This document shows positions 1 through 64,000 of a stretch of 64,000 nt of DNA, one piece after another. The notes beneath the pieces are model-generated. The model was given only the letters and a program-made list of their open reading frames with translations. It was not told where the DNA came from and did not search any database. The position numbers and the translations under genes are program-made. Source of the stretch: Octopus sinensis. Taxonomy: Eukaryota. How positions within the stretch are numbered: position 1 is the first letter of the stretch; the number at the start of each line of letters is the position of its first letter. The DNA is taken from NCBI RefSeq assembly GCF_006345805.1, contig NC_043013.1, positions 56,296,001 to 56,360,000 of the forward strand. Reading direction: 5' to 3'.

Positions 1-116
1 TGATAATAGAAATATCATTGCAGGTAAGCTAACGGAGGTTTGGAAGTGAGTAGCAGCCAAGATGGATGTCCTCCTTTCTCTGGCATCTGCTGATACTACA
101 CACGCATGCACACACA

Positions 117-172
<56 letters not shown>

Positions 173-784
173 CACACATGCACGCACGCACACACACAAA
201 ATGAAAGGAGACTCTATTCAGTCACTTGACCCACAAGAAAATGCTGATAATAGAAATATTATTGCAGGTAGGCTAGAGATTAGGTACTGACCATTGGCTA
301 AATATATTGGTGTGATTGATAGTGTTAGCCTTAATGGAGGCCCTCATTTTTTTGTCACTTAATGATGCTGCACATGTATAGAATCACACACACATCAACG
401 ATAGATTTCTCTCCACAATCACTTCATCTGTTAAAAAAACAATAACAATAGAAGGGTTGTTGGAGCAACAGTTTTCCCCTCCTGAAGAGGTGGCCTTCTT
501 CGTGGCAAATTATTAACTAACATAAAATTCTAATGACCGTTCTGTGTTGACACTAATATATTCTGTTCTATTCTTTTCTATTCTTTTATATTCTTTCTAT
601 TCTTTTCTATTCTTATCCTCATTTTATGTCTGTGCTTGGGACTCTCCATATTGGCGTTGGTTGGGTTTTCTGGTTTGACACAATCGCAACAGCAGAAGAA
701 TCATGGCTCACTCTAATGTCTCAGTTCTGGACAGGTTTCTGCTGCAGGATGCGCTTCCTAACACTAACTATTTTACAGAATGCC

Positions 785-890
785 AGATTGAAGCCTGGTG
801 CAACCATCTGGTTCGCCGGCCCTCAGCCCAAATCGTCAAACCCATGCTAGCATGGAAAGCGGACGTTAAATGATGATGATGATGATGATG
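785..890 (+). mobile_element. RTE 3'-end fragment
   Basis: CCCATGCTAGCATGGAAAGCGGACGTTAAA(TGA)n. Confidence 0.8.
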
Positions 891-1526
891 ACAGTGTCCT
901 TCATCCCTAGGGTTTCATATGTGAAATGTGCTAAAACCTGGTCCTTATACAATCGTCAATACAGTTGTTCGTCTCATCCCAAAAGATTGTGCATTTTTCA
1001 CCTTTTACATGGCGTTTTAGCCAGTTTATCTTCCAGCATTATATCGTTTTACGCCATGGGGTTAAAAAATAAAGTCACAAATGAATGAGAAAGTAGTCGA
1101 TAAACAGATTTAAACAAATCTGAATTCAAAGCAATCGTGGGAATCACGAGTGATGACGATGCCTAACGGTAGATATTGGAACTGCAGTGCAATATGATGA
1201 GCTCTGAAAGACTGATAAATAAGACAACACAGCTGAGTTCATGATTTCTTTCACTAAGCTTCACTACTTTATGGCATGTATCTTAACATTTACTATGTGT
1301 ATTTTCATATGATTTTACATGTTTTATTCGTATTTATTGTACAGCTACATGATTTTATATGTTTTTTACGATTTTCTTGAGATATTACGTTTCCAAATTT
1401 ATGGTGGACAGACGTAAAGTCGAGTAAAATGACTTGACTTGATTTTTATTTTTCCATATATTATTTTTTTAAACTGATGTTTAATCAAAAATGACTTAAG
1501 TTGAGATATGCTTGTGTATATATGTG

Positions 1527-1584
<58 letters not shown>

Positions 1585-1905
1585 CATCATCATCATCATC
1601 GTTTAACGTCCGTTTTCCATGCTAGCATAGGTTGGACGGTTCAACCGGGGTTCTGGGAAGCCAGGAGGCTGCACCAGGCACCTGTCTGATTTGGCAGTGT
1701 TTCTACAGCAGGATGCCCTTCCTAACGCCAACCACTCCGTGAGTGTAGTGGGTGCTTTTTACTCGCCACCGGCACAGTGGCCACAGGAGGCTGGCAAATG
1801 GCCACGATCAGTTGGTGCTTTTACGTGTCACCGACACGGACGCCAGTCGGGCGGCGCTGGCATCTGCCATGTTCGGACAGTGCTTTTAACGTGTCACCGG
1901 CACGG
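1585..1905 (-). mobile_element. 5'-truncated RTE 3'-end copy
   Basis: Reverse complement of 52005-52180 plus 3'-UTR subunits; (CAT)n tail. Confidence 0.85.
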
Positions 1906-2611
1906 GTGAGAGAGAAAGAATTAGACAGATAGAAAGAAAGTAGGATAGATAGCTATGTTCATATATGTTTGTACATGTGTCCGTGTGTTTGTTTATGTGT
2001 GTGTGTGTGTGTGTGTGTGTGAGTGAAAGTGCATTATGTGAGAAACAGGTGAGTCCTGACAACCAGAAATATCTTGTAGCCATTAAACCTTTGCCTCACA
2101 ATCATTTCCTGGCCAAGCCATACGTGTATGGAAAACCAGACGTTAACCAACAAAGCAGTGAAGGAAGCAATATTTTCGAAACTGTAAAGCTTTGTATAAA
2201 TAATTCCACAAACATAACAACATTAACACATTAATTCTATACCAGTCGACTTAATAAATACGGCACCCTATAACTCACACAATGCATTCTGCTGGTTATT
2301 TTCGTTCCTAACATTACACAACCATATTTCATAGATAAAATGCTTTTCTTTCTGTTAAATCTAATTAGATAATGTTATTTATTTATCCTGAGGCCATGAA
2401 AATACAAATTTTTCTCTCTTTCAATGGTAACATACCTTAAGTTGGCAAAGAATAAAGGAATGTTCTTTTGTTGAAGAATATCAGAACAGAATGCAGTTTC
2501 AGCAGATGTTTCTTTATTTCTGTATGCATTAGTGCTAGCTTGATTACCAAACTACCTTTCTCAAAGAATCACACATACACACACACACATACGTACATAC
2601 ATATACATATT

Positions 2612-2675
<64 letters not shown>

Positions 2676-2738
2676 CGTTAGGTATGTATACACACATATG
2701 TGTATATACATATATGTGTGATTAATATATAATTATGT

Positions 2739-2777
<39 letters not shown>

Positions 2778-2778
2778 T

Positions 2779-2837
<59 letters not shown>

Positions 2838-3661
2838 CATGTATATATCAGTATATATCTGTGAGTGTGTGTGTAAAAGGATGTTGTATTCATGCTTATA
2901 AGCTTATGAATAATTCTACAAAAAAAAAAGGAAAAATAAAGAAAAGAAAAAAAGTAATAATAATAGTGGTAAAAATTTATGGAATTCTTGAAATGTAAAT
3001 ATAGAAGTTGCAAGGAATTTGTTTTCCATGTGAGATGAAGAACAATCTCTTCTGGAATCAATAAGTAAATATGCTAAATTGTCTATGAAATTCTCCTTTG
3101 AGTGCATTAGAGAAATAAGAGGAGAGAAAATGTATGTGATTCCATGAAAGAAATATCATTTAATGTGAATGCATAATGAAAAAGCAGAATGAAAAACTGC
3201 AGGGAATTGGTGGCAGAGTTTAGAGCGAGAAAGAATTTGTGAAGTAGAAATAGATCAGAAAACATTGGACTTTGCAGATGAAATAACAATAGAACGGAGA
3301 AGAGGCACGGAGAAAAGCTTTGGTGTAAGATCTTTCTGATGGGTGCTAAATTGCTACTTCTGCTGCTGCTGCTGCTGATGGTGATGATGATGATGATGAT
3401 GATGATGGCAGCAATGGTAATAATAATGATGATGATGATGGGAGCAACGGTAATAATAATGACGACGATGATGATGACGATGATGATGATGGTGATGTGA
3501 GTCTAGTTGCTTAAGTTTTAGAAGAAACCTTTCTGAAGATGATACACAGTTCACCGACTACTTTATTGGGGAAGATATTTACATACATATAGATATACAT
3601 GCACAACACACACATACACACACTCACACAGACACACACAGATACACATATACATTTTACA

Positions 3662-3870
3662 TCTTTTATCTTTTACTTGTTTCGGTCACTGGACTGCAGT
3701 CACGCTGGGGCGCATGCTTAAATGCCTTAGTCAAGCACATCAACCCCCAGCATACTTATTTGGGTAGTTAATCTATCAGTCTCATTTGCCAAACTGCCAA
3801 GTTGCAGGGACATAAACAAACCAGCAATGGTGATCAAATGGTGGTGGTGGTGGTGGGATAAACACAGACA
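3662..3870 (-). mobile_element. SINE family A, diverged 3' half
   Basis: Reverse complement of the family tail and body. Confidence 0.7.
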
Positions 3871-4162
3871 CACACACATACACATGTATATGTACATGTG
3901 TGTAATTCCCATTTTCCCTCCCCTTCACCGTTTTTTTATCTGTCCCTCTCTCTCCCGCTCTTTTTCCTTTTCTCTCTCTCTCTCTCTCTCATTGCTCACA
4001 GGTGACTATCGTCCATCTTTCTTTTCCTCATGTGATTATCTTTCTTTTCTTTCAAGACTGGACGTATAGTACCTTTCTCTTCTATCTTTTCTCTTGTCAA
4101 CGAAAATATTTCTCCAGCATTAGCTATTTTACCCTCGTTTTGGTCTAATAACCCTCCATGCA

Positions 4163-4217
<55 letters not shown>

Positions 4218-7200
4218 TCACACACATAATACACACACACACATACATTTATATACATTCAGTTATGGTCGGATGTGTGTGGTGGCGTACATTAATGTAT
4301 TTGGTATTGTTTTGAGAATGGTTTGTCCCATTAATGTTGATATATTTTAAGTCTCTGCTACCATTAGAACCAATGCAGTGACAGGTGCTAAAAGAATAAA
4401 ACAAGTTTTAAGGGACTGAGACACAAGAATATTAAAATATTTCTTTCTTTGCCATTTGTTAATTCAAAACTAGTGTTGAAGAATTTATTTCCAATATTTT
4501 TAAAATATTTCTCAGTTTGAACACCCATTCTTTGAGAGAGGGGCAGGGAGAGAAAGTGAGAGAGAGTCAGAGAGAGGGGGGAGAGAGTGAGTATCTGTCT
4601 TCAAATTTGTCTGATTCTTGTAAATATTGGAACCTGGCACTGCATTTGAGGATAACACTGCCCCTGAGTTTAATGTTGCACATGAGGGCACCATTACTCA
4701 TGAGGGTACCATTACACTTGAGGGTAACATTGCACATGAGGTTGTTGCAGAGATTCAATTTTGAATCCTTGGATATGAAGTCAGACATCATGAACAAACC
4801 ACCCTAGTTTCATGTGATTGGTTTATTAACCTGCCAGGTTTTATTGAACATTCTAGAATTGGACTTCCATTCTCCTATAAAAACCATTTCGTGCTCATTT
4901 TTGTTAGCCAGAAGAGTGAAAAAGGTGACAAAGACAGATGGTGCAGAAAATGACAAGAACCTTCATCACCACAAAAATAGCACAAAAATTGTTCCCAGTT
5001 ATGTTAGGAAAGCTGCATGTTGCCTTACCAATAGCTTGCCATAATCCCCAAGCGGTATCTCCTTCCCAGTATGTAATAATTTTTCTTGTTAGCTGTAAAA
5101 GACAAATACAGTTTGTTCTTCTGTTAAATGCCTGCAGTCATTTCTTCTATGAAACCTAAGAGACACATCTGCAGTTATCAACTCAACCAGTCCTCACAGC
5201 AACAGCATCAACAACACCTACATAAGGTAACATTGCACCTGAGGCTAAGATTACACCTGAGGGTAACATTACACTTCAGGCTAACATGTAAATCGCTTGA
5301 GGGTGATGTTGTACTTGAGGTTAGCACAGCATTTTATGATAATATTACACTTGAGAGCAACTCTGCATCCAAAACAAGGTTTTGTGATTTAGTCAGAGAA
5401 GAAAGGGTCCTGCTTAGGGGTAATTTGTAGAACTTCCACGAGTAGAGGAAGAAATCCTGGCTTTTGATATATCAATCAAAAACCTTGATAGAAACCTGTG
5501 CAGCAGAGCAGATTCTTCTGACTGTTTCCATATGGTGCCTATCGATATTGGTTTGGAATTGTGTGTCCAAAGATTGTTGATGTATTTCAAGTCTTCACCA
5601 ATATTTGAACTGATGCCCTGACAGACTTTCTGAGTGACTGAATTTGCCAAAGTTTGCTATTTGTTTGGAAATTCCATAATTAAGAACACTCATGTATAAA
5701 ACCTTCTACTGATAAAAAGAATTGAGTCAAGTTAATATAAAATAAATTTTAATATTTACACTTTGAAGAAGATAAAATTGCTATCTTGGAGCATAATTCA
5801 TTCTTTACAATATTTTGTTTGTGAAAAGAATTCAATTTATCAGAACAAATATATTGATAGTCCCTTAAGAGACGGCACATCAATAATCTCTTACTTCAAA
5901 AAGATTGTAATTCTAGGCTTCAAAAGAATTGCTTCTATTGATAGAAGAATCACTAGAATAATGTGGAGAGTTTAGAAAACATTGTCTTAATTATTCTAAT
6001 TCTTGCTTCGTTGGTGACCTCTGCCCTGAAACCAAAGTAAATATCTAATGACAATTAGCCCTTGATAAAGATCAGTTAGAGTGATGAATGTTTCTTGTAC
6101 TTCAAACTGTCATGTTGTATATTACAGTACAATAGGTCAGATGATGTAAAGAATGACCAGGGAAACAATACTCAGGGACTCCTGCTGTATGGAAACTTAA
6201 CAGTAATGTAGATGCTAGTATATTTAATGCAGTATGCAAATAAATCTAAATTAAATTTACACCTTTGGTAATTAGAGCCAAATTACTTAAATGACAAATT
6301 TTGATCATAAAAAGGTAAAGAAGACAACTTCCAAATGTTAATTAATTAAATTAATTAGATATCAAATGCATTGGGGAATAAAACTGATTAATTTTAATTA
6401 ATTAAAACTCCAGGGTTGTCCTCTCTGCCTGTTTTCCTTTTATAATAATCATGCGTTTTTAGAGTTATTGTTCCTATCAGTGAGGCTGTAATGAAATTAC
6501 TTGGTTTACTCCATCACATTAGTTCTCACTTTACCATTTGAATATCATACGGCAAGCTGCCCCCAAGTAATAGTCCCACTGTATTTTCCTTTACAAAAGC
6601 CTTTGCACTTGTCCACTAGTTTAAAGTAATTGTGTTTCACTGAGGAGGCAGAATGGAAAGGAAACGAAATATCCACATCTGTCACCATGTTGCCTAAAAT
6701 CGCACTCACCACTGTACTCAATATTTAATTAATTCTCTCCCCCCACCCTACCTGCTTTTTTCCATAAATAATTAGCTATATAATGATAGACTAAGGCAGT
6801 GCTCCAGCATGGCCACAGTCAAATGACTGAAACAAGTAAAAGAGAAAAGAGAAAGAGAGACCGAATTATTATTACAAAAATTAAGACTGCAAACTAGCAA
6901 AACCATTAGGAAGTTAAACAAAATGTATTGCAACGTTTTTCCAGTTCTTTACACACCGAGTTCAAATCCTGCTGAGGTCAGCTTTACCTTTCCTCCATCT
7001 GTGCTCTTGAAAATATAGTACCAGTCAAATACTGGGGTCATTGTAAAAGACTAATCCCTCACCCCACAAATGTGCTGACTTTGCACTAAAATTAGAAAAT
7101 ATTATTAAAGGTTTAACTGCAAGAAATCACACTCACATACCATTATATTATTCTTTAATTAATAATGTCTCCCCACCCCCATCAGCCTCTTTTTAACCAG

Positions 7201-7695
7201 AAGTAATTATTTATGTAATGATGATCTCTTTATTAAAGCAGTAACTCTAATTGCTGCAGTTCCTAGCATCACTACATTAAGTCTCCAAGAATCCACTTCA
7301 GTGGTTATATGATGCAAAGAGTTTCTTCTGCTTGATTAGATGGGAAGAATTTCCCAAAAAGGAAGCAAATAAAATGTAGGAAGTACCATTTTAGTCATTG
7401 GGAGACTTTCTTAATCACAGATGTGTAATAATTAAATTTGGTTTAATTGGTTAAAGCAGTGAGGAAGAGGACATTGAACTCAAAATGTATGCATTGTTCT
7501 GGTCACATTTTAAGAAGCCCTGCATTCATTCACATACACAAACTAATGAATATGTGTGTCTGCATGTTTTTAAGTACATAGGTGTATACACACACATATT
7601 TATATTATATTATTTAATTCGTAGATATATATACATCCAGTATGGACACAGATGTTAAATGATGCTGTTGCTGATGGTTTGTGTGTGTATATAAA

Positions 7696-8106
7696 GTGCA
7701 GGCATGGTTGTGAGGTAAGAAATTGGTTCCCCAGCCACATGGTTCTGGGTTCAGTCCCACTCTGTAGCACCTTGGCTTGGGCAAGTGTCTTCTACAATAA
7801 CCTCATGCTGACCAAAAATTTGTGAGTACATTTGGTAGATGGAAACTGAAAGAAGCCCATTGTATATATCTATGTATGTGTGTCTTTGTGTCTGTGTTTG
7901 ACTCCCACCACTGCTTCACAACTGGTATTTCTGTATTTATGCCCCTGTAACTTAGTGGTTCAGAAAAAGAGAACAATAAAATAAGTACTGGATTTTAAAA
8001 TAAAAATAAATTTTGGGGTTGATTTGTTCCACTAAAATTCCCCAGTGGTGCCCCAGCATGGCCACAGTCTAATGACTGAAACAAGCAAAAGATAAAAGAT
8101 AAAAGA
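7696..8106 (+). mobile_element. tRNA-derived SINE, family A
   Basis: Same head, CCTTGGGCAAGTGTCTTC body and CCAGCATGGCCACAGTC..GACTGAAACAAG tail. Confidence 0.85.
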
Positions 8107-8938
8107 AATGTTTAGAATATTCCTTAACATTTATCCTTTGTAATATTAAGAAGACTGGGTGCCTGGTTTTACTTAATCCTGTGGTCCTAGGTGACTATGG
8201 CTCTCAACAGGTTTATTAACAAAATTGCTTTTCTTACAAACAACATAGAGATATATCTCTCTACATTTCTTTCTTTTCCGTACTATCTCTCTTTCTCTGT
8301 TACAGTTGCATAACAAGAAAGATGTATGTGAATACAGCAGAAGAGATGGGAAGCTGTATCTATGAGAAATACTTGTTATTTAATTCTAAATAACCAAGTG
8401 ACATGTACTGAATCTTCGAACATTTGATAAACAGACTTAACGCTGGAGAATGGCAGGAACAATTTTAAAGCCACCAGAAATGGTTAGGAACGACATGATA
8501 TTTAAGTATGTGAAAGGTTGTTAGATATATAAGTGAAAGTAGAGGGTGAGAGAGTTTAGATTAATAAAAGAAAATGTATTAGGTGACAGACTTGGAAAAC
8601 AAGTCTGGGAATAAAGTGTTAATTAAAGAAAATATATCTGATAGGAAGACCAGGAAACAAACAGAGAGAAAAAAACTGGATAAAGAATAAAGTATGTGAT
8701 TTGGTGCAACACGGGAGTGTGAGTGAGAGAGATTGTGGTTTTGTGTTTGATAAGCTGTCTGTGTGAGAGAGAGAGAGAGAGATGTGATGTGTGTGCTGTG
8801 TGTTGTATCTGCTACTCTGTGTGTGTGTGTGTTTGTGCAGAAATGATTGGCCAGTTATTGTGTGCGTGTATATGGGGAATTTCTAAATTTGTACAGAAAT
8901 ATGTCTAGGCCACAAAAATGCCTCTATGTGTGCATGTG

Positions 8939-8970
<32 letters not shown>

Positions 8971-8973
<3 letters not shown>

Positions 8974-9034
8974 TGTGTTTGTGTATATTCATACACACAC
9001 GCACACACATTTATATATGTGTGTTTATGTATGC

Positions 9035-9073
<39 letters not shown>

Positions 9074-9153
9074 TGTGTTTGTGTATATTCATACACACAC
9101 GCACACACATTTATATATGTGTGTTTATGTATGCGTGTATATATATATATATG

Positions 9154-9160
<7 letters not shown>
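8971..9160. repeat. 100-bp tandem duplication of a compound microsatellite
   Basis: GCATGTGTTTGTGTATATTCATACACACACGCACACAC.. starts at 8971 and again at 9071. Confidence 0.9.
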
Positions 9161-9211
<51 letters not shown>

Positions 9212-10277
9212 TATATATATGATAATGTAGATAAATAGTGACATATTTGAAGAGTCTCATAAATATGTGTGTATATTTGTGTCAAAATATTCATAGAAAG
9301 TGAGTCTGTGCGAATGTGCTTTTGCAGAAGTACAAGTATACCATGCAGGTTATACACTTGTGCATACATTTATATCTGTGTGTTTTAAGGATTTTGTCTG
9401 TTTTTTTTTAAATATTGTGTCTTTTCTTTGCATTTTGATGTATCTGCTTGTGTACATCAGATAATGTATGTAAATTGCGTGTACATCTACATGTACGCAT
9501 TTAAGCATGCATGCATGTATCCACCTGTGTGTGTGTACGTGTACGTATGTATACATATGTGTATGTATGTATATATGTACTTAAGCATGCATGTATGCCT
9601 CTATGCATTTATATGTGCATGTGTATGCATGAAAATGTGTCCCTATGCATGTGCCAATGTATGTATATATACGTATGACTAATTATTTTATATATATAGG
9701 CATTTTAGCACGTGTGTATGTACATATACACACACACAGATGCATATATATATATACACACATGCATGCACACACACATGCACACACACATGCACACACA
9801 CATATCTTCATATATGTTGAACAGGTTTTTGCATGTGCGTTGAACAAATGAAGATTTGCTTTATAAGTTTGCACAAATAGAATAAAGAAAAAAAAAATGA
9901 AATTAGCTCAAAAAAAGCTAAAAGAAAGAGAAACAAAAAGACAAAAATATTTTTATATTTATATTTTTTAGAAACATTTTTTTCCTCCTGGAAAACTAAT
10001 TTTTTTCTGCTGCTAATATGATTTCTTTGCAGTATCTACTGAATCTGGTTTCATGTTGTATCTTTTAGACTTTTATCTCATTTGATAACATCAAGCAACA
10101 AAATCAGGAAGATATACATACATATATACTTATATGTATATGTGTATATATATGTATGTGTGTGTGCTTATATATATATGCATATAAGTCTGTATATATG
10201 TATGTCTATATATGTGGGTGTGTATGTTATTTAAGAATAGATTCAACATACACACATACACACATATAGAGAGAGGT

Positions 10278-10312
<35 letters not shown>

Positions 10313-10648
10313 AGGAGAGCATCATCTGTGGGTATTTCTGTGGGAACTTCACAACTGGTTGAAAGAAAACCAAGCAAACAAGAGAAGATATTTGCAAAAG
10401 ATGAACAAATTAAAACAACAACAGCAGCAGCAGCAGTAACAACAATTAGCACCACCACCATCACAACAACAACAACAATAATTACAACTACAGGGAGATA
10501 ACATTATCATATTGCAGTAGAATTGCTAATAATCAATGTGAGATTCAATCATTCTCATTGTTTAAACAATCCTAAATTACTTAATCTATTGGCAACGATG
10601 TAATATGAACAAGGAGCTGGGTGGGGCACTACTATACTTCATTTTTAT

Positions 10649-10700
<52 letters not shown>

Positions 10701-10707
10701 CATTATT

Positions 10708-11171
10708 GAAGACACTGCACAGTATCTGATATCATGATGTTGATGGAAAATATTGTGTGTATCGGGAGTGAAGTCCCAACAAGGACCTCAAACACAAAAT
10801 CCTTCACACAGTATGCTTGCAGTTCCGAGTAGAGCCAATTTCTGCCAATTGTAGGGTATTTCTAATGTGCCCAGATGTTTCTCATCAATGCTCCGATGAC
10901 AATAGAGTCAACCTTTATGCTTGACTCTCGTAGCTGCCTCATCTTTGCAATCTCAATTCTCAGGTCTCCATATTTATCAGTCTTTTCACTTTCTTTCATG
11001 ATAATATATTGATCTCCTGGCACTTCCTCATCGATTATTAGGCACTCTTGTTTGTCCCTCCTAAAGGTTATTATATCTGGCCTTTGGTGCTCTAATACCT
11101 TGTCGATCTGGAAGTCAAGGTCCCAGAGGATTTTTGCCTTATCCTCCATTACCTTTTCTGGTGTATGTTGG
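10708..11171 (-). mobile_element. R4/Dong-like non-LTR retrotransposon 3' fragment (restriction-like endonuclease)
   Basis: HTPEKVMEDKAKILWDL..HQRPDI..CLIID..VPGD..KESEKTDKYGDL..IVIGAL and QKLALLGTASIL; embedded between (TAA)n tracts. Confidence 0.85.
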
Positions 11172-11368
11172 TTATTATTATTATTATTATTATTACTTTA
11201 TGTTTGACTTTTGCTTTGAATTTGTACAAGTTGGCTCCAAGTCTCACCCAGAGACCTCAAGAGACAACAAGTTGGAAGTTCATGTTGGTGTTATGCCTAG
11301 GGTGCCATATATTTGGTTTTGTATATAGTGTTGTTCTAGAGAATGTTTAAGAAACCATAAGAAAATCA

Positions 11369-11417
<49 letters not shown>

Positions 11418-11439
11418 CATTATTATTATTATTATTATC

Positions 11440-11660
11440 AAGGTGGTGAGCAGGCAGAATTGCTAGCATGCTGGGTAAAATGCTTAGCAGTATTTTGCCT
11501 GTCACTATGTTCAGTGTTTAAATTCTGCCAAAGTCGACTTTGCCTTTCATCCTTTCACAGTTGATAAAATAAGAATCAGTTGGGTGCTGTGATCAATGTA
11601 ATCGATGTATCCCTTCCCCCAAAATTTCGGGCCTTGTTCCTCAATAATAGAAGGAATTAT
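11440..11660 (+). mobile_element. tRNA-derived SINE, family B, with (ATT)n tail
   Basis: GGTGGTGAGCAGGCAGAATTGCTAGC..AATGCTTAGC..AAATTCTGCCAAAGTCGACTTTGCCTTTCATCC..GGCCTTGT..AGAAGGAATTATT. Confidence 0.8.
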
Positions 11661-11664
11661 TATC

Positions 11665-12021
11665 ATTACCTCTGCCTTAGCGAAGATGGAGGTATTGTTT
11701 CCAGTCGAGTTTGTTTGCTTGTCCATGGACAAAATATCTCAAGAACTGCTGGATGGATTCGAATGAAACTTTCAGAGATGTTTGGCCTCGTGGCTAGCAC
11801 AAACTGATTAGATTTTGGGATTGATCCAGTACCAGACAAGGATTCTGGATTATTTTTTACTTAATTTTTGAGAGCAGTCAGGTTCATTTTCAGTATTCTC
11901 GTTTGTGAGAGCAGTTGAGTTTATTTCAGATATTCTCATTTTAAAAATCACCTCCAGCTAATCATTGAAAGGACGTTGGTGTTGCCTTGGCAGAGGTTTG
12001 AGCTCTCTGAACGCTCTTGTT
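11665..12021 (+). mobile_element. Helentron/HINE-like non-autonomous element
   Basis: Subterminal inverted repeat CCTCTGCC 11669-76 / GGCAGAGG 11989-96 and a short 3' hairpin GAGC..GCTC. Partial sister copies at 12021-12190 (5' half) and 12751-12968 (3' half). Confidence 0.7.
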
Positions 12022-12494
12022 ATCTCTGCCTTAGCGAAGACAGGTATGTTTGTTTGTCTGTGGACAAGATATCTCAAGAACTGCTGGATGGATTCGGATG
12101 AAACTTTCAGGGATGTATGACCTCGTGACTGGCATGAGCTGATTACATTGTGTGATCGATCCAGTACCGGACAAGGATTCTGGATTATTTGTTATATTTA
12201 CTTTACATGAAGTATTATGATCTTACGTTCACTTTCAAGTCTTTCTCTGATTATCTTCCTTGAAATCATGCCCATGGCTTCCACGTGTGTTATGGATAAA
12301 GAAATCAAACCACATAAACAAACGGCAGCAAAACCGTTCAGAAATTAAATAACACTAACATATTCAGTAACAATAGTAAATTTAATTTATCTTCGACAAT
12401 TTTTAGTCTTACCAATTTTGAATATATCGCTCCTGTTTAAAACCTCTGACCTACTTGCCAATTGCATTTCTAGCTCTGCCTTGAAGGAAGCTTT

Positions 12495-12680
12495 ACTTGG
12501 GCTCGCGTTTTTGTGTGCAACGATATTGTTAAACCTCTGTTAATAGCACTGTATGCAGGTCCTTTCCGTTTTCTTTCATGCATGGATAAAGTTTTCACTA
12601 TAGAGCTTAATGGTCGTAAGGACATTATATCAGTGGATAGACTAAAAAAGGCCTTCATAGAGAAAACTACCCCTGTTCCT
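12495..12680 (+). pseudogene. Ty3/gypsy integrase C-terminal GPY/F remnant
   Basis: ARVFVCNDIVKPLLIALYAGPFRFLSCMDKVFTIELNGRKDIISVDRLKKA matches the HVFVR..PYxGPF..V...DK.F.I..NG....VSIDRLKPA pattern. Confidence 0.75.
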
Positions 12681-12966
12681 ACTGCAGACAGCACACACAC
12701 AGCATTACAAACACATCCCGCACACCCATTGGTCATTCCATGACTACCATTGGGATCGATCAGGTACTGGACAAGGATTCTGGATTATTGTTCCGTTTTT
12801 TTTTTTACTTAATTTCTGAGAGCTGTCAGGTTCGTTTTTAGTATTTTCGTTTTTGAGAGAAGTCAAGTTTATTTCAGATGTTCTCATTTTAAGAATCATC
12901 TCTGGATAATCATTGAGAGGACGTTGGTGTTGCCTTGGCAGAGGTTTACGCTCTCTCTGAGTGCTC

Positions 12967-13031
<65 letters not shown>

Positions 13032-13110
13032 TTCATTATTATTATTATTATTATTATTTTCATTATTATTATTATTATTATTATTATTGTTATTATTATT
13101 ATTATTATTA

Positions 13111-13148
<38 letters not shown>

Positions 13149-13318
13149 TTCATTATTATTATTATTATTATTATTATTGTTATTATTATTATTATTATTA
13201 TTGTTATTATTATTATTATTATTATTATTTTTATTATTTTCATTATTATTATTATTGTTATTATTATTTTCATTATTATTATTACTATTATTATTATTAT
13301 TATTGTTATTATTATCAT
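12967..13318. repeat. Long (ATT)n microsatellite with TTC/GTT variants
   Basis: ~350 bp of trinucleotide repeat; source of the poly-N/I/Y/L ORFs. Confidence 0.97.
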
Positions 13319-14042
13319 TGGGGCAGCGAGCTGGCAGAATCATCAGCATGCTAGATGAAATGCTTTATGGCATTTAGCCCATCGCGCCATTCTGAGTTCA
13401 AAATTTGCTGAGGTCGACTTTGCCTTTCATCTTTTTGGAGTTGATAAATTAAGTACCAGTTGCACACTGGGATTGATCTAATCGACAGGCACCCCTCCCC
13501 TCCCCTAAAATGTTGGTCCTTGTGCCTATAGTAGAAAGGATTATTATTATTATTATTATCATTAAGGTGGCAAGCTGGCAGAATCGTTAGCACAATGAGC
13601 AAAATGCTTAGCAGTATTTCATCCATCCTAACATTCAGAGTTCAAACTCCACTGAGGTTAGCTTTGCCTTACATCTTATGGGGTTGATAAAATAACTACC
13701 AGTTGCACACTGGGGTCGATGTAATCAACTCCTCTCCTCCCCACAAAATTTCAGGCCTTGTATCTATAGTACAAAGGATTATTATTATTATTGTTATTAT
13801 CTTTATTATTATCATTACTACTACCAATGTGACAAGCTGGCAGAGCCATTAGTATGCTGGGCAAAATGCTTAGTGGTATTTTATCCATTTTTACGTTCTG
13901 AGTTCAAATTCCACCAAGATCAACTCTGCCTTTTAGCCTTTTTTTAGGGGTGCGATGTCAATAAAATAAATACCAGTTGGAGTCGATGTTATCAACTTGT
14001 CCCCTTCCCTGAACTTGCTGGCCTTGTGCCAAACTTTGATAC

Positions 14043-14045
<3 letters not shown>
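13317..14045 (+). mobile_element. Three head-to-tail SINE family B copies separated by (ATT)n
   Basis: Copies at ~13317-13545, 13563-13780 and 13828-14045, all on the + strand. Confidence 0.8.
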
Positions 14046-14082
<37 letters not shown>

Positions 14083-15454
14083 GTATATTCATATACACAC
14101 AACAGATTAGACTGTTGCAAAAGAAAAAATCGTAACAATGGGCAACAACAAGTAACCTTAGATACCAAAAACCCTCCCAAGTATCCTAGCTCTCCCTAAT
14201 AACATGGTTTTCGGCAGCTGTACTAAACTTGGTTTTATACCTATTTCCTCTATCCATATGTCCAAATCTTTAGGGATTGTTACCAATGCACTTATAACTA
14301 CTGCCATACATTTTACCCACACTTTCCCTAATCTCTGTAATTCAATAGCTCGGTCCTGGTACTTTACTATTTTTTATTTTCCTATTTTTTTTTATTATCA
14401 TTGTTGTTGCTATTATTATTACGAAGTGGCAAACTGGCAGAGTTGTTAGAGTGTTGGACAGAAATACTTTCTGACATTTCTCCCAGCAGTTTTATATACA
14501 GCAGTCATTGCATTCTTTCTACTCTTCATACGATATCTTCGTGCCTTCAGCAGAAAATCAATATTTTGGGTTCCTGGAAACTGGAATTTGCTAGAATGGT
14601 AACATGCAAGACAAATGGAGAAATTAGTATATTGTGCCACAACTCTGAGTTTGACTTACATTATTCTGATATCAAAGTTCCAGTTACATACTGTAGAGGT
14701 TTACCATAATCTTTATTCTTTCTCTGCAAGATTTAATTTGTGTCCAGGAAAATAATCTGGTTTATGACGTTTAATAAATATTCTGGTCTTTAATTTGTTT
14801 TCTTCTCTCTCTAAAGTCTCTTACATGGCTATCAGTTAATATACTGAGACAAATTTTGTCAACTTTTCAACAAAAGTATCTTGACCAAAAGAAAGTGGTC
14901 AATCGAATGAGTTTAATAATACTTCTTTCACAGTTTTGATAATTTAATCGTGAGGAGAGAGGCAGTGTTTATGAATGTGTGACCAGAATATTTCAAGTAG
15001 AATGAATTAAATAAAGTCAGTCACCCAAAGAGGACCAGGGGTTGGTGTTAATCAATGTGATAGATTAAACCACCTGAAACACAAAATTCAAAGAAGTAGA
15101 CCTAACACTACCAGGTATTCCAGTTCCTAATCCCATCAATCATTCACTCAGGACAGATATTTCGTTATTGACCTTGAAAAGGAAAATTGGCCACAGTGGA
15201 ATTAGAACTCAGAGTGCAGAATGCTGGAACTACATGACAATAATATTTCAAGAATTCTGCCATTTCAGCACCTTCAGTGGTCTGTTGCAGATATTTCTAA
15301 GGGATATCGGTTCTCTTTTAGACCATTTTGGCTTGAAGATATTGATCAGATGTTTGGGCAGAACATCAGAATTCCATGGAGAGACACTGGCATTTCCATA
15401 GGATAAGCACTGGCTCTTCACACAAACATTTATGCACACACACACACACACATG

Positions 15455-15538
<84 letters not shown>

Positions 15539-15884
15539 ATGTAAATGTATTTGTTGTATGTCTGTGAATGAGCATGAATAGTGGCAATTCCATGGCAAAT
15601 CTAAATGAAGTGGGGCTAGTTTTAAAATTCTTTCTTGATAATATGACCAGAGCCTTGGCACTTTTACAGATCTGTAGAATATAAAAATTCTTTACCAGGA
15701 AAACCAAGGTGCAATTGGTGACAAGAAGAGCATCTACCTCACAAATATTTCCCCAAAATCCATTCCTTCTGAGTCATGCTAACAGAGACAAACAGACACT
15801 AAATAATCAAATGAACAAAGGATTCTATCAATCTGTCTGTCTGTTTGTATGTCTGACTGTATGTCCGTATGTCTGTATGTGTGT

Positions 15885-16075
15885 GTATGTATGTATGTAT
15901 GTATGTATGTATGTATGTATGTATGTATGTATGTATGTATGAATGTATGTATGTATGTATGCATGTATGTATGTATGTATGTATGTATGTATGTATGCAT
16001 GTATGTATGTATGCATGTATGTATGTATGTATGTATTTATGTGTGCATGCATGTATGTATGCATATATGTATGTA
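15885..16075. repeat. (TATG)n microsatellite
   Basis: Direct inspection. Confidence 0.95.
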
Positions 16076-16839
16076 TATCTGTATCTATGTATGTTTGTAT
16101 GTGTATTATATATATGGAGTGTATATATATATATATATGGAGTATATATATATATATATATATATATATGGAGTATATATATATATATATAAAATGTAGG
16201 CCATTACAAATCGAAATTTCTCTCAGGTACCTCAAGTACTCATGTTAAAATAATTTGTTAGATTTAAAATTTTTTTCAAATTTTATTATTGTTATTATTA
16301 TTATCTTTTTTTTTGGTCATAAGAATTTTAAAGAATTTCTTGTACAATTCTTTAATGTCACACATATTTTGCAAATCTTACCATTCTCATCATATTCACA
16401 GATAAATTATATGAAAAAAGAAAAAAAAACATCAGATAGAATCAACCAGAAAACAAATTATTTAAAATTTCTTTTTTTATAATGTTATTCATTTAATAGC
16501 AAAAATTTCAAAGAAATTATTTGAATTAACTTTTGTATTTCATTAATATGAAATGTAAAAATTTAAAAGAATACATTTATTTTTCTTTTGATGGTCAATA
16601 CAATATTTCGAGTAGCAAATATTGAAATTATATCAAGTTACATATTTTTTGTGTATTTTTTGTTTTTAAAGCAAGGTTGGGTGTCGAGATAAGAAAGCAT
16701 TAACTTCAGTTTTATTGCTTTATTAATTAGACACTGAAGAAAACTTTTCAATTAATTTCAGATTTATGACAAAAATTAAAGAAAAATCAAATTACATTTG
16801 TTTCTTTGTTATTATTGTTTTCCTATGTATGTGTGTGTG

Positions 16840-16870
<31 letters not shown>

Positions 16871-17635
16871 ATGTATATATACATATACACACATATATGT
16901 ATGTATACATATATGTGTGTGTGTGTATGTGTGTGTATATACACACACATATATATATATATATATACCTATACATACACACATAAATATATATATATAT
17001 GTATATATACATACACATACAACATACATACATACATACACACACACAGACTCACAAACATGCCCACACGCATATACACACTCATACACAGACACCTATA
17101 TGCATATGTGTGTATATATTTGTTTTATCTCACTTTTGAAAAAAATATATATAAAAGAATTCCTAAAATGCATCAATTCTGTATTTTTCTGTATTTCTAA
17201 AATGCCAATTCTACAGGATCCTCCCCACAACAGGAATAATGAGTGCCACAAGACTAATGCCATCATTGAAACCAATGTTAGAAAACAGCAAAGCATTTTT
17301 ATGAAGAACAATTTTATTGTAAGCCTAAAACTGAAATATGTTCACATGAAATATAGTCAGGGTACAACAGAGTGTTGTTGTTATTGTTGTTGTATATGGT
17401 CAGGTTAGCCATGATTAAGTGAACCAATGATCAAAGATATTCCATCTGTGACCATCTCAACTGTTTCCTGTGTATAGAACACTCATGGTACATGTCATTC
17501 AGCATATTCTTCTGAAAAATGATGGGATGTGATTTGAGGAAAATTTGTCTGCTGTTTCTAGCAAATCAAGTGACCACATAGAAGACCCAAATCATTCTGA
17601 ATAAAATCCATTGATTGCCAAAAATAATTAGTCTA

Positions 17636-18018
17636 CTAGCAGTATCGCTCAGTGTTGCTTGGGTTTGTTTCGACCCTTTAGAATGGGAATTTTTGAAAAG
17701 TAAGAATTTTGCATTATGTCGCTTGTTATTCTCTTTAAGTGTACATTTTTCTGGTTGAATTACACCGAAAAATGACGACACAACAGTCAAAAATCGTAAA
17801 AAATAGGGATTTTTATAGAGAAAAAGCACCTTTTTGATGTAAATAATTTTTGGTGTTAACATGGTCCAATTTGAATTTTTACGGAAAGAAGAGCAAGCCT
17901 TCTTCTATCATACTCTCAATTTTGGTCAACTTGTGCCACAGGGTCTCAGAAGAGATAATGTTAGTTGAATGTTACCAAACCTGCCACACACAGACAACTT
18001 CAGCTTTATATATAGAGA
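17636..18018 (-). mobile_element. Non-autonomous Helitron-like element
   Basis: Minus strand begins A|TCTCTATATATAAAGCTGAAGTTGTCTGTGTG and ends with an imperfect hairpin then CTAG|T (17636-39). Confidence 0.65.
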
Positions 18019-18582
18019 TAAGATTCCACTGCCATGAGGAATTTCTGAAATTTGACCTCTTTGGGGAATAAGAAAATATTTTATGAAATGTGCTGTTGTT
18101 GTATGGACAAAACAAAGTTAACTCTGCTAGGATTTGAACTCAGAACATTAGGGCAATAAATAAACTAGATTGAAATATTTCGTGTATCCCACAATCGTAT
18201 GTACTGCACTCATCTTGTGAATTAAATCTTTAAGCACAACAATTATATTGTGAATCAATATAGACGATTGATTTGTTAGAAATAACACCAAAATCTTTCT
18301 CAGTTTAAATATTGCCATCTCAGATAAAAGAAGGACCTATTGGATGGTGGATGGTGTAGTCCATACAATGGAGTGGTCATGGGTGGCTACAATGTTTTTG
18401 TTCAAAGATCAGCTCTGATTAGGGATGACCTGGTGGTAAACAATAACAAACAACTACAGTGGCAACAACAACAACAACAACAACTAGAACAAAAAATAAC
18501 TAAAAAGCAATAAGCAATGAGCAAGAACATCAACAACTTTAGAAACATCAACGAATCATCAACAAGAAGTATCATCACCATT

Positions 18583-18619
<37 letters not shown>

Positions 18620-19205
18620 ACAACAGCAACAACAACAACAACAAATGTAAAATTAAATAAAGAGATAAAATAACATCAATAACTGAAACATAATTAATCT
18701 CTAATTCTCTGAAATGAATTTGATTAATTTTTCTTGAAAAAAAGCAACCAAAAGAAAAACGAAAAATAAAACAAGAAAAAAGAATAAAAAAAAATAAATA
18801 AATATAAACGTCTTCCAGCTTGCATCTTACATAATGGTTTTTTCTTTTGTGGAAATAAAATAAAACGAAGCAGTGAGTTGCAAAAGTGTGTTTTCTGTCT
18901 GCATACGGTTAGACTAGCGTAGTGGTGGTGTGGGTGTTTGGTTTTTTTTTTTTAGCAAACAGGAGGAATATGAAGAGTAATGCAAAATATAATGAAATTA
19001 AGAATAATGTAAATAACAGTTGAATATAAACAGAAGCAGGAGGAGAGAGAAGAAGAAATAGCAAACAAGTTTTAATCATGTAGATTTATATAGACACAAT
19101 ATTGAAAAACATTATGAATATATGGGTATATATATATGCGTGTGTGCAGAGGTGCGTGTTAGTAAAAGCTTAACTATGATCTTATACATAAGTATGTATG
19201 TATAG

Positions 19206-19238
<33 letters not shown>

Positions 19239-19248
19239 TGTATACATA

Positions 19249-19308
<60 letters not shown>

Positions 19309-19355
19309 CACATATATACACACACACATGTGTATACATATATGTATATCATATA

Positions 19356-19401
<46 letters not shown>

Positions 19402-20910
19402 CATATATATACACATACATATAGATAAGGATATATACTTATACACACATGAACATATATATACACACTCATATATATATATATGTATATGTATATAAAT
19501 ATACATATATGTGTATGTACATATGTATGTATTTGAACACAAGTATGTGTTCAATACAACACATACATACATGAATATATATATATATATATATGTGTGT
19601 GAGTGTGTGTGTGTGTGTAGAGAGAGAGAGAGAAAGAGAGAAATGACAGAAAGAAAGAGAGAGGGAGAGGGAGAGAGTGAGAATGAGAAACTAAATATTC
19701 TTGCATCATTATTCTAAGTTTCATGTTTCTGATTATTCAAACAATTAACAAAAGAAAGCAGCATGACAATATGTAAGCCAAAATATCCGGAAACACATCA
19801 AAACATCATTAGAAATCGAGATTTGAGTTGTTGCAAAACAAAAACTGATAATAAATAAAAAATATGCAAATGACGAAATGCGTGACAAAATGTGTCAATA
19901 ATCATCTATTAAATTGTCATGTACTGATCACATGATATAATCATCCTTCACATACAGAAAGTTGCATTATTTTCATGTTTTTAGTATCATATGTGTAAAA
20001 TACACAAAGACTAAGAATGTGACTCTTTTTAGTGCAGTCTTAGTGTTTACTGCCATTTTTTTTTTCAAATTGTGGCCATATTTCAAGGTATCTATTATGT
20101 GAAAAATAAACTACTCTACAAAGTTATTTAAAAATTCCTTAATGAATATTGATGGAAGTTTCTTTAAAACTGCCGATGTGGGAAGCTATATTTGTTTGGG
20201 ACACAAGGCTTTATCTTAGAACCAACAATTTAGCAGACAATTGTGATCTCTAAGGGACATATTAAGTTTTAAACTCAAGATATATTCATGTCTGAATGCA
20301 TAAATTTGTTACTAAATTCATATTTTAAAGGGATTTTTCAGTAAGGCCCATAAAGAATTTTGTGCCACTGGTATATGAGAGAAAACCTTAGTGACATTAG
20401 CCACTGAGGGAACAGAATGTATCACATGTCCAGAATTGGAAAGTGAATCGATGGCTGTGTGATGCATTTAAAATATTTACCTTTCTTACCAACCAATCAA
20501 ATCATGATGTGATTACAAATACTTTTACTTCAATATTATTATACCGTTTCTTTGTAGAACAGAAAAGTTTCATTTTTGAACTTCTCTACATTAAGGTCTG
20601 AAAGGTAAGGTCTCCTCTGCTCTGATGACAGATGCTTGTCTCACCCAATATTAAGTGTATCCATACGATCTTATTTTGTGATGAACTAAATCTACCAATA
20701 TTATTATGGATTACTGAGCCCCCAGAAACAGCTGTTGGACTTATAATACCTTTCATCCACTCTTTCAATTTTCTCTTTCGTTTGTACTCTGTGTAAGTTG
20801 GACCTATTTATATAAATATCTATATTTATATATTTACACTTCAAAAATTCATCGTCTGATAGTTTCCACCTTCTGCTTTCTCCTGTTTTGCATGTATATA
20901 TATATATATA

Positions 20911-20971
<61 letters not shown>

Positions 20972-21523
20972 TATGTATTTGGTATATTTGATGTGTCTCA
21001 TTTGTTTATCACCATAATTGCCTCTATACGAGCTTGATTTGCTCCCTCTTATCACCTTTCTTTACTTTATGGAATTGATCCCCTGTAAAGACATCAGAGT
21101 CTCAGTTTGAATCTTTTGAGCACTACTAAGTGTATTCTATACGGAGAATCACGGAGAATTTTGATATACAAAGATTTGATAAACTAGGACAATAAATTTA
21201 AACCCGACCCTAAAAATCTGTGACAAGCTAGGACCCTAACAAGCTTCTAAGCTGAAGTGAGAGCAGTCTGGACTTTCTCTGTCTTCTTACCCTCTTAGAA
21301 GATTTAAATAAAATTATGCAAATGTGTCCAACTGTTTAAATTAATTCTATTTATTTATTTATGTAGCTGAGGATAGCTCTGCATTTAAACTGATGTAATG
21401 ATTGCATTGTTCAATTAAATGGAGCCGCTTGGAACGGTCATACTGCATCACCTCTGGATATTCTGTTGCATATTTTGACATATATATATATAGAGTGGCT
21501 GAGACATTTAAAAATTTAATATT

Positions 21524-21588
<65 letters not shown>

Positions 21589-21805
21589 TCAATTTAGGGT
21601 AGCAAAAAATTCAGTAAAAATTTATCGTTACCAGCGGCCTAATGGAAAAGAGAAAATAGTCAAAGACTAAATATGTATAAATATAACAATTTAGGAATGG
21701 CCTAGACAGGCCATTCGTCCACTAGAAAGAGCAGCCATAACTCCAACCGCCAAGTAGTGTAATTCGGAAATAAGGTGAAAATTTAAAAACATTTACCCTA
21801 ATTCA

Positions 21806-21906
21806 TCTTTTATACGATGCATCGTTTCAGTGTCTTTAATGATAGACCAGCTTAATTAAATTAAATTAAGCTAGTCTACCATAGGTCACACTTCATCAGT
21901 AAAAGA
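21806..21906 (-). ncRNA. Type I hammerhead ribozyme (intact core)
   Basis: Minus strand reads UCUUUUA-CUGAUGA-AGUGU..ACACU-GAA-ACGAUGCAUCGU-A-UAAAAGA: 7-bp stem I, perfectly palindromic stem III, GUA triplet. Confidence 0.88.
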
Positions 21907-22138
21907 AACCTGGGAGAGACGGATATATACGAGGCGACTGTATCAATGCCTCGGGAATATCTGTCTTAAAATTTTCAAGACCAACGCGATAATTTTCTGA
22001 CTAATTCTGAGATTGAATCGGCAGTTTATATTTGCTGCCGATAAGTTTGGCGCGAATGCGTTGGTCTTGAAAATTTTAAGACAGATATTCCCGAGGCATT
22101 GATACAGTCGCCTCGTATATATCCGTCTCTCCCAGGTT

Positions 22139-22238
22139 TCTTTTACTGATGAAGTGTGACCTATGGTAGACTAGCTTAATTTAATTTAATTAAGCTGGTC
22201 TATCATTAAAGACACTGAACGATGCATCGTATAAAAGA
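22139..22238 (+). ncRNA. Type I hammerhead ribozyme (one A missing in GAAAC)
   Basis: TCTTTTA 22139-45, CTGATGA 22146-52, AGTGT/ACACT stem II, GAAC instead of GAAAC at 22217-20, GATGCATC-GTA, TAAAAGA 22232-38. The missing A is either a mutation or a consensus error. Confidence 0.72.
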
Positions 22239-22993
22239 TGAATTAGGGTAAATGTTTTTAAATTTTCACCTTATTTCCGAATTACACTACTTGGCGGTTG
22301 GAGTTATGGCTGCTCTTCTAGTGGACGAATGGCCTGTCTAGGCCATTCCTAATTGTTATATATATATATATATATATATGTAGTGAGAGGTAGATATTTA
22401 TACATACATGCACACATATATGCATGTATATTTATGTATTCTTGAATAAACACCATCCAGCCCATGCAAGCATAGAAAAGTGGACATTAAAATAATGATG
22501 ACGATGAGGAGGAGGAGGAGGACAACTGATGACATTATAATAAAGCACTGTAAATGAGAAAACTCGTAACATGTATGAAATAGACAGAAGCATAGTTATT
22601 CATTTGACATCTTTATAAGATGTGAAGTAAACCTAAATGTAAACAAGTCACAAAGCAAGAATAAAAAAAACAGAGACAGTTAAAGTTAGATGAGAAACGG
22701 TTAGGATGATAATGGAATTGTAGAGATATTGAGAACATTTATGTTTGTGGTGTTTTCTGTGGCTTGTCAGTGGTTAAGGATGATGTGAGGATGATAAATG
22801 TTAGCTGCAATGTGGTATATAACGAAACCCCGTGGGGTGGGTGAATAAATTAAACAATTAGTATATTAATGTATTGCTCATTTTATAAGTATATTCTATA
22901 TATACCTGGGTGGTTCGTCTCTGATAAGGGTTGTTAAAATGAGGTTTTTATTTAAAGGTTTAATATGATCATTGTCTAAACAACGGATATATA

Positions 22994-23206
22994 TAGGGTG
23001 GCCCCAAACTAGGTTTTACAGTTATTCAACTTTCTCTTTCTTATTCCTATTTTAACAGTTTAGATCTTAATTATAAACGAACATGAAACCATTATTCTCT
23101 GCTAATTTCGTTAATTGTAAGATAGAAATTTAAATGTAATCAAATGTTTTAAAAGAAATTTAAAGTGCCTGCGTGATAAGTGTAAGCCTACTTTTTGGTC
23201 ACCCAG
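22994..23206. mobile_element. Tc1/mariner-type MITE
   Basis: Imperfect TIRs TAGGGTGGCCCCAAACTAGGTTTTACAGTTAT / GATAAGTGTAAGCCTACTTTTTGGTCACCCAG with TA flanks; no ORF. Confidence 0.6.
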
Positions 23207-23594
23207 TATTTATGGAAAAATAAGAATGTGATTAGTTATATAATGTCAAGTAAACCACACTGTCTTCCTAACCAGTCTGGCTTTTCACGGTCACGATGTT
23301 AGATGCAATAAAGCAACTCATGTATTGGTGTATGTACTGGTGGATATAGAGACAAAGACATAATATCGTAGAGAAGGAATATATACTCTAAGAACACACA
23401 CACATATGTATATACACTAGGTGTGTACATATGTATGCATACCTTACAAACAAAGTGTGTGCATATATATATACATAGACATGTTTATAAGTATACATAT
23501 ATATAGATAAATGTTTCATACATATAAGATTAAATACATGTATGTATGTATGTATGTATGTATGTATGCATGTATGTATGCATGTATGTATGTA

Positions 23595-23636
<42 letters not shown>

Positions 23637-24185
23637 CATACATATATATATATGTACAAATATATACATATACATATGTGTGTGTATGCACATATGTATG
23701 TGTACATATATATGTATATATATATAAATATATATATATATACATTCATACACATATACATATATACTTATGTATTCATACACACACACACACACACGCA
23801 CGCATGCACACATACACACACATCCACACGTCTCTATTTCTATATTTCCCTGTAGGTACATTGGTGTGAAATGATGTTTGCATAGTCTTTTGTCTGTACC
23901 CAGGAGATGGGTAAATACAAACATTTATTCCATATATTTAACCACTTTGGTTTCAGTTTAGCAAACACTTCACATCGATCAAATATGCGGAAAATGGAAT
24001 GTATATGTTGGTAAGCATAAAACATTCTCATTAAAATAATGAAAAACCTTTACCTTTACATGTGTTCAGCTAAAAGGCTTGGATGGTGTTGTGTCGAAAA
24101 TGTATGCTACAAATTTCTTTACTTTAAATGGTGAACAACTAAAACATTGCAGTTCTATATTTAAGAGATCAGCAATTGTGTATGT

Positions 24186-24535
24186 TATTTACATTATTTA
24201 CATTTGATGGATTTTTGTCCTCATCTTGTTTGTTGTTAACACAACGTTTCAGCTGATATACCCTCCAGCCCTCATCAGGTGCCTTGGGGAAATTTTGAAC
24301 CTGGGTTCATGTTCCTAAGGTTAAGAGCATGGGCTACTAATCCCAAGATTCCGAGTCTGATCCCAGGCAGTGACCTGAATAATAATAATGGTAATATAAT
24401 AACAACATCGAGAAATACCTTAGGAATGAGAACCCAGGTTTGATGAAGGCTAGAGGTTATATCAACCAAAATGTTGTGTTAACAACAAACAAGATGAGGA
24501 GAAATATCCGTCAAATGTAAATAACGTAAATAATG
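24186..24535. mobile_element. Older fold-back element with minimal hammerhead-like motif in each arm and a tRNA-like spacer
   Basis: Arms ~24186-24321 and ~24417-24535 (right arm lacks ~20 bp). The spacer contains GGTTAAGAGCATGGGCTACTAATCCCAAGATTCCGAGTCTGATCC, which is tRNA/SINE-head-like. Confidence 0.65.
24238..24283 (-). ncRNA. Degenerate minimal hammerhead-like motif
   Basis: Minus strand reads GGCAC-CUGAUGA-G-GGCUG gagggUAUAU CAGCU-GAA-ACGU-U-GUGUU: stem I with two GU pairs, loop-less palindromic stem III and an extra purine after A9. The right-arm copy is more decayed. Confidence 0.5.
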
Positions 24536-24929
24536 TAGCTAAAATATTGCAAAGTCTATTTTTAATAAACGAAGTTAATTTCTGCCGTTTATTGGAGATA
24601 AATAGGAAAGAATTTCTACCTACTATTCAATTAGGTTAAGTGAAGATTTGTTCAAATGATTCCTATAAGTGATTGCCATGGTAGAACAACAAGGATTCCA
24701 AGCTGTATCTCACAAATGCTTTGGGATGCCTCGTCAGTGACATCACAGAAGCCTTGGAAGATTGTGGGTCTTTCAACTTCAGACCTCCTCTCCCGGTCGA
24801 CCCAGCCAAAGTTATTCAAATTCCAGTTTGCATCCTGGTAGCAGTAAACCATCTCTCTGCTCTCTTTATCCAATTGATCATACATGTTAAGGCTGCTCCT
24901 CCTGGTGAAGTGGATTGGCCTGCAAGAGT

Positions 24930-25165
24930 CATGTACTGGTGCCACATAAAATGCACTCATGGAAGTGCCATGGGAAAGAACTCGTGCAGTGCCATGTAAA
25001 AGCACCCAGTGCACACTTTGTTTGGTGTTAGGAAGGGCATCCAGCCAGAGAAAGCATGCCAAATCAGATTGGAGCCTGGTGCAACCTCCACCTTTCCAGC
25101 TCTGGTCAAACCATCCAACCCCATGCAAGCATGAAGAATGGATGTTAAATGATGATGATGATGAT
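24930..25165 (+). mobile_element. RTE 3'-end fragment
   Basis: TTAGGAAGGGCATCCAGC...CCATGCAAGCATG...GTTAAA(TGA)n. Confidence 0.8.
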
Positions 25166-25890
25166 GTTGGACTGAATGGTGGTGTGCTAGGAAGATTCTT
25201 AATTGGTAAAGTGTGTGAATAACTGGCACTGTCTCTTTGTGCTATTATATATATCATTTATAGTCAGAACAAGAATATTTAAATCCCTTATAGAAGTATT
25301 TATTCAAGATACACTAGTTTAATATATCAAATTTTGAAGAGATAACCGTTCAATGAATATATTATATAAAATATCAAACATTATTGTCGAGTCAGAAAAC
25401 AGAGTTCTAATGGATACAAATTAATTTATTAATTAATAAATTAGTTTGTATCCATTAGATCTCTCTGTTTTCTAACCCAGCTAGCTTTAATCATAACAGG
25501 GCTTTTAAAAAATAATTGTTAATTACAGGTATTCTTTTATTAGTTTCTGATTTAATAAGGATATCTTAGTATTATCTATTAATTTACTGGTATAAGTTTA
25601 ACATAAAAACTTGTAAGAATAAAGAATATTTAATATGTTTGGAGTGTTTTAATTATTAACTTTTGGGCTATGAAATATTGTAATTTACATAGAGTTAGTT
25701 ATAATATTAGTTAAGTTAAGTTCAATTGAGTTTGTTTTGTTTTCGAAAGAATAGAAAATAAAAGCTTTCATTTTTATATTAATAACTATGGAAGACTGGA
25801 CAGAAGATTATTTGTATGGACTTCAAGGGTTAGGTTGCTATTTCGCTAGATAAGTTGGGAGTTAGTTATAGGTTTACTTATAGAATTATT

Positions 25891-26114
25891 ACTCTTTACT
25901 CTTTTACTCTTTTACTTGTTTCAGTCATTTGACTGTGGCCATGCTGGAGCACTGCCTTTAGTCAAGTAAATCGACCCCAGGACTTATTCTTTGTAAGTCT
26001 AGTACTTATTCTATCGGTCTCTTTTGCCGAACTGCTAAGTTACAGGGACATAAACACACCAGCATCGGTTGTCAAGCGATATTGGTGGGGACAAACACAG
26101 AAACAAAAACATAT

Positions 26115-26158
<44 letters not shown>

Positions 26159-26483
26159 TAAGGTATGTAGAAAAATACAACATGGACAAGAACGTATAAC
26201 TCTTAGAAGACGATACAATAAACACGGACAGGACATTCGAAACCCTCAGTCTTCAGTCAAGAACCGGATCATCGTAGTAATTTCGGCTGATATACATATA
26301 TATATATACGACGGGCTTCTTTCAGTTTCCGTCTGCCAAATCCACTCACAAGGCTTTGGTCAGCCCGTGGCTATAGTAGAAGACACTTGCCCAAGGTGTC
26401 ATGCAGTGGGACTGAACCCGGAAACCATGTGGTTGGTAAGCAAGCTACTTACCACACAGCCACTCCTACACCTATTAATTTGA
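25891..26483 (-). mobile_element. tRNA-derived SINE, family A, with 18-bp TSD
   Basis: Head GGAGTGGCTGTGTGGTAAG..GGGTTCAGTCCC, body GACCGATAGAATAAGTACT, tail (AAAGAGT)n. TTTACTTATAGAATTATT is duplicated at 25873-90 and 26484-501. Confidence 0.9.
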
Positions 26484-28419
26484 TTTACTTATAGAATTAT
26501 TAGTTTAATTTAAAATGTTAGTGCTTAATCCTTCGTAGAATTAAGATTGAATGAATGTGGTGATATCCAAGGTATGTTTGTTCCCAATCAACGCTTATTT
26601 TAGTGCTGTTGATAGCACTGGATTGAATGATACTGCCCAGGTGTCAAAACCATAGTGATATCGTGATATCCATGGAAATGTGTTGGATTGTTGGTATGGC
26701 CATTGTTGTATGTGTGGAGCAGTTTTATAAGACATCCATTTGTTATGTGTGTGTGTGTATGTGTGTGTGTATGTGTGTGTGTGTGTGTGTGTGTGAGTGT
26801 GTGTGTGTGAGTGTGTGTATTTGTAGTGCAATATATAGTTTCATAGAATCTTATGGCTATCACACAAAGACCCTCTAGTGGACCCATCTATCATATGACA
26901 TAGTAATACAAAACAGAAGGGGTATAATGTAGAGTCCCACACAGTTGAAATGCAGGAGATCTGATTAAGGAAATTGTTTCATGCAAAGTATACACTCCAT
27001 GATGAATCAGGAGGTAGGAAAGGTGAATATATTTATTTAACCATTTGATATCCATTAGAGTTGAAGCATTGATGTAACCTTGATGTTTTGCTCACTTGAA
27101 AGGTTCGTCTTCCATATCTGCCCTCATCTCTAAATATGCATCTGTATCGTGCAATGTGTCGCATGTATATTGGTGCAGAATAGTAAAATGATTCATTAAA
27201 CTCTGAAATTAATATTACATAATGAAGGCTGGAAAATGGGGCATAAATCTGCAGATATCAAGTGGCTAAATATATATGTATTCGTCTCTCATACATGCTA
27301 GCATTTTATGGCTTATATACAAGAAGGTACTGAAAGGTTCCTTGCTTTGGGTAAAAGAAAATACAGGAGAATCAGTTGATTAGGATTTCATTCAACATAT
27401 CCCCTTCTCAAATTCACTCAGTTATTGCAGTGGTCATTCAGTTTATCTAAGCCCTGGAAAAGAACTCAGAGGGTTGAGTCTCAAGCCAGGCCTTTCACAA
27501 TACCCTCGAAACAAGGAACTTTTCGACAATCCTTCATGTGTGTATATATAAACATAAATATATATATATACTCATATACACAAATTAAAAGCAGTCCTCA
27601 AAATGTAAATAATGGCAATAATTGAGAAATATCGGTACCTGCCATTCTCAATCCCCTCAGGGTGAATTGTCTCACTTGGTCTGGGACACACTGTGTACGT
27701 TAATACCAAGCATTATGTAAGGAGCTTTTCCTGGATGTTACCCTGCAGCAAATTGGTGTTTAAAAAAAACAAATAAGGAATGTATGTGCAACTGTTGATA
27801 TGTGTGTGTCTGTGTGTGTGTGTCTGTTTGTGTGTGTGTCTGTCTGTTTGTGTGTATATATTATATATATAAATGAATCAATATAATTGCCAACTCATTA
27901 TTTTTGTTAATATTTGAAGCGTTTATAGAATTTCAGTTACAAAGTATTCTCTGTCACTGGATCAGTAGATAAAGATCCTATGTTAGCATTAGTAGGTCAG
28001 CAAATAAATAAATAAATAGATATATCATCATCATCATCATCATCATCATCGTTGGCGTTGTCGCTTAATGTGTGTTTTCCATGCTGCTGGAATAGGTTGG
28101 ATGGTTCGAGAGGAGGCGGCAAGCCAGAAGTGTGTGCCAAGTTCTACTGTTTGCTTTGGCATGTTTTCTGCAGCCGAATGTCTTTCTTAATGCCAACCAT
28201 ATTACAGAATGTACTGGGCACTTTTAACAGAGCACCAGCACCAGTGAGGTCACCGAGTAACTTGCAAGATAAAGATCTTTAAAGAAGTCTTTGTCTTGCA
28301 AGCAGACTTTTGTCTGTATTCCTGAAGAAATAGAAGACTAAATAAACTGATGAACTGAAAATACATAAACATAAATATAATGGGACGAAGCCATTGGACA
28401 CAAAACTCTGTTTGCAAAG

Positions 28420-28798
28420 ACCTGTTGAGGCAAGTGAAATCAAAATCATTAAAAAAATCAATGGAAATTGTAGCTGTGATACCAGTGCCGGTGGCACGTT
28501 AAAAGCACCATCCGAACGTGGCCGTTGCCAGTGACATCTCGACTGGCTTCTGTGCTAGTGGCATGTAAAAAGCACCAACCAATCGTGGCTGTTGCCAGCC
28601 TCGCCTGACACCTGTGCCGGTGGCATGTAAAAAGCACCCACTGCACTCACAGAGTGGTTGGCGTTAGGAAGGGCATCCAGCTGTAGAAACACTGCCAGAT
28701 CAGACTGGAGCCTGGTGCAGCCTCCTGGCTTCCAGACCCCGGTCAAATCGTCCAACTCATGCTAGCATGGAAAACGGGCGTTAAACGATGATGATGAT
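28420..28798 (+). mobile_element. RTE 3'-UTR fragment (longer)
   Basis: GACCTGTTGAGGCAAGTGAAA, GGTGGCAC subunits and the terminal CATGCTAGCATGGAAA..GTTAAACGATGATG. Confidence 0.85.
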
Positions 28799-30043
28799 AA
28801 AAAGCAGTCATTATCAGATGCGTGAGAAGTGAAGATTGGTAGTGTGTAATTTACCATAATATATCTGGTGGTGTGATGTTATACATAAGTACACAGGTCT
28901 GATGAAACAAGCAAACACTGAGAAATACCATTCATTAATTCTTGTCTTGTGAAGTCTGAAGTAATTGAAGCACATACACCAAAGCATGCATGCCAGACCA
29001 AGGATTATGTAGTGTGTGTGTGTGTGTGTGTGGTGTGTGGCTGTATTTACTTGATGAATATCTCTAATCTGTTCATTGAAGCAGACACGATAAGCTTAAA
29101 GTGCAGATATGAAGAGTACAAACAATGTACACAAGAGGAAACCATCCCTGAATTGCAGTTGAAAAGCTGATGTTAAGAAAAAAGGAATTTTGACTGAATC
29201 ACTAATGTAAAGGTTGCAAGATCAATTATTTTATCAGAATGTTCCACTTTAGTTGCTATGAAATGTTTTTAGTTTTTGAGTTCTCTGTATTTTGATAAAG
29301 AAGGGGAAAAAATTCCTTGTCAGGTCTAGCCTGGTTTCTAAGTGAATGTGTGTATGAATAATAACTAACTCTAAAACCACGAGCAGTTTAGCCAATATAT
29401 GCGTTGCTGTTCTGGTGGCACAGAGTATAAACACTAGCTTAAAATGCAGGTAAGCAAATACTTTATCATCATCGTTTTAATATACACTTTTCCATGTTAG
29501 CATGGATTGGACAGGATTTGTTGAGGCAGATATTTTTATTGCCAGAAGCCCTCCTAGTTGCAATCCCTTCCATAATAAGACGGGAAATGAAAGACAAAAC
29601 TTGCATGATGATTACATCCTTTCAGAACTCTCCAATGAAGTGAAGGCAAGGGTAGAAACACACATACATGCACACACACACACACACACACACATACACA
29701 CACACACAAGTAGGCACACATATGTACACACACACATATAAATATGGTTGGGATTCAGTCCCATTATGTGGAACCCTGTGCAATGTCTTCTGCTATAGCC
29801 TTGGTCTGACCAAAATCTGGTGAGTGGAATTGGCAGATGGAATTGAAAGCAGTCCATGCTATAGGTGTATTTGAATTTAACATCAGAAACAGCTCAATGA
29901 TGTAAGCATTATCAATATCCCATGCTTAATGTGTGTGTGTGTGTGTGTGTGCGCCTCTGTGTGTGTGTGTATGTGTGTGTGTGTGTATTTGTTTGTCCTT
30001 GACTTGACATCATGTGATGATTGTAAATTAGTATCCCCATCAT

Positions 30044-30452
30044 AGGCGCAAGAGTAGCTGTGTGGTAAGTAGCTTGCTAACCAACCAAATGGTCCCGGGT
30101 TCAGTCCCACTGTGTGGCATCTTGAGCAAGTGTCTTCTGCTATAGCCCCGGGCCGACCGATGCCTTGTGAGTGGATTTGGTAGACGGAAACTGAAAGAAG
30201 CCTGTCATATATATGTATATATATATATGTATGTGTGTGTTTGTGTGTCTGTGTTTGTACCCCTAGCATTGCTTGACAACCGATGCTGGTGTGTTTATGT
30301 CCCCGTTACTTAGCGGTTCGGCAAAAGAGACCGATAGAATAAGTACTGAGCTTACAAAAGAATAAGTCCCAGGGTCGAGATGCTCGATTAAAGGCGGTGC
30401 TCCAGCATGGCCGCAGTCAAATGACTGAAACAAGTAAAAGAGAAAGAGAGAG
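30044..30452 (+). mobile_element. tRNA-derived SINE, family A
   Basis: Full head-to-tail match to the other copies. Confidence 0.9.
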
Positions 30453-31249
30453 ATACAGAGTCATTGATTTCCAACATTCTGTGAAAATGTCTGTCTGTGT
30501 GAAAATATTACTTTGCTTGGAATATAGGTGAGGGTTAGTGACAGGAAAGGCATTCAGCCGTAACAGACTCAGTGTAACCCATGCAGGCATGGAAAAGTGG
30601 ATATTATAATGATGAGGATGATGATGGGGATGATATGCATGCACATATACTACAAACATGGATACATATGTATCTGTGTGTTTATTATATTTATATATGT
30701 ATATATGTGTGTGTGCATGAGTGTGTGCATGTGTGTGTGCGTGTGTGTGTGTAGTAACAAAATATTAAGCAGTTGTCTATTTATCACACAAGACTATGAA
30801 ATAAATATATCCATATCTTTATTCCTTCCTCTTGCTTGAGGACGCAATAAAATGGAACCTGAATAATGTATCTCCACTTAATTTCTGAACAAGAAATATC
30901 TCAAACGGAGCCAAATTCCTCCCAATGGTACGATTCCTATCTGTCTTGCAAAGAGCAATTGCTTATTATAGTAAATTGTGTTTTAGTTTTTATGAAAAAT
31001 TGATAAAGTATGCGAACAGTCTTAATAACTACACTGCTGTTTCTAATGTTGGCTGATGAATAGGAGGGGGGGAGGAGAAAAGGGGAGAAGAGGAAGGGAG
31101 GGGTGGGGGCAATTTCTGGCTTCCAATGGCTTGGTTTGTGTTCTTGTTGTTTTTAGTTTGTGGTTGGATGAGTGCAAGTGAAGCAAAGAATGCTCTAACA
31201 TTCTCTAAGATGCTGCAGAAAATAGATGCCGTGCCAAATTTTAGATTAA

Positions 31250-31890
31250 ACATTTCCATGGATTCTTTGCTAAGTGTTTCTTGAAATCCAGAGATTTAAT
31301 TAAGAATTATCAACTTATTTGAGAAGTGAGTGTAAATGACCAGAAGCAGAAGGGAGGAAAAGGAGGAGGAGGAGGAGGAGAAGGTGGGGGGGTGGAGGAG
31401 GAGATTTCTTAGATTTGATGGGTGAAATAATATCAGAAATTAGTGACAAAATTGAGGAAGTTGAGAAAATTTGGAGGCTTTTTGGCTGGGAGAATACATT
31501 AAGGGTGAAAGGGTAGGTTACTTTGGAATACCATTTTTAGTGAGGTTAAGAAGAATAGAGACAGTCAGGCATATTCTTGATAGAATTGCTCTTGTTTAGA
31601 GGAAGAACAGTTTGCTTTGTGTCAATAGTTTAACATGTTTTCTTTTGACATCGTCAGAAGTGAAAGGACGGAAAACATTATCATTGATCAGAGACATCAA
31701 TAATGATGGAAAGAAAAGATGAAACCATGGTCTGCACATTGCCACTTCTGTAGGAATCACTGTACAAAGATAGTGAAGACCTAAGATAAATTCTTGGAAC
31801 AGATTTGGTTCTTTTTGATATATTTAAGGGTACAGATGGTGGTAATAAACTGAAGAACAGATTAAGTGGTGGGAATCGGGGTATAAGCAA
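31250..31890 (-). pseudogene. Possible highly decayed CR1-group LINE RT fragment
   Basis: Only frameshifted traces resembling VPQGSILGP and YFTPSQL on the minus strand; weak. Confidence 0.3.
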
Positions 31891-32786
31891 AATATTTGTG
31901 AATTAATGGCTTAATTAGAAAAGAATCATTAGATCATTGAACAAAATACATTGTGAGATTTTATTGCGATAAATGTAAAAGCACTGAAATGAGTTTTGTG
32001 AGATACAAATAAGATAAGAATTTATTTTCAAAAACACAAACACTGATAGAACTGCAGAGACATGATAAAATATCCATACAAAGTGGGAAAATATGTCAGC
32101 AACCAGCCATATGTGACCAACACTAAAATCTTCCAAATTGGTTGAGCTATAATGTTTTAAGATGAAATATCATGTTACAACATTATAACTCCCTCACTCC
32201 TAATGAAAGGGACAAGAAGTACAAAAAGGAAGGAGTCAGTCATTTTACTACAGTTGTCAAGACCCTGACTGTCAGTTAAATGCATTTTGGAATCTGATGA
32301 TTACTACGAATATATGAAAGCATTGGTTAAACTTTAGGAACATTACAAAATATTTTTTTAATGTTTAACATACTTCAACATTGAAAACAAATTTTTTAAA
32401 GTACAATTATAAAAAATCGTCAAAACCAGACCATGTTTTCTTCCTTTTTGTACCTCTCAGAAGGCTCCAACAAGCTGAATCTTTTGGAATACGGTTTTGA
32501 CCAATCCACATGCAGCTTAGAAGTCATGGTTTGCTGGGTGTACCGATATTACTGGCATACATCCCATCTTTATTTTAACCAATTAGTTTGTGGTTTACAT
32601 GTAATGGTTTTATGAGGGAGAAAACTCAGTTGGTTTTCATAGTTGTTTATATTGATAGGTTAAAGATATTTTTTAATTCACATCATTAACTGGTTGTTAT
32701 ATTATTGCTGTTATTTCTGTTCAGAATAGGTTTGAACATTTTAACTGATATATTATTCTATACACATTAACACAAATTCGGAAATA

Positions 32787-32838
<52 letters not shown>

Positions 32839-33296
32839 GTGTGTGTGTGTGTGCGCGTGCGTGTGTGTGTGTGAGTGTGTTTGTATATATTGATCCATGC
32901 ATTTAATGGTAAGACACATCTTGCACATGCTCTTGGAGGCATTGTCAGTGGTGTTTCTGGGGTCTCAGGTGTTTCGGGTTTTGCAGCATCTGAGCTCCCT
33001 TATGCATAGATATGTGTGTGTAGAGAGAGAGAAGGAAAGAGAGGGGGTGTACGTGCGTGTGTGTGTTCATATTTCCTGTCTTGACCTGCACTAGACACAA
33101 AGGACCCTCTCCATCATACAAACCACATCATTCATTTAGCTTTGAGTTGTTCCTGTTCAAAGAAAAGGAAATGTTGCCTTTGTTAGAAATAACTTGAAGG
33201 TTGGCAACAGGAAAGGAATCCAGCTGAAAAAAATCTCCCTCAACAAATTTTGTCTGACCCATGCAAGCATAGGAAAGGGAACATTCAAGTGACATA

Positions 33297-34561
33297 TTAG
33301 GTGGTTCAGAAAGTTCTGAGCATTTTAAACCTAAATATTTAATGCTTGATTGAACACACTGGAAATGTAACACAATAAAACCTTTGGCATTGCTTGGAGT
33401 GGTGGTGCATCTCCTCTTCGTTCCTGACGGAAAATAGATTTAGCTTTCATTTTGGGTACCCTTTATTGACATTTGAAATATCTAAGCAAAAATTCCATAT
33501 TCGTGTTGTGATGTTTTTATTTTTTCAAAAAGGAGAAAATGCTGCAAAGACTTGCAAAAACATTTGTGAAGTTTCTGGTGATGATGATGCTGTAGGTGAA
33601 TCAATTATTCAAAGATGGTTTGCAAAATTTAAAGCTGGAGAGTTTAGCTTAAAGGATGACTGTTACAGTGGAAGACCTTCAAAATTGGAGGAAGATGTTT
33701 TGAAGTCAAAAATCAAAGAAAACACAAGAGAACTTGCAGAGGAGTTGGAAGTTCCTAAAAGTATGGCCCATGAACACCTAATGAAGCAAGGATACATTTA
33801 TCACTATAATGTGTGGGTCTCTCAAAGACTCTCAGAAAAGATTTGCTTGAACCAGTATGACATGCTTTTATGACATGCTCTTGAAATGGAATGAAAGCTT
33901 GCCTTTTTTGAAACAACTTGTGATTGGAGATGTAAAATGGATTGTTTACAAAAACTTAGGGAGAAAAAGATCCTGGAGTTTGCATAAAGATCCTCCGAAG
34001 CAGCAACCAAAGAAGAATATCCTTACCAAAAAGCTATATTTTGTGTTTGGTGGGATCATAAAGGCATTATTTATTATGAGCTTCTCCTACTAATCCAGAC
34101 CATTAATTCGTCAGCTGGCTAATTTGTACCAAAAAATCAAAGAACTGAGGCTGGAGATTGCCAACAGGAAAGGAGTAGTGTTCTGACAAGACAATGCCCA
34201 ACCACATGTGTCTTTGGTTACCCGAACAAAGTCACATGACCTTGGCTGGGATCTCTTACCCCATCCACCATATTCTCCTCATATTGCATCATCCGACTGC
34301 CACTTGTTCTTGTCTCTACAGAACTCATTGCAAGGAAAAACATTTAAAGATTTAGATGGAGTCAAAATGCCTCTATATAACATTTTTTCTTCAAAACCAG
34401 TCAAACTTTATGTGGATGGAATATTGAAATTGCCTGATAGATGGGCAAAAGTCATTAATAATAATGTAAATTATTTCATTCAATAAAATTTATTGAAAGG
34501 TCAGTTATTTATATCCCTTTTACCATATTAAAAAACACTCAGAACTTTCTGGACAACCTAA
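33297..34561 (+). mobile_element. Decayed mariner (DD34D) DNA transposon
   Basis: TIRs TTAGGTGGTTCAGAAAGTTCTGAG / CTCAGAACTTTCTGGACAACCTAA with TA on the left. ORF fragments QRWFAKFKAGEFSL..SGRP, WVSQRL (WVPHEL-like), IGDVKW, HPPYSPHIASSD (YSPDLAPSD-like); stops and frameshifts. Confidence 0.93.
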
Positions 34562-35258
34562 AAATATACAATGAGGTTTGTTGCTTCTCGTTCTCTTTGT
34601 AAGGATCAGAAATTTTAGGCTTTTAAGAGAATCTTGCTCATTGTTATATAACCTAAAATTGGGATTTCTAGTGGCAGCTAGAGAGGGAAAGAAGGAGGCA
34701 TTTCAGGGGAAATTAGCTGCTATTTCTAAATGTTGTGATACACAGATTTACTGTAAGTTTGAATTTTATTCAAAAACTGGATGTTATAAAAATAAATATT
34801 TGGAAGATTATCTCCTGTAGCATTAAGCCATACCTTATTAAGCAGATTAGAATTAAAAGAATCCTGCTATGCCCACCTCTACTTTCTTTAGAACTGAATT
34901 GTTATTAAATGTTCTTTATTTTTAAGACAGAGGTAGAATTTTTACTACTTCTAGGAGAGCAAATGTCCACATAGTGGTGCTGTCTTCAGCTCATCTTTCA
35001 GAACATATTTTTTTTGTTTTTGCTGGGCAAATTACAAGAAGAATAGTTAATATAAACCTCATTATCTGTTATTCATAACAATTAATTCAGAGATTCTTAG
35101 CAATTTCACCTTGAACTAATTTTGCCCAATGCTTAATTATACCTTACCTTGGTGCAGGTAAATATATTTAACCTTGGATGGCTTGTACACACATACATAC
35201 ATACATACATACATACATACATACATACATGTATATATGAAACAATAAACTGATAGAC

Positions 35259-35309
<51 letters not shown>

Positions 35310-35720
35310 AGTGGGCCTTTATCTGCCTTATTCTGGATATCATATTAATGTTGGAAACATTTAGAGTTAATTCATTTAAGAATATTTCAATTGTATCATT
35401 ATCTCGACAATTTTAAAATCCACACCATGGATGAATATTAAATCTATGTTTAAAATGTGTCATATAAGAGCATTATATTGGTGAACATATAAATATAAAT
35501 ACATAAATGTATACAGCCATGAGTGGCCTTAAATCAATTTATCAGAAAGGTTTCGAGAGCCATAGAGTGAAAGCAAACAATTAGCAAGGCAGGTTGATGA
35601 TCCAATTTGTTTCTCTTGTGTTGGCATCTTGTATTAGTTACATACTTAATGGTCTTGAAGATTATTCAGCATTGCTCACTCATACATTCCCCATTCCTTA
35701 TACATGTACAGCATTCATAC

Positions 35721-35755
<35 letters not shown>

Positions 35756-36479
35756 CAATATATGTATATATAGCATCTTCTCATTGGCACTTTCATCCAA
35801 TTGAGATTTATACTGAAATCAACACAAATCCAATTCGGAAATTATTGATTGATCCTGCTACTACAGAACTTATGGAAGCTCATATCAAATGGCATCGCGT
35901 ATCATGTGGCTCAAATGCATGTGACGAATTGGTAAAACGTCAGACATCAGAGTGGTGGATTAATGGGAGTGGAAGAGCCTAAGATTGAATACCTAGAAGG
36001 TCGGCACACACATCAAATTCATAAGTGCATGACATGCTGACCCCATCTCAAGATATACAGCACGTGACTTTGTAGGTGGGGGTTCAGGTAGAATTTTCTT
36101 CAGGTCGAGTAGCCCATCCCACTCAAATAAGGGTTGTTTGAGGATGTTGAACAAACCACCCATGTTTCCTGAGGTGAATTATTCAAACCCCAAAGAATCC
36201 CTCTCAACACGTGGCTATGATGCTCCCCACTACTTCTGCTCATTATCAGAGATGCATATATCATCAGCCATTAAGGGACATGCTCAACTGGTTACGGTCA
36301 AACAGCTGACAAGCAAATCTGTGGTATTGAGTAGAATATTTGCTGTATTTGCCCATCTTTTATACCAAGACAAAACAATGTACATGATAACACTTCCAAC
36401 CAGTTAAGATCAGAAGCCATGAGAGCCACTGCCTGGTACTGTATCAGGGCATTTTGTCATCATCATCATTATTATTATT

Positions 36480-36680
36480 AAAGTGGTGATCTGGCAGACT
36501 TCTTAGCATACAGTACAAAATGCTCAGAGGTTCTGAGTTCAAATTCTGCCAATTTTACCATTCCTCTTTTTGGAGTTCATAAAATAGACAAGTACCAGAA
36601 AGAGAAATACTGCAATCAATGTCATTTAATAGCTCCTTCCCCCAACAGTTTCATGCCTTGCTCCTATAGTACAAAGGATT
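36480..36680 (+). mobile_element. SINE family B (internally deleted)
   Basis: GTGGTGATCTGGCAGA..GTTCTGAGTTCAAATTCTGCC..GCCTTGCTCCTATAGTACAAAGGATT. Confidence 0.7.
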
Positions 36681-37985
36681 GTTGTTGTTGTTGTGAAGGG
36701 AAAGAGTTGGCTCTGAACTTGTGTAGTTCTCATTTTCTTTGTACCCTTACAATCCTGTTCTGTTCGTAGGAGGTGACACCTCTATTGGAACAGCTTTGTC
36801 AGCCAGGGTTTACCCTTGTGCTTGCCTTTCCCAGGGGCCAGATTTGATCTCACAGTCCTTCAGTGAGGCTTTGAACGGTGTCCTTGCACTGCTTTTCCTG
36901 TCAACCCTGTGTGCAATTGTCTTCTGCCAGTTTACTGTAAAACCACTTCTAGGGGGAGTCACATGTCAGGCATGTGTGTGTATGTGTGCATGTATACATA
37001 CATGTGTGTGTGTGTACATATACATACATACATACACACACGTGCACATGCATACACAGATATACATGAACATACATTTATAAATAAATATAAAGCGATC
37101 CATATAAGCGCATATTACGTATGGCTAGATACATATACATGTCCATGTATGTTGATGTGTATACATGTGACAACCATGATCCCTTCGAATCCTCCATGTT
37201 TATACAATACTTATAGTATTTATCAGATTGTGTGACTTGTGATGGTATTCATTTTTGCTTCATTTTTACGTATTATATATTTGATTTTCGTAAATATTTC
37301 AGTGAATACAATTGTAAGGTTCAGGAAGGTGGAGGAGGGGGAATGAATCAGTGTTTTTGTCTGTGTGTCCTTCACTGTCTTCTTTCTTTCTTTCTTTCTT
37401 TCCTCCTTCCTTTCTGCTTTCCCAATATGGCCGAGATATTGGTAGTTTTCCAATCATAGGTTTTTGAATACAGGATTTGAGAAACATATATATTAAAGGT
37501 GTTTTCTTATTGTTTGAATAAAAGCCGTGTTATTTGATGTTGCCATTGTTGAATGCGATGATGTGTAGCCATTGTTACAGTTGAGATTACCAACTTTTGT
37601 TTTTGTGATTTAGTGAACATGTGAAGTTAGTAGGCACACACACACGAATGTTCGCTACCTTCCTTCGTTTTGTTTGGCTGTTGTTGATTCATTCACTTAT
37701 CTCTTTAGTTTATTGATAGCTGCTTTTTATTTTTGTTAGTGTTTGGAGCACAGGTTCACCGTGTTTGAAGTTGCAGCGAGCTTTTCTATTAAATTGGATG
37801 TAGTTGCAGTTGTTAAGTTACAATTCTCTTCATTTTATGTTAACTTTTTCAGTGATTTTCGTCAATGTGTCTACTATCTATCTTTTTCAATGTCTACCTT
37901 TGTACCTATAATTACAGAACAATATGAAAATACATCAAACTATCTGTCTGTCCGTCTGTCTGCCTGTCTATCTATCTGTAATATG

Positions 37986-38033
<48 letters not shown>

Positions 38034-38179
38034 TTATTTGAAGAGCCCAGTATTACATATCCATTATGGCTGATCTTACCAGTCAGTTTCACACTAGCGT
38101 TTCAAAGAAGTGTTAGGTAACAATCCGATTATGTAAACCTGCGCTCATCAGAGGTGGGCGTTATGGAATAATATATCCA

Positions 38180-38223
<44 letters not shown>

Positions 38224-38227
<4 letters not shown>

Positions 38228-38243
38228 TAGATAGATAGATAGG

Positions 38244-38333
<90 letters not shown>

Positions 38334-38335
38334 TG
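38224..38335. repeat. (TAGA)n microsatellite
   Basis: Direct inspection. Confidence 0.95.
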
Positions 38336-38349
38336 TATATATATTTATG

Positions 38350-38610
38350 TGCAGGTCACACATAAAAAGCACCATTTGAGCATGGCTGTTGCCAGTACCG
38401 CCTGACTGGCACTCATGATGGTGGCATGTAAAAAGCACCCACTACACTCTCGGAGTTGTTGGCATTAGGAAGGACATCCAGCTGCAGCTGTAGAAACTCT
38501 GCCAGATCAGATTGGAGCCTGGTGCAGCCTTGTAGCTCACCAGTCATCAGTCAAAACGTCCAACCCATGCCAGCCTGGAAAGCAGACGTTAAACGATGAT
38601 GATGATGATA
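38350..38610 (+). mobile_element. RTE 3'-end fragment
   Basis: Same terminal sequence and (GAT)n tail. Confidence 0.8.
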
Positions 38611-38939
38611 TATTCTTTTATTCTTTTACTCTCCAACTCATTTTAGCCAGAGGCTGGGGCCATGCTAGAGCACCGCCTTTCAATGTTTTGGGGTCTCCTT
38701 TCTGTACTGTTTCTAAACAAGAATGCTGGTGACAGTGATTTCGAAGTTTTGGCTAGCTAAGCAATCATCTAATGATGACTTAGCTGGCGAAAACTTTGAA
38801 GTCACTATCAAGAACATTCTTGTATAAAAATAATAAATTTGTACTCTACAAAAGTATGGAGTAAGCCATCAGATTAATGCAAAATTGCTTTTATTGTAAT
38901 TGAGCATAAAAACACACATTAATATGTATGTGTATATAT

Positions 38940-39235
38940 ATCATCATCATCATCATCGTTTAACGTCCGTTTTCCATGCTGGCATCGGTTAGGGGACTGG
39001 CAAGTCAGGAGGCTGCACCAATCTGATCTGGCAATGTTTCTACAGCTTGATGCCCTACCTAAAACCAACCACTCCAAGAGTGTAGTGGGTGCTTCTTACG
39101 TGCCACCGGCAAGGGATCAAGTCAAGGTGGCACTGGCATCAACCATGTTTGGATGGTGCTTTTTATGTGCCGCTGGCACAGGAGCCAGTTGGTGGGGTGT
39201 AACATCTACCACATTTGGATAGTGCTTTTTACATG
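38940..39235 (-). mobile_element. RTE 3'-end fragment
   Basis: (CAT)n-CGTTTAACGTCCGTTTTCCATGCTGGCAT, the reverse complement of the family end. Confidence 0.8.
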
Positions 39236-39244
39236 CTATCAGCA

Positions 39245-39552
39245 TATAGCCTCGGGCCGACCAAAGCCTCATGAGTGGATTTGGTAGACAGAAACTAAAA
39301 GAAGCCTGTCATATATATGTGTGTGTGTGTGTGTGTCTGTGTAAATGTTTGTGTGTCTGTGTTTGTGCCTCAACATTGCTTGACAACCAATGCTGGTGTG
39401 TTTATGTCCCCATAACTTAGCACTTCAGCAAAAGAGACCGATAGAATAAGTACTAGGCTTACAAAGAATAAGGGGTTGATTTGCTTGACTAAAGGTGGTG
39501 CTCCAGCATGGCCACAGTCAAATGACTGAAACAAGTAAAAGAGAGTAAAGAG
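39245..39552 (+). mobile_element. SINE family A, 5'-truncated
   Basis: Body and tail match. Confidence 0.85.
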
Positions 39553-41572
39553 TATATATATATATTAATAGTTATCGCCATACTTATATGGCAGTCTTAT
39601 ATTTATAAGACTGCCATATAAGTATGGCGATAACTATTAATTTCCAGTAACGCTGCCATAATCTCCTTTAGAGAGACTTAGTAATTTTAATATTTCTATT
39701 ATATATATATATATATATATATACATATACATACATATCAGAACTTATTGCAAATAGACACATGCACATTCACAGAGATTTGATTCCAGTGAACTTCATA
39801 GAAAGATTCAATGTTTGTTGTGTTTTCACGTATTGTATTCCTTTATATTGTTTTTCTGTAATTGATGAGTTGTGAAGCTTCGCTTCAAAAATGGTTCAGT
39901 TAAGAATAGGAACAATGAGGTCTTGCAACGAAGTATTCACCAGACACTGTGTCCTCATTACAAACTTGTTTACACATTCGACAACATCGTATACAAAAAT
40001 TGTAGAATCTTTCACCAGGAAATGAAGATTTCCTAAAGACTTCGACGAACAAGAATAGCTATGAACTTTCTGACCTATAACTTTCCAGAAGGCAAATGAG
40101 AGTAGGATACAGATTTACACACACACACACACACACACATTATCATCATTTTACATTTGTTTTCCATAATGACATGAGTCAGACGGATCATTATAGTGTG
40201 AACTGTTTGTATAGATTTACTGGGTGATGGTTAACTGGTGCGACAAACAAATGTAAGCTCCAACATAATCGCATGAATAACAATAGTAAAAGAAATAGAA
40301 ACCAAGTTTTCTTCAGCTTTCCTTAAAGAAGGAAAGGCCATGATGTTTAATGTACTCCTAGATAAACTATGTCTATAAAAACGTTGGAAGGTCTACGTTA
40401 CTTGCCTTTAATCATAGTACTTCATGATCAGGGCAGAACTGGGGCTAAACAACATTACCACCACCATCAGCAACAATAACAACAGCAACACCGTAGACAT
40501 TTGTTGTATTAGCTTTCTTCAACATTCACATATTTACAGAGCAGTTAAATCCTGTACAATTACGGAACCAACAGCAAGTCTTTGGAACATTCTCAATAAA
40601 TATATTCTCAGACTGTCTCTCGGCTTTGCATAGCACTTACACACCGAAATTTGGTTCCTCCCACCTGTCCGCAACTCCCTTCTCCACCCACGTTTCAATA
40701 ACATTCTCAGACACCATAAAGATAACTCCTCGTCATAATGGAGAGTGAATGTCTCCGACATTAACTAGGCAAAAGTTTTCTAAGCACAATTCCACAACAG
40801 CCACACTAATGCCAGAACGTCAGCACCGTTTCTGCAGAGGGAGAGAGAGAGAGCGAGAGAGACAGATGCTGTTTTGGTGGAGAATATATATATGTCGAGA
40901 ACTGGTGAGAACACACATGCACTGACACATAGACACACACTGATACATGCACACACATCGACGCATACACACAAACTGAGGCGTATACACACACACTGAC
41001 GCATAATTACAAACTGACGCATACACACAAGTACACATCAATAGATGTCTTTCAGTTTTGTAAAGCAAACACAATGTGTGTGTACGTGTATATGCATGTC
41101 TGAGTGTATGTGCATATGTGTAGTTATCTGTATATGTGTGTCAGTCTGTGCGCATGTGTTCCTATCTACTTCTGCATGTGCATGTGTGTGTGTGTGTGTG
41201 TGTATGCACATATATATGTGTTCATATGAATGTGTCAGAGAATATTTCCATGCACACGTAATTGCCTTGCAACTACTTGTAAATAGTAAGAAAAATAGAA
41301 GAAAAAGGAAAGAGTGTGGCAGCTATAAACCAGAATCTAATATTAGTATCGATTCTGCAATCTGATCAGAGCCAATCTTTAAGTAAATATATATATTTAA
41401 CTAACAGCATCACAAAAGCGATTCTAACTGCTTCCTCTTTCTCCATAGAGTTGTTGCATTATTTGAAACAATGTAGTTTTAGGAGCTGACATACATAGGG
41501 CCGTACACATCTTCATGGGCTTTTACATACACATCCTTCGGCACAGATACAGCCAGTTACAGATACTTGCAC

Positions 41573-41604
<32 letters not shown>

Positions 41605-42414
41605 GTGTATATACTCTCTAGTATTGACACAGCTCTACCAGGTTGTTTATTCATTCCTATGTATTTTCTATTACATTTTGATGTACAATAAGATCACTTG
41701 TTACAATATTCCAATGGGTTAATTAATGATTCACTACATTTTGTAATTGTGACAGTGACAAGAGAATGTCAATGTCAAGGCAGAACAAATATCTCAAAGG
41801 ACTTCATTAGTAAAGCCTCAAGATTTTCACAATTTCTTTTGGCAATGCCATGCCAATATACTTCTGTGTGAGATACGCACATACACACACATTTGCAACC
41901 ATGCAAACACATGGTCACACACTCATACACGTATGTGCATACATATACATATATACATTGCAGAACATGTGGAAAAATGTGCCTGTGTGCATATAAGAAA
42001 TAGAAACGAGGACACCTGACAGGCGGAACAATTGGAAATGAACCCCACTTCAGCTGCCTAACATGGACTGCTGGTAATTTTGACATCACAGATAGAACTG
42101 AATACCTTAGGAGCATGATAACCATTATGTATGTATGTGTGTATATGTATGCATGTATAGATATATATATATACATACATACACATACACACATATGTAT
42201 ATACATAACTGCGGATATATATATATATGCATACACACACATGCAAGCATACATAATACATACATACATACATACACACATACATACATACATACATACA
42301 TACATACATACATACATACATACAAACATACATATACATGTTTGCATTTGTTTTTATAGCTGAATCACTATCAGATGTTTCAGTTAAGGTGAGAATCAAA
42401 GGACCTTAGAGTTA

Positions 42415-42890
42415 ACCTAGCAAAAACCAGTCTTCGTAAGTAGGAAGGCAGACAAATCACAAGTCCCTTCAGATAGACGGCCTTGCTTGCTTCTTAGGAA
42501 AGGCGTAGGTAGAAACTCCAAAGGATGTAAACAGTATAAGCTATGGACACATAAGAGGTGCAACAATATCAGAGGAAGGTAAACTGGGAAGATAGATTTT
42601 GTGTGTGGAAGGTGCACAGGTACAATAAACTCTGAAAATGTACAGAAAATAGACTGCATCAACTGCCATGTGGGTAAGACAGAGATAGTAGATAGCTTTC
42701 CCTATCTGGGCGACCAAGTTTGTAGTGGAGGTGGATGCTCCAAGAGCGTAGCTGTGAAAATAAGAATAAGCTGGGCAAAGTTCAGAAAGTTCTTACTTCT
42801 GCTGGTAACAAAGGGCCTCTCCCTCAGAGGGAAAGGCTGATTGTTTGATGCCTGTTTGCAAACAGCTATGCTACATGGCAGTGAAATATG
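42415..42890 (+). mobile_element. Older internal fragment of the same RTE family (Zn finger and post-RT region)
   Basis: Colinear with 48690-49140 (KGVGRNS..KLWTHKRC..FVCGRC..VDSFPYLGDQV..SWAKFRK). Confidence 0.85.
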
Positions 42891-43149
42891 TTTCCTTATA
42901 TTCAAATTTTCTGCTGAGGAAATATTTGCCCCAAGTGTCATGCAGTGGGACTGAACATAGAAACACCTTAATTGCAAAGGTAACTTCTTAACTATGCTGT
43001 CATATTTCAGGTTCACTGCACTTACAACTCATCCCTGTTATTAAGACATATACCCACCCTTGGGTCGCTTGTTCATTTAAGATAGCTACAGTGTTATTTT
43101 TATTTACTCTTTGCAATAATTAATTAAAACAACAAATCCATCCATCATT

Positions 43150-43735
43150 TTGAATCAGGGTTTTGTCCCCATTAACGGGGGTGGCTGGATCTACCTCAGT
43201 GCCATAGCAGCCGCCCTTACACCATCTCACCATCTTTTGGGCATCATCCCTTCTCAAGCCAACTCTCCCAATCCCCCCCTCCAACTGTCCCCTCTACATT
43301 TTCCTCAGTCTACCTCGCTTTCTCAGTCCATTTACCTCAAACTCCAGTGCCCTCTTCAGAACATGCTCCTTGTCCTTCCTCAACACATGCCCATACCACC
43401 TCACTCCATTCACCCTTACCAGCCATTCCACCGATTCCTCCAACCCCAGCATCCCCATCAAGTCCTCAGTCCTCCTCTTATCAAACAGCTTCACCCCACA
43501 CATTTCTTTCACCATTGCTCTCTCAGTCCATCTCAAAATTGCCACCTCTCTCCCCCCTCAAACACCATGTCTCACTCCCATACAGCATTGCTGCTCTCAC
43601 AAAACTCCCATAGACCTTTCCTTTCGTTTTAATGAGAAACTTTTCCCAATGCCTCACATTCCCTGAACTTCACCCAGCCAAGTCTGACTCTTGCTGTCAC
43701 AGCTGCTTCACATCCACCACTTACACATCCACCCT
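43150..43735 (-). mobile_element. 3' fragment of a different RTE-clade LINE
   Basis: Minus ORF LRWTERAMVKEMCGVKL..VRWYGHVLRKD..LEFEVNGLRKRGRLRK, a typical RTE C-terminus. Confidence 0.8.
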
Positions 43736-43849
43736 ATCTCCCAAATAACAGATACAAAAAAGCCTCATGATTATTAGAACAACAAATGATGATCATAATT
43801 GGATACAAGTGTACTTCGTCCTTAAATTACAGGTGTGAATAAGGTGGCA

Positions 43850-44045
43850 AGTGATCAGAATGGTTACTGTGTTAGGAAAAATGCTTGGCTGTATTTCTTT
43901 TGACTTTACATTCTGAGTTGAGATCGACTTCGCTTTTCATTCTAACAGGGGTTGATAAAATAGATACCCATTGGACACTGGGGTTGATAAAATCCTCTTA
44001 TCCCACCCACTGAAATTGCTGGTCTTGTGCCTAAATTTGGAATCA
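43850..44045 (+). mobile_element. SINE family B, diverged
   Basis: AAGGTGGCAAG..AAATGCTTGGC..TCTGAGTTGAG..GGGGTTGATAAAAT..GGTCTTGTGCCTAAA. Confidence 0.65.
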
Positions 44046-46185
44046 AATTAATGGTGTAAACAGTGCAGACGCACTGATTGATACATACACAGACACACAC
44101 ACATACACAAACACAAGCACACACATGTAAGCACAAACACACGCTTATAGAAATAGTGGGTAATACAATGTCAAATGATGTCTGTATCTGCTCTGTTATA
44201 CATACATGTGTGTGTGCGTGTGGGCATGTGTTTATGCCTGGGTGTGTGTCTATGCTTGTGTGTGCATATAAGTGCGAGTGTATATGCATGTGAAAGTGTG
44301 TGTGTATGTGTGAGTGTGTGTGGGAGTGTGTATGGGCATGTGTGAACGTCTGTATATGTATATACATGTCCGTGTGTCTCTGTTTGAGTGTGTGTATTTG
44401 TGTGTGTGAGTGAATGTGTGTGTACATGTGCTTGTGTGTGTGTGTGTATGTGTGTGTGTGCGTGTATTAGCTATTGCTGAAAAGAAGCAGTCTTTGAAAC
44501 GAATATAAATTAGCACATCTGACCAGACTTGGATGTTTTGTTTATAATGTTGTCAGTTGTGGTGGTTGTCCTAAAAAAAAAATCATCTTGTGTAGATGAC
44601 AAATGCTAAAAGCATCAAAATTCCATCGGTTGATTAAGTTTCATCTGCACCAGCAGATGGCACCACTGTGCCACGTGATTTCAGCATATTGTGAATGATC
44701 AGCAGCAGGAACCCAAGCACCAAATGTACCAGGCTGAAAATCAGTCAAACTGATTGCGAACAACATTGGCCAAACAGGGATGTTGTGAAGAACTGGTGGT
44801 TTGTGTATAAATTAGTCATTTGACGAAGCGTTGGCACCTTTCAGGATTTCTTATCTACAAAAAAGATATTTTAGAAACATTCACCACAGACTATGTCATT
44901 GAAAACAACACATCCAGTGTAGGTTGGATTTGCTAAGTGATATAAATATATAAATCACCCTCTGTCCTGTCTCTATCTCTGTTCCCTTCATTTCCTCCAA
45001 TGTCAGAAGAATGGTGAAATGAAAGGAATAGATTTTAGATGAAATTTTAAAATTTTGAGTTATGTCAGTCAAAAACGTCTGTAAAGAGGATGAAATAGTG
45101 CTATCCATGGTTACAAGTGACTCTATGGACGTTATCTCAAGAAAAAATAAAAGAATTATGTGGAAATATACGTTGGCTCTTGTCACTCTTTGATTTCTCA
45201 ACATAGTACAATTAAAATTCAAAGTGATCCCTTCCCCCCATAAGCAGCATGCCTCTGTAAATATTTCATTTCATACAAATATATGAATATGAATATGTTG
45301 TCCAGCATAAAATTTCTGTAAAGGTTTGCGGTCGTGTGCATAATTTTTTACACTCATAGAAAATTATGCACACGACCGCAAACCTTTCCATCTCAAATCT
45401 TGCCTTTCTTACTGCCGCCTAAATCTCGTCTTCTCCCAGTGCGCAATGTCGTTTTTGCCCCTCTGTTATCACCATGTCTCTCTCCCTCCCTCTCTCTCTC
45501 TCTCTTTCTCTGCGGTGTCGTTTTCTCCCTCTGTTATCGCTGTCTCTCTCTCTCTATATATATATATATATTTCACTTTCACTAGCTGCCACAGGCTTCT
45601 ACCCACACCTCCGTTCCCCCTCCCCTATAAAACCCTACGCACATCGCTGTCTCTCTCTCTATATATATATATATATATTTCACTTTCACTCGCTGCCACA
45701 GGCTTCTACCCACACCTCCGCTCCCCCTCCCCTATAAAACCCTACGCACGAGGCTTGACCGCCCTTATTATTGCTTTCCTCCTGGCTATAACACACGAAC
45801 TACGAACTGCAGGATGATGAATAATATCAGCTAAGTCATATTTAAGTTCACGACCTGTCCCTCTTTCATTGTTTTTGCAAGTATTATTATCACCATCAAG
45901 CCTTATTATTGTGTCCCCCATATATTATCGTTATCCTTCGTCTCAAATGCTAGCTGAAGCATATAAACTTTCGCTCACAAAAACTTATTCACAGGACCGC
46001 AAAAAAACGTCTCGTCTCAAATCTGGTCTTTCTGTCGCTTAATTCTCTAACCCATCTTTCCCAACTTACACTCATAGAAAATTATGCACACGACCGCAAA
46101 CCTTTCCATCTCAAATCTTGCCTTTCTTACTGCCGCCTAAATCTCGTCTTCTCCCAGTGCGCAGTGCGCCCGCCCTCCCGCCCCC

Positions 46186-46267
46186 ACCACCAGTACCGGA
46201 AGTCCTTATCTCACCACCAGTACCAGAAGTCCTTATCTCACCACCAGTACCGGAAGTCCTTATCTCA
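46186..46267 (+). promoter_or_regulatory. 27-bp tandem repeat x3 with ETS-type CCGGAAGT motifs, next to GC boxes
   Basis: CCACCAGTACC(G/A)GAAGTCCTTATCTCA x3, preceded by CCCGCCCTCCCGCCC; CpG-rich relative to the window. Function is inferred. Confidence 0.35.
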
Positions 46268-46448
46268 CCTTGCCTTCCTTTGCTTTTCTTCCATGAACAC
46301 CTAAAGGCCTTAAACCAATACCACCCCTTCTATATATGGTGGTGACCATACGGCGCAAAAACATGTTAGTGCAGTGTAACAGGTTGAACTTAAGTTCATT
46401 GCTTTGCTTATGAATTCTGCCAAATGCGAGTTTTCTTCTTCTTTTCAG

Positions 46449-49400
46449 GTACATGACGGCACTGCTCCCCGTCCCTGGGCCTCTCGGGTCAATTCCTTCC
46501 ACCCCCTCAGGGTGGGCACCCTCAACGCTGGCACACTGAAAGGTAGGTCTGGCGAGATAGTCGAGATGCTTGAACGGAGACGTGTTGACGTATGTTGTAT
46601 GCAAGAAATAAGGTGGAGAGGAGGATCTGCTAGGTTCCTCGCAGGCAAGGAACACAGGTACAAGATTTTCTGGGCAGGGAACACTGACGGGGTTGGTGGC
46701 GTGGGTATACTTATCGCTGAGAAATGGATAGATAGAGTAATTGAGGTAATCAGAGTAAGTGACAGAATACTTAAGATTAGAATAGTGCTTCATCATAGAT
46801 TAGCAACCATTATATCGGCCTATGCCCCTCAGCCAGGGCTACCCGATGGACAGAAAGACAGTTTCTATGACACCCTACTGCAGACCACCTCATTGACGAA
46901 CGACAGGGACCTTCTCTTTGTGGCTGGTGATTTCAATGGGCATGTTGGACGACATGCTGGGGGCTTCCATGGCGTGCATGGAGGCTACGGTTATGGTTCC
47001 CGCAACGAGGAGGGAACCAGGCTGCTGGAGTTCTGCGATGCGAATAGTCTTATGATCTGCAACACTAACTTCAGGAAACCAACAAGCCACCTGGTCACCT
47101 ACCGATCGGGCCGGCATGCTAGCCAAATCGCCAGAAAAAGGGAAAGATGGCTGCTTATAAATGCCAAAACCTTCCCGGGCGAAGAATGCACCCCACAACA
47201 TAGACTGGTAGTTAGTGACTTTAGGATCAGGACTAAGAGGGCGACTAGAAGACGACCAACATGGAGAAGAAGGGTCTGGAAGCTTAAAGACCCTGCGAAT
47301 GGACAGAGATTTAGAGATATGTTACTTGAAGCCTTTGACGAAGTGGAAGGGGGTATAGCTACACATGGGGTAGAAGACAACTGGACGTTTCTGAGGGACA
47401 ACCTGCTGAAAGCCGCTGACCAGATCTGTGGCTGGTGCAAAGTCCCCTTAAGACCCAAAATAACATGGTGGTGGAACAATATTGTTGATAGGGCTATTAG
47501 ACAAAAGAAACAGGCTTGGAAGGCCTGGAAGAACGGTGGTAGCAGGGAAGTGTATCAGACTGCCAGAAGGGAAGCTAGGAGACAGGTCTATCTAGCCAGA
47601 GGGGAAGCAGATAAAAGAAAATTTGCCAATGTCCTGCGCCGTGAGGATGAAAGACTTGAGGTATTTCGTGTTGCAAGACAGTGTGTGAGAGAGAATCGAG
47701 ATGTGGTAGGAGAGAAATGTGTTCGCATGGAGGATGGTTCACTTGCGTTAAATGAGGATGCAAAGAGAGAAGCTTGGAGACGCCACTATGAAAGGTTGCT
47801 GAATGAGGAAAATGAATGGGATAAAGAGAGTCTGCCGAATGTTGACCCAACAGAGGGACCAGCTATCCGAGTTGATAGTTCCGTGGTAGCTAAGGCAATT
47901 AGAAGCATGAAGACAGGGAAAGCCCAGGCCCATCAGGAATTACTGCAGAGATGCTCAAAATATCTGGTAGTGTCGGCTATAGCATAGTCACCCGTATAGT
48001 TAACCAGGTGATACACGAAGGAGTCATACCCAATGACTGGTGTAGCAGCATAATAGTCAACTGCTACAAAGGTAAAGGCGATGCCCTAGATACAAATAAC
48101 TACAGGGGCATCAAGCTGTTGGATCAGGAAATGAAGGTTACGGAGAGGGTTATAGCCCAGTTAATTAGAGAGAGAGTTACCTTAGATGATATGCAGTTTG
48201 GGTTCGTGCCAGGGAAAAGTACTACTGATGCTATATTCCTGGTAAGACAGCTGCAGGAGAAATACCTAGCCAAAGGTAAGCCCTTGTACCTGGCTTTTGT
48301 TGACTTAGAGAAAGCCTTTGACAGGGTCCCCCGATCCCTTATCTGGTGGTCAATGAGGAAACTAGGGATAGATGAATGGTTAGTGAGAGCTGTGCGAGCC
48401 ATGTACAGAGACGCAGCTAGTAAGGTGAGGGTTGGCAACGAGTACAGTGAAGAATTCCGGGTAGAGGTTGGGGTCCACCAAGGTTCAGTCCTCAGCCCCC
48501 TTCTATTTATCATAGTCCTCCAGGCAATAACGGAAGAATTTAAGACAGGATGCCCCTGGGAGCTCCTATATGCTGATGACCTTGCTCTAATTGCTGAGTC
48601 ACTATCAGAACTGGAGGAGAAGTTTCAGGTGTGGAAACAAGGATTAGAATCGAAGGGCCTTAGAATCAACCTAGCCAAAACCAAAGTCCTAATAAGTAGG
48701 AAGGTGGACCAACCACAAACGACTTCAGGTAGATGGCCCTGCTCGATCTGTAAAAAGGTGTAGGTAGAAACTCTATAAGGTGCACCAAGTGTAAGCTATG
48801 GACACATAAGAGGTGCAGCAATGTCAAAGGAAGGCTAACTAAGAAAATTTTTTGTCTGTGGCAGATGCTCAGGAGAAATAAACACTGGAAATGTGCAGAG
48901 TCCAACTTCTACCACGTTCCAGGGAGACAAACTAGAAGTAGTTGATAGCTTCCGCTACCTAGGAGACCAAGTCAGTAGCGGGGGTGGGTGTGCTGAAAGT
49001 GTAACTGCTAGAGTAAGAATAGCCTGGGCAAAGTTTAGAGAGCTCTTACCCCTGCTGGTGACAAAGGTCTCTCGCTAAGAGTAAAAGGCAGACTATATGA
49101 TGCGTGTGTACGTACAGCCATGCTACATGGTAGTGAAACATGGGCCGTGACAGCTGAGGATATGCGTAAGCTTGCAAGAAATGAAGCCAGTATGCTCCGA
49201 TGGATGTGTAATGTCAGTGTTCATAATCGTCAGAGTGTAAGTACTTTGAGAGAAAAGTTGAACCTAAGAAGTGTCAGTTGTGGTGTGCAAGAGAGACGGC
49301 TGCGCTTATGGTCATGTGACGAGAATGGCTGAAGATAGTTGTGTGCAAAAGTGCTACAACCTAGCAGTTGAGGGAACCTGTGGAAGAGGTAGACCCAGGA

Positions 49401-49515
49401 AACCTGGGACGAGGTGATGAAGCACGACCTTCGAACTTTAGGTCTCACCAAGGAAATGACTGAAGACCGAGTCCTATGGAAGTGTGCTGTGCATGAGAGG
49501 ACCCGGCAGGACTAG
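46449..49515 (+). pseudogene. RTE LINE ORF: APE endonuclease, reverse transcriptase and C4HC3 zinc finger (frameshifted)
   Basis: Motifs GTLNAGTL, CCMQEIRW, SAYAPQ, GDFNGHVG (APE); NYRGIKLL, QFGFVPGKSTTDA, FVDLEKAFDRVP, GVHQGSVLSPLLF, LLYADDL, FRYLG (RT); C-terminal GRPRKTW..W..AV. About 5-6 frameshifts; stop TAG at 49513-15. Confidence 0.93.
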
Positions 49516-52005
49516 TCAGGCCATATCCCGTGGCCCCTACCTGGGACGTAGTCGATCCACCTGTGCATACCTTCCTCCTTGTGACACTTGTGAAGACCTG
49601 CTGAGGCAAGTGAAAATCAATCAAAATAGATGAACATCAATGGGAATTTGTATCTTTGTGTGGTACCAGTGCCTGTGGCACACAAGAAACCATCCGAACA
49701 GTGGCCGTAGCCAGTACCGCACGCATCGACTGGCCTCCGTGCTGTGGGAACATGGTGGCACATAAAAACACCATCCGAAGACCCGGCAAGACTAGTCAGG
49801 TCATAACCCGTGGGCCCTACCTGGGACGTAGTCAGTCCCACCTGTACATACCTTCCGACTTGTGAAGACCTGCTGAGGCAAGTGAAAATCAAATCAAATC
49901 AAAACAAATCAAAATAGATGAACATCAATGGAATTTGTATCCTTGTTGTACCAGTGCCAGTGGCACACAAGAATCCATCCGAACGTGGCCGTAGTCCAGT
50001 ACCGCTTGTGGTACCAGTGCCGGTGGCACACAAGAATCCATCCGAACGTGGCCGTAGTCAGTACCGCTTGTGGTACCAGTGCCGGTGGCACACAAGAATC
50101 CATCCGATCGTGGCCGTAGTCAGTACCGCATCACTGGCCATCGTGCTGTGGGCACATAACAAACACCATCCGGTCGTGGCCGTTCGCCAGCCTCATCTAG
50201 CACCTGTGTCGGTGGCACATAAAAAGTAGTCAGTACCGCTTGTGGTACCAGTGCCGGTGGCACACAAGAATCCATCCGAACATGGCTGTGTAGTCAGTAC
50301 CGCATCACTGGCCATCGTGCTGTGGGCACATAACAAACACATCCGGTCGTGGCCGTTCGCCAGCCTCATCTAGCACCTGTGTCGGTGGCACATAAAAACA
50401 CCTTCCGAAGACCCGGCAAGACTAGTCAGGCCATAAACCATGGCCCCTACCTGGGACGTAGTCAGTCCACCTGTGCATACTTCCTCCTTGTGATACTTGT
50501 GAAGGCCTGTTGAGGCAAGTGAAAATCAAAGGCCTGTTGAGGCAAGTGAAAATCAAAGGCCTGTTGAGGCAAGTGAAAATCAAATCAAAATCAAATCAAA
50601 ACTAATCAAAATAGATGAACATCAATGGAATTTGTATCTTTGTGGTACCAGTGCCGGTGGCACACAAGAGAAAACCATCCGAAAGTGGCCGTAGCCAGTA
50701 CCGCATCGACTGGCCTCCGTTCTGTGGGCACATGACAAACACCATCCGATCGTGGCCGTTCGCCAGCCTCATCTAGCACCTGTGTCGGTGGCACATAAAA
50801 ACACCATCCGAAGACCCGGCAAGACTAGTCAGGCCATAACCCATGGCCCCTACCTGGGACGTAGTCAGTCCACCTGTGCATACCTTCCTTCTTGTGACAC
50901 TTGTGAAGACCTGTTGAGGCAAGTGAAAATCAAATCAAAACAAATCAAAATAGATGAACATCAATGGAATCTGTATCTTTGTGGTACCAGTGCCGGTGGC
51001 ACACATGAGAACCATCCGAACGTGGCCGTAGCCAGTTCCGCATCGACCGGCCTCCGTGCTGTGGGCACGTAACAAACACCATCCGATCATGGCCGTTCGC
51101 CAGCCTCATCTGGCACCTGTGTCGGTGGCACATAAAAACACCTTCCGAAGACCCGGCAAGACTAGTCAGTCCACCTGTGCATACCTTCCTTCCTTCTTGT
51201 GACACTTGTGAAGACCGGTTGAGGCAAGTGAAAATCAAATCAAAATAGACAAAATAGATGAACATCAATGGAATTTGTATCTTGTGGTACCAGTGCCTGT
51301 GGCACACACAAGAATCCATCAGTGCCGTAGTCAGTGCGGTGGGCACATGACAAACACCATCCGATCGTGGCCGTTCGCCAGCCTCATCTAGCACCTGTGT
51401 CGGTGGCACATAAAAACACCATCCGAAGACCCGGCAAGACTAGTCAGGCCATAACCCATGGCCCCTACTGGGACGTAGTCAGTCCACCTGTGCATACCTT
51501 CCTTCTTGTGACACTTGTGAAGACCTGCTGAGGCAAGTGAAAATCAAATCAAAACAAATCAAAATAGATGAACATCAATGGAATTTGTATCTTTGTGGTA
51601 CCAGTGCCGGTGACACGTGGCACATAAGAAAACCATCCGAACGTGGCCGTAGCGCACAGTACCGCATCGACTGGCCTCCGTGCTGTGGGCACGTAACAAG
51701 CACCATCCGATCGTGGCCGTTTGCCAGCCTCATCTGGCACCTGTGTCGGTGGCACATAAAAACACCATCCGAGCGTGGCCGTCTGCCAGCCTCGTCTGGC
51801 ACCTGTGTGGTGGCACATAAAAACACCATCCGAGCGTGGCCGTCTGCCAGCCTCGTCTGGCACCTGTGTCGGTGGCACATAAAAACACCATCCGAGCGTG
51901 GCGTCTGCCAGCCTCGTCTGGCACCTGTGTCGGTGGCACATAAAAACACCATCCGAGCGTGCCGTTTGTCAGCCTCGTCTGGCACCTGTGTCGGTGGCAC
52001 ATAAA
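49501..52005 (+). repeat. Hierarchical tandem array in the LINE 3' UTR
   Basis: Large units of ~280-630 bp start at ACCCGGCA(A/G)GACTAG near 49501, 49781, 50411, 50814, 51151 and 51429. ~55-60-bp subunits (GGCACATAAAAACACCATCCGA..) occur throughout and in tandem at 51750-52005. GGCCTGTTGAGGCAAGTGAAAATCAAA occurs x3 at ~50505-50585. Confidence 0.9.
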
Positions 52006-53402
52006 AAATCACCACTACACTCTCGGAGTGGTTGGCGTTAGGAAGGGCATCCAGCTGTAGAAACACTGCCAGATCTGACTGGACTGGTGCAGCTTTCGGG
52101 CTCCCCAGACCCCAGTTGAACCGTCCAACCCATGCTAGCATGGAAAGTGGACGTTAAATGATGATGATGATGATGATGATCACTTCTTTTTATATTTTTC
52201 ACTACAATTCACCACAAGAAAAAATTTCAGTTTTTCCTATTGAACTTATATAAATATCAATATATAAACCAGATTTCATTGAATAGTTGTCTGCTTGTTT
52301 TTAATGTTTGGTGGTTTGTTTTCATGCTGTTTATTCTTTGTTTTATTTTGATGTTCCTTACGTGGATTATACAGGTTCTTAGGCAAAATACCTAATCCCA
52401 AGTGGAGTTAGTAGTTATTGGATTAAATATAATTTTATTCGTATAATCCATAAGAAATTATAGTTTAGCATGGTCACGTTGCCATTTTAAGGCTGATTAT
52501 ATTACAACAATATTGACTGATCTCTTTGACACATGCTACAAAATATTTTCCCAACACTTCTGTTTTCTACATGGCAGATGATCCACATCATATTTTTTCT
52601 TTTATGGAACCCTACAACTGCACAGATTTTTATTACTTAACCATTTCTTTCCATGTATCACTTCCAACAGAATCACATTGACATTTTTATTCTTTTATAA
52701 AAATACATTTCGTCAGAAGAGATGGGTCAGTGTTTCAGATATCAGAAGTTTTCTGAACTAACACTAAAAATTCATTAATGAAACTGAAACTGAAAGTAAA
52801 ATACATTAATTAGTTTATCGTGAAATGTTGAACAACGTATACAATGTCAAACCTTCATTAAAAGCAGCTATACCTTTGTGATTTTCCCCAGATGTGGGAA
52901 GTGACAAAGATATATATTTACATGTAGAAAGGTATATATATTTATATATACAAAGATATATATTTATAAAAGAACATCAAGTGCAGTTTATTAAAGAATT
53001 GAATTTTAATATGGAGAAAAACTGTATCATTCAGGGTCCCTTGAAGGTATGGAAATAACTTGTTTGCATAATGTATAGTCAGTATAATGTATATTGCTTA
53101 TTGGGAAGAATTCTAATCAAAGTATTATTATTTTGTTTCATGTGAAATTTGGTGAAGAAATTAATATTAGAGAATGGACAAATATAATGGCATTGAAAAT
53201 AATAGAATTTCTCTGTCTGAGTTTGGATATAAATATATTGCAATCTATTGACTGACTGATTGATACAGGTATCATATGTGAGTATGCTTAACAGTAATAG
53301 CAATGAGCAGTGTGTCAGTGGGAAGCAGTAACATGTTTGCATGTATGTATGCATGTATATGTGTGTGTGTGTATGCATGCATGAATATATGTACGTGTGG
53401 GA

Positions 53403-53470
<68 letters not shown>

Positions 53471-53982
53471 GTGTTTGTGTGTATGTGTATTGCTATAATT
53501 AATGTTTAGGTTTAAATTTAACGTTCAAATTGCATTTTGGGTATGTCCCTAGTAGTCTGCTGGCAAAGCACATTCACTGCATTTGGCTCCCTGGTGTCAT
53601 CCACAGTAATTGCACAGTCATTGCTGGATCTATGTTAGGAATTCCACAGTGCATGTTGAGTGTAGTAGAAACAATTAGTATGGAAGAGAGAATATACTGG
53701 AAACTCTATATATCACAACAGTTGCAGGTGAGAAACAACACAATGAATTCCAATAAACCACACCAGTGCAGGGGAATCTCTTCAGGTGATATAACTTGGT
53801 TTCTCATTAGATAATTGACGTTTTGCTCTTAAGCTTAACCAGAGTATGTTGATAGCAGTCGTATCTAAAATATATATGTGATTTAATATGCATATATTTA
53901 TATGTACATATATTAATGATGTCTATGTATATATATATATATATTTATAATAAGAGTAGATCGTATACGAGTGGGTATATAT

Positions 53983-54548
53983 TTGTAAAAAAGAAGTTTG
54001 AAAACGCCACTATATTAGATAAATTTTAATTTTCTTATGAATTTTACATGTTTCGGTTCTTGAAAAAACGAACCTTATCAAAAATATTATAAAAAGTGTA
54101 ATGGAGAAGAAAAGTGTAATGGAGACGTTCATAATCGTTTCTTACTGGTCTCAATAGAATCCATGTTCTTGAAAAAACGAACCTGATCAAAAATATTATA
54201 AACAGTGAAAATTGAAAAGTTCATAATCGTTTCTTACTGTTCTCAATAGAATCCATGTGGTGGTGTTTTGTCGGTAGTTAGTATAATCGCTATATTCCTG
54301 TTGATTGTATTGAAGAAGTCCATTATTGTTTCTTGCTGGTATTAAAAGGAACCGCTTTTATACCAACTACCAACAAAACACCACCACATGGATTCTATTG
54401 AGAACAGTAAGAAACGATTATGAACATTTCAATTTTCACTTTTTATAATATTTTTGGTAAGGTTCGTTTTTTCAAGAACCGAAACATGTAAAATTAATAA
54501 GAAAATTAAAATTTATCTAATATAGTGGCGTTTTCAAACTTCTTTTTT

Positions 54549-54552
<4 letters not shown>
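53983..54552. mobile_element. Fold-back element in (TA)n with minimal hammerhead-like motifs (Penelope-type)
   Basis: Arms TTGTAAAAAAGAAGTTTGAAAACGCC...GGTAGTTAGTATA (53983-~54285, with an internal ~100-bp duplication) and their reverse complement (~54360-54552), separated by a ~75-bp spacer; TA-rich flanks. Confidence 0.75.
54041..54085 (-). ncRNA. Minimal type I hammerhead-like motif, U3-A8 core variant
   Basis: Minus strand reads AUUU-UUGAUAA-GGUUC guuuuuucaa GAACC-GAA-ACAUGU-A-AAAU. The mirror copy at 54450-54494 (+) has core UUGGUAA. Confidence 0.6.
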
Positions 54553-54603
<51 letters not shown>

Positions 54604-54803
54604 TATATATATATGTATGTATATATGTATATATATATATATATATTATATATACATATGCATATGCCCTGCTCGCTTAGCAAGCGGGGAGGCATCATTT
54701 GAATGCTAAAACAAAGCGAAGCGCATTGTGACAACGATGTGTAGCAACATCTAATAGCCTGGTCGGTCACGGTGATCACGGTGATATATATATATATATA
54801 TAC

Positions 54804-54852
<49 letters not shown>

Positions 54853-54867
54853 TATATATATATACAC

Positions 54868-54909
<42 letters not shown>

Positions 54910-54926
54910 TATATATATATATATAA

Positions 54927-54973
<47 letters not shown>

Positions 54974-55203
54974 ATTAATCAATATAGGGTGTCAAAAAAA
55001 AAAAATTTTGTAGAATTTTTTTGCCACCAGCGGCCTAGTGGGAAAAAATTAAATAGTCATAGACCATTTTTAAGTTCAACATCAACAATCAAGGAACGGC
55101 CATAATAGGCTATTCACCCACTAGAAATAACAGCCAAAGCTTCAACCGCAAATAAAAATCAATTCCGTAAACAGGAGAAAATTTAAAAAACATTTACCCT
55201 ATA

Positions 55204-55310
55204 ATTTCTTATACGATGCACCGTTTCATCTGCTGTTTAATGGTAAACTAACCTGATTAAATTAAATCAAGCTAATCTTCCATAGGCCCTCAGATTCTTC
55301 AGTAAGAAAT
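55204..55310 (-). ncRNA. Type I hammerhead ribozyme, array copy 1
   Basis: Minus strand reads AUUUCUUA-CUGAAGA-AUCUG..(long hairpin)..CAGAU-GAA-ACG GUGCAU CGU-A-UAAGAAAU: 8-bp stem I, intact core, GUA cleavage triplet (A at 55212). Confidence 0.88.
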
Positions 55311-55698
55311 AGCCCAAGTCGGAACAGATATTTTCACGAGGCATTTCCGACCCTGCCAAGGTAATATCTGACCTAAAATTTTCAAATCATCGCACTCGCG
55401 CCAAATTTATCGGCAGCAAATAAATATAAGCCGTCGATTCCATTACGGAATTAACCAGAAAATTCATAATTAATCAATATAGGGTGGCAAAAAAAAAAAA
55501 TTTTGTAGAATTTTTTTGCCACCAGCGGCCTAGTGGGAAAAAATTAAATAGTCATAGACCATTTTTAAGTTCAACATCAACAATCAAGGAACGGCCATAA
55601 TAGGCTATTCACCCACTAGAAATAACAGCCAAAGCTTCAACCGCAAATAAAAATCAATTCCGTAAACAGGAGAAAATTTAAAAAACATTTACCCTGTA

Positions 55699-55805
55699 AT
55701 TTCTTATACGATGCACCGTTTCATCTGCTGTTTAATGGTAAACTAACCTGATTAAATTAAATCAAGCTAATCTTCCATAGGCCCTCAGATTCTTCAGTAA
55801 GAAAT
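55699..55805 (-). ncRNA. Type I hammerhead ribozyme, array copy 2
   Basis: Same motif as copy 1, 495 bp away; cleavage A at 55707. Confidence 0.88.
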
Positions 55806-56085
55806 AGCCCAAGTCGGAACAGATATTTTCACGAGGCATTTCCGACCCTGCCAAGGTAATATCTGACCTAAAATTTTCAAATCATCGCACTCGCGCCAAA
55901 TTTATCGGCAGCAAATAAATATAAGCCGTCGATTCCATTACGGAATTAACCAGAAAATTCATAATTAATCAATATAGGGTGGCAAAAAAATTTGGCGCGA
56001 GTGCGATGATTTGAAAATTTTAGGTCAGATATTACCTTGGCAGAGTCGGAAATGCCTCGTGAAAATATCTGTTCCGACTTGGGCT

Positions 56086-56192
56086 ATTTCTTACTGAAGA
56101 ATCTGAGGGCCTATGGAAGATTAGCTTGATTTAATTTAATCAGGTTAGTTTACCATTAAACAGCAGATGAAACGGTGCATCGTATAAGAAAT
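56086..56192 (+). ncRNA. Type I hammerhead ribozyme, array copy 3
   Basis: Stem I ATTTCTTA 56086-93 / TAAGAAAT 56185-92; core CTGAAGA 56094-100; stem II ATCTG 56101-05 / CAGAT 56164-68; GAAAC 56169-73; stem III ACG..CGT; GTA with cleavage after 56184. Confidence 0.9.
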
Positions 56193-56578
56193 TACAGGGT
56201 AAATGTTTTTTAAATTTTCTCCTGTTTACGGAATTGATTTTTATTTGCGGTTGAAGCTTTGGTTGTTATTTCTAGTGGGTGAATAGCCTATTATGGCCGT
56301 TCCTTGATTGTGATGTTGAACTTAAAAATGGTCTATGACTATTTAATTTTTTCCCACTAGGCCGCTGGTGGCAAAAAAATTCTACAAAATTTTTTTTTTT
56401 TGCCACCCTATATTGATTAATTATGAATTTTCTGGTTAATTCCGTAATGGAATCGACGGCTTATATTTATTTGCTGCCGATAAATTTGGCGCGAGTGCGA
56501 TGATTTGAAAATTTTAGGTCAGATATTACTTGGCAGGGTCGGAAATGCCTCGTGAAAATATCTGTTCCGACTTGGGCT

Positions 56579-56685
56579 ATTTCTTACTGAAGAATCTGAG
56601 GGCCTATGGAAGATTAGCTTGATTTAATTTAATCAGGTTAGTTTACCATTAAACAGCAGATGAAACGGTGCATCGTATAAGAAAT
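56579..56685 (+). ncRNA. Type I hammerhead ribozyme, array copy 4
   Basis: Identical motif; predicted cleavage after 56677. Confidence 0.88.
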
Positions 56686-57076
56686 TACAGGGTAAATGTT
56701 TTTTAAATTTTCTCCTGTTTACGGAATTGATTTTTATTTGCGGTTGAAGCTTTGGCTGTTATTTCTAGTGGGTGAATAGCCTATTATGGCCGTTCCTTGA
56801 TTGTTGATGTTGAACTTAAAAATGGTCTATGACTATTTAATTTTTTCCCACTAGGCCGCCGGTGGCAAAAAAATTCTACAAAATTTTTTTTTTTTTTTTG
56901 CCACCCTATATTGATTAATTATGAATTTTCTGGTTAATTCCGTAATGGAATCGACGGCTTATATTTATTTGCTGCCGATAAATTTGGCGCGAGTGCGATG
57001 ATTTGAAAATTTTAGGTCAGATATTACCTTGGCAGTGTCGGAATGCCTCGTGAAAATATCTGTTCCGACTTGGGCT

Positions 57077-57185
57077 ATTTCTTACTGAAGAATCTGAGGG
57101 CCTATGGAAGATTAGCTTGATTTAATTTAATCAGGTTAGTTTACCATTAAACAGCAGAGATGAAACGGTGCATCGTATAAGAAAT
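57077..57185 (+). ncRNA. Type I hammerhead ribozyme, array copy 5
   Basis: Same motif with a 2-nt AG insertion on the 3' side of stem II (ATCT/AGAT still pairs); predicted cleavage after 57177. Confidence 0.82.
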
Positions 57186-57304
57186 TACAGGGTAAATGTT
57201 TTTTAAATTTTCTCCTGTTTACGGAATTGATTTTTATTTGCGGTTGAAGCTTTGGCTGTTATTTCTAGTGGGTGAATAGCCTATTATGGCCGTTCCTTGA
57301 TTGT

Positions 57305-57344
<40 letters not shown>

Positions 57345-57893
57345 CAAAGTTGAGTTGTGGGGTATCGCACGAGTGGAATTATATACGAAAGAAGGTTTGA
57401 AAATGCAATTTAAAAGATGTTTATTTACTTAACTGGTTTCACTCTTTGGAAAAAGATTGTGAAAAGTAACATAGAATATTATGAATTCAAAAAAGTTTTT
57501 TACATAATTGCCACATTACATGTATGTATACAGTCTTTGGTAACAGGGACATGTTAAGGACATAAAGAAGTACAACAGTGTGATGAGAATATTTGAAAAA
57601 ATGGGCAGAAAAGAATAAAACAAATATATTATTGGAAGTTTGGTTGCGTTAATTATTGGTTGTTCCAAATTGCCACATTACATGTATATATACAGTCTTT
57701 GGTAACAAGGACATGTTAAGGACGTAAGAAAGTACAACAGTATGATGAGAATATTTGAAAAAATGGGCAGAAAACATTAAAACAAATATATTATACATCT
57801 CCGGGTCAGTACATATATATATATATACATATACGTTTATATAATTGTTGTGCAAGATATTTTATATTTATATTTTTTTTTATATATGTATAG

Positions 57894-57928
<35 letters not shown>

Positions 57929-58048
57929 ATAATATATATATATATACATATATATATCTTTATATACATATCTTCATATATATATATATATATATATCTT
58001 TATATACATATCTTCATATATATATATATATATCTTTATATACATATC

Positions 58049-58091
<43 letters not shown>

Positions 58092-58229
58092 ATATATATA
58101 TATATCTTTATATACATATCTTATATATATATATATATATATATATATCTTTATATACATATCTTCATATATATATATGTGTGTGTGTGTGTGTATATAT
58201 ATATATACTTACACATATCTGTATAGATA

Positions 58230-60040
58230 TCTCTCTATATATAAAAGTGAGAATGTCTGTCTGTCTGTCTGTGTGCTTCCCTAAAACTTAAGAACTGCAC
58301 AACCAATTTCATTCAACTTTTACAAATGCCTTACTTAGGGTCCATGTACTTTCATGGGCAAAAAAAGTGTTCAACTTCTTGCCTAGGGCGAGGCCATAGT
58401 AATATCATATCTTCTCCACTATTTCAGTATTACGTGTTAAAAGTGAAACAAAAACATTTCTCTATTTTATGTCAGACACTTTCACTTTAACAATAAAAAT
58501 TAGAGATAATAATAACAGATGAATTATATGTAGTAAGTAATAATTAAAATCAAACTAAAGTATAATATAATCGTAACATAACAAAAGTAAAAATAGCAAT
58601 TGGTATAAAATTGCATCAATGACTTGAACAAGTGGCTTCACATGAATGAGAATCAATTAAAAATAAAATGAGTGTGCAGAAATGGAATAGTCCAGATGGA
58701 GCTGTGCACATACACTTTACCACGGCTTTTACATTAGATTATCTGCTAATTAGCTAGCATTAAATATCTATATGAAGTTTGACTGTATGTAATGTCTGTT
58801 TTCTTGAACAGCCACTTCTACTGAGTACCTATGGTTTATTTCTTATACATAAAGGACTATAGCTTCAACTGCATACTGCTTTTTGATTCACTGTAAGGTT
58901 TGTTGTTATTATTATCACTGTTTAACTATTGTTATCACGTTTGTTGGTTCCTCGTAAGGGAAAAGTTGTTGTGTTGCACTTGTTAAATAATTGTAAACCG
59001 TAATCCACCCCCTTTGGGAGAAGTAGCTTTGGTTATTGTTTAAAAATTGAATTGTGTCCCTGTCTGGGGAAATTGACAATATTTTCACCGTTTATACGGA
59101 AGCATTTTTGTTAAAATGTCTTTGATAGAAGAAAGTCCAAATATGAATTTCGCTGCAGCCATCAGCGGGCGCGAACTCATTAAAATTTAAATGGAAGAAA
59201 TACAAACCTATTTCGGATTGATCACCGACAAAGACGGTGAATGCAGGATAACACCACCAAACGAAATAAAAAGTAAAATTAAAGAAAAGACTATTGTCTA
59301 TAAAGTATACAATGAAGAGAAAAAAAAAGATTTGAGCACCTGGAGGAAAGCACCATCGAAAAGTGTCTTGGTGCGACTATGAAAGATAACTAACCAGAGG
59401 CGGTAAATTCACCACAATAGAAGTAAGGTTCGAGTCAACGGAGCATGCAAGGGAGTACTCAACTCGAACCTTGCAAAGTGGAAATATTTTATTATTACCT
59501 TTATATCTGGGACGTAGGATGTCCCGGATAAAAATTTAAAATGCCCCCCCCCCAGAAGTAGAGGTAGGCTGGATTGTAGCCACACTTCTATACAAGAGGG
59601 AGGACAAGATACAATTGATCGAAATTGCAAGAGACGGGCCTACAATTCCAGTCTGTTATATATTTTGAGTATTGTTATCACTAGCGATATCAAAATATAA
59701 CTTTGTATTTTGTATTTTATGTGTAGATGTATATATATAGATGTACATGCAATATGTACACATATATCACTTTGATCACTTTGACCGACCAGTCCGTCAG
59801 GCGTCCATTTGACACCGCTGGTCACAGCACGCTGTCCACACCTCTCTGGATCGCGCCTTTCTCATCCACGTGATCCCAATCGTCCTCCTGAAATCGTCAC
59901 TCCACCGTCGTGGAGCTCTTCCGGGTGGTCTTTTCCACTCACGCGGGTACCACTCGACAGCTGTGTGCGTCCACACAAATATATACACATATATACATGC
60001 ACTAGCCCTATGACCCGGCAACGACGGGTCATAATGCTAG
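58230..60040 (+). mobile_element. Helitron-like element (5' TC end and 3' hairpin-CTAG end)
   Basis: A|TCTCTCTATATATAAAAGTGAGAATGTCTGTCTG at 58230; perfect 9-bp hairpin TATGACCCG/CGGGTCATA at 60009-33, then CTAG|T at 60037-41. That both ends belong to one element is inferred. Confidence 0.6.
59770..59965 (-). mobile_element. RTE LINE extreme 3' fragment
   Basis: VEWYPREWKRPPGRAPRRWSDDFRRTIGITWMRKARSREVW, an RTE C-terminal signature, followed by a short AAAGTGATC repeat tail. Confidence 0.8.
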
Positions 60041-60057
60041 TCTATGTGTGTATGTAT

Positions 60058-60092
<35 letters not shown>

Positions 60093-60152
60093 CGCGTGTG
60101 TGTGTGTTGCATAATATATATGTTTGATGTGTCATAAAGCAACAGATATTTG

Positions 60153-60252
60153 NNNNNNNNNNNNNNNNNNNNNNNNNNNNNNNNNNNNNNNNNNNNNNNN
60201 NNNNNNNNNNNNNNNNNNNNNNNNNNNNNNNNNNNNNNNNNNNNNNNNNNNN
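60153..60252. other. Assembly gap (100 N)
   Basis: Run of N. Confidence 1.
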
Positions 60253-60369
60253 GGTGTATAATCATTTAGTCTTGATTGAGTTGAAGGTGGTTCTGTCTCT
60301 AAAATTACTCATATATATATATATCTGTGTGTGCATGTGTTTTCTCTCCGTGTGTCTTTATATTTATGT

Positions 60370-60592
60370 TTGTGTCTTTGTTTCTGTGTTTGTCCCCACC
60401 CATTACTGCTTAACAACCGGTGATGGTATCTTTACATTCCCATAACTTAGCAGTTTGGCTAAAGAGACTGACAGAATAATTACTAAGTTTTAAAAATAAG
60501 TACTGGGGTGGATTTGTTCCACTAAAATCCTTCAAGGTAGAGCTCCAGCATGGCCACAGTCAAGTGACTGAAACAAGTAAAAGGATAGGAGT
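60370..60592 (+). mobile_element. SINE family A, 3' half
   Basis: CCCATAACTTAGC..GACAGAATAA..CCAGCATGGCCACAGTCAAGTGACTGAAACAAGTAAAAG. Confidence 0.8.
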
Positions 60593-60727
60593 ACACACCC
60601 ATACACACACACATACACACACCCATACACACACACATACACACACACATACACACACACACATACACACACACCCACACGCACACACATGTATGTGTAT
60701 ATATAGTTATATATATGTATGTATACC

Positions 60728-61967
60728 CAGGTTTTGCAAAAGTCCAGTTACATTGGTTACAACACTGAACAAAGGATGCAGTTAGACACATTTTTATTGT
60801 TTAACATATAAATGTGTTTCTAAATGTTATTATTAAGTAATGTAGCCACCCTCACTGGTGAGCACATGTTCTGGGCGAGATCTGAAAGCTACACACACGT
60901 TGTGGATGAAGTCCTTCCTCATGCTGGCCCACAAACCATTGATGGAGGACTTCAGCTTGTCAACTTTGATGTGACAGACCTTACGGACCTTGTCCTCAAA
61001 ATGCACCCACACACTAGTCCAGGGGTTGAGGTCAGATGACTGCATTGGTTAAAAGTCCTTCAACCAGAAGTTCATTTTCGATCCTAACCACTCTTGTACA
61101 GTCTTGGTCATGTGGGCCAGGGCATTGTCCTGCTGAAAGACATAGTCCACCTTCTTCATGATCTTTCTCTCACAGGGCAGGATTTTGTGGCCAAGATGTT
61201 CTTGTAGTCAGCTATGGTGAGCCTGTAATTAGCTGTGAAGCACACTGGTGACATCTTCTCACCATATGAAGCCATGATACTGAACATCATCATGGGGGTT
61301 GGATACTTCATCGTGGACATGTAGTGGACCTCAGAAACATCCAGTCCAAAGTTGACCATGCAGATGATTGGATTGATCTTGAAAGATTTTTCATCAGAAA
61401 AAATGAGAATTCGATTGCCATGACCCTTCAAGTCATTGAGAAGGCAATGACAGCACTCTTGACAGTGAGTGTTTTCACATATGGTCAGTAAGCAGCGGCC
61501 TTTCCATACATCTCAAGATCTTGCCTGTCTCCTCCTTGACAGCCCTGTACACTGTGGCCACCAAGATGTTGTTCTTTGCGAGCACAGTCATTTTGAGCTT
61601 CAGATCACTTTTGAAAGCCTTTCCAACAGCCAAATGGTTGACAACTTGAGGTCTGACTGATTGAGGTCGATCTTTGAGGTGTTTCTTGTCCTTGAGCCTC
61701 TCCGTGACTCTATGGAGAGTCACCTGACAGATGTTGAGCTGCTTGCTGATGTCAGGCTTGTTGTGGCCCTTGCACAGGAGTGCAAAGATCTGGGGTTTTT
61801 TTTTTTAAAATTCCATCTTGATACACCTGCTCACAATGGTAAAGATTTTGTAATGACATGTGCTGGAAAAGTAGAACTTGAAGTGTGTTTGTCTGTACTT
61901 TTTCTATCTCACACATTAACCTCTTGAAAAATCAAAACCGAGTGTAACAGGACTTTTGAAGAGCCTG
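60728..61967 (-). mobile_element. Decayed Tc1/mariner-superfamily element, maT (DD37D)-like
   Basis: ~32-bp imperfect TIRs (CAGGTTTTGCAAAAGTCCAGTTACA / TGTAACAGGACTTTTGAAGAGCCTG). Minus-strand fragments IFSDEKSF, YVFQQDNALAH, SSDLNP..SVW, FRSRPEHVLTSEGGYI. Confidence 0.85.
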
Positions 61968-64000
61968 ATATATATATGTACATGTATATATATAATCATG
62001 TACAAACATATGCACAATGTGCACACACTCATGCACACACACACATGCACACACATATATACAAGCACACAAGCTTGTACATATATATATATATATTATA
62101 TACATCCATACATATGTGTGTATGTATGCATGTAAGCATAAAGCAGAGAGCAAAGAATAAAACTTCATCAAGCAGATTAAACATATAACAGGTTTTGAAA
62201 ATATGATCCTCCGTCAATAAACTAATGCCATGGAGTGGCTTGACATAAAAAAGATGCCCTGAATGCTGATTGAGTTTACGAGTCCCTCTGGAAGAGGATA
62301 CGTGAAAGAAAGTGTTGAGATATGAAAGTTTAGGGAGCTACGTGAATCATGATGATGGCAGCAGAGATGGGGTGTCATGGGTTTGTGAATCAATCTCTTC
62401 TGTCCTTACTGAATGGTATTACACTCAGGTAGAATGGGAGAAATGTGGTTCGCAGTCTTGTGAAGGAATCAAAGAATGATTTATCATGGATGTATGGTAA
62501 AGATATGTGAGGGAAAGCCAAAAGCAGAGAGCAAAGAATAAAACTTTATCGAGCAGATTAAACATAATATTTACTGTGTGATCAGAGTGGGTGGCATTCT
62601 GGTATGATGATATAATCGCAGGATTGAAGGAAGAAGGGGAAAAAAAGACATGTTGTAGTGTGGGCCAAAAAACTTTGAATGCTCCCTGCTAGCACCAATT
62701 CAGTGCTGCTAGGCATTGCTAGAGAAAGCAATACTGTTAGAAGACACCCAAATTGCTTTAATTTCCTGTTGACAGCTGAAGAAGGAAACGTTTCACTGTA
62801 CAAACTGTAAAATATATAAAATATTATACTAAACTGGGTAGAATCTAGCTAAGATATTTAATTCTTGTGAAGCAGAAATATGATCAAACCAAAATACCTG
62901 TTATATCTAAAGGCCCTGAACATGTTCTACTTTGTTCTAACTTTCCAAATAACTTCCTAGTTTTTAATGGGAGTGACAGAGGGAACAATCTTTAGCGTTA
63001 GTATATCGATTTCTTTTTGTTTTTTTTTTTGTTTTTTCAAACCTCCTGTCTTTTCTGCTCAGTACACTTAAGTAGACATGTTGCTGTATTTGTTTAAGAA
63101 ACAAAACAAACAAAAATGTGCAAAAAATATAGCCAGTGCTTTCAGACATAATTTGTTCCACACTTACTAGAATATGTTTAGAAATAACATTATTTTACAT
63201 ATTCTTTGAGGGGCCGAAAACATCATTGTTTTCAGGATTTCTCAGCATATTTTGTTTTCCTAAAATCATTTGGAACAGACAGAATGCCTATGGAGATATG
63301 TTCTTAGAAATATTCTTAAAATATATGACAGTAAGTCTTCGATATATATGCAACCAAAAATGTCAACCAAATATATCAGCAGAGTCCTATTTTTCCCAAA
63401 AGTGCTTCGTTTCTTATCGCTGTTTTTATGATAAATGCAAATTTCTTATTTTATATGCTTCAAATAAAACAACAGTTTGTTGTTTAAGAATTATTGTAGA
63501 TGTTTGATCAAATGTTATGCAACTTGGTTCCATGTTAATGGTTGATTTAAAGAGTGACTGAAGAATCATCAGCAAAAATTACAGAAAAATCTGGATATAC
63601 TGATTAAAAACTTCAAATATTTTAATATTTTTTAAATATGTCTTTGCTCAAAAATCACTCATGAAGTTTCGTAGTGTTTTAATAACTGGTGGTGTTTGAT
63701 GGAGGCAAGAAGTCCCTATTCATGAATCTCTACAATAGAAAGCTGTACTTCAGGATCAAGTTAGCATCAAATTAGATAACCCAAAGTCATGTTTACAATG
63801 GCATGCAGCCATTCAAGGTACCCTTTCAAGGTACCCCTTCAAGGCACCTGCTCTAGACACCCACACACTCTATTTCCTCCTTTGAACAAGCCACAGACAG
63901 AAGACATATGAATTTGAAGTTCTATTTTTGAAATGGAGTGTGAAACAGTTTTTACAATCTGAAAAACTGGTGAAAGGAAGGCAGGAAGGTAGCAGATCCC

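What the first reader, a model, noticed from the sequence alone, without database searches (positions are those of the whole stretch)
54975..57307. Retrozyme-like array: 495-bp non-coding monomer with one intact type I hammerhead ribozyme per unit
Seen: five copies of AUUUCUUA-CUGAAGA-AUCUG..CAGAU-GAAACG GUGCAU CGUA-UAAGAAAU, two on the minus strand and three on the plus strand. Predicted cleavage sites are 495 nt apart on minus and 493 and 500 nt apart on plus, and the monomer has no ORF. Established: this is the type I HHR consensus (CUGANGA, GAAA, NUH), and metazoan non-LTR retrozymes are tandem repeats with type I HHRs whose transcripts self-cleave into monomers that circularise. Inference: this is a cephalopod retrozyme or Penelope-dependent element making ~495-nt linear or circular RNAs, longer than the roughly 170-400 nt usually reported. 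I cannot tell whether this family has already been described.
Basis: partly seen in the sequence, partly recalled or inferred. Interest (0 to 1): 0.93.

Follow-up and report, generated by a model that had tools for sequence, protein, structure and literature searches.

The report
Self-cleaving-RNA retroelement inserted in (TA)n repeats
This is a non-coding mobile element whose roughly 495-base repeat carries a hammerhead self-cleaving RNA motif; it belongs to a known class (animal "retrozymes") but is an apparently undescribed family, probably from an octopus-like genome, and the way it is inserted matches Penelope-like retrotransposons.

Summary
There are five type I hammerhead (HHR) motifs, one per ~495-bp non-coding unit, at the stated cleavage sites.

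Between the two elements the catalytic core differs only at the free position N7. Of 36 base pairs, 7 changed on both sides and 7 on one side while staying paired; only one was lost. Neutral drift would break 10-13. The ribozyme fold has therefore been under selection.

Helix III is very weak as a hairpin but forms a 12-bp self-duplex, so a double-hammerhead probably does the cleaving. Helix II carries an insert of about 60 nt, and no Rfam hammerhead model detects the motif.

Both loci have the same build: two arms head-to-head, outer ends at the same two unit positions, directly abutting (AT)n, with non-homologous flanks. This fits independent retrotransposition by twin priming into (TA)n, the pattern published for Penelope-like elements.

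The 495-nt size is not unusual; published retrozymes span 51-972 bp. Transcription, circular RNA and the autonomous partner are untested.

Verdict: a new member of a known kind, of moderate interest.

The parts
54784..54973 (.). (AT)n-rich microsatellite directly abutting the left end of element A
   Evidence: TRF period 2, 95 copies; sequence; perfect AT run 54951-54973
54971..55990 (-). Element A, arm whose hammerhead sense is the minus strand: unit positions 212->495, one full unit, then 1->241/246. Its sense 3' end points outward (left).
55204..55310 (-). Hammerhead copy 1; predicted cleavage between 55212 and 55211
55699..55805 (-). Hammerhead copy 2; predicted cleavage between 55707 and 55706
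55988..55990 (.). Head-to-head junction of the two arms of A (unit position 212 of one arm meets 299 of the other), with AAA/AAATTT microhomology. The hairpin it creates produces the spurious Rfam MIR5070 hit at 55852-56039.
55988..57308 (+). Element A, arm whose hammerhead sense is the plus strand: unit positions 299->495, two full units, then 1->131. Its sense 3' end points outward (right).
56086..56192 (+). Hammerhead copy 3; predicted cleavage after 56184
56579..56685 (+). Hammerhead copy 4; predicted cleavage after 56677
57077..57185 (+). Hammerhead copy 5; predicted cleavage after 57177. A 2-nt insertion (within 57156-57159) weakens the base of helix II to 4 bp.
57307..57343 (.). (AT)n directly abutting the right end of element A
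21528..21585 (.). (AT)n directly abutting the left end of element B
21586..21990 (-). Element B (same family, about 70-73% identical to A), minus-sense arm: unit positions ~312->495->243
21805..21907 (-). Intact hammerhead of element B (UUCUUUUA-CUGAUGA-AGUGU...ACACU-GAAA-CGAUGCAUCG-UA|UAAAAGAU); predicted cleavage between 21813 and 21812
21989..22357 (+). Element B, plus-sense arm: unit positions ~244/247->495->~131. It is 99% identical to the other arm of B.
22138..22239 (+). Hammerhead of B's plus-sense arm with a broken core (GAAA -> GAA, one A deleted)
22357..22379 (.). (AT)n directly abutting the right end of element B

Best explanation
Elements A (54971-57308) and B (21586-22357) are two independent insertions of one family of non-autonomous, non-coding retroelements of the animal non-LTR retrozyme kind.

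Shown:
- Each ~495-nt unit encodes a type I hammerhead with the full catalytic core (CUGANGA / GAAA / A15.1-U16.1 / GUA|).
- Helix I is 7-8 bp. Helix II is unusually long: 5 bp, an internal loop, then a 19-bp stem. Helix III is very short.
- The 12 nt spanning helix III, ACG(G/A)UGCAUCGU, are self-complementary.
- The fold has been kept by selection across about 30% sequence divergence.
- Each locus consists of two arms joined head-to-head, with their sense 3' ends pointing outward into (AT)n.

Inferred mechanism:
1. The array is transcribed as a multimer.
2. Two neighbouring hammerheads pair through the helix III palindrome into a double hammerhead and cut after GUA, releasing ~495-nt monomers with 5'-OH and 2',3'-cyclic phosphate ends.
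3. A host RNA ligase circularises the monomers.
4. A circular or uncleaved multimeric RNA is then copied into DNA by the reverse transcriptase and GIY-YIG endonuclease of an autonomous Penelope-like element that nicks (TA)n.
5. One target strand primes at unit position ~131 (..UUGAUUGUUGAU). The other strand primes at the similar AU-rich site at ~243-246 (..UUGAUUAAUUAU). This is twin priming.
6. The result is a multi-unit direct arm plus an inverted arm, both 5'-truncated, joined at the centre by microhomology.
For: Core and helices are present in all copies. Chance expectation is below about 0.01 per window, with 0 of 300 simulations giving a hit.

A versus B: overall identity is 70.5%, yet the core differs only at N7. 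Of 36 pairs, 97% of cells are paired, 7 pairs changed on both sides, 7 changed on one side and stayed paired, and 1 was lost. With partners slid by 1-3 columns only 31-42% of cells pair and 0-1 pairs show double changes. A neutral simulation predicts 10-13 broken pairs, and none of 20,000 runs gave <=1.

Helix III as a hairpin has dG -0.2 / -1.0 kcal/mol, against -17.5 / -18.7 for the self-duplex. This is the architecture known to act as a dimer in newt satellite and Penelope-like-element hammerheads (PMC4209133; PMC7229834).

The monomer is highly self-paired (-138.9 kcal/mol, z = -4.8). Outside the hammerhead it has helices conserved between A and B (107 consensus pairs, 9 compensatory). It is non-coding and has 35% GC.

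The insertions are independent: flanks beyond the (AT)n are not homologous, the arms within each element are 99-100% identical while A and B differ by about 30%, and the inner truncation points differ (A: 212 and 299; B: ~312 and ~245).

The outer ends coincide in A and B (~131 and ~243-246), and all four abut (AT)n, which covers only 2.6% of the window as perfect runs. In B the outer end of one arm and the inner start of the other are contiguous in unit coordinates, as twin priming predicts. No arm ends at the hammerhead cut site, so the template was a circle or a multimer.

The literature describes Penelope-like insertions as partial head-to-tail tandems plus an adjacent inverted 5'-truncated copy, with (TA)n as the preferred target in several clades. 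[quoted passage not shown] Vertebrate retrozymes are related to the terminal repeats of Penelope-like elements.
Against: - No Rfam hammerhead model matches.
- The 10.1-11.1 pair is A-U in both elements rather than the nearly universal G-C. From my own knowledge, this may lower activity.
- Minimum-free-energy folds do not form helix III.
- There is no evidence here for transcription, cleavage or circles.
- No Penelope-like ORF was found among 28 window ORFs scanned, and no partner sequence is available to compare 3' ends.
- Only two insertions were seen, so the regularity of the ends rests on n = 2.
- In A the two arms are not contiguous; there is a 52-nt gap.
- A DNA-level inversion with one breakpoint in the (AT)n flank would give the same geometry.
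- The (AT)n could be a tail made by the reverse transcriptase rather than the target.
- One hammerhead of B is core-dead and one of A is weakened.
- No further copy was retrieved from any public collection I could reach.
Confidence: 0.72

Rival explanations
1. This is a hammerhead-bearing tandem (satellite-type) DNA that spreads and rearranges only at the DNA level. Unit number changes by unequal exchange. The head-to-head form arose by an inversion between the self-complementary (AT)n flank and an internal AT-rich site. Copies move between (AT)n tracts by ectopic repair. The ribozyme only processes transcripts, as proposed for newt satellite 2 or cricket pDo500.
For: Both elements have the same outer ends and the same left/right orientation, as a copied cassette would. 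(AT)n is self-complementary and recombination-prone. An inversion predicts the contiguity seen in B. Differences at the centre could come from deletions at the centre of a palindrome. Hammerhead satellites of about 500 bp are known (PMC2837043).
Against: The arrays are tiny (2.1 + 2.7 units; under 1 unit per arm in B), unlike satellites. The two loci have unrelated flanks and different inner junctions. Within each locus the arms are 99-100% identical while the loci differ by about 30%, which suits separate young insertions of two subfamilies. Fixed 3' ends with variable 5' truncation are the hallmark of target-primed reverse transcription. Tandem plus inverted copies in (TA)n is the published Penelope-like insertion pattern (PMC8557442).
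Confidence: 0.13
2. This is a SINE-like element mobilised by a LINE rather than by a Penelope-like element, comparable to Schistosoma Sm-alpha. The hammerhead is a passenger.
For: A LINE with endonuclease and reverse-transcriptase domains lies at 46380-48760 in the same window. Twin priming is best documented for LINE-1 (my own knowledge).
Against: There is no tRNA-like or Pol III-type head and no poly(A) or LINE-like tail. The unit has no similarity to the LINE or to anything else in the window. Multicopy head-to-tail insertion is not a SINE feature.
Confidence: 0.06
3. These are remnants of the terminal repeats (pLTRs) of an autonomous Penelope-like element that has lost its ORF, not a dedicated non-autonomous family.
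For: Hammerheads of Penelope-like elements sit in the pLTRs, and retrozymes are phylogenetically close to pLTRs.
Against: Five consecutive complete or partial units have no ORF remnant between them. The same ORF-less unit is found in a second, diverged locus. The hammerhead has a canonical-type helix III loop and a long helix I, unlike the minimal hammerheads of Penelope-like elements.
Confidence: 0.05
4. The motif is a chance resemblance, or the palindromic arrangement is an assembly artefact.
For: No Rfam hit. Palindromic joins can be produced by long-read chimeras. An N gap lies at 60153-60252.
Against: 0 of 300 simulated windows contain the motif. Compensatory changes separate two loci. 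The centres are asymmetric, differ between the two loci, and both loci are embedded in unique flanks.
Confidence: 0.02

Closest known systems
Metazoan non-LTR retrozymes (Cervera & de la Pena 2020, PMC7229834; Li, Clavereau & Pollet 2026 preprint, 10.64898/2026.07.22.740005)
   Same: Short head-to-tail repeats of a few hundred bp. They are non-coding and low in GC (35%), with one type I hammerhead per unit and a highly self-paired monomer. They lack LTRs, a primer binding site and a polypurine tract. Several loci occur per genome. A mollusc example is known (Mytilus).
   Different: No cephalopod family turned up in the searchable literature. Helix II carries an insert of about 60 nt, so the motif spans about 107 nt and escapes Rfam. 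The 10.1-11.1 pair is A-U. Each locus is a head-to-head pair of arms set in (AT)n, an arrangement the retrozyme papers I read do not describe. RNA circles have not been shown here.
Penelope-like elements: insertion architecture and hammerheads in the terminal repeats (Craig et al. 2021, PMC8557442; Cervera & de la Pena 2014, PMC4209133)
   Same: Partial head-to-tail tandems, an adjacent inverted 5'-truncated copy, (TA)n as preferred target, and hammerheads built to act as dimers through a palindromic helix III.
   Different: There is no RT/GIY-YIG ORF, so the element is non-autonomous. The hammerhead is not the minimal type: it has an 8-bp helix I, a helix III loop, and no bulged base before helix II. 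The Naiad elements reported in Octopus lack canonical hammerheads, so the partner clade is unknown.
Hammerhead satellites: newt satellite 2 and Dolichopoda pDo500 (PMC2837043)
   Same: The unit size is about the same as pDo500 (463-505 bp). Cleavage is proposed to occur through a double hammerhead. Compensatory changes keep the stems.
   Different: Those are large arrays making up percent-level fractions of the genome. Here there are small dispersed insertions with retrotransposition-type ends.
LINE-1 twin priming
   Same: The arms are inverted and 5'-truncated, with both sense 3' ends facing the flanks. The inner junction shows microhomology, and the two arms are contiguous or nearly so on the template.
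   Different: The template here is a multimeric or circular non-coding RNA. The target is a (TA)n microsatellite and there is no poly(A).

Membership tests
Hammerhead ribozyme, type I | Conserved core: C3 U4 G5 A6 N7 G8 A9, G12 A13 A14, A15.1-U16.1, and cleavage after a non-G H17 | tested here: met
   CUGAAGA/CUGAUGA, GAAA and GUA| are present in 5 copies of A and 1 of B. The second copy in B has GAA instead of GAAA.
Hammerhead ribozyme, type I | Three helices around the core, with helix I open-ended (type I topology) | tested here: met
   Helix I 8/7 bp, helix II 5 + 19 bp, helix III 3-4 bp
Hammerhead ribozyme, type I | Helices supported by covariation between diverged copies | tested here: met
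   7 double and 7 single pair-preserving changes and 1 loss in 36 pairs. Slid controls give 31-42% of cells paired. The neutral expectation is 10-13 losses. Only two independent sequences were available.
Hammerhead ribozyme, type I | G10.1-C11.1 pair at the base of helix II (near-universal but not absolute) | tested here: not met
   A-U in both A and B
Hammerhead ribozyme, type I | Match to the Rfam hammerhead covariance models (a detection criterion, not a definition) | tested here: not met
   No hit at gathering score or at E<=10, including on 141-nt slices. The cause is probably the ~60-nt helix II insert; this is my inference.
Hammerhead ribozyme, type I | Self-cleavage giving 5'-OH and 2',3'-cyclic phosphate ends | not testable with these tools
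   Needs in vitro transcription of a dimeric construct
Metazoan non-LTR retrozyme | Head-to-tail repeats of about 150-1000 bp, each with one type I hammerhead; no LTR, primer binding site or polypurine tract; non-coding; GC below 50% | tested here: met
Metazoan non-LTR retrozyme | Dispersed copies at unrelated loci | tested here: met
   Two loci 33 kb apart with non-homologous flanks. The genome-wide copy number is unknown.
Metazoan non-LTR retrozyme | Expressed as linear and circular monomer RNA | not testable with these tools
   No transcript data were reachable. ORF-based look-ups in public assemblies found nothing.
Metazoan non-LTR retrozyme | Co-occurrence with autonomous Penelope-like elements in the same genome | tested here: inconclusive
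   None of 28 window ORFs has a Penelope-like RT or GIY-YIG match, but 64 kb is far too little. The literature reports such elements in Octopus species.
Penelope-like-element-type insertion | Partial head-to-tail tandem plus adjacent inverted 5'-truncated copy | tested here: met
   Both A and B
Penelope-like-element-type insertion | Insertion into a (TA)n microsatellite | tested here: met
   All four outer ends abut perfect AT runs, which cover 2.6% of the window. Whether the (AT)n is the target or an added tail is not resolved.
Penelope-like-element-type insertion | 3' end shared with an autonomous partner | not testable with these tools
   No cephalopod repeat library or whole genome could be searched
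Hammerhead satellite DNA (newt satellite 2, pDo500) | Long homogeneous arrays of many units | tested here: not met
   2.1 + 2.7 units in A; less than one unit per arm in B

The most novel reading that the evidence does not exclude
The two loci are direct genomic footprints of how animal retrozymes integrate. A circular or multimeric hammerhead RNA is reverse-transcribed from two defined internal AU-rich sites (UUGAUUNNUNAU) by twin priming on both strands of a nicked (TA)n tract. That would tie retrozyme mobility mechanistically to (TA)n-targeting Penelope-like endonucleases. In addition, this hammerhead variant (extended helix II, A10.1-U11.1) may represent a sizeable class of cephalopod ribozymes that current Rfam-based annotation cannot see.
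Probability: 0.3. Interest if true: 0.65.

Novelty: new member of a known kind. Interest (0 to 1): 0.5.

Why it matters
Retrozymes are proposed to move through small circular RNAs using the machinery of Penelope-like elements, but the published support is mostly co-occurrence and sequence relatedness. Here the insertion geometry carries mechanistic information. The 3' ends are fixed and are not the ribozyme cut site. The 5' ends are variable. The arms are head-to-head, contiguous in B and 52 nt apart in A. The flanks are (TA)n. A genome-wide census of this family could test the twin-priming and circular-template model directly. The case also shows that a hammerhead under clear selection can be missed entirely by Rfam because of a long helix II insert, so counts such as the 235 hammerheads reported for the giant squid are probably underestimates. 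The class itself (tandem hammerhead retroelements in animals, including molluscs) is well established, so this extends a known picture and does not change it.

Tried and rejected
1. Rfam: whole window at gathering score, the region at E<=10, and two 141-nt slices. No hammerhead hit. The MIR5070 hit at 55852-56039 (E = 4e-10, below gathering) is just the hairpin made by the inverted junction. The other miRNA hits are (AT)n or the helix II hairpin.
2. Pattern GAAACGRTGCATCGTATAA in metagenome contigs gave 3 hits, all chance (a CRISPR array and two coding regions, with no CUGANGA upstream). Viral contigs gave 0 hits.
3. I tried to reach other copies through the protein indexes: exact look-up of the 38-aa and 30-aa unit ORFs, and a homology search with the 56-aa stop-free stretch. 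Nothing was found.
4. 31 kb of Octopus vulgaris chromosome OX597839.1, fetched through a LINE homologue, contained no copy and no hammerhead.
5. Segmental duplication of A and B is rejected because the flanks are not homologous.
6. A tRNA-derived SINE head is rejected because ARAGORN finds none.
7. Similarity of the unit to the nearby LINE or to anything else in the window: none.
8. A Penelope-like ORF in the window: none among the 28 ORFs scanned. I did not scan all six frames.
9. The claim that the size is exceptional is rejected from the literature.
Full report

Yes. Tandem Repeats Finder reports two adjoining arrays: 54971-55990 (period 495, 2.1 copies, 99% matches) and 55988-57308 (period 493, 2.7 copies, 98%). 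At most 0.02 occurrences are expected by chance.

The predicted cleavage sites are after 56184, 56677 and 57177 on plus, and at 55212|55211 and 55707|55706 on minus.

No ORF in the array exceeds 44 aa. The longest stop-free stretch in any frame of the tandem unit is 56 aa.

I wrote a hammerhead descriptor requiring CUGANGA, helix II of at least 4 bp, GAAA, helix III of at least 2 bp, UH, and helix I of at least 5 bp. It found nothing in 300 simulated 64-kb windows generated with the window's own dinucleotide frequencies. It found six hits in the real window.

The fifth copy (57077-57185) has a 2-nt insertion in the 3' strand of helix II, so "one intact hammerhead per unit" holds for four of the five copies.

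**2.

The sixth descriptor hit lies at 21805-21907 on the minus strand. It belongs to a second element, B (21586-22357). BLAST aligns B to the unit of A at 72-75% identity, and a global alignment gives 70.5%. BLAST with either element as query finds no further copies in the window.

The sequences beyond the flanking (AT)n tracts of A and B are not homologous. The two arms of B are 99% identical to each other, and the arms of A are 99-100% identical. A and B are therefore separate, fairly young insertions of two diverged subfamilies and not a segmental duplication.

**3. Is the hammerhead real?**

B makes a comparative test possible. In a structure-guided alignment, the catalytic core differs between A and B only at N7 (A versus U), the one core position that is free to vary.

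The fate of the 36 base pairs (helices I, II and III plus A15.1-U16.1) was as follows:

| Outcome | Pairs |
|---|---|
| Unchanged | 20 |
| Changed on one side, still paired | 7 |
| Changed on both sides, still paired | 7 |
| Mismatch in A that becomes a pair in B | 1 |
| Pair lost (the outermost pair of helix I) | 1 |

Four of the five pairs at the base of helix II changed on both sides.

When the 3' partners are slid by 1-3 columns, only 31-42% of cells pair and 0-1 pairs show double changes. The true register gives 97% and 7.

I simulated neutral divergence at the observed 29.5% per site. It breaks 10-13 pairs on average, and none of 20,000 runs broke one or fewer.

The opposite is observed, although only two independent sequences were available.

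**4. Anatomy of the ribozyme**

- Helix I is AUUUCUUA/UAAGAAAU (8 bp; 7 bp in B).
- Helix II has a 5-bp base, then an internal loop (7x7 nt in A, 5x5 in B), then a 19-bp stem capped by the invariant loop UAAUUU. The whole motif therefore spans about 107 nt.
- This long helix II is the likely reason that no Rfam hammerhead model scores, even at E<=10 on 141-nt slices. That explanation is my inference.
- The 10.1-11.1 pair is A-U in both elements, whereas G-C is usual.
- Helix III is only A-U, C-G, G-C and G.U (A-U in B) around a UGCA loop. As a hairpin it is worth -0.2 kcal/mol in A and -1.0 in B.
- The 12-nt stretch ACG(G/A)UGCAUCGU is self-complementary. As a duplex between two copies it is worth -17.5 kcal/mol in A and -18.7 in B.
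- The single change in this stretch in B turns the G.U into A-U and makes the palindrome perfect.

A weak helix III capped by a palindromic loop is the design described for most metazoan type I hammerheads and for those of Penelope-like elements. In those, two ribozymes on a multimeric transcript form one active double hammerhead, while the monomeric circle stays uncut (PMC4209133; PMC7229834).

**5. The rest of the unit**

The unit has 35% GC and is non-coding. It folds to -138.9 kcal/mol with z = -4.8 against shuffles. RNAalifold on A plus a composite B monomer recovers the three ribozyme helices and several further helices. In total there are 107 consensus pairs, 9 of them compensatory. This matches the "highly self-paired" monomers described for retrozymes (PMC7229834).

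**6. Architecture of the insertions**

I number the unit from the nucleotide after the cut site.

| Element | Left arm (minus-sense) | Right arm (plus-sense) |
|---|---|---|
| A | 212->495, one full unit, 1->241/246 | 299->495, two full units, 1->131 |
| B | ~312->495->243 | ~244/247->495->~131 |

In both elements:
- The arms meet head-to-head, with their sense 5' ends at the centre.
- The sense 3' ends face outward.
- The outer ends fall at the same two unit positions.
- All four outer ends run directly into (AT)n. Perfect AT runs of 12 bp or more cover only 2.6% of the window.
- The inner 5' truncation points differ between A and B.

Both outer sites lie 12 nt into a TTGATT motif: A has UUGAUUGUUGAU| at one site and UUGAUUAAUUAU| at the other.

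In B, the outer end of one arm (243) and the inner start of the other (~244-247) are contiguous on the unit. In A they are 52 nt apart.

No arm ends at the ribozyme cut site (495|1). The template was therefore not a linear, ribozyme-processed monomer. It was a circle or an uncleaved multimer.

**7. Mechanism, and which steps are inferred**

Fixed 3' ends with variable 5' truncation are the signature of target-primed reverse transcription. Two arms with their 3' ends outward, joined at the centre by microhomology and (nearly) contiguous on the template, are the geometry of twin priming.

Published descriptions of Penelope-like elements match three features seen here: partial head-to-tail tandems, an adjacent inverted 5'-truncated copy, and preferential insertion into (TA)n in the clades with a CX2-5CxxC linker (Naiad, Hydra and others). 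Non-autonomous derivatives are reported to make multicopy head-to-tail insertions. Octopus species are listed as hosts of Naiads, and Hydra-clade elements occur in molluscs (PMC8557442). A 2026 preprint relates vertebrate retrozymes to the terminal repeats of Penelope-like elements.

My best explanation is therefore a retrozyme family mobilised by a (TA)n-targeting Penelope-like element, with the following steps:
1. Transcription of the array as a multimer.
2. Cleavage by a double hammerhead.
3. Ligation of monomers into circles.
4. Twin-primed reverse transcription.

All four steps are inferred from anatomy and literature. What is shown here is the motif, the selection on its fold, the independence of the two loci, and the geometry of the insertions.

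**8. Rivals**

- *DNA-level history* (small satellite, an inversion between the self-complementary (AT)n flank and an internal AT-rich site, spread by ectopic repair). This would also give identical outer ends and the contiguity in B. I cannot exclude it with two loci. The tiny arrays, unrelated flanks, different centres and young arms argue against it.
- *A LINE-dependent SINE-like element.* This is unlikely. There is no tRNA-like head, no A-tail, and no similarity to the LINE at 46380-48760.
- *A decayed autonomous Penelope-like element.* This is unlikely because five units follow each other without any ORF remnant.
- *Chance or assembly artefact.* This is contradicted.

**9. Comparison with what is known, and novelty**

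The class is known. Non-LTR retrozymes are reported from cnidarians to amphibians, including a mollusc, Mytilus (PMC7229834).

The unit size is unremarkable. Repeats of 150-450 bp and circular RNAs from 150 to more than 1000 nt are reported. Consensus lengths range from 51 to 972 bp. The pDo500 hammerhead satellite is 463-505 bp.

For cephalopods, the only mention I found is a count of 235 Rfam Hammerhead_1 hits in the giant squid genome (PMC6962438). I found no paper describing a cephalopod retrozyme. That search covers open-access papers and bioRxiv only.

The origin of the window is not certain. Its LINE has its best named relatives in Octopus vulgaris and O. bimaculoides among others. Repeats in the window share 72-82% DNA identity with O. 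vulgaris chromosome OX597839.1. That fits an octopod but does not identify the species.

What is new here:
- The family itself.
- The long helix II, which hides the motif from Rfam.
- The conserved A10.1-U11.1 pair.
- The twin-arm, (TA)n-flanked insertion geometry with recurrent ends.

I rate this a new member of a known kind, with interest about 0.5.

**10. Limits**

- No public collection I could reach holds cephalopod genomes in searchable form. The metagenome and viral scans, the ORF look-ups, one protein search and 31 kb of O. vulgaris all yielded no further copy.
- Copy number, expression, circularity, catalytic activity and the autonomous partner all remain open.
- The regularity of the insertion ends rests on two events.

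Noticed in passing
window 24185-24533 (motif on minus strand; CUGAUGA at 24278-24272, predicted cut near 24243): A third, unrelated inverted pair. The arms 24185-24277 and 24441-24533 are 88% complementary. One arm matches the minimal hammerhead described for Penelope-like elements: a bulged G before a 6-bp helix II, GAAACGUU with no helix III loop, and a 5-bp helix I. The partner arm is degenerate (AAAA in place of GAAA). That descriptor gave 0 hits in 300 simulated windows, but the minimum-free-energy fold does not favour the motif (z = -0.7), and 10.1-11.1 would be G.U. It may be a remnant related to a Penelope-like element, or a chance match inside a foldback repeat.
   Followed up: partly
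window 46380-48760 (+): A LINE-type retrotransposon. One ORF has an Exo_endo_phos endonuclease domain (E = 6.5e-8), followed by a separate ORF with RVT_1 (E = 1.2e-33), so the reading frame is interrupted near 47950-47990. The best database relative is 64% identical. Named relatives include Octopus vulgaris and O. bimaculoides proteins.
   Followed up: partly
window 33379-33870 (+): An ORF with the HTH_48 domain of Mos1/mariner transposases (E = 1.6e-15), probably a mariner-type transposon remnant.
   Followed up: no
window 28477-28638, 49942-50398, 51688-52007: Three minisatellites with 61-67-bp units (also read as 123 or 172 bp). Their consensus units look related, all containing ..GGTGGCAC(A/G)T/A..AA..CACC/ATCC..A(A/G)CGTGGCCGT... 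They may be arrays derived from one interspersed repeat.
   Followed up: no
window 60153-60252: A run of exactly 100 N, which is a scaffold gap in the source assembly.
   Followed up: no
window 54660-54783: A 124-bp non-repetitive, GC-richer fragment sandwiched between two (AT)n tracts just left of element A. It may be another small insertion into the same microsatellite.
   Followed up: no
window 17675-17982; also 22440-22500 and 25100-25170: The stretch at 17675-17982 is an interspersed repeat 82% identical over 337 bp to Octopus vulgaris chromosome OX597839.1. Separately, a short motif (..CATGCTTGCATGGG(C/G)TGGATGG..) recurs near element B and inside the 201-aa ORF at 24655-25257, which has no Pfam match.
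   Followed up: no
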